From NCBI GenBank assembly GCA_951406725.2, contig OX597829.1:30566001-30630000 (forward strand): a DNA stretch of 64,000 nucleotides, in the 5' to 3' direction. Made by a program: the position numbers and the translations under genes. The notes below the pieces were generated by a model that saw only the letters and a program-made list of their open reading frames with translations, was not told where the DNA came from and ran no database searches. This document shows positions 1 to 64,000 of the stretch, piece by piece. This DNA comes from Octopus vulgaris. Taxonomy: Eukaryota. The stretch's first letter is position 1. Every line of letters begins with the position of its first letter.

Positions 1-312
1 TCCAGCAGCACTGGCAACGACCTCACTTGAATGTTTGGTTGTGCAAAATTGTGAGAAGTTGAATATGGGAATTTAACTGTGTCTAGTGAATAATTTGTTC
101 TATTTGTGAACATGGTTATCAAATAATTTTTTTTTAAATTTTGGTTACTTGAGTGAAAACTGGAAAATTGCATCATACCAAATGACTGGTTTTTTTCGGC
201 TTCGTTTTTATTTTCTGTTGGGGTGAATGGACATATATTTCATGCATTAAATTGTCTCTTTATAATCATTCTTTGTGAGTGCTTTATTATATTCATGAAA
301 TGATTCATTGAA

Positions 313-640
313 TGTGAAGGTGCATGGCTCAGTAGTTACAGCATCAGGCTCGCAATCATGTGGTAGTGACTGGGCTGTGTGCTGTGTTCTTGAGCAAGAC
401 ACTTTATTTTATGTTGCTCCACTTCACTCAGCTGTAGAAACGAATTGCAATGTCACTGGTGCCTAGCTGTATCAGCCTTTGCCTTTCTCTTGGATAACAT
501 CAGTGGCGTGGAGAGGGGAGGATGGTATGCATGGGCGACTGCTGGCCTTCCACAAATAATCTTGCTCAGACTTGTGCTTTGGAGGGTAGCTTTCTAGGTG
601 CAATCCCATCGTCATTCATGACCAAAAGGGATCTTTACCA
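313..640 (+). mobile_element. tRNA-like SINE, family D
   Basis: Head TGTGAAGGTGCATGGCTCAGTAGTTA (A-box-like) followed by TGTGTTCTTGAGCAAGACACTTTATTT and CACTCAGCTGTAGAAACGA; the same head and body occur on the minus strand at about 39420-39592. Confidence 0.65.
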
Positions 641-841
641 TTTACCCAATTCATTGAATACCTTTCCATTACAGTTGATTGATGGAATTCTTAAAAAACA
701 TTCCTAACTAAAGTGATTAGATTATAGACATACAAAAGATCTTTTTTCATATGAACTAAATATGTTACTAGATAAATTTAGTGTTATATCTAGGAATGTT
801 ATTTTTTTGTTCTCTTCAACAGCGATTTGGATCTTACTTGT

Positions 842-1069
842 TTAACCTTTTAGCATTTAGATTATTCTGTTTAATGTAATACTTATTTATTGGCATTGTT
901 ATGAATTAACCATTTCATTGTTTCATAGCTTTTGGATTTCAATGATGTGATTATTTATTTTTAGAATGACATTATAGGGTAGGTGTGAGAGGCTGAATAT
1001 GGCCAGTCCTAACATAAAACTGGCAGAATATTTGGGCTGGATATGGCCAGTTTAAATGCTAAAGGGTTG
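842..1069. mobile_element. piggyBac-like MITE
   Basis: TTAA-CCTTTTAGCATTTA ... TAAATGCTAAAGGG-TTGA terminal inverted repeats with a TTAA-like TSD; related copies at 10972-11196 and about 47212-47420. Confidence 0.65.
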
Positions 1070-1309
1070 AAAATAAAAACCCCAATAAAAGTGTTTATGG
1101 AACCTATCAGCTGATTGAGGGTTCATATTATATCTAAATAAAAGCAAATCATCATCTCAAGATAACCCTATGAAAGGAAGATACTTCTTTTATGAATACT
1201 GTCAGTTATCTTAGATCTTTGACAGACAAACTAAAAATAATAATAATAAAGTGAAGATCAAATAAATAGTGTTGGTGTTTAATTGGCAATAGATGATCAT
1301 TCCCTAGAA

Positions 1310-1543
1310 AGGCTGCAAGCTGGCAGAAATGCTAGCATGCCGGGCGAAATGCTTAGCGGTATTTCGTCTACCACTATGCTCTGAGTTCAAATTCTGCCGA
1401 GGTCGACTTTGTCTTTCATCCTTTCGGGGTCGATTAAATAAGTATCAGTTACATACTGGGGTCGATATAATTGACTTAATCCATTTGTCTGTCCTTGTTT
1501 GTCCCCTCTGTGTGCAGCCCCTTGTGGGCAGTAAAGAAATAAA
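1310..1543 (+). mobile_element. tRNA-derived SINE, family A (Meta-domain-like core)
   Basis: A-box-like GCTGGCAGAA, B-box GAGTTCAAATTC, core GACTTTGTCTTTCATCCTTTCGGGGTCGAT; flanked by a ~16-bp TSD ATGATCATYCCCTAGA; near-identical copies at 22422, 38933 and 54878. Confidence 0.85.
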
Positions 1544-1581
1544 ATGATCATCCCCTAGAGTATAAATATACATCATCATCA

Positions 1582-1767
1582 TGTCAATGAAAGTTCTTTC
1601 GTCACACATTCTGTGACTTCTTTGGTGACTTTCTGTCCCATGTGTCTCCTCTTGTCCTGTTTATTCCATTTTGTCAAAAAAGGAATGGGCAGGACAAGAG
1701 GTGACATATGGAACAGAAAGTCACCAAAGAAGTCACAGAATGTGTGATGAAAGAACTTACACTGACA
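1582..1767. repeat. ~90-bp-arm palindrome made of two inverted Penelope-like terminal fragments, each with a degenerate hammerhead-like motif
   Basis: AAGTTCTTTCGTCACACATTCTGTGACTTCTTTGGTGACTTTCTGT... is the reverse complement of ...ACAGAAAGTCACCAAAGAAGTCACAGAATGTGTGATGAAAGAACTT, with almost no spacer. Confidence 0.85.
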
Positions 1768-1774
1768 AATAAAC

Positions 1775-1844
<70 letters not shown>

Positions 1845-1867
1845 CATGATAATAATAATAATAATAA

Positions 1868-1995
1868 AGTGATATTGAAGATGAAATATCGTGTGCGCAT
1901 GTTTAATCAGCAAAAGATGACCATCCCCAAATATAACAATATCTGTTTCAACAAACAAATTTCATGTTGCAAGAATCTTGCAAAACAAATGCATA
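1868..1995 (+). mobile_element. Penelope-like terminus with tail
   Basis: TGACCATCCCCAAATATAACAATATCTGTTTCAAC...AAGAATCTTGCAAAA matches 19870-19950 and 28652-28710. Confidence 0.6.
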
Positions 1996-2015
1996 AAGTC
2001 TCTCTCTCTCCCTCT

Positions 2016-2071
<56 letters not shown>

Positions 2072-2082
2072 GTATATCTATC

Positions 2083-2118
<36 letters not shown>

Positions 2119-3095
2119 AGGAAGAATTAAAAAACAAAAGTTTCAAAGCTGTTGAAAAATGGAAATTTTTTAAAATATCATTTTCTATAAATCACGTGTG
2201 TGTGTGTGTGTGTGTGTGTGTGAGTGGTGGGGGTGCAGTGTATAAGAAATGACAATACATGCTGTAGAGGATATGGTTTTGTTTAAACTGAATGCTTGCC
2301 TTGCATCTCAAGTTGCACACCATTGTGATCTTCAGGCAAGAGATCACAGTAGGCTGAAACTTGAGCCATGAAACAAACATTCAGTTTAAATAAATATGAG
2401 TGCATTTTTTTTTCAGGCTTATGGATTCTTAGAGAGCTTACATGCACTACCCCCACACACACTTATCATTATTATTATATAAATTTAGAAACCAAAGTGA
2501 ACATTATAGACTGTGTTGATTAAACAATGTCAAAAATGTTAATGAAGAGGACAATAGCTCAGCTGTTGATTAAATTACAATAATTTCAACTTAATGTAGT
2601 TGTTAAATACTTTATAAAGGCTGAAGATCGTTTCCAGATCCTACAATGCACAGCAGCATCTGTCTCAATAGAGTTTGAAAATTAATTATTATCCATAAAG
2701 TGTAAGTGAAACAGTTACCTTGTGTTTCATGTCAGACATCTTACTTATTAAGTTCCTCAACTTATCTCTATCTAAATCATCATTATTACTTTATTGATAA
2801 CTATCTTAAATATTTCAGAAGTTTATTCAGTAATATTCTACTAATTGTATTTAATTATATATTGAATATTTTCTAATTAGATAATTAGGTTTAGTAAAAT
2901 AATTTAATCAACACTTTCAATGAGATTCTTACTCAGTACAGTGTAGAGATAACACAAACCTATCCATATGCAGAAGAAAAAAAAATCTGTTTTGGCATGA
3001 CTTTCTTAAGTATGAAGTTAAATTAACCTGATGTGCACTAGGTCACTCAAAGAGCCTACATTGTCTGTTAAAACTTTCTATTTGATTATTTGATG

Positions 3096-3158
<63 letters not shown>

Positions 3159-3159
3159 G

Positions 3160-3194
<35 letters not shown>

Positions 3195-3204
3195 TTATAT
3201 ATAT

Positions 3205-3490
3205 GGAGACTCAATGGCCCAGTGGTTGTAGGATTGTGGTTTCAATTCCCAGACTGGGCATTGTGAGTGTTTATTGAGCGAAAACACCTAAAGCTCCATG
3301 AAGCTCCAGCAGGGGGTGGTGGCGATCCCTGCTGTACTCTTTTGCCACAACTTTCTCTCTCTCTTTCTTCTGTTGGCCTGCTCACTTAGCCAGTGGGGCG
3401 GCATCATTTTAAGGCTAAAACAATGCGAAGCGCATTGTGACCAGCGATGTGTAGCAACATCTGATAGCCTGGTCGGTCACGGTGATCACA
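3205..3490 (+). mobile_element. tRNA-derived SINE, family C
   Basis: GGAGACTCAATGGCCCAGTGGTT...GGTTTCAATTCCCAGAC (A and B boxes), then TTTATTGAGCGAAAACACCTAAAGCTCC; second copy on the minus strand at 11472-11778. Confidence 0.75.
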
Positions 3491-3519
3491 GTGATATATA
3501 TATATATATGCATGTATGT

Positions 3520-3735
3520 ATGTATTTGTGTGTCTGTGTTTGTCTCCCCACCATCACTTGATGACTGATGTTGGTGTGTTTACATCCCTGTGACTTAGCA
3601 GTTCAGCAAAAGAAACTGATAGGATAAATACTAGGCTTACAAAAGAATAACTCCTGGGGTAGATTCGTTCAACTAAAGGCGGTACTCCAGCAAGGCCACA
3701 GTCAAATGACTGAAACAAGTAAAAGAATAAAAGAA
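3520..3735 (+). mobile_element. SINE family B, 3' half
   Basis: Body ending in CAGTCAAATGACTGAAACAAGTAAAAGAATAAAAGAATA, shared by more than a dozen copies in this window. Confidence 0.8.
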
Positions 3736-4167
3736 TACAACTTGAAGCAACCTAACTAATGTCAAAACATATTTTCATATTTCTAATCTTTCTTCCAGAG
3801 AAAGGTGAAACAAGCGGAATAACAGCAACAGTAGAGTCAGGTGGGGATTGGTTTTAATAAAGATAAAAGCATTATTTATTACCTGTAAAGGTAAGATTGG
3901 CGAACCAATGAAGATAATATTTCTCCATTTTGATCACTCCATAAGTGATCTGTTAAGAACCTTGTAACTATATGCACATGATTAAGTTTAATAAAACAAT
4001 TGGTTGGTTGCAGGCTTTACTCATTTGCTCAGGAGCAATGTCCACGAAGTAAAAAATAATCGTGATGTCTGTCACTCAGAAATAATAGACCCATGAACAG
4101 TTAAGGAAGGAAGGAAAAAAAAAACCCCAAAATAGGCTACCTCCTATTTAGGAGGATTGTATACATC

Positions 4168-4433
4168 TGACTGTGGAAGATGAAAAATGTGAAGAAAGTG
4201 CCAATTATTGTTGCGGCCTTAGGGACATAGACAAAAGGTATTGAGAGGAATATAAAGGAAACGGGAACAGAGTACCCAGTAGAGCTGTTGCAAAAGGTTT
4301 GCCTCCTTGGCATGACCAGAATAATCAGGAAAGTATTAGTTGAAGAGAACAAATAACATGGTATTATATATAGGCTGCAGGTAGCAAGCCCACTACTTAT
4401 ACAAGACTCCACTAGTCCCAACAAAACCCAAGT

Positions 4434-4435
<2 letters not shown>
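4168..4435 (+). pseudogene. 3' end of an RLE-type non-LTR retrotransposon (R4/Dong-like, second family)
   Basis: Manual translation from 4174: WKMKNVKKVPIIVAALGT*TKGIERNIKETGTEYPVELLQKVCLLGMTRIIRKVL, homologous to the C-terminus of ORF 7684-8106 (IPVVIGALG...QKKVLMGTAHILRKIL); short 3' UTR running into (TAA)n. Confidence 0.75.
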
Positions 4436-4464
<29 letters not shown>

Positions 4465-4466
<2 letters not shown>

Positions 4467-4862
4467 TGATGCAGTACCATGCCCTGATGCAGTACCAGGC
4501 AGTGGCTCTCATGGCTTCTGATCTTAACTGATTGGAAGTGTTATCATGTACATTGTTTTGTCTTGGTATAAAAGATGGGCTACAGCAAAGTAGTGGGGGA
4601 GCATCATAGCCGTGTGTTGAGAAGGATTCTTTGGGGTTTGAATAATTCACCTCTGGAAACATGGGTGTTTCGTTCAACATCCTTAAACAACCTGCAATGT
4701 CATGTGCTGTTTATCTTGATATGAGATCACCATGTCGCGCACATATGGTTGTGATGCATGTGCTTGGTGTACCCTTATCAGACGGGTAGTCATGATGGGT
4801 ATATTGGGCTTCGTATATTTTACCCCAGTGTCACTTTGATGGCATGCACTGCTCTCTCACTC
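4465..4862 (+). mobile_element. (TAA)n-embedded non-coding repeat unit, internally deleted copy
   Basis: Co-linear with 5205-5761 apart from two internal deletions and a short 5' duplication; (AAT)n on both sides. Confidence 0.8.
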
Positions 4863-4901
4863 AATAATAATAATAATGATAATAATAATAATAATGATAA
4901 T

Positions 4902-4981
<80 letters not shown>

Positions 4982-4988
4982 TAATATT

Positions 4989-5044
<56 letters not shown>

Positions 5045-5049
5045 TAAGG

Positions 5050-5109
<60 letters not shown>

Positions 5110-5110
5110 T

Positions 5111-5143
<33 letters not shown>

Positions 5144-5157
5144 TAACGATAATAATG

Positions 5158-5204
<47 letters not shown>
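4863..5204. repeat. (AAT)n microsatellite with GAT variants
   Basis: Directly visible; source of the poly-N and poly-I ORFs. Confidence 0.98.
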
Positions 5205-5208
<4 letters not shown>

Positions 5209-5761
5209 GCCCTGATGCAGTACCAGGCAGTGGCTCTCATGGCTTCTGATCTTAACTGATTGGAAGTGTTATCATGTACATTGTTTTGTCTTTGTATAAA
5301 AGATGGTCTACAGCAAATATTCTGCTCAATACCACAGATTTGCTTGTCAGTCGTTTGACCTTAACCAGTTGAGCATGTCCCTTAGTGACTGATGATATGT
5401 GCATCTCTGATCACGAGCAGAAGTAGTGGGGGAGCATCATAGCCATGTGTTGAGAGGGATCTTTGGGGTTTGAATAATTCACCTCCGCAAACATGGGTGT
5501 TTCGTTCAACATCCTTAAACAACCCTTATTCAGGGACCTTTTGAGCGGGATGGGCTACTCAACCTGAAGAAAATTCTAACTGGGCCCCACCTGCAAGGTC
5601 ATGTGCTGTTTATCTTGATATGAGATCACCATGTCGCGCACATATGGTTGTGATGCATGTGCCTGGTATACCCTTATCAGATGGGTAGTCATGATGGGTA
5701 TACTGGGCTTCGTATATTTTACCCCAGTGTTATTTTGATGGCATGCACTGCTCTCTCACTC
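5205..5761 (+). mobile_element. (TAA)n-embedded ~555-bp non-coding repeat unit, longest copy
   Basis: AAATGCCCTGATGCAGTACCAGGCAGTGG...GCACTGCTCTCTCACTC flanked by (AAT)n; duplicated at 4465-4862. Confidence 0.8.
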
Positions 5762-5837
5762 AATAATAATAATATTAATAATAATAATAATAATAATAAT
5801 TTTAATAATAATGATGATGATGATGATGATAATGATG

Positions 5838-5882
<45 letters not shown>

Positions 5883-5884
5883 GT

Positions 5885-6305
5885 TTTAAATTTTTGGGAC
5901 AAACCCAGCAAGCTCGGGGAGGGAATAAGTCAATTACACTGATCCCAGTGCTGAACTGGTACTTATTTTATCGATCCCGAAAGGATGAAAGGCAAAGTCA
6001 ACCCCAGCAGAATTTGAACTCAGAACATAAAAATGGATGAAACAACACTGAGTATTTTGCTCAGCTTGCCACCTTAAATAATAATAATCTTTTCTACTAT
6101 AGGCACATGGCTTGAAATTTTGGGGGATGGGATTAGTCAATTAGATTAACCCTAGTGTTTCACTGGTACTTAATTTATCAACCCTAAAAAGAATGAAAGG
6201 CAAAGTCAACCCCAGCAGAATTTGAACTCAGAATCTAAGGATGGACAAAATACTGCTAATCATTTTTGCCTGGCATGTTAATGATTCTGCCAACTCACCA
6301 TCTTA
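5885..6305 (-). mobile_element. Two tandem degenerate SINE family A-related copies
   Basis: GATGAAAGGCAAAGTCAACCCCAGCAGAATTTGAACTCAGAA occurs twice and is the reverse complement of the family A B-box/core. Confidence 0.7.
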
Positions 6306-6315
6306 AATAATAATA

Positions 6316-6346
<31 letters not shown>

Positions 6347-6353
6347 TAATAAC

Positions 6354-6387
<34 letters not shown>

Positions 6388-6426
6388 TTAATAATGATAA
6401 TAATAATAATAATAATAATAACATTG

Positions 6427-6527
<101 letters not shown>

Positions 6528-8304
6528 CAACAACTCAAGGGCTTACTAGCGATAGTCAAACAATTCAGTGACGACATCAGAATGCAATTCGGCCTCGATA
6601 AATGTGCAAAGGCTACCTTTATCAAAGGAAAAATGACTGAAACATCTAACGTTAACCTTGACCAACAGAATGTCATAAAAGAACTAGACCCAGCGGAGAG
6701 CTACAAGTATCTAGGGGTAATTGAAGGGAACGGAATAAGGCATTCAGAGATGAAGGAAAGGATCAGGAGAGAATGCTATCGAAGAGTGAGAGCAATACTC
6801 AAGACAGAGCTGAATGCAAGAAACAGGATCGAAGCGATCAATGCATTAGCCATACCAGTCGTGACTTACAGTTTCAATATTGTTAACTGGTCAATTACTG
6901 AAATATGTCAGCTCGACAGAAAAATAAGGAAACTGTTGACAATGCATAGAATACACCACCCTAAGGCAGATACAGAACGACTCTATCTGCCAAGAAAAGA
7001 GGGAGGCCGTGGTCTTTTGCAACTGGCAATAATGAAGATTGCTACAATTGGCCTAGACGATTGCTACAATTGGCCTAGACACCTACCTGAAAAGATTGCT
7101 ACAATTGGCCTAGACACCTACCTGAAAAACTCTGAGGACTGGATGTTAAAACTTGTCTCAAAACATGAAAACAAGAAAGCATCATACTCAGTCACAAAAC
7201 AGGCAAAGGAATATCTAAGTGAATTCCGAATACAACCAATTTCGGAATTAGAGATAGATATACAAGAAACAAGCACAGAAAAAGCTAGGCGCATGAAAAC
7301 CCGTGCCAAAACTGCGGCCTTAGATATTCTGAATAATAAATTGCAAGAAAAACCTCTCTATGGCAAATACCCAAAGAGTGCGAATAATGCAGATATCGAC
7401 AAAGCCCTGACCCATCAATGGCTAATGGCCTCTGGCTTAAAATCTGAAACAGAGGGGTTTATCATAGCAGCTCAAGATCAATGCCTACCAACAAGAAACT
7501 ACCAGGCCAACATATTAAAGAACAGCAGTAGCCCAACATGTCGTGTATGCCGACAACAAAATGAAACCATTGACCATGTTGTCTCCAAATACAGTCTTCT
7601 AGCGCCTACAGAGTACCTCAGTAGGCATGATAGAGCTGCACAATATATTCACTGGGTAATTTGCAAAAACCTGGATTTGCCCCATGAAAAAAAACTGGTG
7701 GGAACACAATCCACCTCCTGTGCTTGAAAATGACCACATCTCACTCCTCTGGAACTTCACCATTCAAACTGACAGGAAGATAGATGCAAATATGCCAGAC
7801 ATTATATTGAAAGACTTCAGACAAAGAACATGCCTCCTCATTGATATGACTGTCCCAATCGATATAAACGTATCTGTCAAGACCTACCAAAAACTGAGCA
7901 AATATAAAGATCTTGAAATAGAAATCAGCAAAATGTGGAAGCTGAAGACTAAAACAATACCTGTTGTCATAGGTGCCCTGGGAATGATAGCGAAAGGGAC
8001 TGATTGCTACCTAACTCAGATACCAGGAAACCCCAAAATGGCAGAAATTCAAAAGAAAGTGCTCATGGGAACTGCTCATATCCTACGCAAAATACTCTCT
8101 ATGTAATCCCAAGGTTTAAAACAAACTTTTTTTTATTTATTTATTTTTTATTTTTATGTATTAGACATTCACTAGTACAACACCAAAAAAAAAAAAAAAA
8201 AACCCCAAATATATGGCACAGAACTTCCAACCTGTTGTCTCTTGAGGTCTCTGGGTGAGACTTGGAGCCAACTTGTACAGACATTAAAGCAAAAGTCAAA
8301 CATA

Positions 8305-8305
<1 letters not shown>
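6528..8305 (+). mobile_element. 5'-truncated RLE-type non-LTR retrotransposon (R4/Dong-like) inserted in (TAA)n
   Basis: RT C-terminal region (MQFGLDKC, YKYLG, LYLPRKEGGRGL), zinc knuckle (CRVC...ETIDHVVS, last C lost), RHD motif, RLE PD-(D/E)xK region (PDII...LIDMTVP...KLSKY); (TAA)n on both flanks. Confidence 0.92.
6582..8106 (+). pseudogene. Reverse transcriptase / zinc knuckle / restriction-like endonuclease, frameshifted
   Basis: ORFs 6582-7727 and 7684-8106 join through a +1 A in the A-run at about 7687-7694 (HEKNWWEH); the catalytic YxDD segment is lost by 5' truncation. Confidence 0.88.
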
Positions 8306-8401
<96 letters not shown>

Positions 8402-9362
8402 CCTTTCTACAATAGGCACAAGGTCTGAAATTTTAGGAGAGAGGACTTGCTGATTACACTTACCTCAGATTTTAATTTAGATCATTTTAACCACTTTAGG
8501 ATCATATTTCTGTTGAAATATGCTGCCTTTGCTTCATTTAATTTTAAAAGTAATGAATTTAAAAATTAGATATTAGTAACAGAGGCAGTATCGCAGAGAT
8601 ACAATGGCAACCTGTATATCCTACTTAATGTGGATGTATTATAGGAGTGCTGTAATATTGTCGCATTCACCCTAAGAAAGTCTCAACTTTGTCATCATTA
8701 AGTTGGTGCTTGAAATATTAGCATGACATTTTGCTGGAAAGTTTTAATTTAGACCACTTTAAAACAAGAATTTTGTATTATAGAACCAGGGATGATCTGA
8801 TACTCATAAACCCATGTAAACACTACCCTTGTAGCTTAGAGATGGAGGGTAGTTATTAACTTAATTTACATATGATACTTTCTACTTTCTATGAAGATAG
8901 TTTTTGGTGGCATTCCTACTAAATCATTGAACTCACCATGATAAGTTACTTTCACTGATTTGTCAATCATAATATCAGAACAACTACAACACCTTACTCA
9001 CCATATCATTGCTAGACAACTGCCTCTCCCTGGATAACTGCCCCCTGTTTGATATTGGTTCCAAAAGACAACTGATCCCTCTTCAGATAATTGTTACCTG
9101 ACAATTAATAAATAGTGCTATTATTAATTGTTGTATTAATCATTGTAATTATTAATTAAGCAATTATTATTCATTGTAATTATTCAGTAAGTATCCATTA
9201 TTTATGTAATTATTAATTGTTGAAATCATTAATTATTATTATACTGATGTACAGCCTGCAATTTACAATATTGGTGGAGAAATTATACTAGTATCAGAAT
9301 ATAAGTCTTGTTATTGGATAACAGATAAAGCACGAAATATAAAACCTTAATTATTTGTATTA

Positions 9363-10804
9363 TCAGGTAATCCCATAAGTTCTGTCCAAATTTTGAATAA
9401 AGTAAACAAGTGATCAAATGTTATATTTAATTGTAATTTAACCATCAATGTACTTTCCCTGATTATCTATGACTTCCTTCCATCTATGTACAAGCTTTTT
9501 AATCTAATCAATGCAAAACTCTTTTGGTTTCAAAAAAAAGAACTCTGAAATGTTAGTTTTGACCTCCTCCTGGCTTGCGACAGTTATGTCCCCCAAATGA
9601 TTCTGTAAACTACAAAACAAATGGTAGACTGAAGCAGCAAGGTCAGGAGAATAAGGTGGATGAGAATTTTTTCCCAACCAAGCTCTTCGATCTTCTGTGA
9701 TATGATCTTTTCAGTGTGGGGTCGCGCATTGTCTTGATAAAATATCACTCCTTTTTGATTTACAAAGGGGGCCTTTTTTTCTTCAAAGCTTGGTTCAAAT
9801 GCTCTAAGTGCAGACAGTAGACTTGAGCATTGATTGTTGCATTAGGTGGTAACAATTCAAAGTGAATTACTCCATTGCAATCCCACCAGATAGAGATAGT
9901 TGTGGTTGAGCTTTTTCCCTTTTACCAAGCCACTGTTTACGACATTTAACATTTCAATAGAAGATCCATTTTTCGTCACCTGTCACAAGTCTATCCAAAA
10001 AGGATGAAATGAGTTCGTGAGAATGGGAAGAAGAGCAGATGTCAACTCGGGATTTGCAGTTGCTTTCAGACAATTCATGAGGCACCCATTTTCCAATTTT
10101 AGGAACCTTTCCAAGTTGTTGAAGATGATGATGAACAGTTATATGGTTTGAACTAAGCTTTAATACTGATAATGCAGTATTTTCTTCAAGTAATGCCTCA
10201 AGGAGTTTATCATCAAACTCAACTGGACATCCTGTTTGATCTTCATCTTCAAGGCTGAAATCTCTTCTGTATTTTGCAAACCATCTTCTGCCAGTTCTTT
10301 CATTCAAGCATTCTTTCCCATAAACTGAGTGTATGTTTTGAGTCACTTCAGCTGTAGAGTTTCCTTTTTTGTACTCATAAAGCATTATGTGCCTTAAATG
10401 CTCTTTGGATATTTTCATGTTAGAAAGGGTTTTAATCAAAAAAATTTTAATTCTATTATTCTGTAAAATAATATTTAATTAGTTAGGTGGCACGTAAAAA
10501 GCACCCACTACACTCACGGAGTGGTTGGCGTTAGGAAGGGCATCCAGCTGTAGAAACATTGCCAGATAAGACTGGAGCCTGGTGCAGCCTTCTGGCTTCC
10601 CAGATCCCCGGTCGAACCGTCCAACCCATGCTAGCATGGAGAACGGACGTTAAACGATGATGATGATGATGATGATGATAGTTAAAATAATGTACACAAA
10701 TGCATAAAAATCATTTTTAATTCCATTATATATTCTAAAATACTATTAAATTTCATTCAATTTTAAACACGGTAAAATTGGACAGAACTTATGGGATGAC
10801 CTGA
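9363..10804 (-). mobile_element. Mariner (Tc1/mariner) transposon, decayed
   Basis: TIRs TCAGGTAATCCCATAAGTTCTGTCCAAATTTT / AAAATTGGACAGAACTTATGGGATGACCTGA, TA TSD; transposase ORF 9954-10439 with HTH, WVPHEL and VTGDEKW; downstream minus-strand remnants include a YSPDLAASVY motif. Confidence 0.95.
10486..10678 (+). mobile_element. RTE-LINE 3' tail fragment inserted in the mariner
   Basis: Matches the 3' UTR at 18440-18615; ends in (GAT)n; TSD TAGTTA. Confidence 0.85.
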
Positions 10805-10971
10805 TAGTATTTATTTGCATCCCCATACTTATACTTTTTCTAAATTGTCTCTTGGTTGGGGAAATTGTCCAGGGAAGAAATTAACTGAGGTTAGTTGTCC
10901 TAGAACTGATGCTGATGTCTTTAGATCTGTTTGTTATAGCCAAGATACTGATTCATCAATGGCCCAGTGTG

Positions 10972-11196
10972 TTAACTCTTTAATATTTAAGCTGGCCATA
11001 GTGGGCTCAAATATTCTACCTTTTATGTTCAAACTGACCAAATCAGGCCTATCACATCTGCCTTACAATGTCATTCTAAAAATAAGTAATTACATCATCG
11101 AAATCTCAAAACAACAAGATACTACATGATTAATTCAAGCTAATTTGAATAAATAAGCATTATGTTTGTCGGAGTAACCTGAATGCTAAATGGTTG
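10972..11196. mobile_element. piggyBac-like MITE (inverted relative of 842-1069)
   Basis: TTAACTCTTTAATATTTA ... GAATGCTAAATGGTTGA termini; internal sequence is the reverse complement of 842-1069. Confidence 0.6.
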
Positions 11197-11471
11197 AGCT
11201 ATAAGTAGTAAAGATTGAAAGTAGAATAAGACTGCATACTAACAGTCTTCTCTGCAAATTATAGTTATATTTTGTTTATTAAGAAAATTAAGATTTCTAC
11301 AAAAGAGATGCTAAAGTCAGTTTCTCTTTGACTCAGCAAGTATCAACAGATGTACATTGGTTTTTATGATTATAAATCAACAGTCAAGTATTTTGATCAC
11401 AGACATGATCACAGTTCACTCAACTATACCAAACTGTGATATAGTACATTATTTCATATGATAAACGATAA

Positions 11472-11778
11472 GCGTCACCCTTTTCAAGCCTAGCCAGGTT
11501 CATAGGTCCGGTTTCCCGATTTCTGTGGTGTATGTTTTTCCCCCACCTGGATGGGACACCAGTTCATCGCAGTGTTACTCAAGAAACAGGAAGAAAGAGT
11601 GAGAGCAAGTTGTGGTGAAAGAGTACAACAGGGGTCGCCACCACACCCTGCCTGAGCTTCGTGGAGCTTTTAGGTGTTTTCGCTCAATAAACACACACAA
11701 CGCCCAGTCTGGGAATCGAAACCGCGATCCTCCGATCATGAGTCTGCTGCCCTAACCACTGGGCCATTGCGCCTCCAC
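11472..11778 (-). mobile_element. tRNA-derived SINE, family C
   Basis: Reverse complement begins GGAGGCGCAATGGCCCAGTGGTTAGGGCAGCAGACTCATGATCGGAGGATCGCGGTTTCGATTCCC, a clear tRNA-like head. Confidence 0.85.
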
Positions 11779-12657
11779 ACATTATATCATGACTAACACA
11801 TTTAACTGTTTACAGTTCCGTCTACATGTAAGTTTGCTATGCATCTTAGTGTTACTTAATTTGCTGTTGAAGGTGAAAGCAACACTATGGAATTGACAAG
11901 TGGTACTGTGTTTTGTAAACGATTTGTGTCTTATCAAGGAAAAGATTTCTTACTCATCAGAAACTAGATAAAAACCATAAGATCCTCAAACACCTGTGAA
12001 ACTTCACCATTGAAACTAAACACTTTCTGAATCAAACTTCTGACAGCAATAACGACTGAGCGACTACTTCAACAACAACAAGTGCTGACTAAAGATCAAT
12101 AACACAGATCAGTGAAGGTAATTGTGCTTGCATGGCTGAAATAACTATGGTGGATTAAACAAACAAAGTATATGGTAAAACAGATGTTAAAGTGATAATA
12201 GTGATGACAGTATGATGATTTTGGAGTCAGTAATAATGATCATAACACTGGTGATGATGATGTCATCAATGATGATGGTGATGATGGTGGTGGTATTGAT
12301 TATAGTGGTAGTGGCGCGGTGGGGGGAGGATTATTAGAGTGGCAATGATGATGATGATGAATGAGATTAGTGAAATTAAAGCTGAGCTTTAAGCTAAGAT
12401 TGACATTTCTTTTCTGGCATCAGGTGGCCATATTACAATGGTCGAGTGGGGGTGGGGGTGAGTGTGGTAGTGGTGGTGGTGGTGGTGGTGGGTTTGGGGG
12501 TGTGGTAAATGATTTTCTAATAACATTACACTTTAACGACAAAAAAAAACCAAGAAATATGTAATTATATTTTGTATTTAACAAGAGCTGGATGTTAACT
12601 CACACAACAGTTTGTTAATTTATATGGAACAAGGAGATAAACAAATGTAAATAACAG

Positions 12658-12694
<37 letters not shown>

Positions 12695-12724
12695 GGATGG
12701 ATGGGAGAGCTATGTTATCATTAC

Positions 12725-12980
12725 CTTCTCTCTTTTACTTGTTTTCTCTCGTTAGGTTGTGGCCATGCTGGGGCACCAACCAGAAGAGTTTACTCGGTCA
12801 AATTGACACAAGAGCTTATTTTATTTTTTTGTTTAAAGTTTCGTACTTACCCTATCAATCTCTTTTGCCAAACTGCTAGATATCAGGGATGTAAACAAAC
12901 CAACATTTGTCATGTGGTGGTAGGGGACAAACGAATACATACACATACGTACACATATAGATGTATATATATATGTGAAT

Positions 12981-13020
<40 letters not shown>

Positions 13021-13215
13021 ATCCCACCTATTTATCAAAGGGAGCACTACCACTTTCACACACATGTATACACACTATAGAACTTCTGCCAACCAAATTC
13101 ACTCACAAGGCTTTGGTCGGCTTGAGGTTATTGTTGTAGATACTTACTCAAGGTGCCATACAGTAGGACTGAACCAGAAACCATGTGATTGGGAAGAAAA
13201 CTTTTTACCCAACTA
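12725..13215 (-). mobile_element. SINE family B, diverged copy
   Basis: GGCCATGCTGGGGCACC, AAATTCACTCACAAGGCTTTGGTCGG and an internal (TG)n tract. Confidence 0.7.
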
Positions 13216-13299
13216 GTTGACTTCAAATTTAAAAACCTTAAATAGAGAAGGTATTCTCTAGCTGACAGGTAACTTGGGTCTCTGAAAAGACACCAAAGC

Positions 13300-13900
13300 A
13301 ATGAGAATCTGGGGTGATTATCCCTATTTTTTAAAAGGGAAACAAGAGAGAGTGATCTAAGTACAGAGGAATCTCTTGTTGAACCTTCTTGGTAAGGCCT
13401 ATGCTAGGCACCTGGGGAAAAGATATAGGAGAATTGTTGAGTCCAAACTGAGTGGCTTCCATCCTTGATGCAACACAACTACCCTGTGCCTATCCTTACC
13501 AATGGCCATGAATATTGATTAATGACTGAAAAAGTATGATTACAAATACAAGTGACTGAAATAGGGTTCCTTTGAAGGACCACTGAAGTAATTTTACTCA
13601 ACAGGATGCATAGCTTAGAGATCAGGGAGTCTCTCCAAGTCAAGCCAATCCTTCTCTGCATTGAGAGGTCACAGCACCATAACTGCAGACATGTGATTAG
13701 AATGTTGCAAGAAAGAATTACAAAATAGATTCTTCAAGCGAAGCTAAGCAGAAGGAGATCTAAGGGTAGACCAAGAACAAGATAGTTGGATAATATCTAT
13801 ATTCTCGGTCGGTCACTCTTGAGGACCCAGCCAAAAAATATAATGATAGTTGCTTTTGATAGGACCCTATAGAGAAGATGTCCGAGAACTATATCCCCAT
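13300..13900 (+). pseudogene. Degenerate RTE-like LINE fragments
   Basis: Translation around 13715-13800 gives ...KLSRRRSKGRPRTR*LDNI, a GRPR motif typical of the RTE ORF C-terminus. Confidence 0.45.
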
Positions 13901-15699
13901 GACCCTCCCAGGAATGGGAGATGGAAAAGATTGGTGACTGTCTTAAATCTCTTCAGGTATGTCATAAATTTCTTCTGGCACATCATGAAAATAAGAGAAG
14001 GAAATAAACATTTCATTTTTGTATTATATGCCTGGAGAAATTTAAGACATTTCCAAAGGAATTTAAGTTCCCACTGTAATGTCAGAGTTAGTGGAAACTG
14101 TAATTTTTACTTCTTGATTTGGAAGATTTTAACATATGAAAAAATAATAATTTGGATAAGAAATGTAATTAGCAGATGGTGAAACTTGTCTATTTAATGC
14201 ATTCAAGTGTTTTAGTATTTCATGGCATCAGCTGAAAGTTATATCTGCAGGTAAGTAATTATGTACCTTGTGCGATGGTCACAGCATGGCAATTATATTA
14301 AACACTTAACAGACAGTTGATTAACATCAATGAACAATCAGCTTAATTAACATCAATGAACAAATAGCTAATTAACATTTCATCACACACAACTGTTGAT
14401 GTATGAATACATGTACGTTATACATGTATATATTTGTGTGTGTGTGAGTGAATGTGTGTGTATACATATATACATACACACACATGCACCTACACACATA
14501 CATGCACAAGGTGTTCATGCTAAATTTGACTCTTTTTTATGTCTTCTAATTTTAGGAACAGCTTGATGAATTTCAGGAACAGTGGATGGCTTTGGAGAGC
14601 ATAAAGATTAAAGCTGTAGCTGAGAAAAAGTTAGCCAACATGAAGAACCGAAAGCTATCTGAATATTGGAAAACAGTTACCTGTATCATAATAATTCATG
14701 CCAAGTGGCAAAATGCTACCTTATGACTGCTGCTCAATGCTCTATGAATACTGCGAAGCCTTTTAGGGATTCATCCCCACACACACCACCACTGCAAGAT
14801 ATTCAGTGAAGGATGAAGAAGCCACCACAGTTTCATGTGATTGATCTATAAATTGAACAATCAACATGAAGCTGTGGTGTGATCTGGCTTCTCAGATCCA
14901 GAATTTGTCCCTTTTTTTATCCTATGAAAACTGTTTGACAACCTAAAGAGTTTGCTATCAACCACATGGTTCTGAGTTCAACCTCACTCCATGGCAGCCA
15001 GTCATGTGTGTGTGTGTGTGTATGTTTGTCCCCCACCACTACTTGACAATTGGTGTTGGTGTGTTTACATCCCTATTCTGCAAAAGGCATCAGTAGAATA
15101 AGTACCATGCTTAAAAGAAAAAAGTACTGGAGTTGATTCATTCAACTAAAAATCCAAGGCAGTGTCCCAAAATGGTGGCAATGTCACTTACTTGGTGACC
15201 TCACCAGTGCTGTTGTCATATAAAAAGAAATCAGTATACTCAGACAGCCGGAGAGCCTGAAGGGTGAAACAAGCTCTACTGTTAAACCATCCAACCAATG
15301 CAGTGTGGAAAATGGACATTTTATATATATATATATATTCTTTTATTCTTTTATTTGTTTCAGTCATCTGACTGCGGCCATGCTGGAGCACCGCCTTTAG
15401 TCGAACAAATCAATCCCAGGATTTATTTTTTGTAAGCCTAGTACTTATTCTAATGGTATCTTTTGCCGAACCATTAAGTTACGGGGATGTAAACACACCA
15501 GCATCGGTTGTAAAGTGATGTTGGGTGTGCATGTGTGTGTATAGGTGCATGTGTGTGTGTAGGTGCATGTGTGTGTATGTATATATGTATACACACATTC
15601 ACTCACACACACACAAATATATACATGTATAACGTACATGTAATTAGCTATATATAATATTAAGGAGTATATATATAAAATGTAAGTGTACATGTTCAA

Positions 15700-16070
15700 C
15701 AGAGTGCCAGTGTTCTGATAGAAGATTGCACTAGTTTGGTTATTTGATGTGAATGGATGGTGATGGCTCCAATAAAGAAGTTCCAAACTTTCAAAGTTGA
15801 TGGAACATGTGGAAGTGGGAGACCCTGGAAGACAGGTGATGAAATACTGAAGAACAACTTCAAGAAGCTGAAGGTAAGATGACAAAGGACCAAGATACCT
15901 AGTGCTTGGCCATACTCAAAAAAACCTGTACCCCGCAGCAGAAGTGTTAAGACTGATCCTTCTGGTGGCATAAAGCACACATGGTGATGCCATGTAAAAG
16001 GACTCATGCAGCACCATGTAAAGGCTCTTGTGTGGTGCACATACAAGCACCCATACAGTGCCATGTAAAA
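15700..16070 (+). pseudogene. Degenerate RTE 3' end
   Basis: Homologous to 17741-18013 (...VDGTCGSGRPWKT); followed by GCCATGTAAAAG-like 3' UTR repeats. Confidence 0.55.
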
Positions 16071-16244
16071 GTATAATGTATATGGGTATGTATGTATGTC
16101 CTCTTCTCAACCAACAATCAGACCATTCTTATTTTGATGGCATGTTATGTTTGGAGAATTCTTCATTCTTGAGATGAAAGTGGAGACAGTTTCAACAAAT
16201 CAAGAATTGATATTTCATATCATTTAATATACCCTTATTCATCT

Positions 16245-16290
<46 letters not shown>

Positions 16291-16407
16291 TGTATTTCAG
16301 GGCGGTCAATTTTTTTTCTTTTTTACCAAGTAAACACACACACTATATGTTGTTTTTATTCACTCATTTATTACTGTTCTTATTTTATCATTTTAATTCA
16401 TGTCCAT

Positions 16408-16453
16408 TGTCTAGAAATTTTTCGTCACACATCTGTGACCTCTTCAGCGACAC
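16408..16453 (-). ncRNA. Minimal type-I hammerhead ribozyme candidate
   Basis: Minus strand reads GTGTCG CTGAAGA G GTCACA GATG TGTGAC GAAA AATT TC TAGACA; core intact, stem I imperfect. Confidence 0.6.
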
Positions 16454-16560
16454 TCTTCATTTTCGTTTGTGTTCTTGCTCCACTTACTCCATTCTGTTCT
16501 TCTAAGATGTGTATCCTTATGTGCACATGCATTTGAGTCCTTGTGTGTATGTATATGTGT

Positions 16561-16624
<64 letters not shown>

Positions 16625-17726
16625 CTTGTGTGTGTGTGTCATAGTTTTTAGCAGCAGTGTGTCCTTCCCCTCAGCCCCATCCTCTCACACCATTGTGCTG
16701 CTGCTGTCCTAAGACCCCCTCCACCAAAAAAAAGAAAATGGTACAGTTCCTGTATTCCTCTATGTATGTGTGTTCGCCCATGGTGTTGCCATCTTGGTAG
16801 TTGTTGTTATTGCAATCGTTAGCACTGCCACTGTTGATGATGTTGTTGATATTGTTATGGCTGTCCATGAAATCTCATTGTGTATATTTGTTTGTATGTA
16901 TAGGTTCACTTCGTATGTAGTATGTGTCCATGCTATATATATAGTTTTATTTATTTAATATATCTCTATGTCTTATATTTATCACAGGTATGTGGCAGAT
17001 ATATTTATATATTTATTTATTTATCTATTTATATACTTACAAACAATAAGTTAAGTAAACGAAGAAATTTTTTTGTTAAGTTTCTATTCATATTTATTAT
17101 GGAATTCTCCCTCTGACAAACAATAACTATAGAACACTTTTATTAGTTAGTTTTAGCAACTTTTTTATATCAATAACTTTAAATAAACAGAAGAGTTATA
17201 ATATATTGAAAATGTAATTATCATTATATCTTTTTATACGTTTTATTACAGTTTATAGATTAAGTAAGACCCTGATACTTAATTATATACATATATATTA
17301 ATGTTGTAAGTTATTATAGTAGCAAAAGATTGTCATAGATCTAAAGGAACTTGGATTGCTATTATTTGAGATATATAGAAATATATTTCAATAGTTGTAG
17401 ATTCTACTTACTTAATTATTTTGTCTGTTATAATTTTGTTATTTAATTTTTTATGTAATGATACGTAGTTGAATGGTTAACACTCCTGCTCATAATACAT
17501 AGGCATTTTTTTTACATTCCAGCAGTTCTTTCACAAGGAATTTCATCTATCTGTACATCACTGCCCTGATGTGACTTATATGTAAGGTAACTGAATTGTC
17601 TATATATCAAAAAATGTATATAAGTTGAAATAAATTGTTGGCTTTTTTGGTTGTTTAAATAATTGTTTATGTTATATTGTATTATATTCATAGTATATTA
17701 TGCTATATTATAATATAAATAAAGTA

Positions 17727-18615
17727 CCTCGAGAGAAAGGTTGGACTTAAGAAGCATCAGATGTGGTGTGGAAGAGAGGCGACTGCGTTGGTATGGTCAT
17801 GTGGCGAAAATGGATGTGGATAGCTGTGTGAAAAAGTGCCACACCCTAGCGGTTGAGGGAACCTGTGGAAGAGGTAGACCCAGGAAGACCTGGGATGAGG
17901 TGGTGAAGCATGACCTTCAAACATTGGGCCTCACTGAGGCAATGACTAGTGACCGGGACCTCTGGAAATATGCTGTGCTTGAGAAGACTCAGCAAGCGCA
18001 AGTGAGACAATAACCTTCTCGGCAGGCACAAGTGAGACCATAACCTTGTGGCCTATCTGCCAGGGGTGTAACCAGTCCACTTATGCATGCCTTTCCTTCA
18101 TTGGACACTAAACTCTGCTTGCGAAGACCAGTTGAGGCAAGTGAAATCAAAATCGAAATCAAACCCGATTCCGAAGACCTGTTGAGGCAAGTGAAATCAA
18201 AGTCGAAATCAAATTCGGTGACTGGCATCCATTGCTAGTGAAGCGCTAAGAGTACCATATGAGTGAGATCGTTGCCAGAGTAACAAGCTGGCCTTTGTGC
18301 CGATGGCATGTTAAAAGCACCATTCGAGTGTGATCCCTACCTGCAACATTCGAGAGATGTTATTGCTGTTGCCAGTGCCGCAACATAAAAAGCACCATTT
18401 GAGCATTGCCGTTGCCAGTACTACCTAACTAGCCCTCGTGCCGATGGCAAGTAAAAACACCCACTACACTCTCAGAGTGGTTGGTGTTAGTAAGGGCATC
18501 CAGCTGTAGAAACTCTGCCAGATCAGATTGGAGTCTGGTTCGCCAGACCTCAGTCAAATCATCCAACCCATGCTAGCATGGAAAGCAGATGTTAAATGAT
18601 GATGATGATGATGAT
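17727..18615 (+). mobile_element. 5'-truncated RTE-clade LINE (ORF C-terminus plus 3' UTR)
   Basis: ORF 17741-18013 RRLRWYGHVAKM...GRGRPRKTWDEVV...DRDLWK is a typical RTE C-terminus; the 3' UTR ends in (GAT)n. Confidence 0.9.
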
Positions 18616-19720
18616 GAAATTATTGGATTGTCAATTGTATCTCTCTATTTAATTTATTGTTTGTCATTTGCATTATACTCATATTTATGTGGTATATACC
18701 TAACATACCAATGAATTGGGTGTTTTACAAACCCCTTTGAAGGAATTTCTTTCCTTTGTTACCTTATTATATATTTATTTATTTATTTATTATTATTATT
18801 TTCCCATTTTTTTATATATCTATCTCTATTTCTCATAGGTATCACAGCTAAGTGCATATATGTCTACTGTGTGTGTATTATCCTGTATATTTCTTTGTAT
18901 TATTTATGGCTTTTTTCTTCCTTTTTTTCCTCTTACTTCTCATCCTAACTGTCTTTAGCCATGTGGTGTGGTGGTGGGTGTTACTGTTCTATTCGTGTTT
19001 TCTATTGAGGCTTGGCCTGTCTACTGTTATGTGTGTAGCTTCTGTGATCTGTCTAAGATTCATGTCAGTTCTATGTGTCAGTAGTACTTTAACCTCTATA
19101 CTATTAATCAAGCTTCTATGTTCTGCCTGAGCATGTTGGTAGAGCACTGATGAACTTTCCCTTCTTTGAGCTCTCACCAATGTTCACCTATATGCTCTCC
19201 TATGCTGCATGCAGTCTCTCCAGTGTAGGTAGTTGTCATGTTTCTGCACTGTCCCTTAGTACAAAGTAAGTTATACACTATATACCTAACCTTACAGTTA
19301 AGCTGTAGGTTCATCCTACATACAGCACAATTGTACTCCAAAAAGAGGGACCTATCAAAGGGATAGGTATTGCAAATCAGGGATTTTAAAGGGGCAACTA
19401 ACAACATCAGCAACAGCAGCAGTGCCAACGATGGCAATAACAACAACTACCACAATGGCAACATCATGAACAGAGGAATAGAGGAACTGTACCATTTCCT
19501 TTTTTTTTCGGGTCTTAGGGCAGCAGCAGTTTGATGGTGTGAGAGGATGGGGCTGAGGGGACGATCACACTGCTGCTAAAAACTATGACACACACACAAG
19601 CACACACACACACACACTCACTTACACACTCACAAGGACACAAACACATGTACACGTAAGGATACACATCTTAGAAGAACAGAATGGAGTAAGTGGAGCA
19701 AGAACATGCAAAAATGAAAA

Positions 19721-19767
19721 GTGTCGCTGAAAAGGCCACAGATGTGTGACGAAAGATTTCCGGACAA
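19721..19767 (+). ncRNA. Hammerhead ribozyme-like motif with mutated core
   Basis: GTGTCG CTGAAAA G GCCACA GATG TGTGAC GAAA GATT TC CGGACA; a G8>A change probably inactivates it. Confidence 0.45.
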
Positions 19768-19954
19768 TGGACATGAATTAAAATAATAAAATAAGAACAG
19801 TAATAAATGAGTGATTAAAAACAATCTATAGTGCATGTGTCTACTTGGCAAAAAAGAAAACAAAACTTATCATCCCAAAATACAACAATATCTGTTTCAA
19901 CACATGAGATTTCACATCAGGAATCTTGCAAAATCTTGCAAAATGAATTGATAA

Positions 19955-19957
19955 ATG

Positions 19958-20045
<88 letters not shown>

Positions 20046-20049
20046 TATA

Positions 20050-20080
<31 letters not shown>

Positions 20081-20089
20081 GTACATATA

Positions 20090-20128
<39 letters not shown>

Positions 20129-20170
20129 TTATCAATTATATATATATATATATATATACATACATTTATC

Positions 20171-20244
<74 letters not shown>

Positions 20245-20343
20245 ATATGTATATATAGATATAGATACACACACACATATATATATAAAGAGAGAGAGAT
20301 TAAGATATACATATAGATTTATATATATATAAATTTATGAGAT

Positions 20344-20377
<34 letters not shown>

Positions 20378-20405
20378 ATAGAGAGAGAGATAGATAGATA
20401 GATAC

Positions 20406-20460
<55 letters not shown>
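19955..20460. repeat. Compound (TA)n/(TG)n microsatellite with higher-order duplications
   Basis: Directly visible. Confidence 0.97.
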
Positions 20461-20464
<4 letters not shown>

Positions 20465-21458
20465 CATAATTGTGTTTGTGTTAACTGGATTATTTCCACA
20501 TGTCTAAAGGCTTCATACAGTTGATGCTAGTCAAGCAAGCTCAGTGATTATGAAATGTATTATACACACACACACACACAAGATAGGCGATGATGTACTG
20601 AATGACTTCCATAAAATATTGTCAGAGAACTAAAATGTATCTTATAGAACGATGAAAGGCAATAAAAACCATTCTAAACGTACATACACACATATGTGTT
20701 TGTGGTTGTGTGTTTGTGTGTGTATAGCATGTGTGCTTTTGGCATTTTCAGGATGAAAGTTGATTAAAAAAGGCAACAACAACAACAAAATGGTAAGCAA
20801 GTTTATATATTTAAGAGAAAAGCTCCTATCTTTCAAAGAAAAATAAAGCTAAAAGAAAAAACAGGAAAAATTGAAATCCCCCACCAACAAAACAAACTCC
20901 AGCTGTGAACTAATTCAAAATTCTGAATTAATAAAACAAAACATTTAGAAGCGATATGCAGTTTTATAATTATCAAACAATGAAAGCTTAAAGTATAACA
21001 AAAAAAAAAGGGCAAAGAGAACCAGAAAAATCTTCCAAAATAACAATATCAAGAATAACAGAAAACCCAAGATAATGACACTTTCAAAAATTGTCATACA
21101 GTGAAGAAAACTGCCATTTTGAAAATTTCCTTCATATATACATAGATGTGTGTGTATGTGCGTGTGTGTGTGCGTGTGTGTGTATGTGTGTGTGTGTGTG
21201 TATGTCCTTTAAGTTTACGGGGAAATATTTGAATATGCATATAAAAGCTTCTATTTTATTATGCTGGCTACAGCCTAATGATACCAACTGGTGGTATCAA
21301 TTTTTTAGGGTCACACTGAGTTGTGCTGATATAATGTAGAATAAATATAGTAATAATAATGATAATAATAATAATAATAATAATCCATGGATGGAATTTC
21401 TAAATATTTTAATATTTAGAAATTCCATTCTAGAATTATTATTGTTATTACTATACAC

Positions 21459-22376
21459 ATGTGGTCTGATCAATAAGTATTCAGACTGTTGCTATAGTAA
21501 TGAAGATAAAACATGGAGAGTGAAGCTGCTTGGTACAGATTGACCTTGAACTCTGCTGTGCATGTGCATTAAGTTTTAACATTCTGGCTCACTTCCACTG
21601 TTTACAACAATACTTGGAAGGAAGATGTGTAGCGTGTGATCGCCACATTGACCATGATAGAGAAAGTTGAGCAGAGAATCTGCATCAAATTTTGCCAAAA
21701 GCTTGGTGATACCTGCTCAGAGGCCTATGCAAGGTTTTCAAAAAGTTTTCACTATTCTCGACAGAATCAAGGAGATCTTGTGCAACTGAAACCCAAGTGT
21801 CTTTTTGGTCAGCTGAAAGCAGTTTAGGTACAAACTTGGTAAACATGTATTTCATACCCAAATCTTCAGTGATAATGGACTGAACTGAACTGTAATTAAT
21901 CTGCACATCCTCTGATAATTCACTGATAGTAATTCAATGATTTCCCCTCACAGCTGCACACACACTTGCAATGTTTTTCTCGGTTCCGCTGGTTGCAGGT
22001 CTCCCAGAACATTTGTCAATATCAACATTTTTTCGGCCATCTTGGTTACGTCTGAACCACTTGTACAGCGTGTAGCTCATACACCTATAATTGTGTGTAG
22101 CTCATACACTCCTCTTCATACACTTTCTGCTACTTTGTGCAGGTCTCTGAGCAGGTATCACCATGATAACTTTCTCGGTCATGGTCAATGCGATGAACAT
22201 ACACTACACACTTTCCTTCCAAGTATTGTTGTAAACAGTGGAAGTGAGCCATAAGGTTAAAACTTAGTGCACATGCACAGCAGAGTTCAAGGTCAATCTG
22301 TGCTAAGCAGCTTCACTCTGCATACTTTAGCTTTGTTCCTATGGCAACAGTCCGGATACTTATTGATCAAACCTCA
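21459..22376. mobile_element. Foldback mariner derivative made of two left ends
   Basis: Inverted arms over 200 bp (GGTCTGATCAATAAGTAT... / ...ATACTTATTGATCAAACCTCA-TA); both arms encode a mariner N-terminus (EQRICIKFCQKLG on +; SGRP...FVPKLLS...QDLLD on -). Confidence 0.85.
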
Positions 22377-22421
22377 TACACATGCACACACACACACATG
22401 TATATATTAGTGGAACCTTAA

Positions 22422-22653
22422 AAGGCGGCTAGCTGGCAGAAACGTTAGCACACCAGGCGAAATGCTTTGCGGTATTTCGTCTGCCGTTACGTTCTGAGTT
22501 CAAATTCCGCCGACGTCGACTTTGCCTTTCATCCTTTTGGGGACGATTAAATAAAGTACCAATTTCGCACTGGGGTCGATATAATCGACTTAATCTGTTT
22601 GTCTGTCCTTGTTTGTCCCCTCTATGTTTAGCCCCTTGTGGGCAGTAAAGAAA
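22422..22653 (+). mobile_element. SINE family A
   Basis: Full copy with a perfect 18-bp TSD TATATTAGTGGAACCTTA (22403-22420 and 22654-22671). Confidence 0.9.
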
Positions 22654-22749
22654 TATATTAGTGGAACCTTAGTTTATGAATTTGATTCATTCCTGAAGGC
22701 TGTTCAAGACCTGAAATCTTTTCAAAACCAAAACTATTTTTCCCTTGGC

Positions 22750-22910
22750 ATAGGAGTGTCTGTGTGGTAAGTAGCTTGCTTACCAACCACATGGTTCTGG
22801 GTTCAGTCCCACTGTGTGGCATCTTGGGCAAGTGTCTTCTACTATAGCCTTGGGCCGACCAAATATTGCGAGTGGATTTGGTAGATAGAAACTGAAAGAA
22901 GCCCGTCGTA

Positions 22911-22987
<77 letters not shown>

Positions 22988-23215
22988 TTGTGTATATGTT
23001 TGTGTTTCTGTATTTGTCCCCCCAACATCGCTTGACAACTGATGCTGGTGTGTTTACGTCCCCGTAACTTAGTGGTTCGGCAAAAGAGACTGATAGAATA
23101 AGTACTAGGCTTACAAAGAATAAGTCCTGGGGTTGATTTGCTCGACCAAAGGCAGTGCTCCAGCATGGCCACAGTCAAATGACTGAAACAAGTAAAAGAG
23201 AAAGAGAAAGAGAGA
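22750..23215 (+). mobile_element. SINE family B, full length
   Basis: tRNA-like head (GTGTGGTAAG...GGTTCAGTCCC), TTGGGCAAGT core, internal (TA)n, AAGTAAAAGAG tail. Confidence 0.88.
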
Positions 23216-23765
23216 ATGGGAAATTCAAGAGAAGACAGTGAATTCAACAGGGATGTGCTCTTAGCTTAAAGCTAGACTGCAACTGACACTCACTTGCTTA
23301 TATTTCCAGCTTGTTGCCAACCAGAGTTGCTGATTTGAGTATTTATTACTTGAGGCACCTTCATCACCAAAGAACAGTTCATGTTCGAAAAATTGTTTGT
23401 GAACTGATTTGTTCATGATGATAGGCATTTGTAAACAGAGGTGGTTCCATTGTATATATATATATATCATCTTCATCATCATCATCATTTAACATCCGTT
23501 TTCCATGCTAGCATGTGTGTGTGTGATTCCATTGGTCTCTTTTGCCAATTCACTAAATTACAGGTAGATAAACACACCAACACTGGTTATCAAGTAGTGG
23601 TGGAGAGACAGACACTGATACAAAAAGCGCTAGGCTTAAAAAATAAGTCCTGGATTCGATTTGTTCAACTAAAATCCTGTAAAGCGATGTGCTCCAGTAT
23701 GGCCAGAGTCAAAATGACCGAAACAAGCAAAAGAATAAAAGATAGAATATATATATAAATATGAG

Positions 23766-24140
23766 ACCTATTGAGTCAAGTACATCAACATCAAATAAAA
23801 ATCAAATGGAAATTGTAGTTGTGATACCTGTGCCGGTGGCACGGAAAAAGCACCATCCGAACGTGGTTGATGCCAGCACCACCTTGACTGGCTTCCATGC
23901 TGGTGGCACATAAAAAAAAGCACCAACAAATTGTGGCCGTTGCCAGCCTCGCCTGGCACCTGTGCCGGTGGCATGTAGAAAGCACCCACTACACTCACAG
24001 AGTGGTTGGTGTTAGGAAGGGCAACCAGCTGTAGAAACACTGCCAGATCAGACTGGAGCCTGGTGCAGCCTCCTGGCTTCCCAGACTCCGGTTGAACCAT
24101 CCAACCCATGCTAGCATGGAAAACGATGATGATGATGATA
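23766..24140 (+). mobile_element. RTE 3' UTR fragment
   Basis: Shared with 18180-18615 and 10486-10678; ends in (GAT)n. Confidence 0.8.
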
Positions 24141-24219
24141 TATATATATACATATATATAAGCATATATATACATATATATATACATACATATTCATACA
24201 TATGTATATATACACACAT

Positions 24220-24295
<76 letters not shown>

Positions 24296-24349
24296 ATTTA
24301 GGGATGGTCATGTTACCACTTTAGCCAATGAAAACACATGCACTATATA

Positions 24350-25619
24350 CGAGGGGCGTTCAATAAGTAATGCCCCTGACCCACTTGCAGTTGTTTGATC
24401 TAGCTGAAATTTTGCATGTGCACTTATTTATACCACTATAGATTAAGTGGCGAATTACAGCTCTGAACTAATTGTGGTTTCTGCTTTACAGGTGTTTGAA
24501 CTGAGTCAAGTGTGAAATGGAGCCTGTTGAGTGTCGAGCAGTGATCTGGTTTTTGTATTTGAAAGGACGCACACCACGGGAGACTTTTGATGAAATGAAA
24601 GTAACTTATGGTGATGATGCCCCATCATATGACCTTGTAAAACGCTGGCATTGTGAATTCAAACATAGTCGGAACTCTGTGGAAACAGCTCCCAGATCTG
24701 GTCGCCCCCTTCTGCCGTTGATGAGACGTCTGTCCGTCAAGTTGAGGCTGCCATTTTGGAAGGTCAACGCATAACTATTCGCCAAATAGCCCATAAGGTC
24801 AAGATTAGTACCGGGTCTGTGGAAACTATCATTCATGACCATTTGCATATGCAAAAGGTGTCTGCCAGATGGATTTCCAGGTTGCTCACACCTTTCCAGA
24901 AGCAAGAACGCGTTGAGTGCTCGAGGATGAATTTGGAGATGTGCCAAGAAGATGAGTCAAAATTTTTCAAAAGACTGATCACACAGGATAAAACCTGGGT
25001 CCATCACTATGATCCATAGACCAAAGCCCAGTCAATGCAGTGAAAGCACTGTGACTCACCTCCTCCAAAGAAGGCAAGGGTGCAGCCCTCCGCTGACAAG
25101 GTTATGCTCACAGTCTTCTGGGACCGGGACAGAGTAGTGATGACAGATTTCCTGGCAAAGGGTACCACAATTACAGGAGCCTATTATGCTTCACTTTTGA
25201 GCAAATTAAGAGAAGCTATCAAAATCAAGAGGCGGGGCAAGATCAGCAAAGGCATCCTCCTCCTGCAGGACAACGCTCCGGTCCACAACTCGCGTGTCGC
25301 CAGATCAGAAGCACAGGTGTGCAGCTATGAACTCCTCCCCTTGCACCCTCTGATTTTCACCTCTTCCCAGCCATGAAGTTGATTTTGAAAGGAAAGCGTT
25401 TCCCAGATGATGCAGCCTTGATTTCTGAAGTCGCGTCATGGTTGGAGGACCAAGCTGGGGTCTTCTACAAAAACGGTCTCCAGAGCTGTATCAAACGATG
25501 GGAGAAATGCATAACTCTGGGTAGTTCCTATGTAGGAAAAGACTAATAACTGTGCCAAGTGTTGTTGCTCTACTGCTATGGGAAGTGGGTCAGGGGCATT
25601 ACTTATTGAACGCCCCTCA
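24350..25619 (+). mobile_element. Mariner transposon, near full length (~1.27 kb)
   Basis: ~37-bp TIRs CGAGGGGCGTTCAATAAGTAATGCCCCTGACCCACTT, TA TSD. Confidence 0.96.
24517..25546 (+). pseudogene. Mariner DD34D-type transposase, disrupted
   Basis: HTH (PRSGRP), ITQDKTWVHHYDP, LLQDNAPVH and LAPSDFHLFP across ORFs 24517, 24756 and 25080; frameshifts, stops and loss of HPPYSPD. Confidence 0.92.
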
Positions 25620-25672
25620 TATTTGGTGTTCACTTGCTTCAGCTTTATTTTATTTTATATTAATTGTATTTT

Positions 25673-25717
25673 GGCCAGAGTTCTTTCGTCACACTACTGT
25701 GACCTCATCAGTGGTCC
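25673..25717 (-). ncRNA. Minimal type-I hammerhead ribozyme candidate (best copy)
   Basis: Minus strand reads GGACCA CTGATGA G GTCACA GTAG TGTGAC GAAA GAAC TC TGGCC: intact CUGAUGA, GAAA and UC core, 6-bp stem II, stem I CCA/TGG plus GG/CC. Confidence 0.7.
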
Positions 25718-27299
25718 TTTGCTTTCCTCTTTCTTTTTTTTGTTTTCCCTTACTAACAATCTGCCATTTTGTATTCCAGTTGTATGTGTCATTATCTGCA
25801 CATGCATATATCCTTGTGTGTCTTTGTTTGTGTGCGTGTATATCCCTGTGTGTATCTATGTTTAGTAAGTGTGTGGGAATGTGAATGGTACCTACATTAT
25901 CAGTATCCCCTGTTTATTCACGCTCGTTTAATTTACTTTTATTTATCTTATTCATTTGTTTTTATCTACTTACTTTTTTATATCTTTCTTTTTTTTGTAT
26001 TAATTTAATTTAATTTATTTTGTTTATTACTCTTTTACTCTTTTACTTGTTTCAGACATGTGACTGCGGCCATGCTGGAGCACCGCCTCTAGTCGAGCAA
26101 ATCGACCCCGGGACTTATTCTTTGTAAGCCCAGTACTTATTCTATCGGTCTCTTTTGCCGAACCGCTAAGTGACGGGGACATAATCACACCAGCATCGGT
26201 TGTCAAGCAATGCTAGGGGGACAAACACAGACACACAAACACATACATATATATCAGGGGCGTGCACTCTCAGGTATGCAAGGTATGCGTTGCATGCCCT
26301 GTGATTTTTTTATCCATATGATCGGAAAATTAGATAAAATAGTTACTTTGTTTCAAAGAAAATCCGTCCAGTTGTATTTTGTCTCCCCTTCCCTCTCAGT
26401 GACTCTACTTCTGCTTTTAGAAGTCATGCATTGACAAGACCAGCATGTTAGACACTCCCTCTCTGTCTTAGTTTGTCCTTCCTTCCTCTCTCTCTCTCTT
26501 AGTGACTGTTTAAAAGACATGCTAAGAGGATAGGGCATTTGAAATATTTTTACCCCCTTCCTCTTTCTTTTAGTGGCTATGCTGTGGGATGACCCGCATG
26601 ACCTCCCTCTCTGTCTCTTAGTTTGTCCCTCCTTCCTCTCTCTCTTTTAGTGAATTGATAAAACAGATGCTAGGAGGAAAGGTTGTTCATAATATTTTGT
26701 ACCCCTTCCTCTTTCTCTCAGTGGCATGTCATGCTATGAGCTGACCGCATGATACCCACTTTCTGTATCTTTCTGTTTTGTTGAAATTGACTTACAATTT
26801 ACGCTGGCGCTTCCACGTGTGTTCGTTCGTATATTTTCGTATATTTTACGAAATGAGTGAAATGTGTTATAAACGATATTTTGAGAAATAGTTTTTCGAA
26901 AGGAGAATTCGATGGAAAATAATTAATTATATCGGTGGGAGACCAACACCGAAAAGGGCTAATGCATTAGATAACATTGTTAAAAAAAAGATTTCCGAAG
27001 GCAACAGCCTCACGGCTTATTATTACCACAAAGTAAAAATTATCATTTCATAATCAGCCTTTTTGAGCACATCATTGAAAATCCTGAAGCATGGGATGAT
27101 ACCACCATAAATTCAGCAATTGGATTCTTACAAACTTTAAAAGCTCCTGATTTCTTATTTTTGTTAGAAGTATTCAGTGAGATTTTTTCTTTTTTCATAT
27201 TTAACATCCTCCAGAGTAAAAGTCATAACATAGTGTATTGTAAAGATCAAATAGATAAAACTAGAACTGTACTCGAAAACAAACTTGATAATTTTTCAA

Positions 27300-27620
27300 T
27301 CTCTTTTACTTGTTTCAGTCATTTGACTGCGGCCATGCTCGAGCACCGCCTTTAATCGAGCAACTTGACCCTGGGACTTATTCTATCGGTCTATTTTGCC
27401 GAACCGCTAAGTAACGGGGACATAAACACACCAGCATCGGTTGCCAAGCAATGCTAGGGGGACAAACACAGACGCACAAACACACACACGCATATATATA
27501 CATATATACCACGGGCTTCTTTCAGTTTCCGTCTACCAAATCCACTCACAAGGCTTTGGTTGGCCCGAGACTGTAGTAGAAGACTCTTGCCCAAGGTGCC
27601 ATGCAGTGGAACTGAACCCG
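27300..27620 (-). mobile_element. SINE family B inside the hAT
   Basis: Same diagnostic segments as the other family B copies. Confidence 0.82.
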
Positions 27621-27838
27621 GGGGGAAAAATATGGAGTCGATGCAGGAATCGGAATTCAGAGATCCAAGAATATATCTATTGAGCCCCAACGACATTATA
27701 AAATGCTTTATAACAAAATTATCAGTACAATAGTTGACCAAATAAAAGCACGATATTCATCCTTAGAAGAGTTTAAATTCATGGAACTTTCGAATTTCAA
27801 CAAATTTGATGAGTATTGCAAACAATTTAAAAATCATG

Positions 27839-28082
27839 GGTACTATTTAAGAAGAGTGGTCCCGGTGCGCGCACTCAAGCATCCACGCCAGCTAGTCGTG
27901 ACTAGTCGATCCTTACTTTGTGTTTTATTTACTTTGTTAAAAACAATATTTACTTTGTGTTTTATATATTTTGGTTAAAAAATTTATTTACTTTGTTAGA
28001 TAGTCGTAGGATCGACTAGTCACGACTAGCCAGCGCGGATGCGCGAGCGCGCGCAACGGGATCACTCTTCTTAAATAGTACC
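27839..28082. repeat. MITE-like element with ~75-bp GC-rich inverted repeats
   Basis: GGTACTATTTAAGAAGAGTGGTCCCG...CTAGTCGTGACTAGTCGATCCT versus AGGATCGACTAGTCACGACTAG...CGGGATCACTCTTCTTAAATAGTACC. Confidence 0.85.
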
Positions 28083-28263
28083 AGGGCGACGTTTTTTTTT
28101 TATTCTAGGTCATACGGGGGTGATTGCATATTCAGAATTTCCCATATGTAAATCGTAGGAATTCGAAAATTTTTTTTTACTGAAAAATTGCCCCCGGGGG
28201 GGGGGGGGGTATTGGGGCAAAGAAATTCATTGCATGCCCAGCCCCGGAAGTCACCGCACGCCA

Positions 28264-28303
<40 letters not shown>

Positions 28304-29259
28304 CACGACAGGCTTCTTCCAGTTTCCGTCTACCAAATCCACTCACAAGGCACTGGTCGGCCCGGGGCTATAGCAGAAGACACTTGCCCAAGATGCCACG
28401 CCGTGGGACTGAACCCGGAATCATGTGGTTGGTTAGCAAGCTACTTACCACACAGCCCCTCCTGCACCTATTGCACCTGTTTATGTATATAATTATCTAA
28501 TTCATTTTATTTATCTGTGTGTTGTATTAGCTTCATATTATTATCAGTTTATGGGGATCTTGTTCTGTCATAGTTTGTGGTGTGTGTGTGTGTGTGTGGG
28601 GGTGAACACTAAATATAAAGTGCGTGTATTTTCATTGGTTAAACTGGCAACATGACCATCCCCAAATCCAACAATATCTGTTTCACATCAAGAATCTTGC
28701 AAAATGAATATATAAACATATATATATACATATATATATATAACATACATATAAGAGGTAGATTCCTAATATGCTAAAGGTAGACCCCATATGGTCAGAC
28801 CACTAAGAAAAATTGTTTTCAAGAAATTTCGGCAAACACTAGAACGTAAAGCAAGCAAGACAAATGAAAAGATACAAAATTTAGTAATAAGTCACATACC
28901 TAGGTTTCATTGTTACCTTTTACATTACGTAAAAGTCCACAAATCATCGTTGTGACCACCATGGAAAATATAATTTTCAGAACTATACATGAGATGTCCT
29001 CACAAGAGAGAACATGTATACAGTTCTATCAATTATATTTGGGGGCATATTTCAAATGTCTTTGTTTCAGCATGCTGAAGACAGAAATGACTCTGCAATA
29101 CACACACACACACACACACACACATACACACACACATACACACACACACACACGCACGCGCGCACACACACACACACACACATACTTACATATATACATA
29201 CATACTTACATATATACATACTAACATACACATACACACACCACACACACATATATTTG

Positions 29260-29750
29260 TGCTGTTTAATGCTGAAAAGTTTCAAGTCCTATGTTATCAG
29301 CATGCAAAACTAACTGCAATACCCACTAAATACACTGCACTTGGAGGGATTGCAATCCCAGAGACACAGTCAGTGTGTGACCTGGGCATTTCCATGAATA
29401 ATGATACATCATTCCATGTACAAATTGCTAAGTTGGCAATGAAATGCAGACAACTGACTGGATGGATTCTTAGAACTTTTAAATTGAGAAATCAAGAAAC
29501 CATGATGATCCTCTGGAGGACATTTATCCTAAGCCACTGTGACTAATTCTCCCATCTATGGTTCCCAACCAGTGCAAAATTAATTTCAGAACTGGATCAA
29601 TCCAACGAAGCTACACAAAGAAGATAGCCTCTATGTCACATGTAAGCTACTGGGAAAGACTCAAGAGATTGAGACTCTATTACCTACAGCATAGGTGCGA
29701 AAGATATGCCATAATATACATCTGGAAGATTTCAATTCCAAAATTTGGAG
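29260..29750 (+). pseudogene. CR1-clade LINE RT C-terminal fragment
   Basis: FNAEKFQVL, DLGI, GWILRTF, IQRSYTKKI...SYWERLKRLRLY...RCERYAIIYIWKI. Confidence 0.85.
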
Positions 29751-29799
29751 TTAGACTCTCCATTATTATTTACCATATATATAGCACTGCGTATCCCTC

Positions 29800-30345
29800 A
29801 CATCTCCAGGGAGTAGAATTCCAGTTCATCAACTTCACCCAGTAGCCCATGCATTTTACTGATTCTATCTTCTTTGTGTAGTGGCATTGGATCGCCTCTA
29901 GTTCTGCAATTAGTTTTACACTCTATAGGGACCACAACTGGGAGCAGTACTCCAGAATACTGAGGACAAAGGTTCTCCAAAGCAGAAGCATTGTGTCTCT
30001 GTTTCTGGTCCTGAAGGATCTAAGGATCCAACCTACCACCTGCCTGCATAATGTTGCCACCTGAGCAATGTTTACATAGAAAGTTGCGTTGCTGCTCATG
30101 TGGATTCCCAGGTCACGCACTAACTCTAACTCTCAGATTACATTGCCTGCTGGTCCCGTGTACTTCAGTTGTATTTGGTTTGTGGGCCAACTTGAAGTTT
30201 GTGGGCCAACTTGTGGAGTGCTTGAAATTTTACAGCATTGAACTGCATATTATACACATTAGCCCATTTGTATATTGCGTTCAGGTAATTCTGTAGTTTT
30301 AGGATGTCAGTAGGATCCTTGACCACCTGCGATATCCCCAAAACA
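29800..30345 (-). pseudogene. Second CR1-clade RT fragment, opposite orientation
   Basis: LQNYLNAIYKWANVYNMQFNAVKFQAL; RDLGIHM...GWILRSFRTR...LEYCSQLWS. Confidence 0.85.
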
Positions 30346-30655
30346 TTGGGGTAGCTTAATACTTTTGGCCAAGGTTGTATTTTACCAATGCATTTAGAAA
30401 ACCTTCCTATAATAACACCTGAAAATTTCACAGTTGCAGTTGTTTGTGAAGTCAGAAGAGCCAAACCAATCATGTTATACTCTTTTCATCCCACTTACAT
30501 CGCAGGGAAAAATTTAAAACAAAAAAAAAATTTAGGCCACTTTCAAACTGAATGTTTTTGAAATATTTAGGCACATGTCATTAATAAAACATTACCTTAT
30601 CACTGTATAAAGTAGTTAACCTATTTTCTGTTTCTTATCTGATGTAGATTTAGAT

Positions 30656-30693
<38 letters not shown>

Positions 30694-30749
30694 AGAGAGA
30701 GAATTTTAAAATTTTCCTTTGCTTTGTGCAAGGGAAAATGGTTTCAGAT

Positions 30750-30963
30750 GTCTATTCTTTTATTTGTTTCAGTCATTTGACTGTGGCCATGCTGGAGGAC
30801 TATCCCCAAGGGTTTTAGTCAAACAAATCGACACCAGGACTTTTTTTTTTAAACCTAGTACTTATCCTGTCAGTCTCTTTTGCCAAACCACTAAGTTATT
30901 GGGACAGAAACACATCAATACTGGTTGTCAAGCAGTGATGGGGAAACAAACACAAAGACACAC

Positions 30964-31014
<51 letters not shown>

Positions 31015-31550
31015 TTATACACACACGAAAGCTTCTTTTAGTTTCCATCTACCAAATCCACTCACAAGACTTTGGTTGGCCTGGGGCTGTAGCAGAAGAC
31101 ACTTTTTGGGAAGCAAGCTTCTTACCACACAGCCACAAATATTAAGTCTCTTTTACTCTTTTACTTGTTTCAGTCATTTGACTGCGGCCATGCTGGAGCA
31201 CCACCTTTAGTCGAGCAAATTGACCCCAGAGCTTATTCTTTGTAAGCCCAGTACTTATTCTATCGGTCTCTTTTGCCGAACCGCTAAGTGACGGGGACGT
31301 AAACACACCAGCATCGGTTGTCAAGCAATGCTAGGGGGACAAACACAGACACACAAACATACATATATATATATATATATACATATATATGATAGGCTTC
31401 TTTCAGTTTCTGTCTACCAAATCCACTCACAAGGCATTGGTCGGCCTGGAGCTATAGCAGAAGACACTTGCCCAAGATGCCACGCAGTGGGACTGAACCC
31501 GGAACCATGTGGTTGGTTAGCAAGCTACTTACCACACAGTCACTCCTGTC
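30750..31550 (-). mobile_element. Two tandem SINE family B copies
   Basis: Copies at about 30750-31140 (diverged) and 31148-31550 (near consensus). Confidence 0.85.
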
Positions 31551-32929
31551 TATATATATTTTTTTTACCAAAAACAACATGGAGAAGGTTCACAGAAGCT
31601 GAAACACTGATAGATACCTACACTTGGGAACAACTGCAATCCATTGCCAAAAGATTGAAGCAAACAGAAATCTCTTGTTTGCAGCCTATGCTCCATAACT
31701 TGGAGGAGGAGGGGAGGTGGTGGAGGAGGAGGAGGAGGACACATGACGGATATATTATTTCATCATCCCTCAAAGCTCTGTTCAGCAGGATCTGAGCTCA
31801 GAAATATGACATTTTATCTGGCTCTCTCAGATGAACCTACTAATCCACTGCCTTGTATTTCTTTAATTAACATTAAATCCCAGTAAGGCTCATGGTCTTT
31901 CATTTCTATTTTGTATATCAGAGATATACTTTGGTTGGTTATAGTAAGTTGCATGGTGCAGTGTTATGTGAGTGGTAATGTGTGGTGGTATGTGAATGGT
32001 ACAGTGATTGTATCGATTACATGAGCTTGATAAGTGCTGATTATATTAACTATACTCTCTTCTGAAAATAAAACTTAATTGGCCTTTTATCAAGACAAGA
32101 TATCAATATTTATCAAACAAAACAAAACAAATTATTATTATTATTATTTTACCATTATCATTGCTGTTATTATTATTTTACTGTTATTATTAATATTGTT
32201 GTTGTAGTTGTTGTTGTCGGTGGTGGTATTATCAATATTGTTGTTGGTGGTGTTATTTAGGGGAGAGAGTAAATGATAGAAATGTGTTGCGGTGGTCATA
32301 GGTAAATAAAGAGTGAATGTAGTCAATGGCAAATGAAGGACTGATGTTAATACGAAGTGGCTCAGAGGAAAGGGAGTGATGACAGGCAGTTGAGAAAAGG
32401 TGAGTGTATGAAATGTGATAATGGGTCTTGCTTTCATTTATTACAGCAGAACAATTATACAATAGATAGAAGAGTGATAAAGGGTTGAGTGTCAGCGAGA
32501 GAAGAGGAGGGCAGCAGATGTACACTTAACAAGCACATATTGGGCAAGGGTCTCAGATGTGTGCATACACATCATGCTTCCAGCCTCCATCCCTACTATC
32601 ATTTTAACACCAGCCTTGCTGTGTTTGCATAGATGGATGGGACGTCATGAGCACTGTGTGTCTCTCATCAAATCAGGTTGTTGAATTCCATGAAAAGGAC
32701 AAAAGACTAAGATTAGTCTTCGCTACTTCATCTCACATCGTCCTGGCTCTCCTTCCTCCACATGCTCAACTCACTGTAAGCAATTGCCACTTCTTTCTGT
32801 TGTGTCTTTACGTATACACACATACACATGACATATCTACCTACTTTTATAATAATTAACTTATTGTATATAGTACTCAGGTGCACTGTGTACACACACA
32901 CACACACACACACACACAAAGAGAAAGAT

Positions 32930-33515
32930 AGCATGGCCCTCTGGTAAGTAGTTTGCTTCCCAGCTACATAGCTCAGGTTCAGTCCCACTGTGTGGCAGCT
33001 TGGGCAAGTGTGTTGGCTGACCAAAGCCTTGTGAGTGGATTTGGTAGATGGAAACAGAAAGAAGCCCATCGTATATATATCGCTGCTTTCTTCCAAGGAA
33101 TCTAATGCTCTTAGTTTAGTTTTTCCTTGGGGCTGGCCAGATTGGAGCCATCTCGAGTATAATCAGCTGAAATTGCAAAGATAATCTGGTACTCAACTGA
33201 GGAAAGAAAACTCCAAATGACCCGTCCTTGTTTTCTTTGTATCACCTAACTGTCTGGATGTTGTGAGTTCTTGTCCCATTTTGTATTTTTTATATATAGA
33301 TATTAATGTATTTGTATGTCTGTGTTTGTCCCTCCTCCCACCATTGCTTGACAACTGATGTTGGTATGCTTACATTCCTGTAACGTAGTGGTTCGGCAAA
33401 AGAGATCGACAGAATAAGTACTAGGCTTACAAAGAATAAGTCCTAGGGTTGATTAGTTCGACTAAAGGCAGTGTTCCAACATGGCCTCAATCAAATGACT
33501 GAAGCAAATAAAAGA

Positions 33516-33520
<5 letters not shown>
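32930..33520 (+). mobile_element. SINE family B with a ~220-bp insert (33080-33300) in its (TA)n
   Basis: The SINE head and tail flank an unrelated segment. Confidence 0.75.
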
Positions 33521-33556
<36 letters not shown>

Positions 33557-33954
33557 GAGGTGGGGAATATGTTTATATTTGTGTTTCCTTATCTTGACAT
33601 CATATGACAGTTGTAAATAATGGTCACTGTCAAGCAGTGTTATTCATTACCAATATTCTGTGTAAATATGTCTGGCCATAGGACAATAGTATCTTGCTTG
33701 GAAACAGGTGGGGTTGGTAATAGCAAGGGTATTTGGCCACAGAAAATCTGCCTCAAAAAAATCTCTCTCTGACCCAAGCAAGCACAGAAAAGTGGTCATT
33801 GGTGTGTTTACGTCCCCCGTAACTTGATTTTATTTTTTCTGAGCCTGGAACTTATTTTATCTGTGTCTTTCACCAAATTGTTTAGATAATTACTGGAAGT
33901 CAATTTGTTCAAGTAAAATTTTTCAAGATGGTGCCACATCATGGCTTCAGTCTA

Positions 33955-33981
33955 AAGTATGTATGTATGTATGTATGTATG

Positions 33982-34013
<32 letters not shown>

Positions 34014-34092
34014 CAAGTATGTATGTATGTATGTATGTATGTATGTATGTATGTGTGTGTGTGTATGTGTGTATGTGTGTGTATGTATGTGC

Positions 34093-34128
<36 letters not shown>

Positions 34129-34627
34129 ATGTATGTATGTATGTATGCAAGGATGTATGTATGCATGTATGTGTGTGCATATGTGTGCATGTGTGTGAAT
34201 GTATAGCTGTGTATGTGTATGTATGTACATGTGTGAATATATATATGTGTGCATGTATATGTGTACATATAAATGTATATGCATATATGTGTGTGTGTGT
34301 GTATGCAAGGTTTGTCCATCTACTTATTTATGACCTGTTTAGATTTTGTTGACTTCTTTTTCAACAAAACCCAAGTCTTCTTAGCTAATGTTTACATTTT
34401 CATGAACACACAACTGAACTCAGAAATGCATAGCCCCCCCCCCCCCGATGCACATGCATGCACAAATTACTATTTGCCACTAACACAAACCACATGTATG
34501 TGGTTTGCACACACATCTATGTGGTTTGCATACACATACATGCACACACATACATACATCCTTACATGCATACAAACATTCTTACATGCATGCATGCATG
34601 CATACATATATACATTCATACATACAT

Positions 34628-34662
<35 letters not shown>

Positions 34663-35339
34663 TTCTAATTGATATAAAAGCATGCACATACACTTAATAA
34701 ACATCTACTAATACACAACATGCTCATTAATACTCAGTTACACGCACACAGATATACCTATACATGCACACACACACATATTTAGAAACATATATCACAC
34801 ACATTCCATTTTCAGCAAATGCAGGAGCCTCTACACGGTCGTTTGACGTGCTAAAAATAGCAATCAAATCATCATCATCGTATACACACATGATAAAATG
34901 CATGTACACCCCCCCCCATTATCTTAGAAAGGGATGCATCAGATAATGTGGTCTAGTACATAAGTCAGCACCATTTGAGCAGCCATTTGCTCAGAGCCAT
35001 CCCAGATATGGCCATCCTGTCCATTTCCTAAGAATAAACAATAATATCAACAATACACACAGACACACATAGATACATACACTTATACTCTTACCAACCA
35101 ACACAAGCACACACATTATCCCTAACAGACACACACACACACACACAAAATTATCACCAACACACACACACAAATTATCACCAACACACACACACACAAA
35201 TTACCACCAACACACACACACAAATTACCACCAACACACACACACACACAAATTACCACCAACACACACCACACACACAAATGATCACCAACACACACAT
35301 TATCATCGACACACGCACACACATCAATACATGCACAAC

Positions 35340-35373
<34 letters not shown>

Positions 35374-35514
35374 CAACATGCCTACATGTTCATTTACTGA
35401 TACAGGTCCAACCACATATGTACACATTGCACATTATGCATTAGTGTATGTTGTTGAGTGCATGTGTATGTGTTGATGTGTAAGTATAAACGTATCAGTC
35501 ACAATTATATACAT

Positions 35515-35550
<36 letters not shown>
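33955..35550. repeat. (TATG)n/(CA)n compound microsatellites and a CAAATTACCACCAA(CA)n minisatellite
   Basis: Directly visible. Confidence 0.9.
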
Positions 35551-35551
<1 letters not shown>

Positions 35552-35734
35552 CGCTGTAAAGAGCACCAACAGGCTTCCACATGCAGAGTAGATTGACAAA
35601 AAGAACTAAGAATCTTGTTCTTATATAACCTAAGTTACCATTAGTTCAATGAAGAAGATATATTTAATGATCAGAGAGATTAAAATGTTTGACTGTGTCA
35701 GTGGATTGTTCCTCTCATGTTACATATAATCGAC

Positions 35735-36047
35735 AGAGAGACAGGGAGAAACTGGCATCAAGCAAATCAAAGAGAGAATGAAGAGATGAGAGAGAGAGAG
35801 AGAGAGAGAGAGGAAAGAGAAATGAAAAGGAGAAGAGGGCGGGGAGGAAATTGGTGAAAGAGAAATGAAAGAGAAGGCAAACTGATCAAAGGGAAAATGG
35901 TAGAGAGAGAGGGAGGGGGAGAGAAAGAGAGCGAAATAGGTTGAAACTGGTTGAAGACAGAGGAGAATGTTAATGAGAGAGGGAGGAGGAGGAGAGGAAG
36001 GAAAAAAGTAGAAAGAGAGGTAAGGGAGTTGAAGAGAAAAGAAAGGA

Positions 36048-36088
<41 letters not shown>

Positions 36089-36204
36089 CGAATACAAAAG
36101 ATAAAGAAAGGGAGAGAGAGAGAGAGAGAGAGATAGAAGATAGAGAGAAATAAAAAGAGAAAAAGAACAAGAGAAAGAACTAGAGATAATGGGGATAAGA
36201 CAGA

Positions 36205-36235
<31 letters not shown>

Positions 36236-36300
36236 TAGAGATGATGGGGTTAGGACTGAGAGAGAGAGAGAGAGAGAGAGAGTAGGTGAATGACTGAAGA
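35735..36300 (+). repeat. Polypurine (GA-rich) tract
   Basis: Strong purine strand asymmetry with (GA)n runs. Confidence 0.9.
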
Positions 36301-36497
36301 GAATACACTCAATATACTTGTTGCCCTATTAAGTCTATATGGTTCCATTCTAAGTGTGAAACTATAATCTGTCGGCCTTCAAATTAAAAATAAACACCAC
36401 TATACTTCATCTGGTCAACACAGACCACACACAGTGTGTTAGTGGTCAAATAGGATATAGTACATTGCACTACACAACACAACAAAAGAGCCTCTAC

Positions 36498-37149
36498 CAG
36501 AGGTTCTCAACCAGGGTTCATATGGCCTTTAGGAGTCCATATAAGATTTTGTCATTAAGATTCATGTGCAATAAACTGGTTATTCTTCTTTTACAATACA
36601 CAAAATATTTTAACACTCTATTTCATACAATTCCTAAAATTTGATTATAAGAATAAAATAGGATTTTTTAAACATTGAATGGGTTCACCCAGTAAAATAA
36701 GAACTAAAGGGGTCCATAGAGCATTGAATTAACCATTAAGCAAAATATGTACGTGCTTAGACCATCAAGGGAAGGGGAGCACCACAAAAATGGTAAATGG
36801 TTTATAGCACAAAAGAAATCACTTTAAACTTGCTAAAATAACATTCAAAGTGGTTTATATGAATGGAAATATAATTTCAAAGCGTACATGGTGTCATAGT
36901 GGGGATTTGATCAAAGGCTTTTCAGCTAAAAAAAAGGAGAAAACTTTCCAAATATAAATAAAATGGAAGTATAAAATTATAAACATTATTTTCCATTTTA
37001 CTGTTAGTAAAATTTATTTTATGGTTTATTATTGTTTATATTTTCAATTACATCTATATGGAGGCACCAAAATCTTTTAAGTGCTTAGGGCCTCTATGGG
37101 TCTTAAGCCAGCCATGGGTCCATAGGTTGAAAATGGTTGAGAACCACTG
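36498..37149. mobile_element. hAT (Charlie-like) MITE with a nested second MITE (~36720-37115)
   Basis: TIRs CAGAGGTTCTCAACC / GGTTGAGAACCACTG; the inner element is flanked by a duplicated GGGTCCATAG. Confidence 0.7.
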
Positions 37150-38263
37150 ATCTATATGGTTGACTGACCAGTTAGAAATAGCAGCCAAACATCCTGCAAA
37201 TTACATGTTGCTGTATTTAGCAAGAAGAGAACTCATCATCATCTTTTCATGTCTTCTGTTTTTCCATGCTTGCATGAGTTGGAACAAGTCCTCTCTAGAG
37301 CACAGTGTCTTGCATTTATTCTTTTATTCTTTTACTTGTTTCATTCAGTTGACTGCTGCCATGCTGGAGCACTACCTTTAATTGAACTTATTCTTTGTAA
37401 GCCTAGTACTTATTTTATAGGGTCTTTTGCCAAACCATTATGTTACAAGGACATAGATACACCAACATTAAAAAAATATATCTGAAGGGCTTCTTTCAGT
37501 TTCTGTCTTCCAAATACCCACACAAGGCTTTGGTCAGCCCGCAGCTATAGTAGAAGACACTTGCCCATTTTGCTTGATGCTGTGGTGGCAGGTATACATC
37601 TTGCTACACAGCAACATCATTAAATTTCATACTACGTTGATGTGTCAAGAAGAGATATCTTGCAATGTAAAAATTTACAAGTAATTTAACTTCATAAATT
37701 GGTGGGGAGACCTTTTTTTTTTATGCTTTGTTATATATTTTGTTAATTATGACATCATTGGTTACAGTTTTCCAAAAGGCCAATCACTGTCACTCATCTC
37801 AAATGCAAGAATACGGTGAGCCAAAAGGAGCACCTGCACAATTTGAAGAGAGAAAATACCACAAGGCATTTCTTTAATTTTTTTTTCAGTGCAATGATTT
37901 ATTGATTTTTTTTGTTATTGTGTACATTGTTGTTATACATTGATGACAAGCACGTAGGCTTGTATTATACATACATAATTAACCATGTATAGTTGCAGAA
38001 GTTAATTACTCTAGAGGTGTGAATATCTCTTCCAAAATCGTTTATGTAAAATATTTATGGATAGTTATTTTAAAACATGCAGTTCCTCTATTGGAATTAA
38101 TGTGGATTACAAACAGAGTAACCACTGGTGCATTTGATTGTTAGCAAATATTCAAGTGACAATCTGGTAAAGATGGGATTTTCAAGCAAAGAAAAAAAAA
38201 CTAGCTTGTACACATTTTACAAATACAATATATATATCAAAGAGTGTGTGTCCCTCTTATATA

Positions 38264-38300
<37 letters not shown>

Positions 38301-38320
38301 GTGTGTGCGTGTGTGTGTGA

Positions 38321-38354
<34 letters not shown>

Positions 38355-38890
38355 TTCGATAGGTGAATGAATTATCCTATGTTTACCGTCAGCATGGAAA
38401 ATTCGATGAACCGATATCAGGGTAGCAAATTCACGTCAGAAACACGGTTGAAGCAACCTGTCCAAGGGTAGAAACTCCGGGTTCATGTGCAGAAATTTGT
38501 ATTAAATATGAATAAATAAAAGAGTGGAGTCAAACGAAGATGTTAGCAAAATTCCTTTCATTTATTTATATATATATATATACACACACAGTCCAATGAC
38601 TAAAACAAGTAAAAAAAAAAAAAAAAGATATACACAAAGCTGTGTGGTAAAAAAGTTTGTTTCCCAGCTAGAGATAAATGGAAATGATTGACCCCATCAT
38701 ACAAGCAGTATCATTCATTTTTAATCTACCATGTAAAATGCAAACATATCCAGCCATGGAGAAATATTACCTGGCTTAGAAACAGACAAGGATTAACAGG
38801 AAGGGCATCGGACCATAGAAAATCTGTTTCAACTAATTCCATGTGAACAAGAAAACACGGAAAAGTCAATGTTAAACTGATGATGATATG

Positions 38891-38932
<42 letters not shown>

Positions 38933-38934
<2 letters not shown>

Positions 38935-39165
38935 GGCAGCGAGCTGGCAGAATTGTTAGCATGCTGGCCAGAATGCTTAGCAGTATTTCGGCTGCCGTTA
39001 TGTTCTGAGTTCAAATTCCACCAAGGTTGACTTTGCCTTTCATCCTTTCAGGGTTGATTAAATAAGTACCAGTTATGCACTGGGGTCGATGTAATCTACT
39101 TAATCGCTTTGTCTGTCCTTGTTTGTCCCCTCTATGTTTAGCCTCATGTGGGCAATAAAGAAATA
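38933..39165 (+). mobile_element. SINE family A
   Basis: Matches the copies at 1310 and 22422. Confidence 0.85.
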
Positions 39166-39195
39166 GATATATATGTATGTATGTATGAGAGAGAG

Positions 39196-39230
<35 letters not shown>

Positions 39231-39259
39231 ATGCATGTGTGTGTGTGTGTATATATATA

Positions 39260-39592
39260 TGGTGCAGACCCCCTTCAGTCACATATGATCATGGGATTGT
39301 ACCTAGAAAGTTCCCCTCTGAGGCACCAGTCAGGACAAAGTTGTTTGTGGATGACCAGCAGCCACCCATGCATCCCTTCTTCACATCCCTGATGTTATCC
39401 AAGGGAAAGGCAAAGGCTGATACAGCTTGGCACCAGTGACATACCAACTCGTTTCTACAGCTGAGTGAACTAGAGCAATGTGAAATTAAATGTCTTGCTC
39501 AAGAACATAACATGCAGCCCGGTCCAGGAATTGAACTCACAACCTCATGATTGGAAGCCCAATGCTTTAACCACAGAGCCACGTGCCCTCAC
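39260..39592 (-). mobile_element. tRNA-like SINE with the family D head and a different tail
   Basis: Minus strand GTGGCTCTGTGGTTAAAGC...GAGTTCAATTCCTGG; body shared with 313-470. Confidence 0.7.
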
Positions 39593-40924
39593 ACACATAT
39601 TCATACAAATGAAGAGCTTCCACAGTTATTTTTTCTATCTACCAAACTCCACTCAAAGTATTAGTTAATTGAAGGGCATTTATTGTAAAAGGCATTTGCC
39701 CAAGGTATAACACGCTGAGATTGAACACGAGACTACATGGTTGCAAAGTAAACATCTTACCTACACAAATATGCCAGCACATATTAAATACACTATTTCT
39801 ATACAGATAGATATATAATAAACAAATTTTTGCTGAAATATTTAGTCCCTTGTAGTTTACAAGTTCAGTGCTGTAGGGGAACTAATCTTTAAGTGGTGGA
39901 GGTTGTAGGAAGAGGGGAACATATGAGAGTCTGAGGGTCATAATGCAGAAATAAAGAAAACAACAAAAAAAAACTGAAGAATGAGAAGAATTAATGATAA
40001 AACTTTGAGAGTTTGGAATGTTGGTAAAGAAACCAAATATGAAAAGAGAATCAATAAATAATATCTGGCTCAAGGAAAGGAAGAAATAAAAAAAAAAAGT
40101 ATAAAAATAAGGTAAAAAAAAAATTGATTCATTTCCCCCTCCACCCTCCGCATTATGACCAGCAGTGAAAATATTTCTCAAACTCTACAGCAATAGCAGA
40201 GAGTTACATTACAGTGAAACAGAGGGAGACAAACCAATGAGTGGGCCTCTGAGGTCACATGACCTCACAGGGAAATAACAACCATAATCTGCAAATTACA
40301 CCCTACCATCCATCACCAATCATTAATCATTATTAGTCATGTCTTCTGATCATTAATAATTAGTTATTTACCCTTTTGATGAGAGGTTGTTCCAATCATA
40401 GCCATCTTGACTTATTTAGACAGTACATCTAAGACTAAAATCTGTACTTAGTTTTTGAAGATGGTAAGATAGGATTTTGAAGGAGATTGAGTTACTATTT
40501 CTCATAGGTTGAATGACCACTCAGAAACCTCCGTGTTGAAGCAACAATGACAATGATGAATGATGGTACTGATTAAATGGATAGTAATGATGAAAATGAG
40601 TGCAATCCCATGGTCAAACATGACTGAACGGGGTCTGTGGTAATTATAATGCTTATGATTTTTTTTTTTATATTTTGAGCCTGGTGCAGCCTCCTGGCTT
40701 CCCAGACCCCGGTTGAACCGTCCAACCCATGCTAGCATGGAAAACGGACGTTAAACGATGATGATGATTGACATGAAGGAAGGGACTCTGACCACAGTCT
40801 TCAAAGACCTGCCAAAACTGGTGAGACTGACAAAACTGACATGCTTACCATTCCTCTTTGAAGAAAAAAATTCCAGATGGAAATATTCTTGGGAGGAATA
40901 ATGTGGTGTAGTACAGTGCCTTGC

Positions 40925-41290
40925 ATCTTTTATCTTTCACTTGTTACAATCTCAGGACTGTGACTATGCTGGGTTACAGCCTTGAAGGGTTTTAGTTATT
41001 TTTATTAAATCTGGTGCTTATTCTATTTGGTCTCTTTAGCCGGTCCATTAAGTTATGGGGATGTGAATAAATCGATGGCAGTTGTCAAACAATGGTGGAG
41101 GACAAATATAAACACACACAGAGAGGATTCCTCATAGTTTATATCCACCAAATTCACTCAAAAGATATTAGTTGGTCCAGAGCTATTAGAAGCAAACATT
41201 TTCCCAAAGTGATATAGAGTGGGGCTGAACCTGAAACCACATGGTTGAAAAGTGAGTTTCTTAACCACACAACCATGACAGCACCTAGAC
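40925..41290 (-). mobile_element. Old SINE family B-like copy
   Basis: Diverged but co-linear with family B. Confidence 0.6.
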
Positions 41291-42202
41291 ATGATATGGA
41301 TGAGGAAAAGAGGGAAGAGAAGTAAAAGGTGGTAGGAGACAAGCTAACTCTAAGGTGTAGAAGCCATCGTCATAGTAGCGTAAGAAGTACAAAGTAGAGA
41401 AAACGGAATAACCATGGGTCAGAGTTTTGGAGTGTGTTGATGAGTGACTTTGTATCATTCAGTTGGGTGTAGCCAATCATGATCATCATTGATTTAATGA
41501 CTGAAATTTCATGGAGCCACAGACAGTGGATCTTTCATTCTCCTGCTCCCTGCATGGATGCATCCTCAGTTGAAGAACTGTCTGGCCAAAGTAATTGTCT
41601 TCATTGATCACCAATGGATTAACTTAACTTTAGCTATGATCCACTTCTGTTTTCTTATTTTATTTCTCTTCTTCTCTTGCTTCCTTCCTTCTCTGCAACA
41701 AAAAACAATAGAAATAACAAATAGTCATTGGACTGAAGGAAGTAAGTAAGAAAAGAAACAAATAAATTTACATGCATACCATACACACCTCATTTCAACT
41801 TCCAATTTTCCATAAATACATGCATCCAACAGAATTCACAGAGGCAAATTTTCTATGACTGGATGCCCTTCATATTGCTAACTTTCATCGTCAGTTTCCA
41901 AGTATTGAAAATTAATGACAATACTTGTATGATCACACTCATTTGCAACTATTGCTTATCACTCTCTCACACACACACACATTCACATATGTGTACATAT
42001 GGGTTAGGTAGTAGATATCTGCATTTATGCGAAAGGAGATGGGAGTAGGAAATGTAATTAATTGTATAGAATATACCCATTCGATCTGGTGTATTGAATA
42101 TTCCAGCTAAAACCATGTACATGCCTCAGTATTCTGGTACATATTTTTCATATTTGATATCTATCTACCTACCCACATATATATGTATGTGTGTGTGTCT
42201 AT

Positions 42203-42238
<36 letters not shown>

Positions 42239-42701
42239 CAGTAAGTTATTGATTTATAGAGAGGAACATGCAAGCATAATCTACAACTGATATATGGTAT
42301 TGATATATCTGTATCAGTTCAAATCACATTTTAAGGAAAGGTTCATTAAATGTGGAACTCGTTTTGGAAATGACAAAAAAAAAAAAAAAAAAAAAAAAAA
42401 GAAAGGAAAAGGAAGTGTGTAAGGCTATAACTGGAACTTACTTTCTTATTACCATACATTGATGTTAATTTTGAACAGGAAGACTTATTGTGCAAATGTC
42501 CATATTGATACATGCACACACATATATAGATAAAATACATCCATGATATATTTTCATATATACATATATTACTTGCTAAATATATATATCATATTTATCT
42601 CATATATGTGTACATATATATATATATATATATCAGATAGATATGTGTATATATATATATATATATATATGTGAATGTATGTATGTATGTATATATATAT
42701 A

Positions 42702-43085
42702 CTAGCAAAACGTCCCCTGTCCAATGGATGGTGCTAAGTTGTCAAACATTTAAACCAAGTTTTCTCAAAACAACTTGTCCGACTGTCCCATAGGCCTCCC
42801 CTTTGAGAAACACTGATTTAACATAAATTTGAGACACCAGCAAAAGAAGAAATAAAGATAGACTTTTTTTCTATTCCAAGAAATACGATTTTACAAATGC
42901 ACATTCCCATGGCTTTATCAATCGCATTTTCACCTGGAATCGATTTTTGTAATTTTTTCAAGACTTATACATGCCCTGATACCATCAGTATCTACATATC
43001 AAATTTGAGTGTAATCGAATGGCGGATGCCCGAGATCCTAGAAGACACACACACAGACAGACAGAACGGATTTTATATAATATAT
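42702..43085 (-). mobile_element. Non-autonomous Helitron-like element
   Basis: ACTAG at the left end (minus-strand 3' CTAG), (CAGA)n and TTTTATATA at the right end; same architecture as 59000-59397. Confidence 0.6.
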
Positions 43086-45884
43086 ATATATATATATATG
43101 TATAAGTATAATGTTTATATGTATGTATATGTACATGCCTGCATGTCACTTATACAACTGATGATAAATGGGAGTGGGTAGAGGGAATGTGGTGGATGGG
43201 CAGAAGCATTAGAACCTCAGACAAAAATATTTTGCAGCATTTAGTTACAACCCCTTATGAAAAGTTGACTTCAGTAGAGCTTGAACTTAGGTCATAGTCA
43301 GTAAATTGAAGAACGAGTAAAATATTCCAATTGGTATAATAGAATGTTTCCCTTCTTCCAAGAAATTTCTTGCCTCGTTTCAACAAAATATCATTTTATT
43401 TTATATATATATTATCAATACCACATACTTTGTGTTTTGTTTATATGCCCGTTAGCCATGAGATACCTCTGAGGGAATTGTCCCTTTAAGGTGCCAAGTA
43501 TTAAAAAACACTGAATACTTCAAACTAAGTGAGACAGCATGCTTTGTAAATGATTGAGATTGGTGAATATTGATATTTCACTGTATTTTGCAGCTCTTCA
43601 GCACTATATACTTGAGTCACTTTGGAACAAATTTTGATCTCTGGTTTGTGGCATATAAGCAAATAGTGTAGAATCTATTTGCTGATGTGCAGTAGCGCTG
43701 CACAGGGAAAAGAAAATTATAGTATGAATTCTAAGTGGTTCTAATGTTTTTCAACACTCATTGTCTTAATAGAAACATTTCCTCTGGCTCTATCCCATGG
43801 CTAAGGAGTGCATAAGCAAAACACATTCAGTAAATATGTAGCATTAATGCTTGCATTATTAGAAATGCTTATAATCATAATACAAACATACATACATACA
43901 TACACATATATATATATATATACACACATAATTTAATATAATATATTAATATATTAATACACACAGACACACATATACACACACATACATACACACATAC
44001 ATACATACGTACATGCATACATGCATTCATGCATACATACAACCCCAATTCAGAAGAGTAATAACCAATGGCATTCCAGCTATGATCATCCCATCATTTT
44101 GTATTCCTAAGACCATGTTGTGCAATGTATCCTTTGGGTTTTTTTTTTTTTAAGATGGAGTATTAATTGGAGGGAGAAGGGGAGATTTTTCTGCTCTTAC
44201 CATCCGATTAAGGCTCCTGTTTTGATTTGTACAAGATAGCTGTTGTAATATGGAGAGGGGTGGGGTTTTGTTCACGGTCAGATTAACAAAATCTGGGAAC
44301 CAAATTTGTTCCTTTGACCTCTGCTTCATCAAAAAAATTTGCATTTCATTTCCAAGACATCTTTTCACAAAATTTGTTTCTTCGACTCTTGCTTCATGAA
44401 TAAGATTTCCATTTCATTTTGAAGACATAAATATATGTGTGTCTGTGTGAAAAAAATAATACTAACAAAACTTGATATGAATATAGGGTTTTGTTTGAGT
44501 AAATGCATGTGGAAATATGTGTTGGGAGTTCCTGATATTTGGAAAGTTCATTTAAACTGTTTTGTTTAATTACAATTTAAATATGTTTAAAGATGTAACA
44601 AATGCTTACCACCAATACCGCCCTCACAACTACCACACTGTGCCTGCACCATTGCAACCTTCACGGCTGTTCATGCTACCACCATGAACAGCAACAACAT
44701 AACTACAATTAAACCAATGAATTTTTAGAACATAGAATGTGTCACTGTATTTGTTCTAACCTGATTCTCTACAGATTCATTGTTTTTTTTCTGACTTTGA
44801 ATCCTACTGAAGTTAGCTTCGCCTTTCATCCCTTAAGGGATAAAACAAGCAACAATTCAAGAACATCAGATTGGCTACCTTATAGTATTTATTCCAACTC
44901 AGTGCATTCTTTAGTTTAAATCCCGCCATGACATAGATGGTAGACATGACTTGTCACCTGTTTTAACATCATCGTATACCACCTTGGATGCATCTAGCAG
45001 AGTTCACTTTGCTGCTTGCATTCGTGCCAGATTTCTGATTTGAGAACATCTTCCTCCCTCCCTCCCTGCCTTTTGTCTTGGTGGCCCTGTAACAGGTTGT
45101 GAGCATTGCCTGCTTTTGTGAGTAAAAGATAAAAAATAACACAATCACATCACTGCCTCCACCACCACCACAAACAACAGTCACCACAAATAACGACCAA
45201 TAACAACACATCAGTCACTACTGCCACCACCACCACAACCAGTACACCTACCCACACCACAAGCTAACTACCAACGACCCATACTCGTGAAAGCAAGCAA
45301 AACAATGCACCTGATGTCTAATTCATTTAATAGTTGTACAGGTAGATGATGCTTGCTTAGCAGTTCTTAACCGTTCTTGTCTTTAAAATGTCTTTATTAG
45401 CATGGAAGCTTCAAGAGCCTACCTGTGTTGTATACTAGTTGATAGTACTTGTTGAGTCATTTCTTAATTCCGTTTCTAGCTTTAGTGCAAGAAGTTGGGG
45501 GTTTTTTCTTTTCCTTTTTTTTTTTTACCAAAGCTGTAATTTTCTAACCAAATAATTTGCACATTAAAACTGTCTTTCTGTGGCATGAATTCCTACCTTA
45601 GAATTACTGGACCACCTCACAAATTTATTCTGTTACCAGCTAACTTTCTTTATGGTGATAGTAATGATACCCGGACTGTTTCTTTTTATCTATTTTGTTT
45701 ATCTATTTATTTATTTGTTTATTCTCATTTATTATGTCTTGATTTATTAAATTTTTTTTCAATTTTTTTCTTTTTTTTTTTTTTGTACAGCACCAAATGT
45801 AGAACAAACAAGTCTTGATTTCCACTTCTTGATTTAAATGCTGTGAAATTATCAATAAAAAGAGACTAATTTACTTTAATAAAA

Positions 45885-46245
45885 AAAAAAGAAAAGAGGG
45901 AAAGGGAAGGCAAGAGAAAGAAGGGTGGGTGGATGGGAGGGAGAGAGAGAGAGAGGGAGAGAAATAGAGGAAGGAGCTGGGGAGAGAGAGCAAAAGAGAG
46001 ATAGAGAGAGAGGGGAGAGAATTGGGTAGGGGGAAGGGGGTCTGGAGGGAGAGAGAGGGGGAGAAAGGGAGAGCAAAAGGGAGAGAAAGAGAAAAGTAAG
46101 AGGAGCGATAGGGAGGGAAGCGATAGGGAAAGGGAGCGATAGGGAAGAGAGGGAGAGTGAAGGAGGAGAATGTGGGGAGGGAGAGTGAAGGAGGAGAGTA
46201 AGGGGAAGAAGATGAAGAAAGAAATCACAGATAGGAGAGAGTAGA
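45885..46245 (+). repeat. Polypurine G/A tract
   Basis: About 360 bp, almost pyrimidine-free, with many GGG runs. Confidence 0.9.
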
Positions 46246-46907
46246 TTGTCCACCCCATTTAGGATTCTAATTACTTGCCAATGTTGGTAGTATTGGGATA
46301 AAGTTGGCAACACTTCACAAAATACTTTTATTTACCAGGTTATTTTTTTTTTCCCCTTCCTCTTCCTCTTCTTAACCTTTCTCTGTCCTGACTCATTCCA
46401 AGTCTTGCTAGTTTGAAAGAAACAAAAGCAGCTTGGAAACTTTTTGTTTTTCTATTTTATTTGTTTTTTTTTCTCCTTCCTTTTGTTCTCTTTCAAATTA
46501 TTTTTCTATTTTCGTGTTTCTCACTGCTTAACTAACGACTTATTGACTTATCTCTGCAAAGTGTGATCCTCACAAATGACCTTAATGTTAGTTAGCAGCA
46601 GCAATACTAGTAGCATTAGCACCAACAGCAGCAACAAAAAATCAGAGCAACAGAAGTAGCTGCAATGTTCTTATACTAAAAAACTAGAAGGGAGAAAATA
46701 TACCCAGAGACATGATTTACATGAAAACAAAATGGTAAAGTCAGTGCTAATATATAAAATGAAGTGAGTTAAAGAATAAAAAAAAACAATTGAAATTACA
46801 TTAGTGGTGAAAAGAAGAAAAGTATCATTATCTTAGTTCTTGTCAAGAAAAGTAAGGGAGAAAACCCAAGAATTTATTTGAAATTATATAAATTAATGTG
46901 TGTGTGT

Positions 46908-47190
46908 GTGCCAGTCCACACTGAAAGGCACCTGTACCAGTCCATGTAGAAAGGCACCTGTACCAGTCCACATTGAAAGGCACCCGTACTGGTCCACATT
47001 GGAAGGCATCCATAGCAACCCACTTAGAAAGGCATCCGTGCCGGACCAGGTAAAAGCACCCCTGCTGGACCACATAAGAAAGTACTCCTACCAGTCTACG
47101 TAAGAAAACACTCCTGCTTATCCACGTAAGAAAGCACCCATGACAGAACATGTAAGAAAGCACCTACGCCAGTCCACATAAAGGTGTGGA
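46908..47190 (+). repeat. ~23-24-bp minisatellite (CCAGTCCACATNNGAAAGGCACCYGTA-like), about 11 units
   Basis: CCAGTCCAC and AAGGCACC recur at roughly 24-bp spacing. Confidence 0.85.
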
Positions 47191-49129
47191 TGTACCACAG
47201 CCATATATAACTTTAACGTTTTAGTATTCAGATTACTTAATGTAAGATAATGCTTGACCAATACAAATCAAAGTGAATAAATAAGCATTACATTTGACAG
47301 AGTCACAGCTTTGAGGTTTCAATGACGTGATTGTTTATTTTCAGAATCATATTGTAGGTAAGTGTGAAAAGCTGGATAAGGCTAGTCAGAAAATAAAACA
47401 GGTACAATACTAAGACATTTTTTGGTCTTTTTGATGAATCTTTTTACAAATGTGGTTTGGCCACTGCTGATGATTGCTGACAATAATTAAGTCATGTCCA
47501 CCAACAAATATTTTAAGATTGGTGTTGTGCAGGAATTAAGTAAATTCCAGGTTTTTACTTGTCTACAGTCACCTTGAATTGTCAGTTAGTATTCCGTTCC
47601 TACAGCATATTTAGATCAGATTGCAAGAAAAATCTATAGTGTATAGAGCCCAATCTTTTAAACTCAAGCTTAATTTTGTTCATGTATTTTATCACACTAA
47701 CATGCTTCTAGTTAACATTTCATTAATATATACAGCAAACAAAATAAAACACACACACACAATTCTGCTTTTGGAACAGTGTTTCTTGAGATACATCGCA
47801 TAAAGCTGTAAGTAATTATATGTAAATATTGGGTTAAAAACCCTTTTGGATAGACAAAATTGAAGGCTGCCTTCGATTCACTCTATTCAAAAGAGTTTTC
47901 AGCCCAATATTTACACACGATTATTTTATAGTTTTATGTACTTCAAGATCTACTTTAGCAAAAAAATGAATATTTCACATTCTCCTGAAAGTTTACACAC
48001 AGAGGAAGGCTTCTTTCAGTTTCTACATATCAAATCTAGCCAAAAGGTTTCAGTTGCTGAACCTATAGTAGCAACACTTGCTCAAGATGCCTCACACTGA
48101 GTGAATGTAAAACCTTTTTGGCAAGTGGATGTCTTAAACACACAGGAATGCCTAAACCTAAATAATACATAGCAATAACAATATAAAACAAAATGAAAGG
48201 AAACCCCAAATGGGGATTGGAGGTAACTACATAGTATGATTGTGGGAACCCCATAAACATACTCTGGATTATCTTGACATACCAAAGACAAGTTATGTCT
48301 CCCAGTTCATGCTGCTTACCTACAGCAGCATAGTTGCAGTAGAGCTGATTAGCCTTGACAATATCACCCACTTTTCATATTTTCTCAGAGGGAAGCATCT
48401 CCACCATTCCTTCCCTTTCAAATAATAATTGAAAAAGTTGATGAGGAACACTTTTTGCTATTCCTTGCAAAAATAAAGTGGTTGGCTGATTTTCCTGATA
48501 AACTCAGTGGTTAGATAAATCCATCTTGCATGTGATAACAGCTGCTAGACATAAACCCACAAACTGAACAAACACTAAACAAGTGAAAACAGGTGGCTCT
48601 TGTATGGCCATGTCTGTAGAATTTATCTTCAATTAGCAAAAGTTTCTGACGTAGCAGTGCTACAAAGGAACTTTGCAAACTGTCCATAATATTTGACCCG
48701 AAAGTCATTGAGAACTGACAATCCAGACTGCCCTCATCAAAGCCTAAACAATTCCTAGGTCATTAGTGTTCTCACCATTCACAAATCTACAGAATATGAA
48801 GACTGACACTCCATCAACCATACTGTCCAGTTGGAAAACTAAGAGTCTGGTGCCATTTCAAATGCCAGATTTCCAAACTCAGTCTGTACTTGACTGAGAA
48901 CTGCAGTTAAGAATGGTTATCAGTTGTAGATGGACCTCTTGACCAATAGAACTTGTTCCAACCACAAAATGTGAAAGTGTATATATTCTAAACAGAGCAA
49001 ATGCTATCAAAAATAGAAAACAATGGCTATGTAGAAGAGATCATAAAAATGTTAGCCACTTTCGCTTGACGTCCCATGCGAAAAATTCATCTCAGCTCAT
49101 TTCTGAGCAAGACTGGCCACTCCACTTAT

Positions 49130-49680
49130 CATGGTCCGATTTGAATTTTTTCTTCTACGGAAGGAAGAGCAAGCCTTCTTCTATCATACTCTCAATTTTG
49201 GTCAACTTGCGCTGCAGGGTCTTGGAGGAGATAGTGTTAGTTGAAAGCTATCAAACCTGCCATACACAGACAACTTTAGCTTTATATATATAGATTATGA
49301 CAGTTGTGTTGTCCATGTATGCAGATAAATCTCTTCTGTGCCCCACTTTCAGTGAGTACTTCTCAATACCTCTAATTTCTACAGCAATAACTTGAGTGCC
49401 AAAACATACAGAAGGTGAGGTAGGGAAACCTCTTGCAGACTGAACATACAATGTTAAATGGGCCTGATAGGGTAATCGGTATTGTAGTGATCCAAACTCT
49501 GAAGATGGGAACAAAATCAACTTTGCTTGGGTCAGGATCCAAGAATGGTCAATTTTGGTGGGGTCTGGTCAGTTTAGATTAGCCTAAAGCTTTCAACGAA
49601 GTCAGATCTAGTGCCCATCCACTCTTCTACATATCGCATGAAATGTAGGCTATTGTGAGGAAATATATTGGAGATTGCAC
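49130..49680 (-). pseudogene. Degenerate L1/Tx1-like RT fragment
   Basis: Minus-strand ...DLSAYMDNTTV (YADD-like) and a downstream VEEGLALP-like segment; heavily decayed. Confidence 0.45.
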
Positions 49681-49699
49681 AATTTTATGCATTTTGACT

Positions 49700-50090
49700 A
49701 TTCTTTTTCTTTTACTTGTTTCAGTCATTTGACTGTGGCCATGCTGGAGCACCGCCTTTAGTCGAGCAAATCACCCACAGGACTTATTCTTTATAAGCCT
49801 AGTACTTATTCTATCGGTCTCTTTTGCCAAACCGCTAAGTTATGGGGACATAAACACACCAGCATCGGTTGTCAAGTGATGGTGGGGGTACAAACACAGA
49901 CACACACACATATATATACATATATATATGACAGGCTTTTTCAGTTTCCATCTACCAAATCCACTCACAAGGCTTTGGTCGGCCCAAGGCTATAGTAGAA
50001 GACACTTGCCCAAGGTACCATGCAGTGGGACTGAACCTGGAACCATGTGGTTGGTAAGCAAGCTACTTACCACACAGTTACTCCTGTGCC
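49700..50090 (-). mobile_element. SINE family B, full length
   Basis: Near consensus. Confidence 0.88.
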
Positions 50091-52017
50091 TACAAGTACC
50101 AAACTTTTAGTTAAGAACCTTTCCCAAAATCAACTGTTTTCAGTACGGTTATTAACTAAAGCTGTCTTATGTATCCTTTATTTGATTCTTCCTAAGCAAT
50201 AACATTCTTCAGTTTACATAACTGGCAATGCTCCCATTTTGCTGCTTGTTGCAGTACACTGCTGACAAGACAGCAGCAAACAAGCTTAGCATGTAACAAG
50301 ACAGCTTGCATAGTAGACTGCCCTTTCCTAATGATTTGACCATCACACAGCTGCTGAACATATCTTATTACTTCATCTGCTCAAATGTTTTTCACAGCAC
50401 TCTTCATTTTTGGATGTGATTTGAAACTGACCATTGAAGTAGGCATTGAAGTTCACCATCTTCAATTCATTACTCCATGTAAACAATTTAGTAAAGTGCT
50501 ATTGAGAAATTCACACTCATCTGTTTTGGAATTGGATAGCATGTGCTTTCTGTACTCCAATAGATGTCACTATAATTACACCATTCTCAATCCAGTCATT
50601 GGATGACATGGTGGATTTTCTTAGTTCAATAATGTGATAATGAAGATTCAGTTGTTCAATAAACTGAATTACCTACTCTTTTCATTTTAATTATCATGCA
50701 GCTGACCATTCCACAGACACGTGTACCTTTACTGAAATTCTCAGGCAGAAACAGCAGTTTGTAATTTTTGAATCTATCCAACACATTTCTTTACAGTTTC
50801 CATCAACTCAATTGAGTTGACCTAAGACTTTAAAATATGGCATTTATCCGAAATTTTTCGTAGTGGGATTGAACCAAGGACTTAGTGGTTATAAAGTGAA
50901 CTTAACCATTTGACCTGACTGTGCCTATAATGGAGACATGACAGCCATATTTTAAACACTATTATGTTTCAGTTTTGTTATATTTCTTAATAGTATTGTA
51001 TTCAATGAAGTTTTGACACTCATCTGCAACCTAAACACCTTGAACTGTGTTGGTGATGAAGTCACAAATGTATGAAACTTTATACGGATGGGCTATTTTA
51101 TTATCAAAGATATGGTGCCAGGCTTCACAAAGACACAAGTGCAGGAAATCTTCATATTGAAATAAAAATAAATTCTAATTTCTATAAACATATCTAAATA
51201 TGTTGAGATTAATATTAAATAATTAATTTTACAAATACACATGAAAAACTAATGCCTTAGTCAATAGAATGCAAACTTGAAATATCTCACCTTTAATTAT
51301 ATTTCATTGATATAGCTATTTTTAGCAAATTCCTTTCATGGATAATCTTGGTTCTGCTTGAATTTTAATATGCCTTTTTTTTTTGTTTTTGGTTCCTTTG
51401 AACATTTGTTATTGAGAAAACTGGCTCAACATTAGCATTACAAGACAGTATGCTGAACAAGTATTGGCATAACAACTCTGAGAATTGCTCTGCAAATTCA
51501 ATTTGTTGAAATACAGAATGGCAGACATTAGAGATAGGTAGCATACACAAGTTGGACTTTGTTTTGGCGGGGATTTTTCAGATTTCTTTTCCACATTGCC
51601 TTTGGAAATGACGGAGAGCATCTTTTTAGTAAATAAATAAAAAAAATTGGGAAAAATGATGTTTGAAGTGTAAGTAATAAGATGGCAAGAAAATTAAAAT
51701 TCCAGTTTCAGTATTAAATTCTAACCATTTCTGACCTGTACTCCAAAGTGAAAACTATTTCATTTGCAGGAAGATTGAAGTTTGGAAACATGTCACTAAA
51801 GAATAGGTAATATTTTTTTTAGTTCTATATGAATATTGCAATAGTATTAGTTATCTCTAGATAAAGTCTAGAAACCATTATAGATTATTTGAAAGAAGAG
51901 GGCATAATTTCTAAACACAAAAAAATTACCTGTCATAAATTGATGAGATAAAATGCCAGAAGAGTCATGGATGAAAAGGTAAGTTTTAGTCTTTTTTTCT
52001 TTTTTCTTTTTCAACAG

Positions 52018-52410
52018 CAAGAGTGGCTGTGTGCTAAGTAGCTTGCTTAACAACCACATGGTTCTGGGTTCAGTCTCACTGTGTGGCACCTTGGGCAAGT
52101 GTCTTCTACTATAGCCTCAGGCCAACCAAAGCCTTGCGAGTGGATTTGGTAGACGGAAACTGAAAGAAGCCTGTTGTATATATGTGTGTGTGTGTGTCTG
52201 TGTTTGTCCCCGCCCCCCAATATTGCTTGACAACCGATGCTGGCGTGTTTACATTCCTGTAACTAAGCAGTTTGGCAAAAGAGACCGATAGAATAAGTAC
52301 TAGGCTTACAAAGAATAAGTCCTGAGGTTGATTTGTTCGACTAAAAGCGGTGCTCCAGCATGGCTGCAGTCAAATGACTGAAACAAGTAAAAGAGTAAAG
52401 AGAGAGAGAG
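52018..52410 (+). mobile_element. SINE family B
   Basis: Full head-to-tail match to family B. Confidence 0.87.
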
Positions 52411-52499
52411 AGCAATAGCTAGAGAGAGAAATTCATAAATACAGTATTGAATATGGTCTCACTATGGAAAATGTTAAATGTGATTTAGCTGTTTTGCCC

Positions 52500-52900
52500 A
52501 AAATTGGTCGGGGTGAGGGGAAAATCATTGTATGTAGTGCCCGCAAAATCGACTGAAATTGGTCTATGGAGAGGGAATCATCTTGTATAGTGCCCACAGA
52601 ATCGATTGAAATTGATCTGGGGAGAGGGAATCATCATGTGTAGTGCCCACAGAATCGACCGAAATCGGTTCGGGGAGAGGGAATCATCTTGTGTAGTGCC
52701 CACAAAATCAAATGAAATTAGTCCACAGGGGAAGGGGTTTAAAAGAAATATTTTTCAAAAATTTTTATCCCATCGTTTTTAAGTGCATAGTGCCCACAAA
52801 ATAGATCAAAATCAGTCCAAAGGATGTTGGGTAGAAAAAAAATTATCGTTGATAGTGCCCACAACATTGACCAAAATCGGTTGGTGGGGAGGTGGGGTAA
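52500..52900 (+). repeat. ~53-bp tandem repeat (TAGTGCCCACAGAATCGAC...GGAGAGGGAATCATC)
   Basis: AGTGCCC recurs at about 52536, 52589, 52643 and 52696, then at longer spacing near 52789 and 52854. Confidence 0.85.
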
Positions 52901-53657
52901 AGAAAAAATATTTTTCGAAAGTTTTTTTTACTAAAAAGATGCTTTTAGGAACACTTTCTAAACACGAAAACTTCACCTGTCGTAAACTGTTGAGATTCAT
53001 TAAATACCATAGAGTTGCATATAAAAAGGTAAGTTTTAGTCATTTTGTTTTGTTTTGTTTTCGGCGGCAATAAAGAAAGAAATTCATAAACATGGTGCTG
53101 AATATGGTTTCACTATGCATAAAGTTAAGTGTGATTTAGCTGTTGTTTAATATTTTCTCCCCATAAACGTATTTAATTGGTACTTCTTAAAGGCAGAGGT
53201 AAAGAATATGTACACCACTCATTTTTGGCGTAACAAAAACCCTAACCCTAACTCTAAACCCTAAACATGGGGTGTACGTATTCTTTACTTTTACCCTACA
53301 TAAATACCAAGGTCTCGACGCATCTATGTAATGATATAAAGGGGCGGATAATCTAGTTTTATCAAAAGTACTGTGACTTCACATAAGTGGTCCCTGTGTA
53401 AGTCAAAACTTAACCCTAACCCCTAACTGGTGAAGGTAAAGAATACGTGCACCACCCGTTTTCTGCATAATCCTGACCCTAACCCTAACAAGTGTGCACT
53501 GTAAAACATCAGATTAAAAACAGACGATACTGCGAGGTAAAAGATCAGAGTGAAAACAGACAATATTGTGGGGGCTCTTACATCATTAACTGTAGTTTTG
53601 GTAAAACTAGATTACCTCCCCTTCATATTATTATGGGACCTCTGTATAGAATTAATT

Positions 53658-53797
53658 GAAATTTAATTTGTCAAAATATTTTTGTCACTTTGAGACCCCG
53701 ACCTGCTTACTGACAAAATTCCATGCAGCACGGAATTTTGTCAGTGAACAGGTCGCGATCTCAAAGCGACAAAAATATTTAGACAAATTGAATTTAA
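53658..53797. repeat. ~140-bp palindrome (MITE-like)
   Basis: AATTTGTCAAAATATTTTTGTCACTTTGAGACCCCGACCTG..ACTGACAAAATTCC / GGAATTTTGTCAGT..CAGGTCGCGATCTCAAAGCGACAAAAATATTTAGACAAATT. Confidence 0.88.
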
Positions 53798-54877
53798 ATG
53801 TTGAAGTGAATTTAATGCTTTTTGTGTGTTTTTAAATGACTTATAAACATCTCCCATGCTGCAATTGTTTTTGTTTCAGTACACAATTTCAGATCAGGTC
53901 ACTTGCTATGCAAGTACATCTCTGTAATTCATTTAATTGAGTAATGGAAAAAAAAAAAGGGTTTAAGAAAAATGAAAATGCCATCTGTATTGTTAAGAAA
54001 GATGCTCCCCTCATTTCCAAGGGCACCACGAAAAAAATTATCTGAAAAACCTCCTGTCAAAACCGACAAGTTCCAACTTGTATGTGCTACCTATTGCTGA
54101 CGTCCGCCTACAGACTGCCACTTTTCATGGCATTACTGTTGTTACTTTCTATTCTTCAGATTTAAGTTGCATTTCGTGTTCAATGAGTTTTCATTTGTTC
54201 AATTATGGTCCGTAAAGTAATAAGAATGTTGTCAATTTAAAAAAAAAAATTATCTTAAGACATGATTATTTTCACTTGTTCACATGTTGACCGAGTATTT
54301 AGTAATGTCCATTTAAAAGCATCCAATTCCTTAAGACTATTCTGCAAAATAGTTATGGCAAGTAATGTAATAACCATTCACTTCAAGTTGGAATTTCTTT
54401 CTGTTCAAACAAACTGTCGTCACTATTGAGTTAGGTCTTGACTCTTAGAGGGATAAACTTTTCCCTAATTCTTTCATTTACACAAACAAATTCCTTTAAA
54501 CACTTTTAAACAATGGAGTACTTCAGTAACACTTTTCTTTTCTTTTTTGCAATTTGCGTAATGTTATTGCTAAAAAATATTGAAAACTGTGAACAAGAAA
54601 TGAGTAAGCTTTGCTCAATTGATCATTGCAAAAGGAAAAAAGTCAAGAGGAATTTTCGGTGTCTTTTCTTTGAAATTAAAGTAGGATTTCTGTGCATTGA
54701 AAAAGTGAAGATTTTTTCCATTGCATTCATTAACAAGAACCATGAGTTGTAGAATGTGGGAGAATTGAAAAATCACAAAACATTTTTTCGCTTTTTTTAA
54801 AAAAAAAGTTCATGACAATTATTTCAACATCAGCTACGATTTGAGCAGAATTTTGTGCACAATATGAGCTAGACGGA

Positions 54878-55110
54878 AGGCGGTGAGCTGGCAGAAATGT
54901 TAGCACGCCTGACAAAATGCTTAGTGGTATTTTGTCTGGCTTTACGTTCTGACTTTGTCTTTCGTCCTTTCAAGGTTGATAAATTAAGTACCAGTTGTGT
55001 ACTGGAGATCAATCTAATCAACTCCCCTCCCCACAAATTTCGGCCCTTACTGGGGTCAATCTAATCGACTCCCCACAAATTTCAGGCCTTGTGCATAGAA
55101 TAGAAAAGAA
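54878..55110 (+). mobile_element. SINE family A variant
   Basis: Family A head and core with a CCCCACAAATTTCAGGCCTTGTG tail that is partly duplicated. Confidence 0.75.
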
Positions 55111-55879
55111 TATGAACTGGTCGGCCAACCCTTCCCAGAATCCTTCAACTGACATTATTTAAATCTATGCACAAAAGTTTGCCATTGTTTGCAAATGCAA
55201 ACATGCCATAAAAAGAGGAAGGCATTTTGGTCGTTCACACTGGAAGAGGAAAGCGGGAGTGGTGAGGGAAGTGGTGTCTTCTTGCAAGTTTATTGAAAGA
55301 TGGGTGAATGTTGAAAGAATGGCCAGTGTGAAAGAACCAATTCTGAGTATACACCTGTAAAAAATAAAAGAAGGGCTCTTGTCCTATTGATCAGACACCT
55401 GTGGCTTTTTCCACAAGTAACGTTTAAAGCACCTCCCTCTATTGGGAATTTTATATTAATTTTTTTCTGTTATTTACTGTGTACACGAACATAAAAACCT
55501 ATTGTATCGTCCAGTTTTTTTGTCTTTTAATGTTATTGTATATACTTTTATGTTTGTATATATTAGTCCTTGTGGCCAATAAAAGAATAAATTATTACTG
55601 CCATGCATTTTATCTAAACACGAAAATTTACTTTCAGTTTTAGAAGCAGAAAATAATGTTGGAAGAAGAGAAGTCATTTCATTCTGAATGACCTCTGCAG
55701 CTAATTTATCTTTTGTAATTCCTGGGGTTGCGGTAAGAGCAGTCTGCCCCAGGTGGCACTTTTGGATCTTCTGTAGGCAATATGTGTTTTTTGTAGGGTC
55801 CGGGGATGGCAAACAGAAGGGATGCCCTCGATGGCATACACTATAGCTATGCTAGTGCTCTCAATAAAGAAATAATATT

Positions 55880-56540
55880 TGTAGAGGTAGTGATGATTCG
55901 AAACCTTAACCGCTGAATAACCAGTCAGACACCATGAGTGAACCCTACACTTTCACATGATTAGTCGGCACCAGCCAAGTAAACTATTGCAACATTGGTG
56001 ACACCCATACAAGAATATGCTTTGTAGGGAGGGGCACGATGTAAAGGTGTCTCCTCCCCTGAAGTAATACAGAAAAACCAAAGAAAAGGGGATAATCTAT
56101 AGAACCTACAGTATTATAACCAAGAAAATCGAATTAATGAGTACGAATCAAATTGAAAAGGCATTAAAACTCATCTGGCAGGGAATTTCTTACCTTGCCA
56201 GAGGAAAAAAATTCGGAACAGTAGAGGTGCAGTTCCGTGATAAAGATCCTGCCAGGCTACACTTGGCAACCTCCTTAAAAACTGATGAGGTGGTACTTCT
56301 GTCCATATACCTTGGAAGAAAAGATAGTGGTCCTCCAAGCCACCAGCACTGCACATAGAATTGGCAAGAGCAAAGCCTGGATATGGTAATCCAGGTGGCC
56401 CCGGAGGACCTGGAAAATATGGTCGAGACCATTACAGTTGAAGATGTAATACTCAGGGTTAGAGTGGAGGGTAGGATCCCTTGCTGCTACAAATGTGGCC
56501 TGAAAGGATACGGGGACGATGCGCATTGCTAGGAAATGAA
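55880..56540 (+). pseudogene. L1/Tx1-like 5' region and ORF1 (gag-like) remnant
   Basis: ORF 56137-56358 plus downstream VILRVRVEGRIPCCYKCGLKG (degenerate zinc knuckle preceded by VEG, typical of Tx1 ORF1); the putative 5' segment recurs at about 61135-61210. Confidence 0.55.
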
Positions 56541-58789
56541 AGTTGACTCTGGGAAATTGCCAAAGTTGCTAAGTTATATTGAACTTGTTCAAAATTTTCA
56601 AATAGACATTCTTAGTGATAAAATGTTCCAAAAAGACATAATCCATCGTTTATAATAAGGATAAATGAAGTCGCCCGGACGTGGGGTCGAGTGGCTTCAT
56701 TTCATTTTTCATTCTATCTTATTTTTACTCATCCTTTTAACGTCCGGGGTTTTTTTTGTCCCCACTTTTGTGTTTTTGTCTGTCTTGTATTGTCCCCTCT
56801 GTGTTTAGGCCCCTGTAGACAATAAGACAATCGACATTGGTGATATCCGACGTTTATCTTTTCACAACAGCGACCCTCGACTGAAGAAAAGGATAGTTAG
56901 ATCATGAAATTCAACGTTCATCACAAAATTTGGTAATGTTCAAACTCAAGAAGCCAGCAAAAGCCATGGAAGTAGATCTGACTCAATCACGTGAACATCA
57001 ACTCGTCACCACCACCATGAAAATGACTGAAGATCAAAGGAGGCAGACACCATTGTTCATTACTTTAACAAAGGATGTCAGCGTGACTACTAAAGACTTA
57101 GACGTAATTTTCGTTTTGTTCGAAGTTGCAGTCAAATCCACTTCTCAACACCGAAGAAAGTCTCTTCTCTTGAATGAATGATTCTTGAGCGAATTTTATC
57201 CCAAGTTCGATGTAATAACTGTATTTAATCTTTTCATATGCGTCGTTCCTACTAATTTGTGTTTAATTACGACAATTTCACACAACATTATGGATATTTT
57301 GTCTTCAAATAGAGATACTTATCCTTCTACTTTCGTCTTGTCTATTTCCTCTGAACTGGCGATTTTTCTTAAGACAATCGAAGATAATATTCAATCTCAG
57401 ATAGACACTCACAATGGCACTCGTCTCGTTATTTTGCTTGCTCGACATACTCATGACCAAAGGACTTCCGAAATCATTTATTTATTGCGTGCACCCACTC
57501 AAACATAGGAAGACTGCAGTTTCTATGTCAATAACTTACTCTCATTATTCATTGGAAGGAAGAACCTTCACCATGTATGCCAATCTTCAACCAATAACCA
57601 ACGCATTATAATCCAACACGGTTGAATGGTACCCAAAAGAAAGCAAACACCTTGGTTATATTTTACAGTTTACTGTAGATATACGGCATATCAAGGGAAC
57701 TAAAAAAAAAATCTACTGCAGAAGCACTATCGCTTCTATATATCAGGATACATTCAAACTTCTTAATCATTGAGAAGCCCGGGTTAATGTCTCCTCAGTT
57801 CTGGAGCCTGTGGGGATATCCAGAAGTGATGGGAGAGACCAGATATCTTACTCTTTGTCCCTGAGTAAGAAGTAGGTGCCTCGTTTGGGATGACACAGAT
57901 CTGTGATGCCTTTGCTCCCTCTCATATCCTGGACGCTGCGGTAAATGGGAGGGTCACTGCTTCCCTTGCCGAACGGAACAAAATCCTTAAGTACTGGGAC
58001 CTGTCAGTGAATCATTTCTTGCAGCTTTTTGCGCTTGAAAAGTTTTGAGGAGTTGGGCCACTAACAGCGAAGGTCTTGGCATTATTGGCGTCTCGCCTTA
58101 CCTAGGTGTCGGATGATGTCCATGAAGGTGCTTGGTTGTTTCAACCCTTAGCCTCGCCATCATCCATGAATCCCGCGAGCGTGTTGCCTTGCTTACCATC
58201 GAACCTCGTTGTGTGCGACTAGTCGAGGCAGTTAGTGTTGAATTTTTTTTTTCTTTCCTCTTATTTCTATTTTTCCCTTTTATTTTCGCTCATGTTGTTT
58301 TCTTCGGTTTGGGATTTGTATTTTAATTTCTGTATTATATATGTTTGATATACATACGTGTTACATATGTAATAGAATAAAACTCATTCATTTAGTCCAA
58401 CGGAAAAATTATATAAATGTGGGGGCAAAATTAGTAACCGCGGAAACATAACTTCTGATTTCTCGTTATTTTCTCCTTATCCATTTGAAATCATTACATT
58501 GCAAATATTACATTATTTTGTACTGTTGCATCATCTTTCGGATTGATAATTAGTCAGCATAGTCGTTGTAAAGTTGAGAGTCCGAAGACAGTCATGTGGC
58601 AGGTTCTCTATTTTCAAGAAATTTGTCCCCAAATTAGACCCGATTTTAACTTAGGGTGCTAATGAAATATCTTGGTAATTTGGTTAATATATAGTTTAAC
58701 TCCCGGTCACTAATAATAATAATAATAATAATAATAAAAGTCTAATATGTTTAAAATGTGTAGAAAACGAATATGAAAACAAAAATTTG

Positions 58790-59510
58790 CGCTAACACGG
58801 AGCACTACCAAACAGTGATATGTTCAGATTGAAACAACGACGGGAAAATGTCTCACTCTTACAATTTTGAAGATAGCACACACAGAAACACAGACACAAA
58901 ATATTGAAAGACTTTGGAGAGACGTGAAAGAATCATTCCAAAAACCAGGAATTCAATCAAGATATCTACAAAAATATCTTGCAAGATATTTATTTATAAC
59001 TAGCAGTATCGCCCGGCGTTGCTCGGGTTTGTAAGGGAAATAACTATATACGCATTTTTAGAGAGTTATAGCCAAAAATTAGCAAAAGAATACATTAAAA
59101 ATGGAAAAAAATGATGGTAAATTTTTTTTTAAATCGTTGACTCATCGTAGACACTTTTAGAGAGTTACTTCCTTTATATAATAGCGAAAAAATGCATTAA
59201 AATGGAAAAAAAATGATGGTAAATTTTGTTTTGAATCGTAGACTCATCGTAGACGCGCGCTAATACCCAGAAGGGCTCGATATGAATCACGACTATAAGA
59301 TACCCGGTTTTGGTTAAACTGCACCGCAAAATGTGGGAGTAGTTAGGAATCTAAATCGTAGGAGACAGACACACAACCTTACTTTTATATATAAAGACTT
59401 CTCAACTTAAAGACAGTCTGGAACAGAAGTTCTTCATAGAGGCAGTCAAGTTATACCTTCCTTTCTCGAATCGTTGCCGTCAAATAATTACCAACCAAGA
59501 CGAAGGTATG
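58790..59510 (+). pseudogene. Merlin/ISXO2-type DDE transposase C-terminal remnant
   Basis: TQNIERLWRDVKESFQKPGIQSRYLQKYLARYLFI|TSQLKDSLEQKFFIEAVKLYLP; the frame is continuous once 59000-59397 is removed. Confidence 0.75.
59000..59397 (-). mobile_element. Non-autonomous Helitron
   Basis: Minus strand starts TCTTTATATATAAAA and ends with the hairpin CCCGAGCAACGCCGGG then CTAG; no TSD. Confidence 0.85.
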
Positions 59511-61787
59511 TATAATGTATGTTTGTGCAAACTTTTGTTTCTATGTTCATTTTCCACACATTTTTTTTTTTTTACACCTGATGAACTAAGCTTTTTTTTT
59601 TTTTTGTTTTGGTGACTGGGTGCTAAACTAGATCCTGAAAGTTATGAGGGAAAAAAATCATCGTGTGAATATTCCGACAATCCTCTTCCCACCCCGTCGG
59701 AAAATATTTTCCCCACAAATTTTTTTTACAATCGTAATCTATGCTGTTTGAAAGGTGTTTAACAATCACTATTCTTTTCGTTGTTGGATTTTGAGTCAGT
59801 TTTTTCTCGCACTAACATCTAATTTGATAATTTTTCAAGTTTCAAAAAGAGTCTAAAATGGGGGTAAAATGAGTAATGTCTAATTTCAATAATTTCTTCT
59901 CTTTAACTGCACGATGAGTAAATATATCACGAAGAGGAGAATCCAGCAGATCGTGAAGAAGTTATAGATAATATTTTGTTGATTTATATTTTATTTATTT
60001 ATTTATTTATTTATTTTTATTTTAGTCGAGTTTCGTTAATTTTACCTCTTTCCTTTGACCTGATATAGTTTTTGTAAAGTAGTGAACATCTGGCTCAGTT
60101 AAAAAAAATACAGTAAAAACACCCCATTTCACTCCACCCTTGTGTTCAATAAAGCTCAGACTCAATTTTTTCAATATAGACAAAAAAAAAAAAAATTGTT
60201 TTTTTTTTCCTTTGTAAAGTTCCAAAAGAAAGGGAAGAAAACTGCGAAACTTTGTATATTGTACGAACTTTTCCTTATGTAGACATCTTAATATTTAATC
60301 TGTTTTCCATGCATGCTTTTTTTCTCTTTATACTTTTATATATAGATTATTTTTTTTTGGCATACCTACACAAGTGTACTCACCCTCCCCCACACCAACT
60401 TTGTTTCCTCATAATTTTCAGAAAAATGGAATTTTCTAATGAAAATTTTCTACCAATATGCTTCAGATGGTATAAATTCATATTATATCGGAATTTGTTG
60501 TGAAAAAATGTTTATGGGTGTGGGGAGATGGGTTTTGGAAAATTCACACGAGTCAGTTTTGTTCAATCATTACTTTCAGAAAAATGGGTTATTGGTTATT
60601 TATTATTTTTTTAATGAAATTTTCAACAAATACCTTTCAGAGTTTGTAGATTGTGACTATATCGGAATTTGATAAGAAAAAGAAAGAAAAAGATGTTGGA
60701 CTTGTACGCATACATACTGATATATTTCACATATATCTACAAAACAGAACTTGATGTTTCGAAAAAATATTTGTGGTGTATGTCGATATGTATGCGTGCA
60801 TCTTTACTATTTTCTTTTTTTATGTCAAATTCCGATATAATCATAATCTACACATGGAAAGGTATTTGTAGAAAACTTCATCAAAAAGGTCCCATTTTTT
60901 TTCTGAAAGTTATAGAGAAATAAAGCTGACTCGTATGAATTTTCTGAAACTCCTCTCCGCACAGTGGAAAATATTTTTCACAACATTTTCTGATGTAATT
61001 GGAATCTACACCATCTGAAGCGTATTTGTAGAACATTTAATTAAAAAATTATCCATTTTTCTGTAGTTAGAAAGAAACAAAATCGATTTATAAGTTTGCT
61101 CTTTTTGCATTCATGTAAAGGACTGGGAGGAGACTACTTGTAGCAGTGATTTAAACCCGTCAGACACCATGAATGAACCACCACAGTTCCACCTGATCGG
61201 TCTACTAAGCAACCAATTAGCCTGAAGCTGTGATGTGAGTTGGCTTTCTAGAATGTTCCTTCTTGTACCCTATAAAGCACCACTTGTAACTCTTCTTAAT
61301 CACGGAATGTTGAAGGCAGTTGAGTGACATGCACCTCCATTCTTGTCATGCTGGCAGTTCCAGACATTTGCAGAGTCATCCCCAGTTTCTCAGACAGACC
61401 CATTCTGATTGTTCACATGGTGTCTCATAAGATGCAGTGCAATTTTTCTTTCTCCCATTATGTAATGATAATAATAATAATAATAATCATTATTATTATT
61501 AATTGTAAATGGTCAACAACAAATATTCTTATGTCTGGCAATAAATATTTCAGTTCACATATTTTGCTTCTGTTATTGTTCCCACAACCAATGAAATATA
61601 CCCATATTGCATCCACAAAGCACCAATGCAGCATAGTCTATGGACCTGAAGACAACATTATGCAGTTTCTGTATACTGATTTTTTTCCCAAACTTATCAC
61701 TGTGTTCAATATTGTATATAAAATTATGTAGTCAACAATCAGCTTCTAAACAACCTCATTCTTTCTTCGTGAAATTAAATATATATA

Positions 61788-62030
61788 TCATCATCATCGT
61801 TTAATGTCTGTTTTCCATGCTGGCATGGGTTGGACAGTTTGACTGAGGTCTGGAAAGTCAGCGGCTGCACCAGGCTCCAATCTGATCTGACAATGTTTCT
61901 ACAGCTGGATGCCCTTCCTAATGCCAACCACTCCTCGAGTGTAGTGGGTGCTTTTTATGTGCCACTGGCATAGGAGCCAATCAGGCAGGCTTGGCATTGA
62001 TCACATTTAGATAGTGCTTTTTATGTACCA
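61788..62030 (-). mobile_element. RTE 3' UTR fragment
   Basis: Reverse complement of the (GAT)n-ending RTE tail. Confidence 0.8.
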
Positions 62031-62049
62031 TATATATATATATTTATGC

Positions 62050-62460
62050 ACAGGCGTGGCTGTGTGGTAAGAAGCTTACTTCCCAACCACATGGTTCCAG
62101 GTTCAGTCCCACCATGTGGCATCTTGAGCAAATGTTTTCTACTATAGCTTCAGGCTGACCAAAGCCTTGTGAGTGGATTTGGTAGGTGGAAACTGAAAAA
62201 AGCCCATTGTATATGTATATATGTATATCTATGTGTGTGCGTCTTTGTGTCTGTTTTTGTCCCCCACCCCACCCACCACCACTTGGCACCAGTGTTGGTG
62301 TGCTTGTGTTCCCATAACTTGGCAGTTCAGCAAAAGTTATCAATAGAATAAGTACTAGGCTTTAAAACAAAAATAAATGCTGAGGTCAATTCATTCAGGT
62401 AGAAAAAAGAATTCAAGGCAGCATGACTTCAGTCTAGTGACTGAAACAAGTAAAAGAATA
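62050..62460 (+). mobile_element. SINE family B
   Basis: Head, core and tail all match family B. Confidence 0.82.
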
Positions 62461-62654
62461 AAAAAATATTTTAGGATTTTGAGGTTAAATAATTTTATAG
62501 AAAGTTAGAAAACACAGCGGCATCTGTGGTATGTATGTAAAAAACACATGACTGGCTCAATGAAGAGCAGAAAACTTAGAGCACACATTGCAAATTCAAA
62601 AAAATCTGCCAACAAAAGTGAAATAGCATATTATTTTTGTGAAATTATACAGGA

Positions 62655-63340
62655 TCTTTTTTCGTTGCTGTCACATTTTGGAATTTTAAAATTAAGTGAA
62701 TATTTTCAAATTTGGTATATTGGTGTAATTTTTCATGCTGAATCAGATTGTTATTCATTTGTTCCAGGAAAATTTTAGAAAAATGTAACAGAGGTTTAAA
62801 GTTTGATCATTTAACCCAGTCAGAAAACAGGATTTGGAAGCTGACATTTTATGTATAATACATATCTATTACAACATTACCGACAACAAACTTTTTGTTT
62901 TCTTTTTCTAAACAAAATAAAAGCAACAGATGATGGAAGTAGCAAGAGATTTTGAAGTTTTAATAATTTTAAATGAATAAAGTAATGTGAAACTTTGGAA
63001 CAGGCAAGGAAAAATCTTCAATGAAATTCTTTTTGCCAAAAAAAACAAAAAAACTTCTGTAGTTCAGTTCATGTAAACAATACAGTTTTTGTAGCAAAAA
63101 TTCAGTCAAAATTTTGCAATACACGAGGGTTAGTTAGGGTTGGGTTTAGGTCAGACCAACCAGTGGATGTCCTGGAGATAATAAACTAGTAACATGCTTT
63201 TAGTGAACATTTTCCTCGAGTTTTTCTGGAACAAGGGAATAACAAAATCAGATACGGCATGAAAACTTGCATCACTATGCCAAATTTGAAACTGTTAACT
63301 AATTTTAAAATTTCAAAATCTGTGACAGCAAGAAAGAGAA
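62655..63340. repeat. Diverged ~140-bp inverted repeats (old DNA transposon ends)
   Basis: GCTGTCACATTTTGGAATTTTAAAATTA...TTCATGCTGAATCAGATTGTTATTC..TTGTTCCAGGAAAA versus TTTTCTGGAACAAGGGAATAACAAAATCAGATACGGCATGAAAA...AATTTTAAAATTTCAAAATCTGTGACAGC. Confidence 0.6.
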
Positions 63341-63759
63341 ATTTTTTACTGTCTGATGATGAGATAATCTAAAACAAATGTTCGAACAAGCATGTAAACA
63401 ATTTAAAAAGTAAAACTTCTTCTGGAAAAATTTCAAAAAAAAAAAAAAAACCCAAGACTATGTTATACTGTAGTAATAGTTCAATTCTTGTAAACAAAAT
63501 TTTTTGTAGTGAAAATTCAAAAACAAGTTCAGAATATAAGACCTTGTCAAAAAAAAAAAAAAAAAGGGTAAAGAAATTACACTTAGTGGGTTTAAACAGA
63601 AAAAAAGAAAATTCCTGCTATAAACTTTTTATTTATTAATTTATGGCTAAAATGACTTTCATTTTCATAATTAGCATACAAAATTACATCAGTACACCAA
63701 TTTTGAAAACAATTGGAACAGAATTTTAAAAATTGAAAACTATGCCAGCAACAGAGACA

Positions 63760-64000
63760 TTACTCTTTTACTCTTTTATTTATTTCAATCATTTGACTTC
63801 GGCCATGCTGGAGCACCGCCTTTAGTCAAGCAAATCGAACCCAGGACTTATTCTTTGTAAGCCTAGTACTTATTCTATCGGTCTCTTTTGCTGAACCGTT
63901 AAGTTATGGGGACATAAACACACCAGCATCGGTTGTCAAGTGATGTTAGGGGGACAAACACACACACACACACATACATATATACGACAAGCTTCTTTCA
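63760..64000 (-). mobile_element. SINE family B, truncated by the window edge
   Basis: Near consensus. Confidence 0.85.

Follow-up and report, generated by a model that had tools for sequence, protein, structure and literature searches.

The inverted arms and the interior of the locus

Two inverted copies of the 3′ end of a Penelope-like family (family A) lie between positions 16285 and 19957 of the window, the whole stretch of 64,000 nucleotides of Octopus vulgaris DNA that was analyzed. The interval also holds the remains of an endonuclease gene, two parts of a second Penelope-like element (element B), and a LINE piece. The features are listed below by their position in the window, with the strand where one applies.

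16248–16286: (TA)n tract at the left end, the likely target, from the repeat listing and the ends of the family
16285–16847, minus strand: left arm, the 3′ end (pLTR) of the sense, 5′-truncated family A copy, with the short, tailless terminus
16408–16453, minus strand: minimal type I hammerhead motif of the left arm, core intact, laid out as in PMC4209133
16848–17035, minus strand: family A 3′ UTR, ending in the AT-rich tract that element B hit
17036–17049, minus strand: possible inverted arm of element B, 12–14 nt, matching the short end of B (a weak match, by eye)
17043–17726, plus strand: first part of element B, the 5′-truncated 3′ UTR of a second Penelope-like family
17563–17642, plus strand: third hammerhead motif, in element B, degenerate, with a long stem II; A9 and C11.1 are mutated here
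17722–18620, plus strand: 3′ piece of a LINE inside element B, ending in (TGA)n, with a 3–6-nt overlap
18617–18767, plus strand: second part of element B, up to its long (tailed) end
18768–18967, minus strand: start of the family A 3′ UTR
18968–19397, minus strand: remains of the family A linker zinc finger (CX4CxxC) and GIY-YIG endonuclease, with one frameshift and in-frame stops
19396–19397: inversion junction, a 2-nt microhomology common to both arms
19396–19891, plus strand: right arm, a shorter inverted, 5′-truncated copy of the same 3′ end
19721–19766, plus strand: hammerhead motif of the right arm, with private G8-to-A and stem II changes
19866–19957, plus strand: first ORF codons, inside the terminus and the tail, from the protein match to P0025 and the nucleotide alignment to locus L103
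19892–19957, plus strand: tail, the stretch between the short and the long terminus of family A
19958–20461: (TA)n-rich tract at the right end

The two arms (16283–16847 and 19400–19891) are reverse complements, as the first-pass annotation of this DNA had proposed, and 440 of the 488 aligned bases are identical (about 90%; blastn E 1e-131). The gaps between them fall mostly in a (TG)n tract. Both ends of the element abut (TA)n, again as annotated, and a target-site duplication is unresolvable within such repeats. This agrees with the family: among 62 scored family A ends, (TA)3 or longer came next in 39 and some microsatellite in 47. The tail is indeed present on the right arm only; its length had been quoted too short, and it covers 19892–19957. 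At 66 nt it is longer than the 54-nt family A tail, owing to a tandem duplication of 10 nt private to this copy and to 2 additional nt. Terminus and tail align with the first codons of the ORF of a sister family described below, and residues 4–16 of the sister protein P0025 match 19866–19904 at 85%.

The interior had been described as free of GIY-YIG coding. The tblastn comparison with P0025 revealed instead a decayed endonuclease at 19386–18968 on the minus strand (E 9e-23 and 2e-19), interrupted by a frameshift and stops. A stop-to-stop frame at 19174–19446 (minus strand) ends in the linker zinc finger and the GIY-YIG motif, and the next frame continues the endonuclease; the 5′ truncation point of this long arm is 19397. 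The genome search with the endonuclease segment gave 1352 first-look candidates. When interiors were compared between loci, as the annotation had suggested, the outcome went against its reading: of the 28 other loci extending to the 3′ end of the segment, 22 have it joined directly to the left-arm side (17035 leftwards), and the 17.0–17.7-kb block, and with it the composite interior, was carried by 0 of 29 loci. On the upstream side, these loci run on into RT coding. The direct join elsewhere and the absence of the block indicate that 17036–18767 was inserted later.

Element B had 921 first-look candidates in the genome. At other loci it is uninterrupted where the LINE piece of about 0.9 kb sits in the window, and is contiguous with 18617–18767. 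This showed the nesting order, with the LINE inside element B and element B inside family A. The interior is the 3′ end of the element itself plus a later nested block of about 1.7 kb. The LINE piece, which by its motifs we take to be RTE-like, has 85% amino acid identity to a 225-aa frame at locus L049. Copies of element B carry a hammerhead motif of their own, end at two fixed points before (TA)n, and also occur as inverted pairs. At four of its loci (L160, L157, L123, and L162), the C-terminus of the endonuclease, compared by eye with Fig. S2 of PMC8557442, is like that of the Hydra clade, which suggests that element B is a Hydra-like Penelope. Pfam gave no useful match for the window endonuclease frame, the LINE frame, the whole of P0025, or the endonuclease end of B.

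Coding capacity of family A and its young sister family

The search with the family A terminus gave 3292 first-look candidates, among which the best match of the left arm was the right arm. The linked RT and GIY-YIG frames that the annotation had proposed to look for were found at other loci, running into the same terminus. Locus L032 has a 341-aa RT frame upstream of the endonuclease (RVT_1, E 8e-5), and its GIY-YIG domain was just under the curated Pfam cut-off (E 0.0065); the Pfam scores for RT and GIY-YIG lie below the curated cut-offs. RT, endonuclease, and terminus were colinear in four of eight long loci (L112, L113, L117, and L118). The identification as Penelope-like thus held, on the inverted pLTR arms, the hammerheads, the one-sided tail, and the RT and GIY-YIG of other copies. 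No transposase or symmetric TIR family was found, and an autonomous partner with the same terminus exists.

Family A copies differ by about 7–9% from the majority sequence, which indicates that the family is old. No intact copy was found in the genome and the 5′ third of the ORF was seen as fragments only, so that autonomy is shown through decayed copies together with the sister family. The copy in the window is dead; the calibration quoted in PMC13282606 gives it a rough age of about 10–25 million years.

The RT of family A shares 68% identity with a protein listed under Octopus vulgaris at NCBI. This protein has a 100% match in the genome, which bears out the cephalopod host that the annotation had supposed, and marks a young sister family, the RT of which is 70–74% identical to that of family A at the nucleotide level. 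Among the matches listed, 56 were 91–100% identical to P0001; open frames reached about 1312 aa, and many were longer than 1000 aa. P0025 is intact, with 1309 aa from its ATG, a GIY-YIG domain after the RT, and CCHH-type cysteines and histidines (motif residues assigned by eye). The sister-family GIY-YIG had a Pfam E of 0.00036, just under the curated cut-off. The full anatomy was seen at locus L103: an inverted truncated copy, a partial-tandem pLTR, a 1309-aa ORF with an asparagine-rich stretch, and a 3′ UTR with a hammerhead, the end lying inside the start of the next ORF. Terminus and tail are the same as in family A. The sister ORF is also covered by contigs of four presumed RNA runs; such contigs cannot show transcription, strand, or ends.

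Paired ends and the mode of insertion

In both families there are two fixed ends, 54 nt apart and inside the ORF start, and the element reads TA at both. The 69 family A ends comprised 35 short, 27 long, and 7 unscored ones, where an end without the tail counted as short, so that some of the short ends may be damaged ones. All 10 two-armed family A loci with both ends scored had one short and one long end, an outcome with a chance of about 1 in 1000 (3 more loci were unscorable), and the same was found in the 4 complete loci of the young family. The tail may be on the longer or on the shorter arm.

Among 67 copies, each arm in the window has the other as its nearest neighbour, at a non-CpG distance of 0.068 (against 0.135 ± 0.028), and the two have 4 derived bases in common, the background mean being 0.75. 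This fits a single insertion event, and the idea of different parents for the two arms does not hold at this locus. In 8 of 11 other inverted pairs, the arms were not nearest neighbours by either arm and gave no support for one template, a failure that is uninformative because the family is star-like. Taken with the interior, the data make it very probable that 16285–19957 is a decayed, 5′-truncated, protein-coding Penelope-like copy; a single event likely placed it in a TA microsatellite, and two nested insertions split it later.

As to its form, the locus is an ordinary Penelope footprint and nothing new. An inverted 5′-truncated copy and a one-sided tail have been described in Penelope insertions (PMC8557442), and in a rotifer Penelope the tail consists of ORF codons (PMC3846280). 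The Penelope protein of an anole nicks both strands in vitro; its cDNA starts at two internal sites, one on either side of the tail, and the ribozyme is dispensable in vitro (PMC11167929). From these data and the rule of one end of each kind, we infer priming from both nicked strands followed by joining of the cDNAs, a mechanism towards which we lean slightly. The RT-endonuclease protein would nick both strands of (TA)n, and cDNA would be primed on the element RNA from each nicked 3′ end, at the short site for one end and at the long site for the other. UA stands at both sites and could base-pair with the TA of the nicked end; the priming sites described in PMC11167929 are, unlike this, without homology to the target, and 2–3 nt of TA at a TA junction are indistinguishable from chance. 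The two cDNAs would then run inwards, stop early, and join head to head by microhomology (2 nt here). Acting as a dimer, the hammerhead (about 110 nt upstream of the short site) is predicted to cleave multimeric transcripts, but insertion can probably proceed without it. The only in vitro study left open whether the two start sites are used on opposite strands in one insertion, and the strict pairing of tailed and tailless ends is genomic support for such use.

The main rival, which we judge rather unlikely, derives the inverted arm from self-priming or fold-back with an antisense strand as template, as argued for rotifer Penelopes from the palindromes at their inverted junctions (PMC3846280). 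Perfect palindromic inversion junctions also occur in the sister family, at L103. However, fold-back alone leaves the outer ends, one short and one long in every scored pair of both families, unexplained; the arms in the window stop far apart and join by the 2-nt microhomology, and nicking and extension on both strands have been seen in vitro (PMC11167929).

It is improbable that the arms are independent insertions, or that one was later produced from the other by inverted duplication. Family A is abundant and targets TA repeats, and the arms differ at a variant that segregates in the family (hammerhead position 15.2), as independent copies might. Against this, they are each other's nearest neighbours and have derived bases in common, and the inversion junction has no TA tract or target remnant. 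Neither arm is a plain copy of the other, since the tail is on the right arm only and the endonuclease on the left only.

The annotation had read the locus as a non-autonomous, ribozyme-bounded element able to carry AT-rich interior cargo, which here would be captured host DNA. Carriage of host DNA in trans is possible for Penelope pLTRs (PMC3846280), and 1.7 kb of the interior does not belong to family A, but this block consists of two dispersed repeats that were inserted afterwards and is shared by none of the 29 loci. What remains is the endonuclease and 3′ UTR of family A itself. With a coding remnant present and an interior that is the element's own, a non-autonomous carrier or retrozyme is very improbable and was rejected. 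We also rejected, as hardly conceivable, a DNA transposon, a MITE, or a foldback element bounded by long terminal inverted repeats: the long inverted ends are asymmetric, their arm lengths vary freely between loci, many family A copies have a single arm, and the coding linked to them is RT plus GIY-YIG.

Known relatives, the RT insert, and the hammerheads

Outline accounts of Penelope expansions in octopus exist (PMC13282606, PMC8967140), and the octopus families named in PMC8557442 are Naiads and one Hydra. The closest known structures are the 5′-truncated inverted insertions of Penelope-like elements with a C-terminal endonuclease (PMC8557442, Fig. 2; Adineta Pen2a, PMC3846280; Poseidon_Ac, PMC11167929). 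In common with family A, they have an inverted truncated copy at the 5′ end, a one-sided tail of ORF codons, a pLTR hammerhead, an RT followed by GIY-YIG, and an AT-rich target; their pLTR arises from partial tandems, as in the sister family at L103. Their tail is 30–40 nt in print, against 54 nt in family A, and the spacing of RT motifs A and B′ is about 62 residues, against about 131 in the family A lineage.

Nematis has a short CX2-5CxxC linker before the endonuclease (PMC8557442, Fig. S2), as family A does (CX4CxxC), but the two Nematis RTs in Fig. S1 have no insertion between A and B′ (about 63 residues in C. remanei, counted by hand). Neptune shares the CX2-5CxxC linker, microsatellite targeting, and the hammerhead with family A; its distance from CxxC to GIY is about 25 residues (PMC8557442, Fig. 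S2), against 7 in the family A lineage, and a Neptune-type family in the octopus genome has both the long linker and an A–B′ spacing of 62. Penelope/Poseidon are without the linker zinc finger that family A has. The Hydra clade, with CCHH absent, a CxCX5C linker, and a short element (PMC8557442), does not fit family A. Naiad and Chlamys have extra RT sequence at the same place and target (TA)n; unlike in family A, their endonuclease is N-terminal and a canonical hammerhead is absent, and the extra sequence of Naiads comes to only about 20 residues.

The spacing between RT motifs A and B′ was 129–134 residues in 115 of 128 proteins examined for the two motifs (about 131 is typical; 13 lacked one of them) and 114–137 codons in 22 of the 30 scorable decayed family A loci. 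Of 146 further representatives, taken from a library clustered at 50% identity, 63 were scorable and all of these had the long spacing, with 162–202 residues from A to C; these 146 are the best-scoring matches of an insert-containing profile and show breadth, not the absence of short-insert neighbours. In the Neptune-type control family of the same genome, the spacing was 62 in 7 of 8 loci. Hand counts from Fig. S1 of PMC8557442 gave about 61–63 for Penelope and Nematis, 84 for Naiad, and 118 for human TERT. The insert in a broad lineage with a C-terminal endonuclease contradicts the printed generalization that canonical elements of this kind lack an insertion between A and B′ (PMC8557442).

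Telomerase RT has extra sequence at the same place. The predicted fold of the sister RT-endonuclease (pLDDT 91.8) was confident across the insert, and telomerase RTs took Foldseek ranks 1–3 with Z of 14–17 and rmsd of 3–5 Å, so that the modeled whole RT appears most like TERT. The PDB sequence search with this protein found no match, and the profile gave only two bacterial RTs. The insert region modeled in isolation (pLDDT 81.5) aligned to the TERT IFD over 72–74 residues at Z 2.7 and 3.1 (72 of 157 residues for Z 2.7). Among 48,161 representatives and 33 Foldseek candidates, it had no match at Z of at least 5, an absence that shows nothing. The likeness of the insert to the telomerase IFD appears to be positional only. 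As the isolated model did not clearly superpose on the IFD, the insert of about 70 residues was probably gained independently; it bears on how telomerase-like RTs acquire fingers insertions.

A description of the long-insert lineage was not found in our literature search, which covered sources other than Repbase, Dfam, and Arkhipova 2006, and GAIG-type motif strings are absent from the supplement of PMC8557442 as far as it was available. The lineage is possibly an unnamed clade, or it may already be filed under Nematis or Neptune. We tentatively propose a widespread unnamed clade in which a folded, conserved insert of about 70 residues at the IFD position was gained independently, and of which a young, intact member spreads despite a hammerhead altered at A9. 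If this is true, it would be a natural test of the roles of the fingers insertion and of the ribozyme in Penelope transposition. The intact sister family offers the protein and the RNA for testing the insert and two-site priming.

The motifs in the two arms were recognized as outward-pointing hammerheads in the first reading, and the sequence agrees with this. Rfam returned 119 matches in the window at E of at most 1, nearly all of them microRNA models on microsatellites and none a hammerhead, and the single-strand folding z-scores of the motifs were unremarkable (−1.3 to +0.7); the assignment rests on the core motif, the layout, and the pairing kept between families. Stems I and III differ in sequence between family A and the sister family while their pairing is kept (two families, by eye). 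The left motif (minus strand) has C3 at 16447, the core CUGAAGA, one extra G, a 6-bp stem II, GAAA, AAUU, and UC, and a predicted cleavage site between 16414 and 16413. The claim of an intact core holds; the inner stem I pair was found broken, from C-G to C.A by CpG decay. In the right motif, the mutation of G8 (to A) was confirmed, and a T-to-C change breaks a stem II pair. Both changes are private to the window copy, the family bases being kept in 65 of 69 copies at G8 and in 66 of 69 at the other site. At position 15.2, where the two arms differ, the family variant A occurs in 14 of 69 copies. The other core columns of the 69 family A copies kept C3 in 66, U4 in 64, G5 in 61, A6 in 69, A9 in 65, G12 in 53, A13 in 65, and A14 in 67.

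The layout is that of the minimal metazoan hammerheads of Penelope-like elements (PMC4209133), with a long stem II, an unpaired base between A9 and 10.1, a short stem I, and a tiny self-complementary stem III. Family A shows no difference from the layout given there; the young sister family has a fixed A9-to-C change, with C at position 9 in all 36 complete sightings (20 stretches, 16 distinct loci). An older relative at 25711 in the window has the canonical A. No A9C variant was found described in our literature search, and the altered core in a young family bears on the need for Penelope ribozymes. The U at position 17 of the young-family hammerhead is not unusual, and many Hydra hammerheads share it.

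The young sister family

The hammerhead core of the young intact sister family, a Penelope-like relative of the decayed family A, carries a fixed A9-to-C change, seen at positions 2131-2176 of its fully anatomised copy (L103, contig G000:C17) and at 15 other young loci. In this family about 260 aa rich in asparagine precede the RT, and this region resembles the N-rich inserts of rotifer Penelopes.

Further Penelope fragments and other features of the window

The window contains additional pieces of Penelope elements, together with frames and inverted repeats of other kinds:

1582-1990: a short palindrome whose stems look like a degenerate hammerhead; after it come an (AAT)n tract and a tailed terminus belonging to a related subfamily of Penelope
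24286-24349 and 28605-28724: additional terminus fragments
25619-25829, minus: part of a terminal repeat (pLTR) from an older relative of the young sister family; its hammerhead core is canonical (C3 at 25711)
9957-10478 (minus), 7660-8103 (plus) and 15679-15909: frames resembling part of a mariner/Tc1 transposase and fragments of LINEs
14408-14507 / 15545-15642: two inverted copies, each about 100 nt long and sharing 97% identity, with SINE-like pieces between
29328-30165, 60400-61081, 27839-28082, 53655-53799, 47799-47938 and 62660-63335: remaining palindromes or inverted pairs from self-comparison

The mariner/Tc1 and LINE names are assigned from motifs. The remaining palindromes and inverted pairs are possibly additional inverted retroelement ends.

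Other repeats and duplications in the genome

The Neptune-type family (L132 2573-3502, minus strand, and L179-L186) served only as a control. It is very young, with 99-100% identity in 128 scored matches and 811-aa open frames in many of them. Two family A insertions on contig G000:C13 (L047 and L052), about 18 kb apart in opposite orientation, are 98% identical and have common flanks; this pair is a recent segmental duplication. An unrelated abundant repeat (L134-L153; 1727 candidates) contains a (GA)n tract and, internally, tandem units each about 130 nt long.
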